Shown here one piece after another: positions 1 through 64,000 of a DNA stretch of 64,000 bases. Numbering within the stretch: the stretch's first letter is position 1; each line of letters starts with the position of its first letter. The translations under genes were made by a program, and so were the position numbers. This DNA is from Prorocentrum cordatum (lineage: Eukaryota), in the NCBI GenBank assembly GCA_963575745.1, contig CAUYUJ010000003.1:434001-498000 (forward strand). Direction: 5' to 3'. The notes below the pieces were generated by a model that worked only from the letters and a program-made list of their open reading frames with translations, did not search any database and was not told the DNA's origin.

Positions 1-610
1 ATATATATATGTGTGTGTGGGTGCGTGTACGCATATGCATATGTGAATGTATAAATGTGTGTATGTATGTGTGCATGCATGTGTATATATACACGCGTGC
101 ATTTATATCTACAAATGTATACACATCGGTATATATATATATATATATATGAGTCTGCATCTATATATATGTATGTATATGCACATGTGTACGTACATGT
201 ATATGTATACGTGTACGTAATTGTGCATGCTTATGGTTGTACATATATACATATATATGTGTGTGTAATGTAGATGAACATACATATGTATATGAATTTG
301 CAAGTGCATGTGTATGTGTCTATGTATGTGTATATGTAGTTGCATTTGTAAACATTAGTGTGCATGCACACGAATATGTAGGTGCATGTGAAAATGAATG
401 TGTTCGTGTATTTTTGCGTGCGCATGCAACTACAAATGTATATGTATATGTATACGTATGTGCACATGTATGCGTATTTGTATGTGGATGGTGCCATATA
501 TATGTGTGTATCCACATATATATATATGCATGTATATATACATATATATACAACTATATATATATATATGTATATATACATATGGATGTGTGTGTACACA
601 TACATACATA
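1..610. repeat. TA/TG/CA-rich degenerate microsatellite tract
   Basis: Alternating purine-pyrimidine low-complexity sequence; its ORFs are Y/I/H/V/C-biased artefacts. Confidence 0.95.
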
Positions 611-1344
611 ACAACCCCCCCTCCCCCCCCCCAAAAAAAAAAAAAAACGAAACCGCCGCCACCGCCACCACCTCCTTGAGGGGCCATCCGGCAGCGGGGG
701 GGGTAGGCTTGCTGTCCCCTATTCCAGCTCCAGCTCCAAGCCTCCAATGTTACACTCCTGCCTTCTGCACCGCGCTGTAAATTGTTTTGGGCCGCGCGAG
801 GATGGGGTGCCCGAGAGGGACTTTGTGTTGCCCTCCCCTCTGGGGGTGCACAGGATTCCAATATTTCTGGGGTGGGGTGGGGTGGGTGGGTGGGTGGGCG
901 GGGGAGGGGGGGGGCGTTGGGCGCGTTGAAAATACATGGTATCTATGCCATCGAAGCCACAATGCCTCGCAAATCGCAGATTCCGCGCTCTCGAGGCCGC
1001 CGCCCTTGGAGAGGTCACCCATAGATGGTTCCAAGACGACCCAACAAGGGCCCCGAGAGCGATCCCATGGTCCCCCAAGAAGGGCCCAATAAACCAACAT
1101 CAACGGGTTCCATACGGTTTCTGCCAGGCGTTCGCGCGCTCGCCCTTTCCGAGCTCCCCACGGTTCAATGAACGCTCAAGAGAGCGCCCCGAAACGACCC
1201 GAAAAGCCCCCAAAACAGCCTCAAGAGTTCATTGCGTGGCAACGCTCCAGCGGATGCCACGCCCCAGGCTGGGACGCCCAAGCGCACCGAAACGTCTCCT
1301 ATCCCATTATAACAGAGAGGGGGCAGGCGGTTGGGAGCGAAACC

Positions 1345-1470
1345 CTTACATATATGTTTGCAATATGTATGTAAAGACGTGTGCATGTGTGTTTGCATGT
1401 CCGTATGAATGTATGTTTGCATGTGTGTATGGATGCACATACGGATGCATACATGCATGCATGTATGTGC

Positions 1471-1538
<68 letters not shown>

Positions 1539-1750
1539 GCCTGCCTGTATGTGTGTACGTATGTATGCACGCATGTATGTATGTACGCATGCATGCATAA
1601 ATGCATGCAGGCATGCATGTTTGCGTGAGTGCATGTATGTATGCATGTACGCACGCACGTATGTCTGTATGTATGGGTGGATGGATGGATGCGCGTGTCT
1701 ATAAAAAGGTGTGTTTGCATGTACGTATGCATGCACGCATGTATGTACAC
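1345..1750. repeat. (GTCT)n core within a TATG/CATG-rich tract
   Basis: Perfect GTCT run at ~1475-1538 with degenerate tatgcatg flanks. Confidence 0.95.
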
Positions 1751-2459
1751 GCCACGCGCTTCCTCTTCGCGCAACGGGGCGTGCCGTTGGAGCGGGCCTG
1801 GCTTCTCGCTTGGAACATTGTTGTGATGCGCGATCGTAACGCGTGTCGTTTACGATACGAAACTCTCGCTTCAGCGCGGCTCGCCAGCGTCAGTCTTAAC
1901 ACATGACTGACTTCGGAATGTGTTAAACAAAATTATGTCCGTCTCTTTTTTTTATATATAAAAAAAAAAAACGCATTATTCCGCCGATCTCCCGCGAACA
2001 TCCACCATCATAATTGATGTTGACGGTTTGCTTCCGCGTTCCTTCCGGAAACCTTCCACCAACCTTCTACCACCCCGTGCAAACGTTCACGGTTAGTTCC
2101 GCATTTCTTCCGGAAACCTGCCGCGAACCTTTCACCACCCCGTACATGCGCCCTGTGTGATTTCCCATGAACACTGACGGCATCATGCGTAACTTTCTCT
2201 GCGATGAACACCTCGGAACACACCAAATGCATTCACATTGGCGATGAACGCAACGCTTATGAACGATGCTTCTGAAAAAAACGAAATAATATGACTATGG
2301 CGGGAACTACCACCCACCCAACCAGACAACCGTCTCTGTTTCTCACCTGTCATGCTCGTTTCCGCCAACCTTCCGCCAATGCTTCCGCGACACCTCGGGC
2401 AGGACGCCATTGTCATCTTTTATTACGTCGTCATATATTATTCCATCATTGCCAATTAA

Positions 2460-2525
2460 AGTAGTAGTATTAATAGTAGTAGTGATCGTAGTAGGGTGGT
2501 AGTAGTAGTAGTAGTAGTAGTAGTG

Positions 2526-2610
<85 letters not shown>

Positions 2611-2682
2611 GTAGTAGTAGTAGTAGTAGTAGTAGTAGTCGTAGTAGTAGTCGTAGTAGTCGTAGTAGTAGTAGTAGTAGTC

Positions 2683-2727
<45 letters not shown>

Positions 2728-3359
2728 TAGTAGTAGTAGTAGTAGTAGGGGTAGTAGTAGTAGTCGTAATCGTAGTAGTAGTAGTAGTAGTCGTAATCGT
2801 AGTAGTAGTAGTAGTAGTAGTAATAGTAGTAGTAGTAGTAGTAGTAAATGGTGCGAGCCGTAGAAATTGCAATCGAATTGTTATTAAAAATACTAGTAGA
2901 AGTAGTAGTAATATTAGTAGTAGTAGTAGTAGAAGTAGTAGTAGTAGTAATAGTAGTGGTAATATCCGTAGTAGTAGTAGTAGTAAAAATAATAGTAGTA
3001 GTCGTAGTAGTAGTAGTAGTAGTCGTAGTAGTAGTATGAGTAGTAATGAACAATAATCGTAACATCATACGTAATCGTAGTAGTACGACCGATAGTAATA
3101 ACAAACCTATCAGAAAAATAGACGTCGTAATAGTACTGATGCGAATACTGAAAGTGAGTGTAATAATAATTGTGGCAGCGACACGAGTAGTGATAGCAGT
3201 AGCAATGTAGCGTTTAAACTGATATTTTGAAAACATCGCAACAATGGTCGCCATAATCATACTACGACTTGAAGTAGCCGTAGTAGAAATCGTAGTCGCA
3301 ATATGTAACGATATGTGTAGCGATGATAGCACTAAGAATCCTACTAATATTACTACTGC

Positions 3360-3413
<54 letters not shown>

Positions 3414-3543
3414 CAGTAGCAATGTGAATGCTAACTAATAGCAGTCGCAGAAATAGTTGAGTAGTAGTAGTAGTAGTATGCGTAGTAGTAGAAATAGTAA
3501 TACTAGTCGTAGTAGTAGCAGTTGTAGTAGCAGTCGTAGTCGT

Positions 3544-3618
<75 letters not shown>

Positions 3619-3661
3619 CGTAGTAGTAGTAGTAGTAGTGGTAGTAGTAGTAGTAGTAGTG

Positions 3662-3693
<32 letters not shown>

Positions 3694-3730
3694 CGTAGTA
3701 GTAGTAGTAGTACTACTACTACTACTACTA
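2460..3730. repeat. (GTA)n trinucleotide microsatellite complex
   Basis: Long interrupted gtagta runs. Confidence 0.95.
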
Positions 3731-5864
3731 CAAGTATTGGTACGAGTAAAAACAAATGTGATAATGGCAGTAGCAATGCGAATCGTATAGTAGAAATCGC
3801 AATGCAAATTGCGAATCGTATAAAACAGTAGAAATCGCAATACAAATAAGAATCCCGACAGCGGTCGTTGTGAATTATAATCAACCAACCAACCATCCAA
3901 CCGACCAGCCACGACACACAGACACACACACACCCCATGGAACCTAGCATTCTGGCTTCCGCCCACCGTCAGCCCATGTTTCCGCGCTGTTTCCGGGCAC
4001 ATGATTCATTGAGGAGTAAAACCGGCAGCGGCACGCAACTCAGGTTTTACGTACTCCATCCAAGGCCGCTTGCAGCAAGTACCATTTGCAACAACACTTG
4101 AGGAACAAATCGTACACCGTACAAGGCAGTTGGCCGCGAGTACCGTTCGCAACAACACTTGGACAACAAAATTGTGAATTTAGAGGTTCGAGCTCTAGAA
4201 CACAACGGTGCAATATACTTAACAATGATCTACAACGTTGGCGACGGCTGTCGCAAAAATCAGAATTACTCTCACAACTTGACTCAACACTTTGCACGCT
4301 AATACGTTCAAGCAAAATCTCAAATGTTATGTTTTTCGATTTTCATCCTTGTCAATATGTTTAACGTCGGGTTGGCCGGTTTGTTATTCCTACCCATGTC
4401 GGTTTCACGGAAATTCCATTCGACCCAATTATACCGATTCCGTCAATCTCGTTTCATAGTTGTTGTCGGTTCCCTCGTAATGTCAGGCGCCGCTGCCGCC
4501 GAACGTTCTTTTATCGCGCGCGCACGAACAATTGTGCTTGACAAGCTACCGCATGTTCTCACATGTGCAGAACACCTTAAAGAACTGACATACAACAGTC
4601 GCAACTCTGTCACCGAATTCCATAAACACTTTTGAATCATGTGATATTGCACGAACGCTCTGCGTTACACGCGTCGACGTTTTATGACTTTCTGGCAGGT
4701 GTAAAGTATGCTATAGTAGTTTATTCGAACGTACATAGCTACACCAAACACATCAAATGCGAATTCTTTCGCACAAGGCAAGACCAACAAGACAATTAGG
4801 CACAACAAACTTTTCTTCAAACAGTTACACCATATGTAGCATTCTAAACACTAGAATCGGACTTCACGCATGAGTGTTCAACGACACTTCCCGACGTTGC
4901 ATCGCTCACAAATTTAAGCGTTCCCCACGAATGGACGGCTCATCAGGCTGCAATGGTTTGAGATTCAAACCTTTACACGTATGACTTGCTACGCGAACCC
5001 GTTCCATGAACTTGAAGCTTGAAGAATAACGCATGCAATACCGCATGGACACAATGATCGCGCGAAGAAAACGGGCACACGACTGCAAAGAAAGACCTAT
5101 ACAGCGTGTCCAAATACGATTCTGGCCAAGACACAAAACGAAAAGAACGCAAGACCGAAAACAACATCCCGCACGAGACCTCAAAACTCTGCCTGAAAGT
5201 GGACGAAGAAGGGCGATGAAATCATATGCGGAAAAAATTCAAACTCAGTCAGAATTCGCGTTCGGAACAAAATTAAGCGCTCGCTCGAGGGCAGGGACAC
5301 CAGAGCCCAAACTTTGTTACGCCGGCATTCCGCCGTGGCTTCCGCGCCCCTTCTGCCAATCCTAGAAGGGTCCCGTTGCAGACAGACAAAAGCTTCTCTC
5401 TTGGCACGCGTGCGCGGATACACACTCACACACAGATATATATATATATATATATATATATATGGTTTTACGCATAGATGTTTATGTATATACTTATATG
5501 AATATACATCTAGGTATACATTGAGTACATATCATGCCGGCGTATTGTGCAACCGACGCGCGTCGGTATGCTGCCGAAAACCAACCGGGATACCTCGGAC
5601 GCTGCAGATGCTGAGTATTGATGTTGCCGAATACGCGGACATTGTGGAGGGACGAACGACGCCGGAAGAGAGGACGGGAGGTTGAGGCAAAAGGAGGTAA
5701 CCATGCGGACACCCGGTAATTGAAGATTTGCATGTGTCCGTCACCGTTGTTTTTCCGGAGACTGCGATCGTTTCGAATTGCAAACAACGGGCTTCGGTTA
5801 ATGATTCGAATGTCGGCGCCCACTCCATCCATCCCATCCTCGCTTCCGCCTCCCACTCTCCCAT

Positions 5865-6240
5865 TTCCTCCTCCTCCACTCCCTCCTTCCTCCTTTTTTT
5901 CTCGTCTCTTCCTCCGGCCATTGCAAACTCATACTTCTGGGGCTCACGGGCGGTGGCTCCCTTCCTCCTCCTCCTCCTCCTCCTCCTCCTCCTGCTCCTC
6001 CTCCTCATCCTCATGCTCTCCCTCCTCCTCCTCCTCCTTCCTCCCCTCTTCCTCCTCCTCCTCCTCCTCCCCCTCCTCCTCCTCCTCCTCCTCCTTCTCC
6101 TCTTCCTCCTCCTCCTCCGCTTCCGTCGCCCTTCCGCCGTTATTCCCTTGGCCCTTCCGCGGGGGGACCTCCTCGCCGCGGCCTCTCCGCCCCGTTCCTC
6201 TCCCGCCGCCCCTCTCTCTCCCTCCCCTCCTCGCCGCGCT
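5865..6240. repeat. (CCT)n polypyrimidine tract
   Basis: Directly visible. Confidence 0.9.
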
Positions 6241-7877
6241 CTCCGTCCCCCAAATAGTATGTTTTACTGTCGACTCCTTCCGCCAGCCTTCCGCCGGCTT
6301 CCGCCAAACCAAGAGATGACACATTTATTAACTCTGGGAGACAAAGGGGTTTCCGAAACCCCTCACATGTTCCATCAGTTACACGGTCGGATTGTGCAAC
6401 ACAGACTGTGGGTCTGGCGGTAGCGCCGCACATACGTTCAGCACATACCGTCCAGCACATACACTGATGTCAGGCGAACCACTTTCAACCTGAAGCTTTC
6501 GCTGTCGCGTCGCACACAGCTGTTCCGACGGAATCGGGAGGGCGTTAACATCTCAACGCCTGGCTCTCGACTGAACACCCTCAGGAAGCAGATGAATTTA
6601 CTGCTATGCGCGGCCCACCACTCAACTATGGTGCGATGGGGCCTCGGATGCTCAGCCCTCCGCGCTGTAGACTATAGAGCCGAAGTTGCGGTGGAACGGC
6701 CTGGTGCCGAAGATCTACGGGCGGACCTGGGACAGAGGAACAGCCTTCGAGAACACGAGACCCTCCGCTGGCAAAAACGATCATTCGAGGGTACCCTCTC
6801 CCAGGATGCACCAGGACGTCCTAATGGCGTCCCCCTGTCGAGGCCTGCCCGTGGACCTGGGGCCCCCTTTCTGCGCCTCCTCCCAGGGAACGCTCCAGCC
6901 GATGCGGCCTCCGATACCCGCACGGGTGGAGGGCGGCCCCTCCCACGGAGCCGACGGCGACGACGACGACGACGGCGGTGAGGAGGAGGAGGAGGAGGAG
7001 GAGGAGGAGGAGGAGGAGGAGGAGGAGGAGGAGAAGGAGGAGGAGGAGGACAGGGAGGAGGAGGAGGAGGACAGGGAGGAGGAGGGGTCACTCCCTCTGA
7101 TCCGGGCGTTGCCAGAAGTGCCCCTCTGGCCCGCGGTGCCCCCCAGGACTTCCAGGGAGGGCCCCCACGGCCCCCAGGAGCACCCCAGGGGGCCCCAGAG
7201 GGCCACAGAGCGGAGCGAGAGGCTCGGGGGCGCCTTGGGCCAGGAGCACCTTCAGCAACCCCCGACGGATGGGGCAGAAGGACCCCTGGCCCCGAAAGCT
7301 CGGAGCCACCGACGGCAGTATTCGAGTAGGGGATGGACTGCAGAATCGATGTATCCCCAAATTGATTTCCCGTCGAATCTACGAAACATGACTACAATGC
7401 TCCGTACATCTACGGACTATTCTGTGTATTGTTCTCGTGGGTTCGACGAGATAATCAATTCTGGGATAGATCGATTATGTAGTCAACCCCCTGCTCGAAG
7501 CATGGGAGACCCTCGCACGGGTGGAGGCCAGCTCTCGCCTTCGGCGCCCACACACAGACACAACACACAACACCCAGCACACAGCGCACACACACAGAGC
7601 AAACACACAAAGAGCACACACACAGCACACAAACAGCACAGCACACACTGCTCTGCTCTCTTGTTCAACGCGTCCGCCGGCGGACGCATCGCGGTCAGGA
7701 TGCGGCCAGCTCTGTGCATCCCCTCTTTCGGCGGCGGGCGGGGGGGGAAATGAGAAGGGGCGGGCCTTCGCAGACGGCTCGGAAGTCTCTCGGCCTTCTG
7801 AACCGTTTTCTAAGCCTTCCCCGAAGACACAGACACCTTCTCAGAAGGCGCGACGCCTTCTGAGAAGTCCCGCCGCC

Positions 7878-8002
7878 GAGATGAAACATCACACGCTTTT
7901 CTTATATGGCGACCAATCGCCACACCAGAAGTGCTGAAATGGAGCATCACACATCTTTTATGGCAACCAGTCGCCATGAAAAAACGTGTGATGTTCCATC
8001 TC
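7878..8002. mobile_element. Inverted-repeat (MITE-like) core inside a CTTCTNAGAAG-rich repeat region (~7760-8130)
   Basis: gagatgaaacatcacacgcttttcttatatggcgac pairs with gtcgccatgaaaaaacgtgtgatgttccatctc; multiple cttct(g/a)agaag palindromes in the flanks. Confidence 0.55.
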
Positions 8003-9120
8003 AGGGTGGCACGAGCGAGGCGTACTTCTTAGAAGGCGGCGGGGCTTCCTAGAAGCCCGCTCGGCTTCTGAGAAGCCTTCTAAGAAGCCTTGTGGGGCCG
8101 TCTCAGGAGGCGCCTGACTTCTAAGAACTCCCCCCCGTCTTTCGCACAAGAAAAAACAATAGCATATACACATGTCCAGAGATCCGCACGGACTTCTTGG
8201 ATCGGCACTGGACCCCCTCCCTGACGCCGCTGAAGGGGTGGCTCAACGCTCATCCAAAAAATCCGCGCGGAGCTCCAACAATTTGTGCTCGCGCACTTTT
8301 GTTCTTGATCGACTCTGAGGTCGGCGGCGAGCCCAGGGGGGGAATGCAGAGGGGGCGGGCCTTATCAGAAGTAGACTGGGAAGGCCTCTGGCCCTCTGAG
8401 AGGACTTCCGATCCTGCTCCGAAGATTCGCGCGGGGAAGCGGGTCCTGAAACGTACCCTGATGGTCCCTGGGCCCATGGGGGCACCAGGAACCCGGAGAC
8501 TGCGAAAAATTTCAGGACCCGCTTCCCTCAGGACCCACTTCCCCCACGGCGAGAAGGCAGGGACAGCTTCTCGGAAGGCCGGAGGGCCTCTGAGAAGGCC
8601 CACCCCTTTTCGGACGTCCCCCCAGGGCTCGCAGCCGAGAAGAGAACGCCGCTCCCATTGCACCAGGCCCTCGTGGGCGCCCGTTTTTGCCTTGGGCGTG
8701 CGTTGGAGTCCAGCGCTACAGTCGGGATTGATTCGTTGGTCGGCCACACCAGACCAAGGGTGCCCTCGTGTACTGTGTTTCGCGACGCATGCCTTCTAAA
8801 CTCCTGTGGCAATGTGGCCCTCGGGAGGGTCTTGTGTCCTCCCGCGTGTCCTCTCCAATCAACCCCGACTGCAACTCCCTTGCACCGCGTCGCACGGCGA
8901 CGAGTAGGGATCGAACGAGGGCTCGAAGAGCGAGCGAAGCGAGGACCAGGGAAAGACATCAAGGCGGAGGGACGACGGCTCGTGAGCGCCACCAACCATC
9001 GTCGATGCTCGGCTGGCTCAAAGCCACCCGGAGCTCCTGCCGCGCAGGCCCGCGAGCCCCCCCGACGTTTCCAGCGGGCGCCCGCCGCAGTGGCAGACGA
9101 CGACGATGACGACGACGCCG

Positions 9121-9153
<33 letters not shown>

Positions 9154-9755
9154 GCGGCGACGACGACGACAACGAAGACGCTGACGACGACGATGCCGCC
9201 GCCGTCGCCGCCGCCGACGACGACGACGGCGACGGCGATGGCGGGCGGAGGCGACGACGACGGAGAGGGCTTCACCACTTGGCTCGTCGCAGGTTGTCCT
9301 GGTCCTCCTGCTCTCGAGCTTCTAGAAGAAGAGAACTGGTCAGAAACTGGAGCTCTCGGAGCTCCGCGCGGATTTCTTGTATCGGCGCTGGGGCTCCCTC
9401 CCTGGCGGCGCCTCCGGCGCCGATCCAAGGCACCCGAGCGTAGCTCCAAACGTTTATGGTTATGCAGTTGATTGTGTTTCGAGCTTCTCCTGTTCTCCTG
9501 AGCGACTGATACAGAAGATCACCAGCTTCACCGCTGCATCCTAGGTCACCTCACTTCGCGCATCGCGCCCCGCTATGCACGGCGCGCGAAAATCATCTCA
9601 CCCTCGCGCTCTCGCGCCGCCACTGTGAAAAAGGGAACATATCCAGTCCAGATCGCGACGTGCGATACCCTTCGCGCCCCCGCGGGCGACCTAGAGCATG
9701 AGTAGCGCGTGCTGGGTTTCTCCTGGTTCTCCAAGTCCTCCTGAACGATTGCTAC

Positions 9756-11379
9756 AGAAGGCCACCAGCACGGAGAGGATCATTACGGCCAGCCCGGTCG
9801 CTCCGAGGTTCAAGTCAAGGGGCTGGCCGACCATCCAGCCTGCCGCCACTGAGGGGGGAGCGTTGAGCTACAGCCTCAGCCATGTAAGAGGGGGCAGGAG
9901 AGAGGCAGGATGGAGGGCGGCGAGGTGGACTTGGGGAGGATGGAGGGTGGAGGGTTGACCGACCGTCCAGCCTGCCAGCACCGAAAATGGCATCACGAAC
10001 ATCGCTATCTGCGTGCTCGACCCAACAGCGATGGCGATCGCGGCGCCCATCTTCGAGTTGTAGGCCATCCGCACTGCGGAGGCGTGCTCGCAGGCGTTGC
10101 CCACTATCGGCAACAAAATGACGCCGACGAACGACCGCGGAACACGCCACGCAATGACCATGCCATCAATAGAATCGACCATAACTTCAGACAGAGCGGC
10201 TACAGCCACCGTGCTGACCAGCAACAGACCCAAAGCCCAGGGGACACTCAATACGCCATCCTCAACCTCTGGGATGTCAGCGTCGTCGGCCAGCAGAACG
10301 CCGGATGCCAGCGGCATTGATGCGGAGGAGACCTTCGAAGTCGGAGCCTCGGCATCAGCTTCACAATTCAAGTCCTTCTGGTCATCGTCGCTGTCATCCT
10401 CGAAAATCTCTACGTGGGTGTGCAACTGAAACACCAAGTACGCAACATAGCCTACGCTGACAAACATAGCGCTCACGCGTGAGATCTCCAAAGAAGCTCC
10501 TTCTGGTTTGCCGAAGGAGAAAACCGTTGGGAGTGAGAAAGACATCACCCCCACCAGCAGCATCGTAATGTTGATCAGTGCGGCGGAGTCTGAGAATTTC
10601 TGCACTGGCTTCGCCAGCCCGCCTGCGAAGAACGCCATGCCGAGGACAAGAAGGAGGTTCGACAAGATGGACCCAAGGAGGCTGCTCTTAACGATGTCGA
10701 GGAGACCGTTCTTTATGGCATTGATGGTTATGATCATCTCTACAGCATTGCCAAACGTAGCGTTGAGGAGCCCGCCAACAGTTTGATTCAGGTTCTCTGC
10801 CAGGTGCTCCGTGGCGTCCCCCAGCAGTTTTGCGAGTGGCACCAATGCGAGGAAGCAGAGTACGAACGTCAAGCCTTCAGGCCACCCTTGCAGTTCTCCC
10901 AGAATGCCGAATGGGCTTGCGACGAGCAGCACATTGATCGGGTCGAGAAGCAGGTCCCCGACGATGTGGGCGTCGGTCGCCATGCGGCCATTCTTGATTG
11001 CGGCCGTGTCTCTCTTGATGGTCGGTACCAGCGTCAGCGCCGGAAGAGACCGCCTGCTTTTTGCCGACGGCACAATCGTCGGGAGGCTCTGGTGTCTGTC
11101 CTGCGGCCTGAGCGGCGGAGCCCTGACAGGGTCCGAGTCGGCCTGCCCAAAATCTCCCAAGCTGCTGCCGCTGGTCGGACCGGCCGGTCCTGTCTGAGAC
11201 CGCCGGATCTCGTCGCTCATCTCGGCCACGAGGCTAGGGCCAGGCAACGTCGTCCCGCTCATGCTCTCCGTGCTCACGGCAACTCCGCCGGTGCCTTTCA
11301 ACAGCGAAATGTGCTCCTCGGTCCCGAGGCTGAGCGCCCCGCCTGACTTGAGCAGCGTCGTCATCGGACGCCGCGGCAC
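9756..11379 (-). CDS. CAX: Vacuolar-type Ca2+(cation)/H+ exchanger, CAX family. Exon ~11379(ATG 11364)-9972, intron 9971-9840, exon 9839-~9756; last TM exon not found
   Basis: Alpha-1 repeat GGLLNATFGNAVE, SLLGSILSNLLLVLG, central acidic motif EDDSDDD, alpha-2 repeat GVILLPIVGNACEH...AIAVGSSTQIAMF. The second exon continues GWMVGQPLDLNLG...MILSVLVAF as expected for CAX. Confidence 0.93.
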
Positions 11380-12945
11380 GTTGCAGGTTAGCTACAGGGC
11401 TGGGCTTGTGGAGTCTGGGCCAGAACTGCAGCGAGCCTGGGATGTTGGAGGTACGTAAGCTTGTGTCACGCCGCCACCACCACCAAGACACGGCGAATTT
11501 GTCCATGTCGTGCTGGACGAGCATCAAAGGCTGTGCTCGAACTCCCCTGGTCTTCGGGACGACTGACGAGAAGATGCCTTCCTACTCCTGCTAGCGGACT
11601 GGGCGCGCACGGTGCGGTGGTGTCGTGGTGTGTCGCGGTGACGTGATATTCTGTGCTATCATAACGTAATGGTGTCGTGAAGCTCCATGGTGTTGTTGGG
11701 TGTCGTGGTGAGGGGGGGCCGCGGTGTCGTGGGCTCGAAAAGGCCCTCAAGAGACCTCTCAAAGGTACCCAGCATGACCCCCAGAGGCCCTTAAGAGGAA
11801 CCAAGAGGCCCCTGAGAGGCAGCCCGACAACCCACGCACAGCGGCGGGATGGGTCGAAGGCCACCGGATAGCCACGTTGAAAACATTCACAACTACAGCA
11901 AATACGAGAATGCACGAAATACAAGACGACTGGGACCAGAAGCATAATCTTGCATCAATCAGCAACAGCAAGAGCACGGACACTTCACTTACACGCTTAA
12001 AGCGTAGCGTCACTCGTCTACACGTTGCCATACATGCGAAACCTAGGGACAGCATTGATGGTACGAGTGGCAACGGACTTGACAATATGGGAAACAAACA
12101 TCAGATGCGAAGTACAAGGGCAATGACGGTCCGCCACCATTCAGCAGACTCTGAGCGAAGTGCTCGCATGCCCTCAAGCGTAACCAATAACACACCATAT
12201 ATTGAGAGACCCCGTGCTCCAGATTGCTGCTAGAATTCCCGGGCGCTCCCTGGCACTTCTGGAGCGCCCCGCACTGTGCTTCAAGTGGCCTCGGGAGCGT
12301 GGTTGAGAATCGACACTTCTTAGCGGGCGAACAACAGTACAACAAGCTTTTTCGCCGTCTGGGGCGCTCGTCCTATGGCATGTGGTATTCCCACATGCCA
12401 TCAATTCGTTCTGGGACTCTCTTGGTATCACCGTGGGCTGTCTTGGAGGCCCTGGGGGCTAGCCTCCTCAGATGCCAAAGACATTTGATGACTCAAGAAG
12501 ATGTTTGCATTGACTTAGCTTTCTCGCCTCTTCGGTCTTGAGCGTGTCCAGGGTGGCCCAAGAGGCCCCCAAGATCGCTCTCAGATGGCCCCCAAGAAAA
12601 GACAAAGAGGCCTCCAGGACGGCCCCAAGAGGGGTCCCAGAGCGAGCCGCCGCCAGACTTCAAGAAGCCTCCCCCCAATGCAGACCCAAGATAACCGGAG
12701 ACCCTAATACGTCCTCAACATGCATAACACGGGCCCTGAAGAAGAAAAGGTCCCCAAGAGGTCTACAGGAGGCTCCCATGAAGCCCCCCAAAAGGCCCCT
12801 AAGAGACTCCAAGATGCATACAAGAGGCCTCTGGTCACTGGTCCACGGCCCAGCACGGTGGCAGAATGGGCCGACAGCCGCAAAACCACAATATAAGTAA
12901 GAATGCGACGGGAAACAGGCAGAACAGGACTTGTGACTAACAGCA

Positions 12946-13195
12946 CCTACCTGTAGCAAGTTAGTCGAGAGGCATGTTGCATAGTGTGCGGGACGAAGGT
13001 GGAAGCTATACGGGTTGGTGACGTTGCACCTACCTGTAGCATGTTGGTAGACAGGCATGTTGCATAGCGTGCGGGGCGAAGGTTGAAGCTATACGAGTTG
13101 GTGGCGTTGCGCCTACCTGTAGCATGTTGGTAGAGAGGCAATTTGCATAAAGTGCGGGACGAAGGTGGAAGCTATACGGGTTGGTGGCGTTAGCA
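12946..13195. repeat. 83-bp tandem repeat, 3 copies
   Basis: cctacctgtagca recurs at 12946, 13029 and 13112. Confidence 0.9.
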
Positions 13196-16089
13196 TGCTG
13201 GCGTGCACGGTGGGGTGGGAAAGTTATCGGCGATGGCACATGGCTGGTTTGCGGGTTAACCCTTTGCGCGCGTGCTGACGGACACATCATGACTTGGTAG
13301 ACGAGCTAGAACGGAGCTAAATTCAGATGAGGATAAGTCGAGAAGCCTGAGATGCAACGGCTCTGGAGGATGTATCGGGCGTCGCGGCCTTCTCAGAGCG
13401 CCCCGGAACGCTCTGAGAGCGTTCCGGAACGCTCTGGGACCGATGTCCCTTCTCTCGGATCTGGCGTTGCCAAAACACGGGGACACTCGACGTCGCAGTA
13501 AGTCACCAGCGGAGCCCTAGACCCCATCTTCCTGCGCCACGTCTCGAGCCGCATCGATCTGTGAGGGGCTCGGGGGCCGCAGCCTGGCGAAAACGCCCGT
13601 TGCTAGAGAATAGCAGCGCTCGGATATGAGGGTCTAGCCCGCTCTCTGTTGCCGAGGGAACAGCGCGGACTTCGCCCACGCGTGAGCATACGTGCGGGGA
13701 GATGCCGCCCCCCGCGCATGCCCGCGCGACGACGGGCGCTGGCCGTGGGGTGCGCTCGGCCGCGCGAGGGCGGCCAAGACGAAAGGGAGGGATCGTAACG
13801 GGCAGGGTCGGGAAGCGGCTGACATGAGGTGGGAAATTGGAAACTTCGTAGCTGCTGGGAGCACCGTAGCGGCATCACCCGGGATCCGAGCACACGTCGT
13901 CGGCCCAAGTCCGCATGCCAAGCGACCCGCCGTCGGCGAAGCCTCCTGCACAGACCTGGTCGCGTGGCAGAACAGCTGCATGCAGCTAGTTTGGCGCGGA
14001 GCTCGCTACATGCAGGTCGTGTCGCGCCAAACTAGCCATATGCAACCAATCCAGCGCGAAACCATCTGCATCAAGCTAATTTGGCTCGACGCCCACGCCG
14101 CCGTATAGCAAAACAGACAACTCGGCACAAATAGATTTGAATGGAATGGATGCTCGAAATTAGCTCCTGTAGCTGATTCCTTTCAGCTGTTTGCTGCACC
14201 CACCTGGGCGCCGGCCAGCCGCAGGTGGGCACAGCAAATCGCCGGATCACTGCACCGAGCGCGCGCTGCGTACGCTCATGCCCAAGACGGCCCTGGTGGG
14301 ATAAGGGGGGAGGGGAGAAGGGGAGGTGGGAGGAGGGTGCGGGGTTGGGGGGGTGAGGGGGTGAGGGTGAGGGTGAAAGAGAAGGGGGGGCGAGGGGAGA
14401 AACCAACCCTCGTAGGGGGAGAGCGCCGCCGATCTGTGCAGGCCAGCCAAAACACCTGCATGCCGACACGCAGCAATTTTCGTAACCTCCCCTTTCCCCA
14501 TCCCCCTGGACCCGGACGCGCGCGGCACTCACAGTCGGCGGCTTGAACTTTGAATCCCTCGAACCCCTGAGCCTATCCACCCCCCCTGGGCCTACCCCAC
14601 ATCCTCCTCCTCCTCCTCCTCCTCCTCCTCTTCCTCCCGGGCCTACCCCGCTCCAAAAAAACGTTGCCTCTGACCGGCAGGTGCGGCTTGGCGGCGGACC
14701 GCCGCGGGCGCTCGCGCCAGCCCGCTGCGCCCCCGCTGCGACGGTGGGGAATGGTTATGGCAGGTTCGCGTCGTGCCGACTTCGGCGTTGGTTCCTGACA
14801 CCGCAGGGATTGTTCAAACTTGAACGATCAACCGATTCCGAAACGTCAGATCGTTCAGCATCGACCGGTTCTGGGTCCCTGGCGGCGTTCAACGTTGAAC
14901 GAATGCGGCGGGGCCGCCGCCGGTCGACACGACGCTAACCTACCGTATGCACAACCATCGCCTGGGCGGCCCATGCCCTGGGACCCCAAGGGGGCGGCGC
15001 GCACAGGGGGTAGGGGGAGGGGGGGAAGGCTTCTGAGGAGGCCGCTTTTCAGAAGGCGCCAGCCCTGAACCTATAGATGAGGCCCGCGCCTCCTAAGAAG
15101 CAGGGGTGCTTCTAAGAAGCCCTCCCCCTACCCCTACCCCCCATCCCCGCGTCGCTGACAGGTCCGACTGGAAGGAGGATCACGAAGTTTGCCGGCCGGT
15201 CGGGCGAGTGACATGGGAAACCTGGCCAGCATGGGGACGGAGATCTCCACCATCTTGAGACAGGGCGACAGCTCGCTGGCTCGTCGCGTCTTGAGGCCCT
15301 TGAGGCGCTTTATCGGGCAGCCTCGAGCCCTCTTGTTGGGGCCTCTTCAGGCCATCTTGGAGTCCCTTCGGGCCGCGCGACGCTATTTGGGAATGTCTGG
15401 AGGCAGTTTGTGGATGTCTAGGGGCTGTATTGCCGACCTTGGGAAGTACTTGGGCCGTCTTGGGCTTCTTGGAGGCTGCCGTGGGCCTTTGGGTTCTTTT
15501 TGAAGCCTCTATAACGCCCTTCGGACCCTTCAAGCAAGCACCTTCAACCCAAAACTTACGAGTGTCAGATCAGTTGAAAAATACTCGGAAAAAGGCTTCG
15601 AAGAGTTTAATATCTCGGATGGCCACCGAGGCGCCCTGGGGGCGCCTGGGCGTTTTCCCATGGGCTGATGAGGCAATAGGAGGCAGGGCCCAGGGGCCGT
15701 CCAGATGCGATGCTGGGGCTCATATTGCGATCTTGGGACGTCTTGAGACCGACTTGGAGGCCGTGTGTAGTCCTGGGTTTCTTGGGGACTCGGGTGGGCA
15801 TGCTGGGCACGTCAGGAAGTTTTTGCGGCCCGTCTGTGGACAACTTTGAGCTGGAATTCGGCGATCGCCAAGGATCCATTTACGCTCATGCATGTCTGAC
15901 GATGTTCATCCCTCGGAGGCCCCCTTATAATGTCACCTTACAGCAGTAAGGGACCACGTGGGGTAACTTTGGTGCCAGGACCTGATGAAGCCCCTTGAGG
16001 AGGAGGATGAGGAGGAGGAGGAGCAAAAGGAGGACGAGGAGGAGAGGAGGGAGGAGGAGGAGGAGGACGACGATGGGGGATTTGTTTCA

Positions 16090-17725
16090 CGCTTGACCTC
16101 TGCCTGACCCCCAAGAATGGGGACCACCTCTCCTTACAGCACAATCCAGGGGGGGGGAGAAACTGTACATACTTCTCCCTCCTGATCTGCTGTGGGTGTC
16201 GGCTCTGGATGAAATAGTCCCAGGCCGTAAGACCAGCACCAGCTTTCTTTCTGGTGCATTCCTCACCCAGCTTCTTGACTCGGCCTCCAGTGCTGTAAAA
16301 AACCACATCGCCGGCAAATACAGAGGAAGGAGCCGCCTGTGCAGTCGACCACCGCACACAGGTGGCCATGGTGTTCCAAAAGGCTCGGGCAGAGTCTGGG
16401 CGGCACAAGACAAGGGCCAGGAACTGGGCGCGTATGACCTCTTCTCCCCCGCAGGCAAGATCCACGCTGCCAATATTCACCTGTCCAAGCCCACTCGTGG
16501 GGCGACTGCGACGCCTGAGGGGCCTTGCCAGGTTTGATGACTTGGACGCTGGAAAGATCAAGCCTCGGCCAACGAGGCACAAGTCTGGCCGCCAACAGTA
16601 TGACAGCCATCGGGACACGGATCTCGCGCTCAACGCGAAACAGCAAACACATCGGTGGGGGGGGGGCCTGAGGGTGGACTCCCGCGCCCTGCTTAGCAGC
16701 GCGGTCGGCGTGGGAGTTGCCAGCTCTCCTACAGGCCTCCTGAACAGAAATTCTATCTTCGTCTAAAGCCTTGTGCGCGGCAACTTTGACCAGGCCCTGA
16801 AGGAAAGGGCCCGCCCCAGAGAACGCTTCCAGCACCGAGCCAGCATTGGCCCGATGCCCCCCGAGGCGGCCCCGAGGGCCCCTGCCGCAAACCGAAACAA
16901 CCGAAGCACAATCTCAGAAACTTACAGGAGGCGGCACATAGTGCCCTGGATGCGCAGAGGCCCCAGTCAGAAAGCTGACAAGATCAACCGAATTGCTGTC
17001 GCGCGCTTCTCGAGCCCAGGTAATCAACTCCATCCCAACCAAATCGACCCTTTCATCCTGACATACAGCGCACTCCCATAGTCTATGAAACAGAGAACCC
17101 ACCTTAGCATGCCAGAGAGGGCACGGCGGGCTGACTTGGTAGCCATACCTTAGCGCACGAGAGTTGGCCCATAAGGCATTACACGAGAGAGCTCGCAGAG
17201 AACCCTTCTCCCAGTCCCAGAGTTTTTCGAGCGGAGCCCAGCCGTGACGACATCGACGCAGAGACGATTCGATCCACCAAGGTCGGGGGGGGGGATCCGA
17301 TCGGGGGCCAACTCCACGGCAGGCTCGCCTAAGCCTTGCGCAGGCACGGGTGGAGGCGCACCTGCGCCGCAGAAAAGAACGCCATCCACCAGCTTGCCGT
17401 ACGCCGCTCTCTCAAGCTGGAGAAGAACAGCTTGGTGGAACAGCACTTTGAAGAGGGCTGGCGAAAGCAAAGTACGCGAGAGCTCGCGACCCATGTCATC
17501 TACGAGAACCACCATGTGCTTCATATCCCAGCCGATCCGTCTGAGACTCCTAAACATGGCGCGCATGGGTCCCGAAACTCTCCTCCTGGTGAAAGCTTTC
17601 TGTCGACTCGAAACGCACACCTTCCCAGGAAGCTCGAATAGTGGCCGAACCCAGTGTCCCAGGAAAAGCGTTGGCCCTGAGAAGCCACAGCTCTTTCACA
17701 TACAGAATAATCGAGGCCACTGAGC
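16090..17725 (-). mobile_element. Degenerate 3' fragment of a non-LTR retrotransposon with RNase H domain
   Basis: LVKVAAH...GNSHADRAAKQGA matches the RNase H C-terminal signature (VKAH...GNxxADxxAK); Cys-rich tail (CRRCG); post-RT-like segment GPMRAMFRSLRRIGW; frameshifted. Confidence 0.75.
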
Positions 17726-18833
17726 CGCGCCAGACTGGATCGCCCTCTAGCAAAGACAGCACTGTTAGAGATAAGGACGACGAGGGAGGAATAGGAGGAG
17801 GAGGAGGAGGAGGAGGAGGAGGAGGAGGAGGAGGAGGAAGAGGAGGCAAGGTACCCTGAAAGAGACGAGAAGAGGGCAAGCGGGCACGAGGCGAGACGAG
17901 GGCAATAGTGACGTCCGCCGCGCCCGTCGCGAGCTCTCTCGCCTATGGAGTAGTGCTTTGGGAGCTTGGCTCGCTGCGGACATCGCCGCAGGGCGTGAGC
18001 TCGAGTCAGCGTGATCCTTCATTCTGTTGTAGAGGTGAAACGCTAACGTGATGAGCTCGGTTGTCGAGCGCAGCGAAAGCGGATTCTGATTCTCGGGCGG
18101 GTACGCAGCTGCAGGCCCAAGGCCCCAGGCTGCGAGCGTCGAGCGAAGGGGGGGTGGACCAGGGGTCCAGAAGAGGCTCGAAAGCGAGGGGCAGATGAGG
18201 TCGTGGGGGAAAGAATCCGGTTGGTTCCCGCACCCAAAAACGCATAGTTTTGGGGCGAGCGCGTGCATGCGGCCAGTGGTAGTCAATCCACCGCTGAGTG
18301 TCTTAAGTGTGGCCCAGCGCCAGCTGGGGCGCACCGTTCTGGGTGATTCAGTGAGTGCAAACCAGCGCTTTTGCAGCTCTCCTGGCGTCGCCGGCGCCTG
18401 GGGCCCCCAGGCCGAGATGCGTTTGAGCAAGGTGACTGTAAACGGCGAATCGAATGCTTGCTCTGCAGGCTTGCGTGCAAATGTGCGCTAGCATGTCGGG
18501 CGACACGGCGGGGCAGCCGCTGCGGCCTCGCGCAGTTCGAGGCAGGCGGCGTGCAAATCAGCTGAGACGGCTTGGCGGATGAATGGCTTCTGAGGCTGGG
18601 CACCGATGAGGAAGCGATAATACTGCGCAATGGGCTGCTGGGGCGATCAGAAGGCGGGCGACCACGTGCCAGCCCACCAGCGGGGCGCGTTCAGAAGGGG
18701 GGGGTCCTCGCGAGAAAATGTCGGCGAGGCGATCGGCACACGGCCCCTGGTCTCCCGCGAGAGTGGCGGCGGCAGAGCGAGCAGCGGCAGCCGCAGATGT
18801 GACCTGAGCGAACTGCGGGACAGGTGGCGGGCT

Positions 18834-20139
18834 TCACCACGCCATGGCAATGAAATCAACCTTGCGCAGAGAATTCGGCGGCAGGCTGAGCATCTCATGG
18901 AAGACGTGCTGTTCACGGCGGGCGATCAACGGCTGAAGCGGACAGAACTGAGCGACATCGCTGAGCGTGGACAGGATTGTGGTATTACAGAGGCGAACTG
19001 TGGCGTCACTGCCACCCTGCACTAACTGTGGAAGATTCCCCCTTTGCCACAATTTCTGCCCCGGCGCGAGCCACTGCGAAGCCAGCGGGGCCTCCAGACC
19101 GAGGAACGTGCCGAGATATTTGGCACGGCCCGCAACCGAGAAACCACCCCAAGGAGGACCGAGCTCGGCCAGGAGGGATTTGGCTTGGGCAGTGGTATCT
19201 GGGGTCGCCGCGGCCCAGAGCGGAACGATGCGACATTTGCGAGGCTTGAGCGAGAGGAGCGCTAGCTCCTCGGCTGCGGAAAAAGGCTCAGATGCGCTGC
19301 GCAGCGTGTCGAAAGAGTACGTCAGCAGCCCGATGTCGTCCGCGCGCAAGCCGAGGTAGCCAGCGCCCAGATTCGGCGTGCCGTCGTGGTGCTCCACAAA
19401 CGTGGCGAGGTGGCGGATGAGCGGGTCCATGGCGATGGCCCAGGCCGAGCCCGAAGCAGGACAGGCCTGCGCAATTCCAGACTCTATGGCGAACATGGCG
19501 TGCCTGATGCCGTCGATTTTGACGTAGCTGTTCGGGGCAAAGCACAGCGCGCGGAAGAGGTTCATGAGGCCAGACGGGGCCCCGAAGTGCCCCAGCGCGG
19601 CGAAGAGCCAAACCCGCCCCAAGGACGGGAAGGCGGCAGAGAAGCCGAAGCTCGCGAAAACGGGCTTGGATTGAAGAGCTTCAGGGAGTATTCCTGCTCG
19701 CCGCATCTCAGAACCGAAGCGAACAATGTGATTGGTGAAGTCGCGCTTCTGCGCGAAGCCCCGTTGCGCCATGTGGGTGCGCTCTGCCGCAGCGCCCTTG
19801 ATGAGGTAGTTGGCTGCCCCAGCGATGGCATTTATGTAGTTTTTTTAGCGAGGGCGGTCGGGTATCATCTGAGGCTCGGTCTGTCGCGAATTCGCCAACA
19901 GAGTTGTCGCCCTTCGGCAGGAAGGCGAAGTCGGAATCATTCAAGTCGCGGGTGTAGTACTGGCCAGAGCAGAGGAAGCAGGACACGTCCTCCAGGAAGG
20001 TAAGCGAGGCATCGTGCGCGAGCCAAGCGGAGGACGGCAAGCAGCCGGGGCCTGGTGCTGACGGCGAAGCGCGCTGCAGGAAGGCCTTTATCTGCGACTT
20101 CGCGGGGGCCCCAATGTCCAGGGTCTCGCCCTTCGGCAT
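18834..20139 (-). pseudogene. Reverse transcriptase domain of the LINE (frameshifted)
   Basis: ORFs 19708-20139 and 18834-19772 together carry the conserved RT motifs; catalytic motif reads RADD. Confidence 0.88.
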
Positions 20140-20231
20140 GCGCGTGCAGATGTAATTGGTGAGCTTGGTCTCGTCGACAGGCTCGGCGGCGAAGATGGGC
20201 TGCCAGCGGTCGCGCAGGGCGCGACCGTCGA

Positions 20232-20287
<56 letters not shown>

Positions 20288-20450
20288 ATCTCGGGGCCGT
20301 CTGGGCCCGTGACCTCGGTTCCCTGCAGGGCGAGACGGCGCTTCCAGGGGGCCCATGGGGGGGCCCCGCGCCGGGCGGTCCGAAAGACCTCACGGAGCTT
20401 CTCAGGAACCAGGGCGCCAGCGCGCCCCAGAGGGCGCCGCGCGGCTTGCT

Positions 20451-20809
<359 letters not shown>

Positions 20810-21051
20810 GCCGTGCCTCGAAGGCGCGGTTGAGCTGCGAAGCGAGCGCGGCGAGGACAGCAGGCACGTTGATCGCAATGATGCCGTCAGAGATGTTGGC
20901 GAACTTGGCGCCGAGCTCGGTCGCGGAGGCAACCCCGCGGGCCAGTTGAAGGTCTCGACGCCGAACGGCTCGAGAGACGGAGCGCATCCTGTAGACCCTG
21001 CCAGCCAGGAAGCCTGTCTTGTTGAAATCCCCAGTGGTACGGCGGACCCAA

Positions 21052-22070
21052 TCATCGCGAACCAGCTGGGCGGCCTCCGCCAAGAGGCGCTCGCGGGTGT
21101 GCCATCGGCTGTCCAACGAGACGCATTCGAAGCTGGTGGCTTCCAGGAGCTGCTGGAGGTAGATGGCGCAATTCGGATCGCGAAAGATAAAAAGGGTGGA
21201 TGGCCTGCTCGCCCTTCGGGGTGCGCGGCTTGATGCCGATCGAGAAAATGATGATAGCGTGGTCGCTAAGGCGATTGTCCGAGAACAACGCGGCGTCGCG
21301 CACCGCGTTCGCGTGGATCGAGAGCTCCTGGGCGGCGCGCGAGGGCAGGCTGATGAAGATGCGGTCGATGGTCGCGGCTGCGAAGTCCGAGCGGTTGAAG
21401 CGCGCGGGGGGCCCGGTCTCAATTTCGAGCGCGGAGTGGAGGAGGGGCTTCAAGAAGGGCTGCTGCTGGCGCGTGCTGTTGCCCAGCGCCAGCCTGGCGC
21501 GCTGCGGCTGCGGCTGCAGGAAGCTTTGCGGCGGGCGGCTAGCTAAGTTGATGCCCCCGATCGCGATGGGGGTGCGCATGCGGTAGTTAGTTTCCGCCCA
21601 GGTGCGGCGCAGCTTCCAAGCCCGGTGGAACTCGCGGCGGTCCGCGTCGGCGATCTCGTGATTATGCGCGCTAATAAGGACCAGCGTGGCGTGCGCGACG
21701 GCGCGCGCGACGGCCGCCAGCTGGACTCCTGGTCTTCATGGGCGAATAGCGGGAGCTGGTTCGGCTGCAGCTGCTCGGGCTCCATCGGGGTGAACCAGGG
21801 GATGCGCGCGGCGACGCCGCCCGCGGCGTTCGGGCCGTCGCCGTCGACGCGCGGGGGCTCAGAGAAGAAGAGCTTGTAGGGGCACGTCTGCGCGTCGACC
21901 CAGATGCGGGGCAGGGCCTCCGGTCCGTGGTCTTCTTGCAGCGTGGTGACGCACTTGCGCTTCATGTATTTCACTAGGGCGGCCTGCTTGCGACGGCGGC
22001 GCTTGCTCTTGTAGCGCGCGAGGGCTCTGGCGTTCCACGTGGCGATAGTGGTCGGCCCGGCGGCGTCGTC
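21052..22070 (-). pseudogene. APE/EEP endonuclease domain of the LINE
   Basis: TWNARAL, LQEDH, GGINL (GDFN-like), IDRIF and SDH motifs occur in the correct order. Confidence 0.85.
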
Positions 22071-23930
22071 TACCCTCCGCGGAGCCCAATGGTGGTTGGG
22101 ATCGTCACGTGGCCGACTCCGTGTCAGCAAAGAAGAGCGCGCGGAAGGAAGTGATGACGTTGCCGCGATCGCTGCGCTGGAACTGCGGGTGGTCAGCGGC
22201 CTGGTCGCTCCACTGGATAATGGGCGGATCGGCATGACCTCTGACGACGATTTTGACAATGGGCTTGGAGTCAGCGAGTATTTCGCCTTTGTTCCTGAGC
22301 GCCCCTCATCTCTTTCCAGGGCATCGTTGTTGCATAAACTGGGGTAGTTTCTCTGTTTGAACTTCGGTGCGGGTCTGCTTGGGAGGCTTGTCGGGGTTGA
22401 GGTATATGTATCAGTGCTGTCCAGCGATGTCTGTCGATGAAAACCTTCCCCGCTTCCCAGCGGCATCCTGGAGGGCGCGCGATAAGGCAGGGGCGCGAGG
22501 CACTGCAACAGCATTATCTCCTTTGACTTGCAGAATGAAGCGGCGAGCAGGTGCGCCACCGAGGAGCTCGACGCGGCTTGACTGTAGGTTGGCAGCGGCA
22601 ATCCACCCTTGGAAGTCGTTGGGCAGCTAATCTGGCGCGATGAGGCGCTAGCTACTGATCGCGAAGAGCGCCGGGTCGGGCTGTCGGCCCCGCTCGGCAA
22701 GGCGGTTGCGGTCAATGATCGGCGCCTGGGCTTCGGCGAGGGCGAGCGCGTCGCGCATCTGGTCGATCTGTTGCCACGTGCGTTGATGCTCAGCAGCTTG
22801 GCGGCCTTGCTCTCTGCGAGCGCGGGCCACTTCGTCGTGTAGAGCGTCAACTCTTCGCTCAATAGCGATAATTTGCTGCTGCGCGAGACGTCTGAAGCTT
22901 TCGCGAGATTCGGCGAGTAGCTGGTCGGCTTGGGCTTGAAAACGAGTAGCGGCTGTGGCGACTTGACGTTGCATAAGTTCACGAAGGGCGACGTCAAGAT
23001 CTTCAGGGATCCAAGAAAGCGGTGCGTTTCGCTCAGGCGGGGTAGGTAGCTGCTCCAGAGGAGGCGCGGCGTGTCCATCAACTGGCGCGGCTGCGTAGCG
23101 GCTGCGGCGGCAACTTCTTGAGATGGGAATGTAGGAGCCAGCTCGGTGTCGCGCGCAAGCTGTGAGCCGAAGTTGCAGTTGGCCCAGGGGTCGGCGGCGC
23201 CCAGGAGCGGGTCAGCAGGCGGAAGATCATGCGGTGGCATATCTTCATATTCCATGGCCACGGGGGTGGCTTCGGCAGCGGCACGGCCGCCAGATCTGGC
23301 TGAGGATCGCGCTGACGTGGGCGGCGGTCTCGCGGCGCTTCGACCAGAAGCGCGTGAAGGAGCACCTGCGTGGCCTTGGCTGCTGAAGCCCGTGTAACCG
23401 AGCTGTCCGATATGTTTTCGAGCTGCACGTCGCCCATCTCGGCGAGGCTCTTCACGGCGGGGTTGGCGGTTGTCACCACGTTCGCGGCGGCGAGGCTCGT
23501 CGAGGCGATGTTGGCGGCCTTCGCGCCTGCTGCGAGACGTGGACCCGTTCGTTGCGGATTGGCTTCGGTCAAATGAGGCAGCCGACACGATGTCGAAGTA
23601 GCTGGTCGTAGTGGGAGCGGGAGCTGGAAGCCAAGCACCTGCAGAGATTCTTGTCCAGAACGTGGCGGTTGTGGCACAGGCCCAGGAGGAGGTAGCTGAG
23701 CGCGGCAATTTGGCTTGCGAGCCAGTGTAAGGAAGATCTCCGTGCAGCACGGTGCGGCGAAAGCCAACAGCTTGCCCAACGAGGGCGCGAATATGAAGGG
23801 CAGCCGCTAGCCCGTGATTGTGGCAGCAAGGAAAGGCGGCCGCTGGCCTGAGGTTGTGGCGGCAGACGAGTGGATGCTGGATCGCTCGGGAGCCTACCCC
23901 GCTGAGGCAACGAATGAAACGCCATTTGGC

Positions 23931-23952
23931 CTTGAACCAAAATGGCTACGGA
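23931..23952 (-). other. Genomic copy of the dinoflagellate spliced leader (DinoSL) at the LINE 5' end
   Basis: Reverse complement TCCGTAGCCATTTTGGTTCAAG is a 21/22 match to DCCGTAGCCATTTTGGCTCAAG. Confidence 0.93.
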
Positions 23953-25781
23953 AGAGGAGGAGGAGGAGGATCACGAGGAAGAGGGATGTTTGAGAGCCGT
24001 CTCAAGTGTTCTGGGGACTCTGCTGTGGCAGTGTGGTGCCGGCTCGGAGGCCCCTTTTCAACGGAGCCATCTTGGGACTCTCTTGGATACGCCCTGGTCA
24101 GAATAATTGCGCATGTCGTACCTGGTTAATCATATGGTTTAATCGATACATCAGTCAGGTGTCTATACGTTCATAATTACACACGCGCGCACCTGTAGAC
24201 GTATACGTGCTCAACTTTACCGTATTTGTTTGATATGCAGGGCGGGAGCGAACCTCTTCCGCAGAAAGCTAAGCGGGACGCGCACAGCTTTAACTAGCAG
24301 AGAAAAAAGCGGAAGAAGGCGGGGCCTCACGCGGCCAGGAGAGGGCGAAGCCCGGGGAGCAGGCATTGCCGAAGTGGACGTGCAGGAAAAGGTACACCTT
24401 GGACAGGAGCCTGGTGGTGAAGTCCTGGGAGGAGAAAGCCGGTGGTGGAGCCGTCAGCGGCGTTTCGAGAACACCAGCCACACAAACTGCGGGAGAGGAC
24501 GAGCCACTTCATCAGGTCGACGTCCGAGAGGAAGAAGAGCACCACAGAGTTGGAGTGCAACGTTGTGCCACCAAAGTGATGTCAGGAGTACCAGCCGTGG
24601 TAGTCACATGTTCAACCTAACTTTTCCCTGCATAATGCTCACATGTGAAAGCAAATCATATACATACATGATATCAGACGGGGGCCACCGACGCGGACAC
24701 TTAGAAAGAGAGAGAGAGAGGAACACCACAATAACGAAAAGAGAGGGGGAGAGAGAAAGACAGAGAGGGAGAGAGAAAGAGAAAGAGGGGAGTACATACC
24801 GACAATGCTTTAGACGATCTTCGTCTCGGGTGGGGGGAGCCTGGGCCCTTCTATTGGCCAGCGCGCATGCCCTCGCACCACTTCGTGCGTGGTTCGTTAA
24901 TCAGTCAGTCAGGGGGGAAACAGCTATCTTTGGAGGGCAACCGTGGCGCCACTTGGGAGCGTCCCGCGGCGTCTGGGCGTCCTCCCCCGGGTCGCTGGGC
25001 CACCTGGCGGTTCTAGGCGCTCTCGCGGGCCGCCCGAGCTGATCGCGAGGAGCCCAGTTGGAGCGACCAGGCCCAGAAGACCCAGGGCCCGGGGAACGCC
25101 CAGAGGGGTCGCCCGCAGCAATTCCATGTTTGTGGCTGGTGCGAAAGAAACTGAGAAGTCAATTGAGGGACGTGCGGAACTCATGCGCGCGGGCATCTCC
25201 ACCCCCCACTTCTCCACCGGCTGCAGCCATGGGTGCTAGGTGCACATGCCGCAACTTCTCTATCGCAGGTGTGCCTGCGCTCGCTGCCGGGGAATCAGGC
25301 TTCTCGTTGCCCGCGTTATTTTCGGCGGGGCCCGATAACTTCGACTGCCTGTGGACCCTCCGCACCTGGACCTGCCTTTCCCAAATCTGCAGTTTCCCAG
25401 GATTCTGGGTGTCAGCACGTTGTGGAGATGGGAAAATCCACCAGGCCCGCCCCCCTGGAATGTATAATATTGTTCTGCTAGGAAGCTAGAATACTTCAGT
25501 GCGGGGGGGCAACGACTTGCCATTGGGCGGTTCAGACGAATATTGCAATTAGCTGGGCATGCTGATATGAATGCGGCTGTTGCCAACGTCGCCTTGCATG
25601 ATGGAGTACCGCCGGTACCACAATGACGGGCGCCTTGTAATCACTGGCATCCCTAACAGCACAACGACTACCACAGGCACACAGGCAGGTATCAAGAGCA
25701 GCCCAAAGTGCAAAACCCACATTTGCATCGTGATCAACATCGAACTTGCGCCCATTCTAGTGAGCACCCTCAAGGATAAGC

Positions 25782-25952
25782 CTATGCCCATATGGGAGTT
25801 GACGTGCGACTTGCGTATTCACATGCTTGACTGCTCGCCACGCAGAGCGAAGCCACCGTGGCGTCCTCTTGACTCCTGGTCAGTGCCTCCTCGAGCTCAA
25901 TGACGCGGTCCTTCGCAGCCTCCGACTCGTCGCGAAGCTGCGACACACACTC
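25782..25952 (-). CDS. Probable terminal exon of a coiled-coil host gene (ECVSQLRDESEAAKDRVIELEEALTRSQEDAT...)
   Basis: AG acceptor immediately upstream; heptad-like, GC3-rich codons; stop at 25782-25784 (alternatively a GT donor at 25856). Confidence 0.5.
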   Translation of the reverse strand, partial: ECVSQLRDESEAAKDRVIELEEALTRSQEDATVASLCVASSQACEYASRTSTPIWA

Positions 25953-27164
25953 CTTGAGAGGGATATTACTCTGACCGCATCGCACGCTAGGTCGTGCTGG
26001 TATGACGAGGAATGCATGCCACCGCTCTTCGTCATTCATCCTCCTTCCTCTTCTACCGGGTCTTCACGCATCGCGCGCGCACCTGCTGGGAGCGCAGCGA
26101 GCGATCAGAGCTCGACGTGCGAGCCACAGCGCTCGCAGGCCGACCGCCAAAGCACGCACTGTAGGCGCGGTGACGAGGCCGTTGTAGGCTCCCAATGCCT
26201 GGGCGAAGCCACGGGTGAATGGGCCTCTGGGGAGCCCTGGAAAGGGCAGACGCCATCCCTCCTGGGTGGGCGGCGCGCGCGGGGGGGGGGGGGGCGCGAG
26301 GGGGGGGGCCCCCTCAGAAGGCTGGGTTAGCAAGCCTTCTCCGCCTCGAGGAAGCCTTACAGCAGGAGCGACCCCAGCATCAACTCCGTCGGACCTCCTC
26401 TCTTTGGGAGGAAGCGGGCCGGGCCGCTGCTGGCCCCCATGCGGCTCTCCTGGGCCCCTCGTCGGGGCCTCTTGGGTGCGTCTGGGGACCCCCAGGGGTC
26501 CACCGAGGCAGGGCGCTCCCAGGAGCCCTCGGGCCCCCTCCTGCAGGCCTGACTGCGTCGTGGGCCCGTCTGGGCCATCAAGGCAGGGCGCCCCCAGGGG
26601 CCCCCCAGGGCCCCTCCCTTCAGGCTGGGGCAGGCGCGCGCCCGAGGCACCACGCCCGCTGGTCCGCTGGTCCGCGGGCGGCCAGTCGCAGTGGTGCGGC
26701 GCCTCGCGGCTCGCATGGAGGCGCGAGGTGAGTCCCCATGCGAGAGCAGGGAGTCGACTACGTGCAAGAGTGACCCTGGGTAAGAGTGCCCTGTGGTGCA
26801 CGGCTTTTTGGAGTCGCGGGGGGGCCGAACACAAGCGCGCAAGACGCTACTACCGCATCGCGTGCGGCGATCGGGGGGCTCCAGTGGGCCCGCACCAAAG
26901 GTCACTCCGGCGAAAGGTCACTCTTACGTGTAGTCGATGAAGGCAGGAATGAGGGCAAAACGAATGCAGCAAAGACGAGTTGAGTCCCGTGAGTGCCGCT
27001 GCCAAATGGACGACGTCAGACACGGGAGGTCAAGCATTTTCAGCGAGCGTGTTTCCGATTGCTTTCGACCATCGGGGCAGCCGTGGGCATCTCGAGAGGG
27101 TGAAGCCTGCCCTGCTACCAGTTCGAGGGAAGAAACACGCTGAACATTACCAACATGTCGCGGG

Positions 27165-28035
27165 ATCTTGACTTAGGTCCGGCAATAGCGACTCAAGGTG
27201 GTCCACCGCCAGATCGCGCGAAGAAACTCAACCCCCCAAAAACATCAAAACATATCTAAGCCAAAACCTGCGAAAATCTCAACCCACCAAACAACTACAA
27301 CAAAATTCTAAGCCCAAACCTGCGAAAATCTCGAACCCACACAAAGCTGCAACAAATATCTGAGCCAAAACCTTGGAACATCTCAAGCCCTAAAAAACAT
27401 CAAGAACACTTTAAGCCAAAGCCTTGGAAAATCTCAAACTCTGAAAAAGCTCCGAAACATATCTAAGCCGAAACCTGGGAAAACATCAATCCAAATAAGA
27501 GCTTGAAACCGAAACTCTAAAGCAACTCTGAGAAAACTATTGAAACAATCTACAAAACGATGAACGCTTAAAACCTTGAAAAAAAATTGAAAACTCACCA
27601 AACGCCTGAACACTATAAACCAGCTGGAAACAACTCTTTAAACAGTGATAGCAACTCTAAACAAATCTCTGGCGCCTGACAAACTCTAAACAAACATCTG
27701 GGGGAGGGGGAACTTTACGTGCAGACCCCGGCGGCACCGGAACAATCCGGCAGTTGTTTGTTCAGTTTCTAAGCGCGCATCTGTTTTCTGATTTCTCTGC
27801 GTCACGTTGTTCTGGAGTTTCGGACTCATGTTTGAGGGGGGGGTCCGATTTTCCGAGGTGTTGGCTGAGAGTTTTTGTTGCATTTGTTTGGGGGGTACGA
27901 TTTTCCCAGGTTTTGATTTAGAGATGTTTTCTATTTTTTTGGGGGGGGAAGTTTCCTGTTAAAGGTGTTCCTAAGATTTCGGGAGGTTGTCTCGGTGGAC
28001 CTCCTGTAGTATGATTGCCGAAGCTAAATCTTGTC
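27165..28035. mobile_element. AT-rich foldback/MITE-like element with degenerate TIRs and inverted subterminal ~50-bp repeats
   Basis: Left end gacttaggtccggcaatagcgactcaaggtggtccacc resembles the reverse complement of the right end ggtggacctcctgtagtatgattgccgaagctaaatc. A-rich repeat units on the left are mirrored by T-rich copies on the right. Confidence 0.65.
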
Positions 28036-28719
28036 GACGCCGATCTTAGTCCTGGTCCGTGCCGGCCGTCGCAGATTCGCGATAATGATCTACGAACTGA
28101 CGCTGACCGAAATGCTAAATAATGACAAAACTCGGCACCAACGTTTCCGCGTTCAGTCTTGGTCGTGGTCACTGTTTTCCAGTCGGTAGACTCGGGTTGG
28201 CCTGACGGGGCCGTCAAGATCATGACGAGAGCCAATCTGCAATTTTACGCGAACTCCCGCTGCAAGCATCCCACGAAAACCGGACTAGCAAAACCCGGGA
28301 CGGGCTCGTCAGAAAACGTCGGCAAACCAAAATTCCGGCGAACTCGAGTCTTATGCTTCCGGGTGTTTTCCTCCACCTGTGCTGTGCCAAGGCCTGGAAC
28401 CTGGCGACCCGGCAAAGGCCGGCCGGGCCCCCAGGAACCCTGGAGAGGAGAGCGCGCCAGTCGGCGTCATACGCCCTGGGGCCCCCGCGGGGTCCATTTC
28501 GCATGGGCGTGCCAGGGGGGGTGTCCTGCTCCTCGTCTTCCTCGTCCTCTTCCTGCTCCTCCTCTTCATTCTCTTCCTCCTTCTCCTCCTCCTCCTCCTC
28601 CTACTCCTCGGTCTCCCCCTTCTTCCTCTTCCTTCTGCCTGAGCCGGAAGTTATACTCTGTCCCTTTCCATGTGCCAGGATGTAGTTAGCAGTGGAATGC
28701 CTCCCCCTCGCGCCCTCGC

Positions 28720-29290
28720 CATCCGGCCTCGTCATTCCCCTCACTCGCACGCAGACTAGCAATCTCAAATTCGCTCGTACCCAGACCCACTCATACTCAG
28801 ACTCAACTCATACTCGCTCACGCCACTCATGCTCAAACTCATTCATGCTCAGACTCGGCCTTAAATCAGAATAACCCACACGCAGATTCTCCCATGGCCA
28901 GATCCACTCATACGCAGGTTCGCTTGACATGCTCAACCTCATCCGTGCGCGTTCTTGTCCTCATCTCAGAAATATGGATGAGTGCTTACTGATACTCGTG
29001 TGACGTATCCACCTGCACACCTCACATCACCTCGCCCACCACGTCCCTCCCGTAGGCAAGTTTACTCACACGCAGACTCAGTAACCGTCAGACTCCTGCA
29101 CACACAGACTCACTCACTCTCAGACTCACTCATACTCATACGTACGCATGCCTAGATCCACTGATACTCAGACTCAGTCACGCTCAGACTTACTCGTACT
29201 CGAATTCGCCCCCACTAAGATTCAGACCTATGATAAACCAGGCTCCTTCACTGGTGCTCAATCCCAGTAGGGCTCAAACTCACTGATCAC
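28720..29290. repeat. Degenerate ACTCA/AGACTC-rich low-complexity region
   Basis: Recurrent actca/gactc/cactc words. Confidence 0.6.
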
Positions 29291-29965
29291 TCACATCACC
29301 CATCGCGATGCGGCAGGCACTTGTGCTGTCCAAGGGGGGCCGAACAAGGTATTGTCACGGGCCCGTTCGCGCTCACATGGGTGAGACCTTTCAGGTAGAA
29401 CGTATACTTTTGTTCCTGGGAAGGGCATATCCGTTTTATGAGCCTTGTGACCACCGCGATGTAGCAAGCATCGCATTCGTGCCTCCCCACGGGGAGCCGA
29501 TCAGTCATCACGAGCCGTTCGCGCCAAAATTGGCGGGATCTCTCAGGTAGATCGAGGGAACGGGGGGGGAAGAGGCAATGAGGGGGGCGGGGGGGGGGGC
29601 TAGTCCAGCAAATGCATTCTGCCTCCGTCCAAACCTTGTCATCTGCCTCCTCCCCCTCCTCGACCATTTTCCCATCGACATCAACTCAGGAAACATGCGC
29701 ATCCGTACAGAAACGTGCTGAAATTTCTCGGAGGGGACCGGTCGACTCAAAACCGTGCTTCTTCTCCGTCCTCATTGACCTCTCCGTCTCCTCATTGAAA
29801 AACCGCTGCATGTCCTTGTATCCTCCTCGTTATTACCACCATTGTTCCCTACCTAGGCTCTGCCTAAAAGGGCTCTTACCCTCTATGCTTAAAGGGGCCG
29901 GGCAGTGGGCCCCGCCCCGGGCGGTTCCCCCAGGATCCGCCTCGCGGTTCCCCCAGCAACGTCCC

Positions 29966-30810
29966 CTAAGCTTAGCGCTGCTTAGCTTTAGCTTAGCTTT
30001 AGCTTAGCTTTAGCTTAGCTTTAGCTTAGCTTTAGCTTAGCTTTAGCTTAGCTTTAGCTTAGCTTTAGCTTAGCTTTAGCTTAGCTTTACCTTAGCTTTA
30101 GCTTAGCCTTGCTTAGCTTTAGCTTAACTTTACCTTAGCGCTACCTTAGCTTCAGCTTAACGTTAGCTTAGCTTTAGCTTAGCTTTAGCTTAGCTGTAGC
30201 TTCGATGTAGCTTAGCTTTAGCTTAGCTTTAGCTTAGCTTTAGCTTAGCTTTAGCTTAGCTTCAGCTTAGCGTTATCTTAGTTTTACCTTAGCTTTATCT
30301 TAGCTTCAGCTTAGCTTTAGCTTAGCTTTAACTTACAGTTAGCTGAGCTTTAGCTTAGCTTTAGCTTAGACTTAGCTCAGTTTTAGCTTAGCTTTAGCTT
30401 AGCTTTAGCTTAGCTTTAGCTTAGCTTTAGCTTAGCTTTAGCTTAGCTTTAGCTTAGCTTTACCTTAGCTGTAGCTTAGCTTCAGCTTGGGTTCAGCTTA
30501 GCTGCATCTTAGCTTTACCTTAGCTTCAACTTAGCTTTATCTTAGCTGTAGCTTAGCTTTAGCTTAGCTTTACCTTAGCTTTAGCCTAGCCGCAGCCCAG
30601 CTTTAGCTTAGGCTTAACTTAGCTTTAGCCTAGCTTTAGGCTAGCTTTAGCTTCGTGTTAGCTGAGCTTTCGCTTCGCTTTAGCTTAGCTTTAGCTTAGC
30701 TGCATCTTAGCTTTAGCCTCGCTTTAGGTGAGCTTTCGCTTAGCTTCAACTTAGCTGCAGCTTAGCTCTAGCTTAGCTTTAGCTTAACTTTAGCTTGGCG
30801 TTAGCTTAGC
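29966..30810. repeat. 11-bp satellite (TTTAGCTTAGC)n
   Basis: About 840 bp of array with degenerate stretches; ORF-free in the supplied track. Confidence 0.97.
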
Positions 30811-31324
30811 TATACTGTTACTACTAATGTTGTTTTCCTAGGGGCTCCAGCTCCTAGGTAGGGTCGCACTGGTATAGTTATTGTTATTCGTAGTTCGCCT
30901 TCTCCTTCTCTAGAGCTGATGGGCACAGTCGGGTCTGGCCTGTGCGAGCTCTCGGCGTCGGGACCCAGGGGGAGGCCTGGCCCGTGGGGCTTTGGGGCAA
31001 GGCGCCTGGGCCGGTCGCTGGCCCGGCGGTGGCTCGGCGATGGGGGCGGGGGCACGTCCAGGGGGGAACAAGCCGACGCAGGGGCGCGTCGCACGAGGGA
31101 TGGAGTAAACCAGGCAGACAGGCAAACAGTCCCGCACAGAAGGCGCCTACCCCCAAAGGGTCTCGAGAGCCCCCCCAAGAGGGGGGAACTATTTTTTCCC
31201 CAACCATCCTGTGGTGTTGGGTCCTCGTTTTGAAGACAGCGCCCCGCGTCACCCCCTCCTCCCGCTGCCCCCTCCTCCTCTCCACCGTCCGCATGCGTCC
31301 CCCCCACCCAGTACAGCGCTTCGT

Positions 31325-32280
31325 GGCCCCCTAGGGAGCTCCACCGAAGGCGCCAGTTGCAGGGTTCGCATGGCGGCCTCGGGCCATGTCGGCACGCCCC
31401 TGACGAGGATCGCGGCCCCATAGGGAGCTCCACCGAAGGCGTCAGCGGCAGGGTTCGCATGGCGGCCTCGGGCCACGTCGGCACGCCCCTCACGAGGATC
31501 GTGGCCCCATAGGGAGCTCCACCGAAGGCGCCAGTGGCAGGGTTCGCATGGCGGCCTCGGGCCACTTCGGCACACCCCTCACGAGGATCGTGGCCCCACA
31601 GGAGCTCCACCGAAGGCTCCAGTGGCAGGGTTCGCATGGCGGCCCGAGGATCGCGGCCCCCTAGGGAGCTCCGCCGAAAGCTCCAGTGGCAAGGTTCGCA
31701 TGGCGGCCGCGGGCCACGTCGGCACGCCCCTCACGAGGATCGTGGCCCCATAGGGAGCTCCACCGAAGGCGCCAGTGGCAGGGTTCGCATGGCGGCCTCG
31801 GGCCATTTCGGCACGCCCCTGACGAGGATCGTGGCCCCATAGGGAGCTCCACCGAAGCCTCCAGTGGCAGGGTTCGCATGGCGGCCTCGGGCCATGTCCG
31901 CGCACCCCTCACGAGGATCGTGGCCCCCTAGGGAGCTCCACCGAAGGCTCCAGTGGCAGGGTTCCCATGGCGGCCTCGGGCCACTTCGGCGCGCCCCTGA
32001 CGAGGATCGTGGCCCCATGGGGAGCTCCACCGAAGGCGCCAGTGGCGGGGTTCGCATGGCGGCCTCGGGCCATGTCGGCACGCCCCTCACAAGGATCGCG
32101 GCCCCACAGGAGCTCCACCGAAGGCGCCAGCGGCAGGGTTCGCATGGCGGCCTCGGGCCATTTCGGCACGCCCCTGACGAGGATCGTGGCCCCAAAGGAG
32201 CTCCACCGAAGGCGCCAGTGGCAGGGTTCGCGCGGCGGCCTCGGGCCATTTCGGCACACCCCTCACGAGGATCGTGGCTC
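31325..32280. repeat. 89-bp tandem repeat, ~10-11 copies
   Basis: gggagctccaccgaagg recurs at 31334, 31423, 31512, etc.; one internally deleted copy near 31640. Confidence 0.95.
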
Positions 32281-32281
32281 C

Positions 32282-32480
32282 ATAGTTGTGCTTCTTCAAC
32301 AACCGCGCCTGGGCGTCGTACTCCGTCGTGTCGACGTACAACGCCACCTCCGCCCTCATGGCTCTCAAACCCCTCTCCTGCTTTTGCTCCTCGGTCAGAG
32401 GGACGCCGTCCTTGTCGTCGTCGGCGCCCGCGAAGACGGCCACAAACGTGTTCCTGAGCATGTCGGGTTTCGGCGAGAAG
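32282..32480 (-). pseudogene. Short coding-like fragment (FSPKPDMLRNTFVAVFAG...ALYVDTTEYDAQARLLKKHNY), possibly from a Helitron-associated ORF
   Basis: High-GC3 codons and a non-repetitive protein-like sequence ending abruptly at the 89-bp array. The Helitron resemblance is from memory only. Confidence 0.35.
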
Positions 32481-32779
32481 CCGGGGCCACATAGGGAGCG
32501 CGGGCGAAAATGGTATTCAAAATTGCTGTATTCACAACTGCATATGGTTGGGTCCTTTGCCAAGCTAATTTCGGCGGTTTTCTTGAATGACTGGGGTCCC
32601 ACCAATAAGGGGTAACGATTATGTGTTTCCGCAGAACCCGCCGCGCAATAACGACGAGGACAGTGACGACTACGAACGTCGGCGGTCTGCGAAACTCTGG
32701 AGAAGCCCGCCGCAAGCGCCAAAGTTTCTCAAATCATACAACGAGCCCACCGCAGGCGCCGAATTCTTCGTTAACGCAA

Positions 32780-33121
32780 TGTGGGTCGGTCGTGGGTGGG
32801 TCGCATATGGGTCGCGGTGTGGGTCGGGGGTGGGTCGCGGGTGGGTCACAAATGGGTCGCGGGTGGGTCGCGGGTTGGGTCGCGGATGGGTGGCGGGGTG
32901 GCTCGCGGGGTGGGTCGCGGGGTGGGTCGCGGGTGGGTCGCGGGGTGGTCGCGGGTGGGTCGCGGCTTGGGTCGCGGGTGGGTCGCGGGGTGGGTCGCGG
33001 GGTGGGTCGGCGGGGTGGGTCGCGGGGTGGGTCGCGGGGTGGGTCGCGGGGTGGGTCGCGAGTGGGTCGCGGGTGGGACGACGACAACCAACAACAACAA
33101 CAACAACAACAACCAACAACC

Positions 33122-33165
<44 letters not shown>
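32780..33165. repeat. (GGGTGGGTCGCG)n followed by (CAA)n
   Basis: Directly visible. Confidence 0.95.
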
Positions 33166-33166
<1 letters not shown>

Positions 33167-34039
33167 TACTAGCACGTGGGGACACACCGTTCTCACCAGT
33201 GCCAGGGTTTTCATAGGAGGCGGGCAATACCCCCACTTTGTGGGGGGGCCGGTTCAAGCTCTACCAAATTTCCAAACGACTCTTCGCCACCACCCACACC
33301 CAGCTTCCCGCCCTATGACGTTCGGACACTTCACTTCGTGGCATGCGGACGACCGTGGCTACTATTCAGGGCCCCGCGGCCGACGACGACGGCGTGCGCG
33401 CGCGAAGAAAAAACGAATGTGTCCCGCATGGTATTATTTGACAGGGATGATGGCCCTGGCAGGTGCGCAACCGTTGTTGCAGAAGTTCGAAAAAGTTGCT
33501 CGCAAAAGCCCGTTTGACAGAAATGTTTAAAAAGTGTTGGGTTTCCTACGAATCCGCAAGAGCGCGCGGGATGAGATTTTGACATTTTTTTGTTGAAAAA
33601 CCATTGTTTTTTTGATGTTTTTATGTTAAAATCGCTACGAACACTAAGGTTTTGGAAGGATTTCGTCTTGCGCGCGCGAATGTCCACTTTACCTTATGTT
33701 TTGCAAGGGATTCTTGAAGTTTGGTTATGTTAGAACAAGAAATGTCCACTTTAGCTTATTTTTTGCAAGGGAAAACCGATCGTAACAACACAACCGGATC
33801 CGGACCAACCCGTTTTGCCTGAGACTTCCTCACGAAAATGATGAAAATGAGGCTGCGGCCTAGGCGCGGCGGGGGGGTCGTGCACCAGGGGCCCCAACAA
33901 TAATTATTCTTTAGAAGTAATAATGTTCAACAACAACAACAACAATAACGAAACAAGCAGAATCCTCACCACGGGTCGCCACTTCAGCCAAGCACCCAGG
34001 GACAATGAATGACCGTTCGAGCCCCTCTCTCTGAGTTCT

Positions 34040-34109
34040 ATTTCTACTGTTACAACCACTTATACTTATACTTAGACGTATACGTAGACTTATGCTGATA
34101 CGGATGCTG

Positions 34110-34167
<58 letters not shown>

Positions 34168-34212
34168 TACTTCTACTACTACGACTACGGCTACTACTAT
34201 TACTACTATTAA

Positions 34213-34263
<51 letters not shown>

Positions 34264-34461
34264 GACTAGTACTACTACTACTACTACTACTACACTACTA
34301 CTACTACTTACTACTACTACTACTGCTACTACTGTACTACTACCTACTACTACGACTACTACTTACTACTACTACTTCTACTACTACTACTACAATCGCT
34401 TTAACACCAACTACGACTACTGCTACTGATACTACTCCTACTACTACTACTACTACTACTT

Positions 34462-34497
<36 letters not shown>

Positions 34498-34498
34498 T

Positions 34499-34557
<59 letters not shown>

Positions 34558-34680
34558 CTACTACTACTACGAAGACGACGACGACGACTACTACTACTAC
34601 ACCTGCGAATCCTGCTACTCTTCCTAGTAATACTACGACTACTACCTCTCCTCCTCCTCCTCCTCCTTCTCCTCCGATTC

Positions 34681-34726
<46 letters not shown>

Positions 34727-34805
34727 GACTAATATCAATACTGCAATTTCTGCTACTACTCCTATTACTACAACAACTACTACGACAACTACTACTACTA
34801 CTACA

Positions 34806-34879
<74 letters not shown>

Positions 34880-34980
34880 GACTACTACTACTATTACTAC
34901 TACTACTACGACTACTACTATTACTACGACGACGACGACGACTACTACTACTACTACTACTGCTGCTACTACTACTACTG

Positions 34981-35049
<69 letters not shown>

Positions 35050-35100
35050 CGACTACTCCGACTACTCCGACGACTACGACTACTACTACAACTACAACTG
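34040..35100. repeat. (CTA)n microsatellite complex
   Basis: Directly visible. Confidence 0.95.
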
Positions 35101-36453
35101 CCGCCTTACCAGGCTCTCCTCCGCCTTCCCCTTTCCTCCTCCTGCTCCTCCTGCTCCTCCTCCTCCTCCTCTCCTCCTCCTCCTCAGGAATGACACGGGG
35201 AGGAGCGGGGGAAGGACGAAGAGGAAGAGGAGCAAGCGGAGGAGGAGCAGGAGGAGAAGGAGAAGGGAGAGATGGGGGAGGAGGAGAAGGAGGTTTTAGT
35301 ACCAGTCCTACTCACCGCCGGATGAGGAGGGAGGGGGTCAAAACTAAAAACCTCCAACGGCTATGCAGGTGCAGCGGGTGGGCGCCGGGGCGCCGGTAAA
35401 GGATGAACTGGCCGCTGAGAGGCTGGAGTCGGGTCGGAGCTGGAGTCGAAGAGGTGGGAACGGGCGCTTGAGTCGTGGAAATGGGAGCTGGAGTCGTGGA
35501 AATGGGCGCAGGATGAGGTCCATCTCAAGGATGCGTGGAGGGGAAGAATGCGGGGCATGACCAAAGCTGACACGGAAACGTCGTGTCGGTCTTGGTCACC
35601 GTCGATCTTGGTCAGCGTCAGTACTCATTCGTGGATCATCCTTGCGAGTCGTCAACGGCCGACATGGACCATGACCGAAATTGGTATCGACAAGATCCCG
35701 CGGCATCTTGGTCATGGTCCACGTGCTCATTCCCTCGAGTGTGGACTTTGAGGGGGAGGGAGGAGGCGGCAGACCGATGGTGGGCGAATCGTCTCCTTGG
35801 CCGAGGCCCCCAAAACGGTACAATATACGTAATGTCTCGAACGTCCGCTCGGATTTCTTGCATCGGCGCTGGATCCCCGCCGTGGCGCGCGGAGCGCGCC
35901 AGGGGCGGCGCCGGTGACGTCGTCACGGGGGTCCCAACGCCGATCCTAGAAATCCGCGTGGACCTCCGAGAGCTCACGCTTACGCGTGTTTCTTATCTTC
36001 GCGACCCCTCGCACTTCGTTGGAGACGACGGCTGCAACGACTGCTTCCCGAGGCACTGTGCAGCAATGTGTGTTGTTTGTCATGCATGTGCTGGCATGCG
36101 TGTGGATCCGCAGCTTCAGTCTGCAAAGTCAACCCGCATACTGAGGACTCACGATAAGGATGCAAGGGCCTTGGAAGGCCATGCCGACACTTTGCAAGCG
36201 AGGCGCGGCCAGCGAAAGCGGCCAAGGATGGGCCGAAGGGGAAGGATGCAAGTGCAACCTTGGAAGGTCGCTCATCCTTGCTATGCGGGTTGTCTGTACG
36301 CCACTGCGCCGTCAGGACGTGGCTTCATCTGTTTTTCTGTGAGACCAGACGGCGGGTGCACGTCGAGCACCTAGACGGGGGCCCACTGGGCGGCTATCGA
36401 GCGGTGGCGCAGGGGCCGCCGGAGAGGAGCAGCGGGAGCACGCGCCGGCTGTC

Positions 36454-36504
36454 CTGCAGGGAGCGCTCCGCCTCCGCGGCGCGCTCCAGCGCCGCGTCGC
36501 GCTC
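36454..36504 (-). CDS. 51-nt exon of the coiled-coil host gene (ERDAALERAAEAERSLQ)
   Basis: CAG acceptor and CAG|GA donor, phase 0/0; continues the 39035-39124 exon seamlessly. Confidence 0.6.
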
Positions 36505-38831
36505 CTGAGTTGGGCAGCCGCAGCCCTCCCCACCACCTCCCTCCCTACTCCTCTCTCCTCCTCCATCCTGCCTCCCTGGGTCCCTCCTCCTCCATTCATC
36601 TCCCCCCCCTCCTCCCCCCTCCCTTCCCTCCCCCCTCCACCTTCCTCCTCCTTCCTCCCTCCTCCCTTCCCCCTCCCTCCCCCCCCTCCCGCATCTTCCC
36701 ACATCTTCGTCCCAAGCAAACGTCTGTTACCCAAGAGGGGGAAGGTCACGGTGACGTCAGGGTTAGCGGGGTTTACAATCCCTGCCGCCCCCCTCGGTAC
36801 CGTGGTACCGTTACCAACTTATGGCGGCGGTGCCCACAACTTGGGGCGACGGCGCAGATGTGCGTCATCGATCATCGACGACCACCACGGCCACGACAAG
36901 GACGAACGACGACGACGATGAGGACGTCGTCCAGACGCCTTTGGGAGGCCTCAGGAAGCCCGGAGGCTACCGGCAGTCTTTCTGAACGCCTTCGAAGTCG
37001 AGAACAGCCCCACAATATCAGAACAAGTTGCACAGCAGTGTGGCGGAGCAGTATTCGAATAGCCTGCGAGCGACACAAGGTGCCTGGGAGCTCCGCGTGA
37101 GCCTGTGAGCGCAGCGGCGAAAACGAGACGACGTGCCCTCCTCCATCCTCTTGGGGGGGCGTCCCAAGGGAGAGGAAAGCACATGGCCCGAGCCCGCTTG
37201 CTGATGGGCGGGGCCGCTGCGACCGACTGGGCGGCGAACCACCCCTCTGACTCGATTCCCTTCGGCTGGCTTTGGGTCCATGGCCAGAGCCTCAGGTCAG
37301 ACGCAGAGGGACATACTAGTACGACGCGTCCTCCTAGGAGGCGCGCAACCGACCCGAAACATAGAGCACCACTTTCTTATGGCATATCGTTGCCCGAACG
37401 GTATGGCCAGAAAGCACCCGCCACGGAGCTTATACTAAGAGGATCTCTCGGCGCGTCGCCCCTGTGGGGGCTGGGTCTCCCGCGGGGGCGCGAAGATACA
37501 GTCGACCCGTATCAGAAGGATGCGCGATACAGATGCAAGGGCCTTGGACGCCCATTCCGAAGCTTCTCGAACGGGGCGCGGCCAACGAAAGTGGCCAGGG
37601 ATGGGCCGAGGAGGCAAGGATGCAGGGGTACCCTTGGGAAGGTTGCCCATCCTCACTCTGCGGGTTGACTGTAATCGCGCTCCGCGCACCGCGGTCTGGG
37701 CCAGAGCGGCTGCCCTTCTCCAGAGGGTGCGAGCGCGAGGGCGCGAGGGCGCGAAAAGAATTGCGCGTTGCGCATCGCGGGGCAATTCGCGATCAAGCGG
37801 CCGTTGGGGAATATTCCGGCCTCCACGGAACTGTCTCTGCGAGGCGCAACTGCTACTGGAAAGCACGACAAACCTCCCTCGACCCCCACCCAAGATATCC
37901 GACGATGTGATTTCTTCAATCCGCGGCCCCAGAGGTCCCGACACACCCCTCCCCATTGGCAATTTTTTGTCCTGGATCCAATATGATGGCCCCGAGGCCC
38001 GATAACGGCCCCAATATTCCGAAACCGAGGGAAAACGCACAGAATGAACAAAACACACATATCGTCTGAGATCTGGACTGCCATCCTCTCCCTTCCGTGA
38101 GGGGAAACTTTACGGGGGTGGCTGGCTCAGGGAGAGAAGTATCGACCTGGAATCGGCGATACATCTCCGATAGATCGGCGATCGGCCCCCGATGGTGAAC
38201 CCACGCAGAGTTAAAGCCCCCTGGGACCCTGGGCCTCGAGAGAGGGTACACTGGGGGCCTCCGGGGAGGCTCCCTGAACCGCCGGCAGCATGCCCGAAAT
38301 GGGCACGTACAAAAAAGGTACGACGCCCAACTGTGCATGTAGTCCAACACCGACAGCGTCCGCTGCTGGGCAAGCGCCTCTCCGTATCGAGTGGGCACCG
38401 TCCGTGGCGACGCCGACAGAGAATCCAGCTCAAAACGGACAGGACCTGCTGTCAGCTTTCGTCCCCATCCTTTCCGTACTCACTTCGACCGTGCAGACAC
38501 CTGAGCCTACGGCCAGAAACTGCTGCTTAGCGTGTCGCGGCGGCGGCCCTGGCGACACCATGCTATGCACTGCGAGTGCATAGCGTGTCGCTGCGCTCCG
38601 CGGGTCGGGAGGCTCGGGAAAGCTGAGAACGTTGACGCCTCGGGAATCGAAGTGGATAGCGTGTCGCGCCGCAGCGCGGTGGGCCAGAACCCGCGGAACG
38701 ACACGGTACCCAAACCTTCCCGACCGCATCCGCTTGAAAAAGCATCCGCCCACGGCGGCGAGGGTCCCCCTCCCCGACGCCGAACCAGGGCGAACATCGC
38801 CCGAACCCCCTGGAACCTTCGGAAACTTTCC

Positions 38832-38863
<32 letters not shown>

Positions 38864-39034
38864 ACACACCTCGGAAATCACGACGACGACGACGACGAAG
38901 ACGACTATGGCGACAAGAACGATGGCGACGACGGCGATGGCGACAACGACGACGACGAATCGGCTGTATCTGACTCATCTGACATTGCCTCCCTTCCTTG
39001 GGAGTTGGACGGGGGCGTGCTTCGGCCGGCCGGC

Positions 39035-39124
39035 CTGCGCGGCGCGCTCGAGCTGCACCTCGGCCAGCTGCGCGCGCTTCCGCTCCTGCGCGTCGCGCGT
39101 CTTCAACAGCTCCGACAGCTCCGC
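39035..39124 (-). CDS. 90-nt exon of the coiled-coil host gene (AELSELLKTRDAQERKRAQLAEVQLERAAQ)
   Basis: CAG acceptor and CAG|GC donor, exactly 30 codons, all GC3. Confidence 0.65.
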
Positions 39125-39719
39125 CTGTCGGCAAGCCCAGGGTGCCCAGATTACCCAAGGTCGCGCCCTCGCGCCCCGCGATGTGCGAGCATCCTCGCGC
39201 TCTCGAGTCGCCGATGCGCGCGCGGGCGCGGCTGGGGCACATTCAGCCCTGTGGCGGGGGGGGGCGCGGCGGAGGGGCGCAGGGGGCGCTCGGCCCCGAG
39301 AGGGGGGAGGATATCACGAGCGGCGAGAGGAGGAGAAGGAGGCGGCAAGAGCAGGACGAGCCAAGGCAATTCCCGCACAAACGGAGCCAACACGAAACCA
39401 GCGACCAGAAACGAGGAGGAGGAGAAGGAGAAGAAGAGGAGACAAACTCGGGCGCCCGCCCTAAACCCGAGGATAAACTGGTACGTCCAAAAACAAACGG
39501 TAAATCCTGCCTACCGCAGGCGCCGGCCAGGGCGGACAAATCGTGGCCTCCCTTGCGAGAGCAGCAGCTAGCGGACACCACTGGGAGGAGGAGGAGGAGG
39601 AGGAGGAGGAGGAGGAGGAGGAGGAGGAGGAGGAGGAGGAGGAGGAGGAGGAGGAGGAGGAGGAGGAGGAGGAGGAGGAAAGGAGGAGGACGAGCGAAGA
39701 GTGGGAGAACCGTATGATA

Positions 39720-42700
39720 CAAACATGGCCCGAATGTGTATCATAGCGAAGCGCGTGGTTGCCCAAAGAAAGAAGCCACCGTCATCAACAGGACGTGTGT
39801 CCTGCGAACGTGGCCGAAATTATGTGCAGAAAACGGGCTGTTGCTAGCAGTGCAAACACCGACTAATACACCCGAATCTGATCTCAAAACGAGCACCGCA
39901 GTTCCCCTGCGCGGCCGCCGAATCGGGCCCCAGCCGCGAGAACGCGAGGAGAGGAAAACAGCACCAGGTGCCCTAGCAGGCGACATAACAATTACACGAA
40001 CTGCAAGGAGGGGGAGAGGGACACAGAGAGAAACCGACAAACCGACACAAAAACACCCAAAAACACCCCAGGACCCGACAGACCCCGAGACCCACCCCAC
40101 CCCGGAGAAGGAGGAGAGGTCAATCTTGGCGTCGGCGTTTGCGCACTGCGCTGAGCAAAGACATGGCTTTGTCATGACCCCGGGCCCCTTCGCGGACGCA
40201 GCCGCGGAAAAGGCCACACCGGGGGCCAGTCCCAAGCGAATTGCTGGCAGTATGGGTGCGGTACAACGCATGCACGCTCAGGGCTCGGAGCGCCGAGGCA
40301 ACGGCACCGCCAACCGGAGGCTCGTCGATGCGCACTTGACGCGAAGCCGAAGCAATGAGGAAGACATCGCCGAGGGCCACGGCCGAGTCAGGGCGTTCCA
40401 GTCGAAACTGCTGCCGACACAGCTCATGATAGAGCGGGCATTTAGCGCAATGCTGGAGCGAATCGTCGGCGCGTGCGCAGCCGAGCACGCATTTACCACG
40501 CCGCAGGAACCTCCGTGCCGTCATCCAGCCGTTCAGGTTGGATCGCAATGCCGCGGCCAACAGCCGGGGCGGCGCCAGCGCCTCGATGCTGCCGAGGGCC
40601 CTTAATAGCCTCTGGCATCGGCGCCCCGGCAACGCAACGAGCCGCCAATGGTCTTGTCAAGCTGTCGCCGAAGGCCCGTTCGGCGGCAGCGGCGCAGGTC
40701 GGCTGCGTTGCCCGAAGGGCGCGCGCCTGCTACCCTTCCCTGCGGGGCTCCTCGGCGGACGGGTGGTGCAGCAATCTCGCGGAATCCTCCGATGCTGTGA
40801 ACGAGAGCACGGCGGCCTCCAATAATAATAAAAATGACAACGCGGCCCAAGCCCGGCGGGCGCCCAACCGCCGCGCGCCGTCAAGGTCGCGCATCGTCTC
40901 CCGGTGGGCCGTCGCGCGCGGCAGCCCGCGAAGTCCACCGCTGCTGTCGGCCTCGCGCGAAGTCACCCGCACCTTCGCGACGGTGGCAATGGTCTGGGCG
41001 CATGGGAAATTCCGGGGGAATCCGAATGTCGCGAGGGCCCGCAGCGCGTCGCCGGGCATCCAATCACACGGGCCCGGGAAGAGCTTTCGCAAAACACGTT
41101 TTTCCGACTGCCGTGAAACCGTCGGGGAGGGGGTCAGGCTGCGCGACGAAGGCGGTGACTGAAGCGACGAACGCGCGGTGGACCTCGATGGCGTGCATCA
41201 TGCCGGCCCCAAGCTGCCCGCGCACCGCCGCCCGGTCTTCCATCTTCTTGAAGGGGGGCTCCCAAGATTTGAGCCCGCGGCCAGGGCCAACGTAGACGCC
41301 AATACACTTGGCAACATCTGAAATTTCCAGCGCCCCCCAGAGCGGAACACCCCGCCGAATATGTCCTCGGACTTTTTCGTGGGAGAGCTGGCCGAACGGA
41401 ACAATAACTGTCTTGTGAACGTTGAGTCCCAGGCCAGACGCGCGAGCACACTCAGAGAAAACGCGTTCCAGCAGGCCGAGGCGCTGCATAGGGGCGGGTC
41501 GACGAACGCGGCGTCGTCGGCATGGGCGCGCAACGCGCCCGGCGCGACGGCCCGGGCCAGCCTGCGCAGCAACAGGTCCGCCGCGACAGCGAACGGCAGC
41601 CCGCCCCCGACGCCATGTTGGGCAGGAAGAACAACCAACTCGCGTTGAAGTCGTCGGCGCACCGCCCCATGAGGTCGGCTCCGTCGCCCCCCAGGAGAGC
41701 CTGGAAGACGCTCGAACAGGATCGTGGCAGACAGCCGCACGGTGACGCGCCAGGCCTGGAACGGGAACCCGTCGGGGCCAGGCGAAGAGATGCTGGACTG
41801 CCCAACGGCCGTGCGAACGCGAGAACGACGAAGCCTGAACCTGGGCGCGTCGAGCGGCGCTGAGTCCGACAGCGGGCGCGAGTCCTCGTCTTCGGCCACC
41901 CACTGGCGGAGGAGGTGATGGTCGACGCCCTTGGCCTTGAAGGAGGTGAACGCAGGGCGCTGGCCTTCGAGCCCAGATGCGTCGCTGCTTCTCCGCCGGG
42001 CAGCTCCGCGGCCGAGATGCCGCCGGCGCGACCGGGGGCCGGTCGATAAATGAGACGAGCGTCCCATTGACGGGCCTGGCCCGAACGAGCGCCATCCAAA
42101 CTCGCGGTCGGCGCGGGGCCGCCCCGACTCCTCGATGGCATGCACCCAGGCAAGTTGCACTGCGTGGAGCCGTGATCCGCGAAGCCGCTGCGCCACGTCC
42201 GCTTCGATGGCGCGCGGGTTGCCCGCCGCCCCCCGGTGGGCGGGCAGCCCTCGAAGCGGGCAGATCTCGTAGAGGCGCCCAGCCTCCGCCGCGCGAATGA
42301 ACTTCATCGCGCGCCCCAGCCGATCCTCCGCGCGGGCGGCGGGCGCAGGGGCAGAGCGCTCCGCCTCGATCCTGAGGGCGACCAGGCGCAGCGCGGCTGT
42401 GAGCGATCGCGGCCGCTCCGGCGCCAAGGCATCCGGCCAATCTTTGCAGGCCTCTTGGCACTCCAGCGCCGCTCTGCGGAGGAACGCCGGGTCGGCCAGG
42501 GCAAGGGTCGGGGGGGGCCGACATTGGTCGCCGCCGTCGCGCCCGGCGAAAACAAGACCGCGCGTCGGCGCGACGGGTCGCGCCGCCGCTCCAGGGCAGC
42601 GCATCGGACGCGCCTGCCCAATCGGTCCGCTAAGTGGTAATTGGCGTGAATCCGGTCGAGACGAGACCTCTCCGCAGCCGAAGCGAGGGCGGGCTCGCCT

Positions 42701-43400
42701 TGGCGCGTGTCCGCCAAGCCGTGCGGATCGCCAATGAGCGTCTTGAAATGACTCTCGCCCCGCGCGCCCAAGCGGCCGGCGCGCTCTATGGTGCCGACCG
42801 CCACCCTGTCCAAAGCGGCTGTGGCCCAATTGAAGCCCCATCCCAAAATCGCGAGGCCCTCCTCAGGGGGGGCCAGGGGAGAGCTGACCCTTGACCGTAG
42901 CAAAGAACGGAAGTCGAAGTACGAATGCGCAGCAGGGCGACGAGAGGACGGGGCACCCTCCATGTCGCACTCGCCAAGCTCGCGGCGGTGGCCCTCGCGC
43001 GCGCGCACCGCCGCGACGCCCAGGGCGACGAGCGGACCTCGCAGGCGCAACTTGGCGGCCCGACCCTTCCAAATACGAATCCGCCGGGGCGGTTCCGAGA
43101 ATTTCTGCAAGAAAGAACCCCGTGCGATCGCGCCGACGCCCGCTCGACCGCGGGGGGGCCCTCAGACCGCCAAGCGGCGGTGCCGCGGGGGGGCCTCCGG
43201 GTAGAATTGCTCGTTTCGGACCCGTGGGCCTCGGTGATCAAGCAGATATCGGACTTCGCCGTTGGCATGGAGACGTACCCAGAGGTCCGGTACTTGCTCG
43301 AGGCAGCCCACGAAAGCTTGGGCCGTCGTCGGAAGCCGGGGATCGAGGAACTCGAGTCTGTGAGTCCGGAGGCAACAACCGCCGAACGAGTGGGCCCTTG
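39720..43400 (-). mobile_element. Degenerate LINE (EN + internally deleted RT + Cys/His finger)
   Basis: DICLITEAHG and RSRLDRIH (EN); SSPGPDGFP, RAHADD, SGLGLNVHKT, AKCIGVYVG (RT); TARRF...CVLGC...SLQHCAKCP. Confidence 0.88.
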
Positions 43401-43404
43401 AAGC

Positions 43405-43790
43405 CACATACAATTCAATACATACATACGTATCTACATAGAGGTGTATAGGTATATATCCACACATACATGCGCATGTATGTGTGTATATGTATGTATG
43501 TATATCTCAAATGCACGAACATGTAATATACACGCACACACACGTGTATGTGCATACGTGCTTGTATATGGTAGTCATACTATATATATGTATATATATA
43601 CAACACATGTTTCAAGAAGTTACACATATATGTATTTATACATATAGAATTATACACATATGTACATGTGCATATATATATATGTATATATATATGTGTG
43701 TGTATGTAAACGGTATGATATGTTTCCGCAGCGTGCGGCACGCAGTCTCCCGACGGGTGGAAAACGTCAAATTGAATCCATATATACAAG
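43405..43790. repeat. TA/TG/CA-rich tract
   Basis: Directly visible; left boundary of the plus-strand gene block. Confidence 0.9.
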
Positions 43791-44629
43791 ACTAAGCGGC
43801 GGCGCTGTCGCCGCGATGCGGTTCGTGAGCATGAGGCCACTGTCACCGCGCACGCACGGGTAGGATGAGCAGGGGGTGGAGGAGATAAAAGGAGGGGGGA
43901 GGGGCGTCGACGTCGCTGGCCCCGACGTCGTCGTCGAAGTGGACGTCGACGCCCCCTTCTGTTATTCCGCCAACGCCGATGTTATCGTTCTTCCGTCGAC
44001 GTCCACAACGACGACGACGTCGGGGCAAACGACGTCGGCGCCGACGTCGGGGCAAACGACGGCAGCGCGACCGTTCAAGGTTGACCGCCGCCCAGGATCC
44101 AGAATCGGCCCGCGGGGTGCCAGAAACCAACGCTGTCGTCGCGCCGCCGCCGTCGTCGGCGATCCTCGTCGTCCGTCATCTGCGTCCTCGTCGCTGCTTG
44201 TTCCGCAGCTGGCCCCATGGTCAAGCTGCCCGCCCATTGCCAAGCAACCCCTTTGTGCCCTCGGGGAAGGGACCTGTGGGTGCGCCGCGGCTGGGCCATG
44301 CCTCTCGGGCCCCCGCCGCCCGCCTCCGCCGCCGAGGGAGAGGCTTCAGGAGAGGAGGTGATGACGGACGCGGAGGACGGCGAGGAGATGCATTGCGCGG
44401 GCGCTGCATTTCACGGCGCCATGGAGCGCATCATCGGGCCCGAGACGACGCAGGCAATCATGGCGTCTGGTGGCCCGCCTCGCGAGCGGGGGAGCGGAGA
44501 GGGAGGGGGCGGGTGTGCCTTCTTGCTTGCTCTGATCCGCTTGCCCTCCTCCTTCCCCGTCGCACCCTCCCCCGCCCGCCCGCCACTGGCCCCCGCCCTG
44601 CCTCGGAGGTCGTTGGAGAGGCTCGCCGC

Positions 44630-44985
44630 GACGCATCGGCAGGGCATTGACGAGCGGTCGACGTCGGCCGATCGTCGGCGATGCATCGGAGATGCGTCCG
44701 TTCGGCGATGGAGGGGGACCCCGCGACGCATCGGCGGGGCATCGATGAGCGGTCGACGTCGGCCGATCGTCGGCGATGCATCGGAGATGCGTCCGTTCGG
44801 CGATGGAGGGGGACCCCGCGACGCATCGGCGGGGCATCGATGAGCGGTCGACGTCGGCCGATCGTCGGCGATGCATCGGAGATGCGTCCGTTCGGCGATG
44901 GAGGGGGACCCCGCGACGCATCGGCGGGGCATCGATGAGCGGTCGACGTCGGCCGATCGTCGGCGATGCATCGGAGATGCGTCGA
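44630..44985. repeat. 95-bp tandem repeat (~3.7 copies) rich in CG palindromes
   Basis: Unit gacgcatcggcggggcatcgatgagcggtcgacgtcggccgatcg... repeats with period 95. Confidence 0.92.
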
Positions 44986-45213
44986 CGGCGATGCGTCGGC
45001 GATGCGAAGGCCAATCCCCGCCCCCCCCCCGCAATGTATCGGCGTTGCGTCGGTGATCGGTCGGCGTCGGCCGATCGGCCGGCGTTGACGGTCGGCGGCT
45101 GTCTCGACGATGCGTCGGCGATGCGAATGCGAGTCGGTGGATCGTGCGTCATCAGGGTCATTGCTGCGATTGTCCACAACATTTTTTGTTCGCAGCTTTG
45201 TTTTTGTGCAGCG

Positions 45214-47227
45214 ATGGCAAAACCGCGTTCTTGCTGCACGTCGGTCGACGCCATTCGGGACGCGCTGGTGCCGTTCGCGAACAACCCAGAGTTCTTCGTG
45301 TACGGCACCTCGCCTGGCGAAGACAGGTTCGACCACAATGCGTTCTTGCGCATGAAGGCGTCCGCCAAGGACGCCCATCAGCGGCGACGACGTCGGCGAC
45401 GACGACGGCGATGACGTTGCTGGCATCGGCGTCGTCACTCGCCGTCGACTCGTCGTCCTCGACGTCGACCGTCGTCCGTCGTTGTCGTCGGCCCCGTCGC
45501 CGACTCGTCGCCGCCGTCGCCCGTCGTCGTCGGCTCGACGTCGCCCTCGACAGAAGGGAAACGCGACGACGAGCCGACGGCGACGGGCGACGGCGGCGAC
45601 GAGTCGGCGACGGGGCCGATGACAACGACGGACGATGGTCGACGTCGAGGACGACGAGTCGACGGCGAGTGACGGCGGCTTCCCCGCCTCAGATGATCGC
45701 GTCACTGGAGTCCGTGGCTGGGAACCTGAGCTTCTCGCCCGAGGCCACGAGGAAGGCCTGCGCGCTGGTGGCGCGGCAGCAGCAGCAGAACAAGAAGGTT
45801 TCGAAGCACTGGCAGTTCGCTGACGAGAAAGCCCTGGACGCGTGGGCGGACAAGATGTCAGCCAGGCCGCTTCAGACAAATAAGGAAGCGACGAGGGGAT
45901 GGCGGAGTGTAGGGGATGAGATGTGGAGGTCTAGGCGGAGGAGGGAAGAGGAGGGGGATGAGGGGTGAGGGGGTGAGGGGGAGAACGTGGGGGGGAGAAG
46001 GGGGGGCGCGGCGGGCCGTTTTGAAGCCCGTTGGGTTGCCTCCCCACCCCCGCCCACATGGGGGCGCGAAGATAATCGCGCGTCGCGCGGTCTGGGCCAG
46101 AGGGCCGCCCTCCTCCAGGGCGGCGGCGGGAGAGCGCGAAGGTAACCGCGCGTCGCGCATCGCGGGGCGCGATGCGCGAAGATAGGCTGCCTGGTCTCGG
46201 GCCCCCCCAGGACAACGAATCGCCCCCCATCGAATCGTCGTCGTCGTCGTCCGACCCGAGGTTGAGGTCCATGTGCAAGCACCTCTACGACCCGCTGCGC
46301 AGGGAGCGGGAGCCCAACCTCAGTGCGCCGAAGTGGCTCACCGAGCTCAGGCAGCTGATGGGCGCGGCTGCGCCGCCGCCGCCAATGCCCGCCGCCGACT
46401 GGGACCCGTCCCTCGGCGTCGCGGTGCGCGTCGGCACGGGCGAGTCCAAGAGCTTCCGCGAGTTCTCGGCCAAGGGCGGCGACTTCGACCCCGTGGAGGT
46501 CGTCTGGGCGGACGGCAGCGCCTCCAGCCTGAGCACGCTCACCGTCAGTGCGTGGAAGTCCCTTCTCAGTGACGCCGAGGCGGCTAGCGGTGGCAAGATC
46601 AAAAAGAGCCTCACTGTCTGGGAAACTCAGAGCGACGTCGGCAAGGTGCGGGTCGCCTACAAGGCCCTCAACCCTGGTGAGCAAGGCGTTGTCATCTACA
46701 TCGACGGCGGGCAAAAAGTCCAACTCAGCTTGAACAAGATCCCCGAGTCGGTGGCCTTAGAGTGGCTAACGCAGAAAGCGAAGCTGCTCAGCAAGAATGA
46801 GACGTCGGTCGAGGAAGTGAAAAAGGAAAAGATGAAGTTGGACGCCAAGTACCCGCTCAAGTCCAAGAAGAAGCCAGCAGCGAAGGTGACCACGCAGAGT
46901 GACGGTTGCAAGGACCCCGACGGGGCCGACCCCGACGGAGAGGGCGGCGAGAGGAAGGCCAGCGAGGAGGAGGAGCAGCAGGAGGAGGAGGAGGAAGAGG
47001 ATGAGAATGAGGAGGACAACGAAGACGGCGAGGCATCCGCTGGCCGCCCCATGAAGCGGAGCAAGACGGCGGCGAGCCTGGGGCCCGCCAAGAAGAGGCC
47101 AGCGGGCACGACCACGGCAACGGCGGCCAGAAAGAAGCCAGCGGCCCAGGCCCAGCAGGCAGAGGAGGATGTCGGCGAAGATGGCGAAGAGGAGGAAGAG
47201 GAAGATGAAGAGGAGGAGGAGGTCGAG

Positions 47228-47265
<38 letters not shown>

Positions 47266-47431
47266 CGACGCCGAGAAAGAGGAGGAAGATGAGGAGGCTG
47301 AGGACGAGGAGGGAGAGGATGAGGACGAGGCTGGCCCCGCAGCGAGGAAGAGGCCAGCTGCCGCGGGCATGATCACCATGCCCCCGCCGCCAGGCGCCGA
47401 CTCCATGCGGTCTCGATTCGCGGCTGAGTGA
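45214..47431 (+). CDS. Gene A: ~495-aa hypothetical protein with KKPAA/KRPAA motifs and a long acidic tail; exons 45214-45357, 45693-45865, 46261-47431
   Basis: Two GC-AG introns splice in frame (144+173+1171=1488 nt); T-rich tract and CAG directly before the ATG; strong GC3 bias. Confidence 0.75.
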
Positions 47432-47968
47432 GGGTCGGGGCGGCGCGGGGGCGGCGCGGCCTCCAGCTTCTGCAGCGCGCCTGCCTGCGGGGGCCGGTGG
47501 CGGCCGAGAGCCCGAGATCGGAGGGCGGGATGTGGAGGGATGGGGGCGCGGGCGGAGAGAGGGGGTGGATGGAGAGGGGAGGTGGAGGGATGGGGTGCAT
47601 ACATAAGAAGAGCCGCGGGCCGCTCCGCGTTTCACTCTGAAGACGCCCGCAGGATGCCCCTTCGGTTCGGACAGCGTGCAGACCTCAATGCATCTGATAT
47701 CGCCGCCATCTTCCCCTCCCCCCCATCGTCGATTGCAGCGGCGCCGATCCTAGATCACCCCCAGGGGCGCGAAGATAACCGCGCCTCGCGCGTCGCGGCC
47801 TTGGCCAGAGAGCCGCCCTTCTCCAGGGCGGCGGCGGGGGGGGTGGGGGCGCGAAGGTAACCGCGCGTCGCGCATCGCGGGGCGCGATGCGAGAAGATAG
47901 GCGATCTAGCGATCGGTCGGCGTCTGAACGTTCGCGCCCGTGTCAACCACGTCCGTCCTCTGCGTGCG

Positions 47969-50900
47969 ATGTGTGCTCTCACTCCCCTTACTCTGTCGCC
48001 CTCCGACCTCGGGTCTTCGCTCCAGCCAGGTAGCGGCGCTTCGAGGGCGGACGTGAGCGAGAGGGAGGCGGAGGTCCAGGCGCTGCAGCGCGACTTCGCC
48101 GATCTCGCGAGGCAGCGCATCGCGTTGACGATGTGGTCCAGGGACAAGGATATCCTCGGCTCGCCCGCCGCCCAGCCCCGCCACCAGGCCCCCGTCGAGC
48201 TCCCCGTCTCCGTGGGCTCGTCCGACACCGAGAGTGCGCCCGCTGAGCAGCAATCGCCCAAGGGGCTGGCGGCGCCCAGTGATGCCGAGGGGGCCCCGTC
48301 GGAGTCGATCGACGGCGAGCCCCTGTCGGCGCAGGACATGGCGAACGAGGCGACATCTTCGCAGCCAGTCGCCCAGGGCGTCAGCAAGGAGATGGAGGAG
48401 TCGGCGGCGGCTTCGCATCCAGTCGACAGCCAGCCGTCGATGGCCGCTGCGGAGGAGGCGGCGGCTTCGCAGCCAGCCGTCGAGGAAGATGGCCAGGAGA
48501 TCGAGGAGTCAGCCGAGCAGCGCAGGGAGCGCCGCCGCGCCAAGAGGGCCGCTGCGGAGGAGGCGGCGGCTTCGCAGCAGGTCGCCGAGGGCGGTGCCCA
48601 GGAGGTCGAGGAGTCGGCCGAGCAGCGCAAGGAGCGCCGCCGCGCCGAGAGGGCCGCTGCGAAGGAGGCGGCGGCTTCGCATCATATGGCCGATGACGGC
48701 GGCCAGGAGATCGAGGAGTCGGCCGAGCAGCGCAGAGAGCGCCGCCACGCCGAGAAGGCCAGCAAGAGGAAGGAGGCGGCGGCTTCGCAGCAGGTCGCCG
48801 ATGACGGCGGCCAGGAGATCGAGGAGTCGGCCGAACAGCGCAGGGAGCGCCGCCGCGCCGAGAGGGCCGCTGCGAAGGAGGCGGCGGCTTCGCAGCAGGT
48901 CGCCGAGGGCGGCGGCCAGGAGGTCGAGGAGTCGGCCGAGCAGCGCAAGGAGCGCCGCCGCGCCGAGAGGGCCGCTGCGAAGGAGGCGGCGGCTTCGCAG
49001 CAGGTCGCCCAGGAGGGCGCCCAGGAGGTTGAGGAGTCGGCCGAGCAGCGCAAGGAGCGCCGCCGCGCCAAGAGGGCCGCTGCGGAGGAGGCGGCGGCTT
49101 CGCATGAAGTCGCCACGACCGATGGCCAGGATGACGAGGAGACCCGCGAGCAGCGCAAGGCGCGCCGCCGCGCCGAGAGCGCGAGGGCTGCGATGGACAC
49201 CCTGGGGGCCCCCGACACTGGCATGGACCTGCTCGGCGCCAACGGCTTCATCACGCCCTCGCCTCGTCATGGGACGTCGACGGGGATGCCTCCTCCCTCC
49301 GTTCCTCCTTCATCCTCCCTGACTGCCTCATCCCTCCTTGATTCCCCTCTCTGGTCCTCCTCCAGGGGGGCCGAAATCCAGAGTGGCCCGAACGACTCAC
49401 CTCCTCCTCCTCCTCCTCCTCCTCCTCCTCCTCCTCCTCCTTCCTCCTCTCGCTCCTCCCCCTCCTTCGCCCTCCTCCTCCTCCTCCTCCTCCTCCTCCT
49501 CCTCCTTCCTCCTCTCGCCAGTCGTTTGGACCCCTCCTCTCCCTCCTCCTCCTCCTCCTCCTCCTTCCCCTCTCGCTCCTCCCCCTCCTTCGCCCTCCTC
49601 GGTCATCCGTGAACTCCACGCCCATGAAGATGGCGATGGATGCCGAGCGCGGGCTGCTGCTTGCGAGCCATGAGAGGGCGATGTCCGAACCTGGGTCATT
49701 GGCGGAAGGCTACGAGAAGGCTGAGTTCGTCCCGCGCAAGCCTGGCGACGACGCGCAGGAGAAGGACAAGTCCGAGGAGATCGCGAGCATCGAGGCCAAG
49801 CTCGACGGCGTCAAGGGCAAGCGCGGTGAGCACGGCGACCTCCTCATCCGCCTCTACAAGGCCAAGGGCGCGGCGAACTTCCTGAAGAGGTCGCCGCTCG
49901 GCAACCGCATGGATAGGGAGATCAAGAACGACCAGCAGCTCAAGCGGAAGTATGATTTGGACATGTCGAAGGACAAGATCGACTTCAAGCAGGAGTGGAT
50001 CGACGCGAAGTACGCTGAGCTGGAGCCTACCGTGACGCGCTCGTACACGGAGAAGCACAAGTTAGATTGGCGCGAGACGGGCGTGCTCATGAGCTTCCTC
50101 AGGATGCTATACGAGGAAGGCGGTCCAGCTGGGCAGACGGATCCAGGTGCGATTGCCGCCTGCGTGAAGACATGCAGGCGGTGCATCGACCTCGGATATC
50201 CTTATGCCCAGCTGGACCCGCAAAACGGGACGCTCAAGTTCATGCACTTCAAGATTACGTGGCAGGACAGCTTTGAGAAGGTGTGGATGAAGACGCTCGA
50301 GCAGCGGCAGGAGCCGCCCAGGGCTGATGCCGAGGAGGACGAGACCGCCAAGGACGGCGCGAGGAGGAGGAGGGCGACAGGAGATGCTGGAGGAGGAGGA
50401 GGAGGAGGGCGCGGCGCCGCCACGCCAGGCAAGAAGACGGCAGGCCCTGAGGTCAAGGCGCTGGCCGACGCCAAGAAGACCATCGAGTCGAGCAAGAAGT
50501 TGCTGGCGTCGGCGGAGTCCTTGGTGAGCGACATCAACAGCGAGGAGGACTGGTGCTGGGCGCGCACGAAGGCGGTGGGCGGCGACATCGGGGAGAAGAT
50601 CGACGGGCTGAAGGGCGCGCGGAAGCGGACCCTCCTCGGCGGCATGCTCATGTCCAACACGGACGTGGGCCAGGATCGCCTCATGTTGTCTTTCTCCTCC
50701 TCCCTCCTCCTCCATCCTCCTCCTCATCCTCACCCCGTCCTCCTCCTCGCCCTCCTTTTCCCCCCCTCCTCCCCGCCCCGCCCTCGGCCCTCTCCCCTCC
50801 AACGCGGACGTGGGCCAGGCTCGCCTCATGTTGTCTTTCTCCTCCTCCCTTCTCCTCCATCCCCCTCCTCACCCTCACCCCATCCTCCTCCTCGCCCTCC

Positions 50901-51609
50901 TTTTCCCCCCCCCTCCTCACCGCCCCGCCCTCGGCCCTCTCCCCTGCAACACGGACGTGGGCCAGGATCGCCTCATGTTGTCTTCCTCCTCCTCCCACCT
51001 CCTCCATCCTCCTCCTCATCCTCACCCCATCCTCCTCCTCGCCCTCCTTTTCCCTCCCCCTCCCCGCCCCGCCCTCGGCCCTCTCCCCTCCCTCCCCCCC
51101 CCCCACCCCTCGCTCCCCCCTCCCCCCGCTCGCCACACTCCCCCTCCAGAACCGCCGTCCCCCACCCCGCCGCCGCGCGAGATCAAGCAGCGCCTCACCA
51201 AGCAGCAGATCATCGACCAGGCCGCCAAGGTGATTGGTCTCGAGGCGCCTGCGCGCGGCTTGGGAGGGGATGCGACGGGGGATGAGGGGGAGGATGGGGG
51301 AATGGGGAGGGGACGAGGAGGACGGGGGTGGGGTCCAAGAGGAGGAGGGGGATGATGAGGAATTAAGGAGGATGGAGGATTGACGGGGTGGGTATCGGCA
51401 GCGACGTCGACGGCGTGCGATCCCCCTCCCCCGCCCCGCTGCCCGCTTGCCGACGGCAGGCTGACATGAGCGCCCTCGAGTCTGCCGTGCAGATGGCGCA
51501 GTCCATGCACGCTTCGAGGCATGGGAAGGGGGATAGCTCGCGCAAGAGGAAGGGCGGCGGCGGCGGCGGCGGTGATGAGGATCGCCCTAGGCGTCGCCGC
51601 AACACGTGA
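47969..51609 (+). CDS. Gene B: large hypothetical protein with 35-aa charged repeats and a globular C-terminal half; exons ~47969-49258, 49624-50664, 51182-51229(or 51244), 51460-51609
   Basis: 105-nt coding repeats; open GC3-rich frame 49624-50664; GT donor at 50665 and AG acceptors at 51181 and 51459 keep the frame. The first junction is uncertain. Confidence 0.65.
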
Positions 51610-52405
51610 GCGCATGCAGAGTTGACATGGGGGCCCTCAGGCCGTGAGCAGGCTTGGGCTATAGCCAGGCTCGGGGCGTGAGGCAGGGGTCTTTCAGGCC
51701 GTTCGGCCGCGAGCCGCGTTGGGCAATCCTCGATGCTTGCGCGATCGGCATTTTGCCCGATTTAAGCGGGCTCAGCGCGGCGACGCCGCTGCGCCTGAGG
51801 GGGGTGCGATCGATGAGGGACCCCGGAGGTTCATCGATGATCATCGATGAGCGGGGGCACGAACCTCGATACATGTCGCAGATGCGACGATGAGCTCATC
51901 GAGGGTCATCGATGAGCGATCGATGATCATCGATGAGCTCCCTTCTGTTCGGAGGAGGAGGGGGAGGCCAGGTTCCCCTCCATCCTCCCTGGCCAGGTTC
52001 CCCTTCCCCTGGCCTAGGAGGATGGAGGGGGAGGGAGAGGGGGTGGATGGGAGAGATAGGGTGTGAGGGAAGAGAGGTGAGGAGGGGGAGAGTGAGGGGA
52101 TAGTTCGGCGCAAGTCGGCCCACCGCCCCTGGCGCGCGCGTGGCGAGCCTGGATCCACAGCTTCTGGCGCGGACAGCTCCTGCGGCGCGGGCGAATGAGA
52201 GCGGTGGCGTCGGCGACGGCGACGATCGGGCCGAGGCCACATTCCTGGGGCGCGCTCTGGCCAGAATGTTTGAAGAGGGATCCAGACGCGGCGACGATCG
52301 GGCCGAGGCCGCATTCCTGGGGCGCGCTCTGGCCAGAATGTCTGAAGAGCGAGGGATCCAGCCGTGGCGACGAGAAACCCCAGCGATGTCATTCCTGGGG
52401 CGCAC

Positions 52406-52797
52406 ACAGCTCACACTTCGAAGGGCGTATTCGAGAGCTTGGACCTGTCCGTCGTCAATCCCGCCCACGGGCCCTCGGACCCCCCCCCTCCGCGTTCTCT
52501 GACCAGACCCTCGAACGGGGGATCCATCCGTGGCGACGAGAACCCCGACGACGTCATTCCTGGATTCCTGAGGGGCGCTCTGCCCAGAATTTCGGACGGA
52601 GGGACAGCTCACACTTCGAAGGGCGCATTCGAATGCTTGGACCTGTCCGTCGTCAATCCCGCCCACGGGCCCTCGGACCCCCCCCCTCCGCGTTCTCTGA
52701 CCAGACATTCGAACGGGGGATCCATCCGTGGCGACGAGAACCCCGACGACGTCATTCCTGGATTCCTGAGGGGCGCTCTGCCCAGAATTTCGGACGG
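52406..52797. repeat. 198-bp tandem duplication
   Basis: acagctcacacttcgaagggcg recurs at 52406 and 52604. Confidence 0.9.
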
Positions 52798-52989
52798 GGG
52801 GTCCAGCCGCGGCGACGGCGAGAAGCCCCGACGACGTCAGCCCTGGGGCACGCTCTGCGGCGGACGGAGGACCCCGTCGCGGCGGCAAGAGGTGATCGGA
52901 TCCGAGGGCAGCGGTTCTGTCGGCAGCGACGGCGTCGTCGTCTCGGCGCGTCGTCGTCGCCTCGTCGTCGTCGTCGTCGTCGTCGTCGC

Positions 52990-53045
<56 letters not shown>

Positions 53046-53082
53046 GGTCGTGGTCGTGGTCGTCGTCGTCGTCGTCGTCGTT

Positions 53083-53113
<31 letters not shown>

Positions 53114-53138
53114 CAGTCGGCGTCGTCGTCGTCGTCGT

Positions 53139-53183
<45 letters not shown>

Positions 53184-53184
53184 T

Positions 53185-53219
<35 letters not shown>

Positions 53220-53581
53220 TATCGCGGGGCGCGCTCTGGCCTGAATTTCTGGAGGGGGATCCAGGGGTCCACCCGTGGCGACGAGAGGCCCAAAAGCCGT
53301 CGTCATCCCGTCGTCGTCGCCCTCCCGTCGTCGCCGTCGTCGTCCTGGGGGAGGCGGAGGAGTGGAGGAGTTCGAGTATGATGCGTGGTGTGTGAGTGCG
53401 TGTGTGTGCGTGTGCGGCGTGCAGTGTGTAGTGTGCATTGGAGGAGGAGGAGGAGGAGGAGTCCTCCACCTCCCCCTCCTCCCCCCCCCGCCCTCCCTCG
53501 CCCACCCCAATCCTCGTCCTCGGGAGGGGGGATGGGGCCGTAGGGTTCGGGCTCCAGGGTAGCCTATTTGGCGGGCGCGCC

Positions 53582-56500
53582 ATGTCTACTCGGCGCCGCA
53601 CGATTCACTCTCGGCCCGACGAGGGCACTGAGAAAGAAGCTGCCGAAAGCTTGCTGGTTCAGCTTCAAACTCTTTATTGCACTGGGGAGATCACTGCAAA
53701 AACATTGTGCACTCTGTCCTACACAGCATGGACCGCGGGAGCGAAATCCGATAAGTTGAGGGAGTGGGGGCTCGCCCCCGACAGCTCGACGGGGCACTGC
53801 CAGAGGGTCATCGACAATAGGATCGCAGAGCTCAACATTACTAAGGTTAGGCCCATGCCGATCCACGTGGTGGGGCAGAGCGGTAACTCCCGACGGCGCG
53901 TGGACCTGGGCGTTCAAGTGCGCCCAATGCACGAACTGCTGCACGAGGAGGTGTTCGGGGCACCTTCCTCGCGAGAAGCCGTGAAGACGGCGTTGGCGGG
54001 AAAAACTCAGCCACAGATTTATCATGATCACATAGTCGTGCGCTCAGCCGATGAGGATGACATAGTGGTACCATGCGCAATATATTTGGACGCAGCCCAG
54101 TACGGTGGATCCGCAGGCGCGGGTAGAAGTCGGTCCCAACTGGTTATTTCATTGGTAAATTTAGTGTCGAAGGTGCGCCACGTGTCAGTTACATTTCGTA
54201 AACAATTGAGCTGCAAATGCGGCTGCCATGGGTATTGTTCTATGCATCCGCTGCTCTCCTTTGTGCGATGGTGCGCGGATGCCCTGGCAGCTGGCACGTT
54301 CCCAATGCAGCACCCGCGTGGGCGCGATTGGGCGCCCGCGGACGGGACCAGGGGCGAGTGGGCTGGCCAGCCCATGGGTGTTAAGGGGGCAGTGCTTTTT
54401 ATCATGGCAGACTGGGACGCCATAGCTACATCCTTATACTGTCCGACGTGGTCGTCCAATGCTTTCCCGTGCCCATTGTGCGACGCGTCCAAGGACACGC
54501 TGCACAGCTACAGGATAGCGTGTTTTTGGGCACGAGGGAGGGACGGGTGGGGAAGGGACGAACGGGGGAGGGAGGGGGGGAGGGAGGGTGGCGGAGAGAG
54601 GGGGGAGAGACGGAGGGAGGGAGAGGGAGGGGCGGAGGGAGGGAAGAAGGGGGGGGCAGCACGTCGGCGGCATCGGCGCCGACATCGCGGCTCGGGCTCT
54701 CCTCCGCCCCCCGCGCCCCCCCCCCTCCATCCCCCCCCCTCCCTCGCCCTCTACTGGTACTCCCCGCCCCCCTTCCCCCTCCTCAGCCCCTCCCCCTCTC
54801 CTTCCCCTTCCCTCCCCCCCTCGTCCCCCTCCTTCCCTTTCCTCCACCTCCTCCACCCCCTCCTGCTTATGAAATAAATAACGATCCCAGCATGATAAGA
54901 TCACAGGAGAAACCGTGGTCATGCCACCCCGTCGACGCGCATGATCGCGCGACCGAGCGCGCGCAGGTGTGGATTCATATCGGTTCCGAGGCGGAGAGGG
55001 GCGCCTTGATCACGGCTGCTGGCTTTTCGTTTGATAAACGCAAGTCTGGAAAAGGGTTGACGGTTACACGAGTGGTCCCGCCCATTAACAGTTCAAGCAT
55101 CGAGCTTCAGCCTGGGGATGTTCTCCTCCCACAACAAGGATTGCCTGACATAGCGCACTATGCCGTCATGGTGTGTCCTGGGTGGTATCGTTTCTGGCGC
55201 CCGTCCAAAGCCACACTTACCACTCGACCCAACCCGCTTTTCGGGCTCACCCTTGGGTTAACGATCGCTGGGTCTGTAGCGGTCGACTTCATGCACACCG
55301 TGGCCCTGGGGGTCATGGGGAGCATCATCCTGGAAACGATGTGGCGCGCAGTGGCTTCAAATGCGTTTGCGGACTTGTCCTTAGAGAAGACTATGCGTGA
55401 ACAGGTGGCTTTCGATAACATCATGGTTAAGTTGACCGAGTGGTACTCAGCGCAGAGACGGGATGGGAGGCACCCAGATCAGATAACATCTCATTCCATT
55501 GGTTCGTTTGGGTCTTCTGGCAAACGCCAGCTCAAAACTAAGGCTGCTGAGAGCGTGTGGTTATTCGAGTTTTGTGTTACATCTTTTCTGCCGTCATTTG
55601 CGAATCGATTGGAAAGAGGGTTTGGTTTATTAGAGTGTGGCCGAGCCTTGTTTCGGTTCAGCGAGTATCTCCGCGTGCTCCCCGACGTGCCGAGTCTGGA
55701 TCAGTGCAGGGCCTTGGAGGACATGGCCCTCAGGCATCTTATCCTATTGCAGCCAGCGCGCGTGCCCTACAAGCCCAAGCACCATCTGTTTTGGCACCTC
55801 GTCGAGAGGACCGCGGGGCGCGAAAGGAGGCCGTAGTCGGCGCACTAGCAGGCATTTAGCATATCCCCCCCATCTTGCCCCCTAGCCATTCCCGCCCCTC
55901 CCTCCTCCCTCCCCCCTCCCTCTTCCCTCCAGCCGCCGTCCCGCAGAGAGAGCGCAGCGCCGGTTCCACGGTGCGCGCGTCCTCGAACTCATCGGGGACC
56001 CGCCCGCTGAGGGGAGGGGGAAGGATATGCGGGGATGTCTGGTAGTCGCCGATTTCTCCTCCTCCTCCTCCTCCTCCTCCTCCTCCTCCTCCTCCTCCTC
56101 GTCCTCCTCCTCGTCCTCCTCATCCTCCTCCTCTTCCCAGGGGGGCCGAAATCCAGATGGGCCCGAACGACTCACCTCCTGGTGGTGTGAGTCGTTTGGG
56201 CCCCTCCTTCTCCTCCCCCTCATCCTCCTCCTCCTCCTCCTCCTCCTCCTCCTCCTCCTCCTGCCCCGCCATCCTCGCCCTCATCCTGATCCTGGGCAAG
56301 ACATTGACCAGAACAGAGTCTGCCATGGCCAACTCTACCCTCATCCTGATCCTCCTCCTCCTCCTCCTCCTCCTCCTCCTCCTGCCCCGCCATCCTCGCC
56401 CTCATCCTGATCCTCCTCCTCCTCCTCCTCCTCCTCCTCCTCCACCTCGCCTCCCCATTATCCTTCACCTCCTCCTCCTCCTCCTCCTCCCCCTCCTTCC

Positions 56501-56748
56501 CCCTCCCCCCTCCTCCAAGAGGAGGGGGGATGGCCATCCCCCCGTCATGCACTTCGCGTCCACTTCCATTCAGGACCAAAACATTTGGACACCCCAGGGT
56601 GTATGCAACGTGGACGGACGAGACGTTGAACAACATGCTTTCTCGTCTCGCCGAATCCGCACACAGCTCACAATACGAGAAGGGCGTACTCGAGCGCTTG
56701 GACCTGCAAGCTCATTTGGGCATTGGTGCTGCCAAATCGACGTTATGA
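53582..56748 (+). CDS. DDE transposase, CMC (CACTA/Mirage/Chapaev)-Transib-like, ~671 aa; exons 53582-54513, ~54900-55808, 56574-56748
   Basis: Candidate triad IYLDAA / MADWD / WTDETLN, with CPLC, DFMH and HHLFWH between the second D and the E, matching the C(2)C, [M/L]H, H(3-4)H signature. The GA-AG introns splice to 2016 nt without stops. Confidence 0.8.
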
Positions 56749-57681
56749 AAGATGAAAATGATATGTATTCGTTGTTGTCACATAATCTGTGCCAGCATTC
56801 ATCGTCTTCCCCCCCCCGTCAGCCCCCATCCGTCTGGCCCCCTTTTCCGCTCGCTTTCCTCCCTCCTCGCCCTCGCCCCCTCCAGCCTAGGACTTCCGCC
56901 CTCAGGCCGTCGGACCTCTTCCCCCCGCGCTCTCTGACCAGACCTTCGGACGGGGGATCCATCCGTGGCGACGAGAACCGCGACGACGCCATTCCTAGGG
57001 TGCGCTCTGCCTTGAATTTCGGACGCGGGATCCAACCGCGGCGACGAGGACCCCCGACGACGTCAATCCTGGGGCGCGCCTCTGGCCAGGAACTCTGACC
57101 AGGCATCCAGCCGCGGCGACGAGGGGCCCCGACGACGTCGAGGGCCAGAGGAAAGGGGGGCGGGGATGAGTGCAGAAAGCGGGGGCCATGGCGTAGGGGC
57201 TCAAGCAGTTGTGACGAGGGCAGACACCGCCAACCTAAGAAGAGGGCTGCCATGGCAGCGTTCATTTCAGCTCGTACCACGAGCTCAAGTTGACCAACCA
57301 TCGGTTGTGCCGTGCCACGGTGCACGAGAGCTAGGACACGGGGCCGAACCTCGAGGGCGCGGGGGCGGGGCCCAGAACCCTGGCCAGTGGCCCGTGGGCT
57401 TAACATTAAGACGCGGGGCCCAACCTAGAACCGAGAGGTCGAGGAGGGAGGGCGAGGATGAGGAGAACGAAGACGAGGAGGGGGGAGGACGAGGAATGGG
57501 GGGGAGGAGGGCATTTATAGAAAGCGGGGAGGGGGAGGGGATATGGGGGAGGAGGGGGGGGGATGAGGGCCGAAGGGTAGCGGGGCGAGGGCTGCGGGCG
57601 CCCGCCTGCTCGCCAGGAGCACATCGTCGATATGATGTGCACGCTGAGCTTCGCCTCCCGCCCGCCCGCTCGCCCGCCCGC

Positions 57682-57683
<2 letters not shown>

Positions 57684-57735
<52 letters not shown>

Positions 57736-57818
57736 GTCGTCGGTCGTCGATCGTCGATCGTCGATCGTCGATCGTCGATCGTCGATCGTCGATCGTCGTC
57801 GATCGTCGATCGTCGTCG

Positions 57819-57886
<68 letters not shown>

Positions 57887-58190
57887 CGTCACCGTCACCG
57901 TCACCGTCACCGTCACCGTCACCGTCGCCACCGTCGTCGTCGTCTATCGCGGGGCGCGCTCTGGCCTGAATTTCTGGAGGGGGATCCAGCCGTGGCGACG
58001 AGACGCCCAAAAGCCGTCGTCATCCCCTCGTCGTCGCCCTCCCGTCGTCGTCGTCGTCGCCCTGGGGGTGGCGGAGGGGTGGGGGAGTTCGAGTATGATG
58101 CGTGGTGCGTGAGTGCATGCGTGTGTGGCGCGCGGTGCGCGGTGTGCATTGGAGGAGGGGGAGTCCTCCACCTCCCCCTCCTCCTCTCTC
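57684..58190 (+). repeat. Direct-repeat copy of 52950-53490 flanking the transposase
   Basis: (GTC)n followed by tctatcgcggggcgcgctctggcctgaatttctggagggggatccag...gagttcgagtatgatgcgtggtg...gagtcctccacctcccc in both copies. Confidence 0.9.
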
Positions 58191-58894
58191 CCGTCGCCCT
58201 CCTGGCCCTTCTCCCCTTCCTCTCCCCCTCTTCCCCGCCCCCCGTCCCATCCCCCCGCCCCTCCCCCTCTCGTTCAGCACTGCTGGCAACGACCAGCCCA
58301 GATGCGGGCACTGCGTGCCCGCCCCCCTGCGATTGCCAATAATCGATGCAGGCCGCGCCTGCCTTTTCCGCCCTCGGCCGAGCGGGCTCGCTCGTCGGGC
58401 GGGCCGCCCGAGGGCGATGGGGGAGGGATAGGGAGGAGGGGGATTTTATTAGAAGGACCCTTCAAGGGCAGGACATGACGAGGAAGAAGTTTCGGCTGGC
58501 GCCGAGCGGAGGAGGAGGAGGAGGAGGAGGAGGAGGAGGAGGAGGAGGAGGAGGTCGGCGGCCGACCCTCGACCCCCCGACCCTCGGCCCCGTCGATCCT
58601 CGACGCGTCGGGTTTCGACGGATTCGAACCACGATTGGGACCGCGATCAGGTGGTCGGGGCTCGAGGTTCGATGGTTCGAGGATCGAGGGTTCGAGGATC
58701 GATGGTTCGAGGTCCGTCCAGCTCGGCTCGTGGGCGCTGAACGTGGGCCGCCGCCATGCCGCGCCCTCAGAACCCAGCGACCGAGCCCCCCGCGTCGCGG
58801 GACATCGGCTGGGCCCTGGAGGCGCGGGAGAGCGGTGGCCCACGCGCCGCGCCCGACGAGCCTCGGGGAACCAAATGACAGACGGTCCTTTTTG

Positions 58895-58942
<48 letters not shown>

Positions 58943-59215
58943 GTCCCCCTCGCCCTCTCCCTCTCTCTCGCATCCCCCACGCCCTTCATTCCCCCCATCC
59001 CCCTTCCTCCCTTCCTTCCGCACTTCTCCTTATTCTCCCGCCCGCGTGCCCGCCCCCCTGGCTGGCCAGCACGACATGGGCCCCGAGGGGGGGCGCAGGC
59101 GGCGGCGCGGCGGCGGGCGGGGGGCAGGCGGCGCGACGTTCGAGAACGGGCGTCGGAAGAGGGGGGGAAGAGGAAAGAGGAGGGAAGGCCGTCGCCGACG
59201 CCCCGACCATCCCAC

Positions 59216-59394
59216 ATGGGGTCGAAGTAGATGGGGTCTGCGGATGGCGCCGCATCGCCGATGATTCGACGACGCGGTTCGATGTCGATCATGATTGTAT
59301 CCACGCTGGCGTCGCCGATGCATCGTCAGCGTCGCGCGTGCATCGCCGATGCATCGGCGATGCACCAACGCGACCCCATTTACTCCGACCCCAT
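59216..59394. mobile_element. ~180-bp MITE-like element with 23-bp TIRs; diverged second copy at ~63400-63607
   Basis: atggggtcgaagtagatggggtc / gaccccatttactccgaccccat (21/23 complementary); interior rich in catcggcgatg. Confidence 0.7.
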
Positions 59395-59849
59395 TTGGGC
59401 GGCCTCCAGAGACTGCCAAGCAGCAGTGGAAGCTTCGAGGATGGAGGGATGAGGGATGCCCCGCCAGCCGTGCGCGCAGCCCGAGCACGCCTGGCGCGCT
59501 TTGCGTCGCGCACCCGTGATCAACGAACGGGCGTTCGTTGGAGAGAAAATCGGGGTGAGGAGAGGAGGGGGATGACGTCGGGGGGAAAGGTAGGGGAGGA
59601 CAGTGGGGGAGGAGGGCGAGGAGGATGGGGTGCATTGGTAGATGCACCCAACTGCATTAGGCCAGAAGGCGCGAGGAGGAGGAGGAGAAGGAGGAGGAGT
59701 CGGAGGAGGAGGAGGAAAGAATTCGAGATTCTAGACTCGATTCCCAATCGAGGCCGCGTTCGCGGCGCTGCCGCGCACGACTGGGCCATCCGCGCGGCCG
59801 CACTTAAGTCGCATCGACCTGCTTCATTAAAAGGGGCGTCCCTCAACCC

Positions 59850-60190
59850 CCTGCACATACAACATATACGTGTATATATATACATATATATACATACATA
59901 TATGTATATATACATAATTCCATATATTTATATACATACATACATACGTATACGTATATACATACATATGTATACGTTTGTATATACATAACATGTATAT
60001 GCATATGTATATATACACATATGTATATACAAATGTGTATACATACATACATATGTATAGACTTAATATACGTATGCACACGTATATACATATATATAGG
60101 TAGATATGTGTACATATGCATACGCATGCAAATCTATACATATATCATGTATGCCTATGTATACATACACACGTGCATACATACGCACGA
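59850..60190. repeat. TA/CA-rich tract
   Basis: Directly visible; right boundary of the plus-strand gene block. Confidence 0.92.
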
Positions 60191-60339
60191 CGTTTGTGCA
60201 ACATCGCATTGCGGGCAAAACCGCGAACACTCAGATACGCGAGCGCGCAAACCGCAAGCCGCAAACCGCCAACCGCAAGCCGCCAACCGCAAGCCGCCAA
60301 ACGCAGCAAGTGAGGGACCTCTGGGTAAGAAGTCTTGGC

Positions 60340-63258
60340 CATGAAACGGTGGACCTCCGCGGCGAATAGCGCCCGCGCGTTCCATGTCGTGACCGTCAGG
60401 TCGCCCGAGAACTGCCCGCGCTGGGTAGCAGGAGGAACTGGGCGACGAGGAGGGCGAGTCACCGGCGGAAGCAGGATCCTGTCCGAGGGGATGGCGCCAA
60501 GAGTGCGGATGGCGCGCAGACGGCGGCGCACGCGTAGCGGAATGTCGGAGGCGTCTGCGGCGTCGGTAACGTCCGGCAGGAGCTCGTGGGCAGCGAACAG
60601 GCATGGGGGAGAGCCGGGCGGGCAGCGTGCTCGCCCAATGGGGGCGGCAGGCCATGGCCCAGCGGGATGAGGTGCAAGACGTAGACGTGAGGGCGGCAGC
60701 TAGAAGAACAACTCGTGGGACAAGTAGGCGAAGACGGCGGGCGATCCGGTCGCGACGGCGAGGAAGGCGAAACGCAGTCCCCGCGCCCTCGAGGCCCTCC
60801 CAATCAACGCATCGAGTTCCGAGGTCAGTGACCGACCTCAATCCCCAGAGGCGCCCCGCCTCGCAGGCACCGGGGGCGCCTGGACCTGGGGCCGCGGGTC
60901 GTTTCCCGTCTCCTCCGCGAGGTCCATAAGGTCATCCACCACCTGCGTGCAGATCTTATCCTGGCCAACCTGGATCGCCTGTCTGTGGAGGGTCTCGAAC
61001 AGCTTGGCGATGTCCGCCTTCGTCTTGACCAACACCTCGATGATCCTCCTATCATGGGCAGCGCGTCGCGGGGGACATGGTAGAACCCCCCCGGTTCGGG
61101 GTGATCAGAGTTCGTCGCCAAGGTGAAGGAGATACCAGGGGCGTCGACAGCGCGGCGCATCAGCCGCGACATCACCTCCTGGCCCTGCAGCCCCAGCTCG
61201 CCTTGAACCTGCACCTCCGCGAAGAAGTCGGAGATGGAGTTGAGTTTCCCTGCCCTCCGCTCGGCGGCGGCGGAGCGCGGGGCCGTCGCGGCAACGGCAG
61301 CGATCGATATCCCGCGCCCACCGAATCTGGATGGGGCGATGTTTGAGCCGGGGCGCAACGTTGCCCGGATCGCGCTGGTAGATCTCATTCGAGACTGAGG
61401 CCCACGTGTCTGGAGAAGCATCCGAGACCACGAAGAACCTCGTCGTGCCAATCGCGGCCATCTGGGAACACAGCGCCCAGTACTGGTGAAAGACCCCTGG
61501 CCCATTGCACTCAAAGATGAAGGTGTTCACGTTCGCCGCCAAACCTTTGAGGCCAAAGAACATCGTAGAAGGAAGATGGGAGCGGCGGAGCTCGTGTAGG
61601 GTGTTGAGGAGGTCGCAATGAGTGAGGTGGCCGGGGAAGACGATATCCAGGGACAGGCGCGGCGACCCTGGGGTGCTGCGGTGGCTCTTGCGGTGTGTCC
61701 AGGGCGTGGCGCCGACCATCGACGGGCGCGAGAGGAGCGCCATGAGCACCTGCAGGTCGTCAACCAGCACGTGGTCACGGCGCGGGCCGAGCCGACCTGG
61801 AAGAGCGGGGTCATGGACACCACGCGCGGGAAGCACCTGCCACCGTTCAGTTACAACGAAAACATGCTCAATCCGTGGTGCTGCACCCGTAGAACCCCCG
61901 ACATTGTGGGCATAATCACCTCGAAGGGGAAGGGGATGAAGGCCACGCCCTTAACGAGGAGGACCCACCGTTCGGACAACAGTGGGAACGAACAGATACC
62001 CGTGATGCTGGTGATGTTGGTGAGGCTCGTCGTCAGCGGGACCATGGAAATCAGGATCACTGCGACAGGGCGAGGCTGATCGGCCGCGCGCCACAGGAGG
62101 GAGGAGCGGAGGCGGGTCTGCGCGTTCTTATCCTCGGGGACCCACAACACGGAGACCCTGCCCGCCAGGCGGTCCCATAGCTCCTCGTTCCCTTTTATCG
62201 GCCAACGTCGCGAGCACCCTGCAGAGCCGGGGTAAATGCAGGGCAGGGTCACGCGTTTGAGCACATCCGACCACTGCGTGAAGAACTCCACGTGGGGGAG
62301 ATTGATGTTCTGCTGGACAACGATGATTGCCTCCAGCCCGAACTCCCGATAGAGGGGCGGCGGTCGTTCAGGCTTGATCTTCCGCCGCTCCTTAAGGGCC
62401 CTAGGGAGCTCGTCTTCGCACCTGGGCGCCGCGGCGATGAACTCGGCCAGGAGGATTCGAGCCTTCGCGGCGTCGTGCGGCCATCCCTGCGCGAAATACA
62501 AGGATATCACTTCGCAGGCGGCCCTCGTCCGGGCTGCGATATTGTTGTCCGCCGGGTCGGGACCCTCGAATCTCGCAAACCCTAGGGTCGCCCAGTGGTC
62601 GTCGGCCGATACGTTGTAGCCCAGTCGAGTCAAGATGGCCACGAGGTCGGTATAGTCCTGGGGGGGGGGCTTGACGGGGATCGACTGCGGGCCGTCAGCC
62701 TCCGACGCGGGCAGGGAGGCGTGCACCAGCTCAGAGTGGTGCAGGACCTCGGTGTCCACCTAGTTCTGCAAGAGGACCTCGCGTGGTGAGGGTCTCCCGA
62801 GCCCCGGCGGTCCCGCTGCGTCCGCTGACGCCGCCGCCAGCACGGGGGCCGCCGGCGCCGCCGCGGCAGCGGCGCTCGCAGCATGCGCGGCAGCCTCAGT
62901 CCTCTCAATGGTCCCACGTCGACCTCGATAGCGTCGAGGTCGGCCGACGTCTGCGACATCCCTAGGTTTTCGGAGCCACTCATCTGGAGATCCGCAACGC
63001 CCTGCGTGGCGCCAGTGGTCTCGTCGTCGTCCATGTTCGCAGCCTCCGCCGCGGCGGCTGGAGCTGCCGCAGCTGGGGCAGCCGCCGCACCTCCAGCAGC
63101 ACCATGCGCGACGCAGTAGTCGAAGCCCGGGACCGCCTCGCCGTGCATCCCATGGCTGAGGCATAGACGGCAAGGCGACATAGCAGGGCGAAAGTATGGA
63201 GTGGGATGGGAGAAGCCGAAATTCGCCCTGTGGGCGGGCACTCGGGGCCTTGAGCCAA
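60340..63258 (-). mobile_element. 5' part of a LINE: long frameshifted ORF1-like region plus the start of the endonuclease, 3'-truncated
   Basis: Starts MSPCRLCLSHG...YCVAHG (~63181), followed by ~2.5 kb of coding-like overlapping ORFs, then LTVTTWNARALF (EN motif 1) at ~60400-60365; SL-like TTGGCTCAAG at 63258-63249. Confidence 0.72.
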
Positions 63259-64000
63259 GGGCTGGGCAGGGAATGAGACGCAGAGGCCAGGCCCAACGCC
63301 AACGCCCGCCGCCCTCCTCGCAGACGGCACAATGGGGTCCTCTTTGGAAATCCAAGTCGGCTAGGACACGCGTCGGCAGGTAGAAAAATAAACGCGCAAC
63401 TCGGGGACTCCGAAATGGAGTCCCAAAAGATGGTGTCGGAGGGTCGCGCCGCATCGACGACCCATCGGCGATGCACCGTCGACATCGGCGATGCATCGGC
63501 GACGTCGACGTGAAGCAAGACGGAATCGCCGCGTCGCCAACGCATCAGCGATGCGGAGCGATCCTTCGACCCCATCTATTCGGATCCCATTTGGGAGGCC
63601 TACGAGTAGTGGGTGGGAGAAGGGAAGGGATGGGTGGGATGGATGGCGCGAGCTCAGCCAGCTTGGCCCAACCCCCTCTGCCCTGACCCCCCCCTTGGGA
63701 GCCCTCCGACCCGGGATCCCCTCGCAACCCTTGCGGCCTGCGCGGCGCGCGGCTGGGAGGCCGGGAGGCCGCAAGGGCGGCCTGGATCCGGGAGCTTCCT
63801 CTGAGAAAGAAAACCCTTGTTTTGGCAGGAAGGGGATACAGGGTGTGACGGTGGCCCAGAGATCCGACGCTCCCAAAAAATTAGTTCTGGCAGTTTTTGG
63901 CCGTTGTCAGCCTTTGGGGGCCCTCGACAGGCCTCGGGAGCGTCAAATCGAATCAGGACGAAAAAACAAGCCCTGTAGGAAAGTGGTCCAGACCTCCGGG

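Follow-up and report, generated by a model that had tools for sequence, protein, structure and literature searches.

How does a copy of the spliced leader that dinoflagellates use (DinoSL) come to stand, as DNA, at the head of a LINE? The question is raised by a locus in the window, which is the whole stretch of 64,000 nucleotides of Prorocentrum cordatum DNA that was analysed. The element in question, here called LINE A, lies on the minus strand at 17785..23952 and extends over ~6.17 kb from the leader copy to a terminal (TCC)n. The explanation favored here, and regarded as probable, is that LINE A was copied from a LINE RNA that carried a trans-spliced leader. The copying would have run to the 5' end of this RNA and into a (GGA)n/(TCC)n repeat, and the copy would have decayed since.

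The leader copy occupies 23931..23952 of the minus strand. Read from 23952 to 23931, the sequence is TCCGTAGCCATTTTGGTTCAAG and matches the DinoSL consensus, DCCGTAGCCATTTTGGCTCAAG in the accessible text of PMC7245778 and PMC5585692, at 21 of 22 bases. The single difference is a C-to-T change at leader position 17, and the TTTT core is intact. When the window was scanned with the leader 21-mer at up to 3 mismatches, this was the sole site found, with 1 mismatch. Shuffled sequence gave a mean of 0.02 matches at the same threshold, with a match in 2 of 100 shuffles. The 21/22 match reported in the first-pass annotation was confirmed when the sequence was re-read.

Directly abutting the leader is a microsatellite at 23953..23984, which reads (TCC)n on the element's strand (minus). 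On the plus strand, it is made up of (GGA)7 at 23950-23970 and then a GGAAGAGGA-type array up to 23984. With (TCC)n immediately upstream and LINE domains downstream, the leader copy sits precisely at the junction of microsatellite flank and LINE body, just where the first-pass annotation had placed the start of the element. DinoSL-tagged retrocopies are defined in part by a leader that marks the precise 5' end of the retroposed unit, as in LINE A. They are also defined by a relic, truncated at an internal AG, behind a full leader, and this is absent from the window copy. Behind 23931..23952 no relic leader rises above chance, and the best other leader-like scores in the 5'UTR (14-16) are within the shuffle range. 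Since the window copy has no canonical relic, by itself it does not demonstrate repeated cycles.

The bases that follow the AG of the leader are GCCAAATGGCG (23920..23930, minus), as the first-pass annotation gave them. Lying directly 3' of the leader, they correspond, minus one base, to the leader core GCCATTTTGGC in reverse complement, and can pair with the leader over 9 bp with a bulge. Aligned with the reverse-complemented leader, this region scores 16, a value reached by 0.18% of 18,282 null window 16-mers. The energy of the resulting hairpin is ordinary, as 10% of null windows reach the same value. No mechanism was found for the inverted match of GCCAAATGGCG to the leader.

Behind the leader, the 5'UTR of LINE A spans 23256..23930 (minus), or 675 nt with the ATG at 23255 (MEYEDM) taken as the start of ORF1. 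It is 3-5x longer than the 5'UTRs of the relatives described below and contains a 36-nt repeat in 1.9 copies at 23795-23864. The ORF1 remnant follows at 22100..23255 (minus), where the end coordinate is approximate. It has a frame change and 3 stops, the latter within the ORF1 frame at 23211..22318. Residues 45-277 of the ORF1 of one relative, L004, align to 23001..22318 (tblastn, E 1.7e-10), and by eye the middle of the remnant looks like a coiled coil.

ORF2 is recognized by three domains. The remnant of an APE-type endonuclease is located at 21163..22052 (minus) in two frames. A profile made from the endonuclease regions of seven relatives matches 22052..21909 (E 1.6e-8, profile positions 18-65) and 21552..21163 (E 3.3e-10, profile positions 171-302), and the middle third is not detected. 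ORF2 residues 254-346 of a second relative, L010, align to 21426..21169. The reverse transcriptase (RT) domain lies at 18849..20223 (minus), also in two frames, where L004 ORF2 aligns to 19844..18849 (tblastn, E 1.8e-35) and to 20223..19726 (E 5.6e-7). Against Pfam RVT_1, the window RT reaches 21.7 bits (E 1.8e-4), below the 29.6-bit cut-off; it has 8 protein homologues, of which 7 carry PF00078. At the C-terminal end of ORF2 is a Cys/His motif, CVFGCGNQPDSFPHDLICP (18173..18355, minus), matched at 18355..18173 by residues 1084-1144 of L004 ORF2 (E 0.001) and 1139-1205 of L010 ORF2 (E 4e-4).

The ORF2 pieces are spread over at least three frames. Two microsatellites lie inside ORF2 within 20236..20807, (CT)28 at 20236-20292 and (GA)177 at 20459-20807, and are taken to be later expansions. 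At the 3' end, the ORF2 frame continues into (TCC)20 at 17846..17785 (minus; (GGA) x 20.7), oriented like the 5' flank. Self-comparison of the window revealed no terminal repeats for LINE A, and no second DNA-level copy of the element is found within the 64 kb. LINE A possesses the non-LTR RT, the endonuclease N-terminal to the RT, the ORF1 upstream of ORF2, and the lack of terminal repeats that characterize APE-type LINEs, but not the intact reading frames of an active copy. It is full-length in structure and dead in coding terms. The description of the LINE as complete in the first-pass annotation holds for its structure and fails for its coding sequence, given the stops in ORF1, the frame changes in ORF2, and the (GA)177 insert.

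The sequence directly after the (TCC)20 of LINE A is also repeat-derived. It extends over ~1.8 kb of the minus strand (15997-17784), the last part being a (CTC)23-type array at 15997-16067. On visual inspection, this sequence resembles a second LINE tail, with a Cys/His (zinc-finger) motif and an end similar to RNase H. No Pfam match was obtained for 15997-17784, nor do the 2 proteins homologous to it (58% and 69% identity) carry a Pfam domain. In the DNA sequencing run X1, a 238-nt contig is identical to 17520-17757.

A second, very degraded LINE remnant is present on the minus strand, with an RT at 40390-41489 and a Cys/His motif at 39584-39694 (L004 ORF2, E 1.7e-11 and 7.8e-5). The frames of LINE A have no match to this remnant at ~41 kb, and no leader copy is found near it. 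A (TCC)37 array lies ~700 nt downstream of the remnant on the same strand. The window also contains a single open frame of 507 aa on the strand of LINE A (9871-11391, minus), with two Na_Ca_ex domains (Pfam E 1e-33). It is the sole clear host gene among the 150 of 196 frames of at least 140 aa that were scanned, up to position 57966. A GC-rich tandem repeat with a 95-nt unit (3.8 copies, 98% alike) is located at 44626-44983.

(TCC)n in the same orientation directly abuts both ends of LINE A. Arrays in that orientation cover just 487 of the 64,000 window bases, so two direct abutments are not a matter of chance, and (GGA)n arrays as a class are common in the window, with 16 per orientation. Because the repeat abuts the two ends, both insertion borders are fixed, and the leader is the first sequence after the 5' border. 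The 3' (TCC)20 is either the tail of the element or the remaining half of the microsatellite that was the target. For the LINE A family, (TCC)n would be a target or a tail. There is no similarity above shuffles between the two flanks, and consequently no target-site duplication is definable beyond the repeat itself. Beside the other (TCC)n arrays of the window, no fragments of the 3' end of LINE A are found. At least one contig of run X1 joins (GGA)n to position 22444, with a short side of 20 letters; it faintly resembles a 5'-truncated copy in the same type of repeat.

A comparison for the leader comes from environmental contigs. These were searched with a 4-sequence RT alignment, and 15 loci with 27-35% identity to the window RT were obtained. 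The GC content of these relatives is 48-53% vs ~60% in the window, and they belong to other organisms. No locus was found in viral contigs searched with the window RT. Metagenome contigs searched with the 800-aa frame that extends from the leader to the endonuclease yielded 63 pattern matches, 0 of them confirmed.

The 15 loci were scanned on both strands with the leader 21-mer. Matches with up to 2 mismatches are present in 3 of the 15, all in the orientation of the RT and upstream of it. On the strand opposite the RT, no locus has a match with up to 3 mismatches, and the sole hit there, in L002, has 5. L004 carries the leader at 63-83 and L010 at 105-125, each with 0 mismatches (21/21). Both are intact LINEs with ORF1, endonuclease, RT, and Cys/His motif, and in both the leader is found 130-210 nt before ORF1. 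With 46.1 and 45.1 bits, respectively, their ORF2 products clear the cut-off of Pfam RVT_1, and L010 covers the whole Pfam Exo_endo_phos profile at 22.9 bits, just below the cut-off of 24.5. The closest solved structures to L004 ORF2 are the R2 and LINE-1 ORF2 proteins. In L015, leaders are located at 54-74 (2 mismatches) and 78-98 (1 mismatch).

The sequence behind these leaders contains further leader material. In L010, a canonical 15-nt relic, CCATTTTGGCTCAAG, immediately follows the leader and is the trace of an old leader that was re-spliced at its internal AG. In L004, the leader is followed by GCCATTTGGCTC, which was noted by eye and left unscored and is possibly a worn relic. In L015, the leader is present in full twice within the region 1-560, with a third relic besides. 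This locus is 5'-truncated, with ORF2 residue 515 at nt 547, and, though truncated and presumably non-autonomous, it seems to have cycled several times. A fourth locus, L008, has a 9-nt leader tail, TGGCTCAAG, at 24-32, with ORF1 ~200 nt farther on and the contig edge 24 nt away. The remaining 11 of the 15 loci begin inside the 5'UTR, ORF1, or ORF2 and, as they start inside the element, are uninformative on the leader either way. All four assessable 5' ends of the relatives carry leader sequence, three of them clearly. Since a perfect outer leader with further copies behind it is found in lineages that are far apart, the leader is renewed by trans-splicing and not merely inherited. The stacked leaders of the relatives indicate repeated rounds of transcription, trans-splicing, and retroposition.

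The relatives also have simple repeats at their borders. Their 3' ends consist of GGACTTG and then TA-rich repeats (L004 5495-5522, L007 2610-2696, L009 5190-5264, L013 3815-3870). (TA)n lies directly upstream of the leader in L004 (1-60) and in L015, the latter with an (AT)11 tract. With TA-rich 3' ends and (TA)n 5' flanks in the relatives, different lineages go with different repeats, and the lineage of the relatives is tied to (TA)n as LINE A is to (TCC)n.

Copies closer to LINE A are found in DNA sequencing runs. The best of three DNA runs, X1, shares 0.18 of sampled words with the window. Among the matches listed, its contigs cover 16108-24600, including the 5'UTR, at 82-99% likeness, most of them at 82-95%. 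Over 23100-23707, within the 5'UTR, the contigs are several and differ from one another (again among the matches listed). Many differing contigs over the element mean that LINE A, with its 5'UTR included, is in a multi-copy family in the X1 organism. Upstream of the leader, at 24012-24600, X1 contigs are 82-95% alike, and their summed depth is above that of the LINE body among the matches listed. This region is likewise repetitive and seems to represent a different family of repeats; the 2 frames of at least 140 aa that overlap it have no Pfam match. In another run, X3, from another organism, at least 6 short contigs over window positions 23929-23970 contain (TCC)n and the leader and then, at 23920-23931, continue with sequence unlike LINE A. 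The X3 contigs suggest that other leader-capped RNAs have also been inserted behind (TCC)n.

Several other origins can be considered for a leader in this position. The leader may be an inherited fossil of an ancestor that was trans-spliced once. It would now be an ordinary DNA-encoded part of the 5'UTR, used with an internal or TTT(T/G) promoter and left unrenewed. LINE A, with a single leader and no relic, would agree with such a history, as would the proposal of Song et al. 2017, in the accessible text of PMC5585692, that a DNA-encoded leader offers a core promoter in its TTT(T/G). However, perfect 21/21 leaders occur in lineages with just 27-35% RT identity, and more leader copies stand behind the outer leader of L010 and L015, which is a pattern of renewal. 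The 1/22 mismatch in LINE A fits post-insertion decay of so degraded a copy, and an inherited fossil is unlikely. It is very unlikely that LINE A is a chimeric retrocopy, in which the 675 nt behind the leader would come from another capped mRNA or from a source flank by template switching or 5' transduction. LINE-1 chimeras with other RNAs are known (accessible text of PMC13174262), and the 5'UTR is far longer than in the relatives, where it measures 130-210 nt. Nonetheless, the X1 contigs over 23100-23707 differ and have a depth like that of the adjacent ORF1, which makes this region part of the multi-copy family (among the matches listed). Moreover, no Pfam family is found in the 5'UTR frames, and no internal relic marks an older 5' end.

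A near-complete leader sequence is also what an SL RNA gene would contain, either intact or split by a site-specific LINE, and this is the sole point in favor of such a gene at the locus. The first-pass annotation had named a GT donor and an Sm site after the AG as the marks of this case, and neither is there. The AG is followed by GC and not GT, whereas the SL RNA gene reads ...CAAG-GTACAC (accessible text of PMC12584245). Neither end of the element retains any part of an intron or Sm site; (TCC)n lies upstream, and on the 3' side (TCC)20 gives way to unrelated sequence. There is no Rfam match in 23000-25000, and a single site in 64 kb is not a tandem array. With no GT donor and no gene remainder, an SL RNA gene or an SL-gene-specific LINE is refuted for practical purposes, its probability being minute. 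Chance resemblance has nothing in its favor: with up to 3 mismatches allowed, 0.02 matches are expected, and the site found has just 1 mismatch. The leader is, furthermore, at the element border, and the relatives share this feature, which leaves chance a negligible probability.

The origin favored for LINE A, i.e., reverse transcription of a trans-spliced LINE RNA to its 5' end, had been put forward in the first-pass annotation. It gains support from the border position of the leader, the LINE body behind it, and the leader-headed distant relatives. A member of the family would be transcribed from a start upstream of an acceptor site, and host trans-splicing would add the leader to the LINE transcript, as it does to other nuclear mRNAs. 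The LINE's own endonuclease would nick a (GGA)n/(TCC)n repeat. The LINE RT would then copy the RNA to its capped 5' end by target-primed reverse transcription, and the leader would become the first 22 bases of the new copy. Later decay would account for the one change in the leader, the stops and frame changes in both ORFs, and the growth of microsatellites in ORF2.

In this sequence of events, the promoter used would have been located upstream of the acceptor and outside the copied RNA. The source transcript could have come from read-through or from the promoter motif of an older leader copy. In L015, a newer leader and 2-3 extra bases stand in front of the old leader, which indicates transcripts entering from upstream DNA. 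The acceptors traced in the relatives are the internal GTAG in L010 and a site just upstream of the old leader in L015. The first-pass annotation had also suggested that the terminal AG of the inserted leader could serve as the next acceptor; such reuse would leave no trace in DNA. The (TCC)n before the CCGTAG of the leader resembles a polypyrimidine tract with an AG, which is offered as an idea and not a finding.

These points can be combined, tentatively, into one wider account. The LINE lineage may be without a promoter of its own, may depend on the host, through trans-splicing, to have its RNA defined and capped, and may home into simple repeats. On insertion in sense orientation, the (TCC)n would supply the polypyrimidine tract before the internal GTAG of the leader, so that read-through transcripts are re-spliced and further cycles become possible, and the same machinery would make leader-tagged retrogenes. 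This combination is doubtful as a whole, and it is held with much less confidence than the origin of LINE A from a trans-spliced RNA.

DinoSL-relic retrocopies of host genes were reportedly described by Slamovits and Keeling in 2008 under the term "mRNA recycling". Such copies in dinoflagellates are also reported in the accessible text of PMC5585692, PMC7245778 (Stephens et al. 2020), and PMC12014239. Like them, LINE A has a DNA-encoded leader at its 5' border, and in the relatives a full leader is followed by CCATTTTGGCTCAAG. Unlike them, the retroposed RNA is the mRNA of the retrotransposon itself, and the 3' end of LINE A is (TCC)n and not poly(A). In their accessible text, the papers on dinoflagellate retrocopies mention LINEs or copia elements just as those from which the reverse transcriptase is presumed to come. 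The GO term "RNA-dependent DNA replication" was found by Song et al. to be enriched among leader-tagged genes, and leader-headed LINEs are not described in the accessible text (PMC5585692). A full-text literature search, subscription papers and supplements aside, returned no description of leader-headed LINEs in the accessible text, which included PMC7245778, PMC12014239, PMC11453091, PMC5585692, PMC3942190, PMC7789003, PMC12584245, and PMC5890265. The leader-headed LINE extends the known DinoSL retrocopy phenomenon to the mRNA of a retrotransposon.

Other LINEs share single features with LINE A. Like L1Tc and ingi of trypanosomatids, it is an APE-type LINE in a trans-splicing host. L1Tc transcripts start at +1 from the internal Pr77 promoter and are unspliced (accessible text of PMC1874656 and PMC8190864). 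In contrast to L1Tc, with its internal promoter, LINE A and its relatives carry the host leader at the 5' end. SLACS, CZAR, and CRE of trypanosomatids insert inside SL RNA genes, and the gene resumes on the far side. They too are LINEs next to spliced-leader sequence, but at LINE A no remainder of an SL gene is present and the flanks are microsatellite. Microsatellite-specific LINEs, which include Waldo, Mino, Kibi, and Koshi, were reportedly described by Kojima and Fujiwara in 2004. LINE A resembles them in the same-orientation simple repeat at both ends and differs from them in its repeat unit (TCC) and host group. As the repeat at both ends is seen for the LINE A copy and the microsatellite-specific class rests on many independent copies, target specificity would here be drawn from one clear case and weak hints. 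Another dinoflagellate LINE, SymbioLINE-Dnmt of Symbiodinium (de Mendoza et al. 2018), has conserved UTRs and no poly(A) tail according to the accessible text of PMC5890265, the main text of which contains the term "spliced leader" 0 times. A DNMT ORF sets it apart from LINE A, which has none.

LINE A is old and dead, and its value is that of a documented, well-delimited case in which the same repeat marks both borders. A LINE family whose copies start with the leader would have a machinery that copies leader-capped RNA to the 5' end. Trypanosomatid LINEs, in contrast, avoid trans-splicing through an internal promoter. Thousands of dinoflagellate gene copies are leader-tagged, and the reverse transcriptase responsible is stated to be unknown in the accessible text of Song et al. 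2017 (PMC5585692). Under the wider account given above, a lineage that copies leader-capped RNA to the very 5' end would be the maker of these retrogenes. The simple repeat at both ends of LINE A is an insertion signature that can be searched for around leader-tagged retrogenes. If the wider account is true, these retrogenes should share the microsatellite insertion signature of the LINE, and the X3 contigs with (TCC)n and the leader are one hint that they may.
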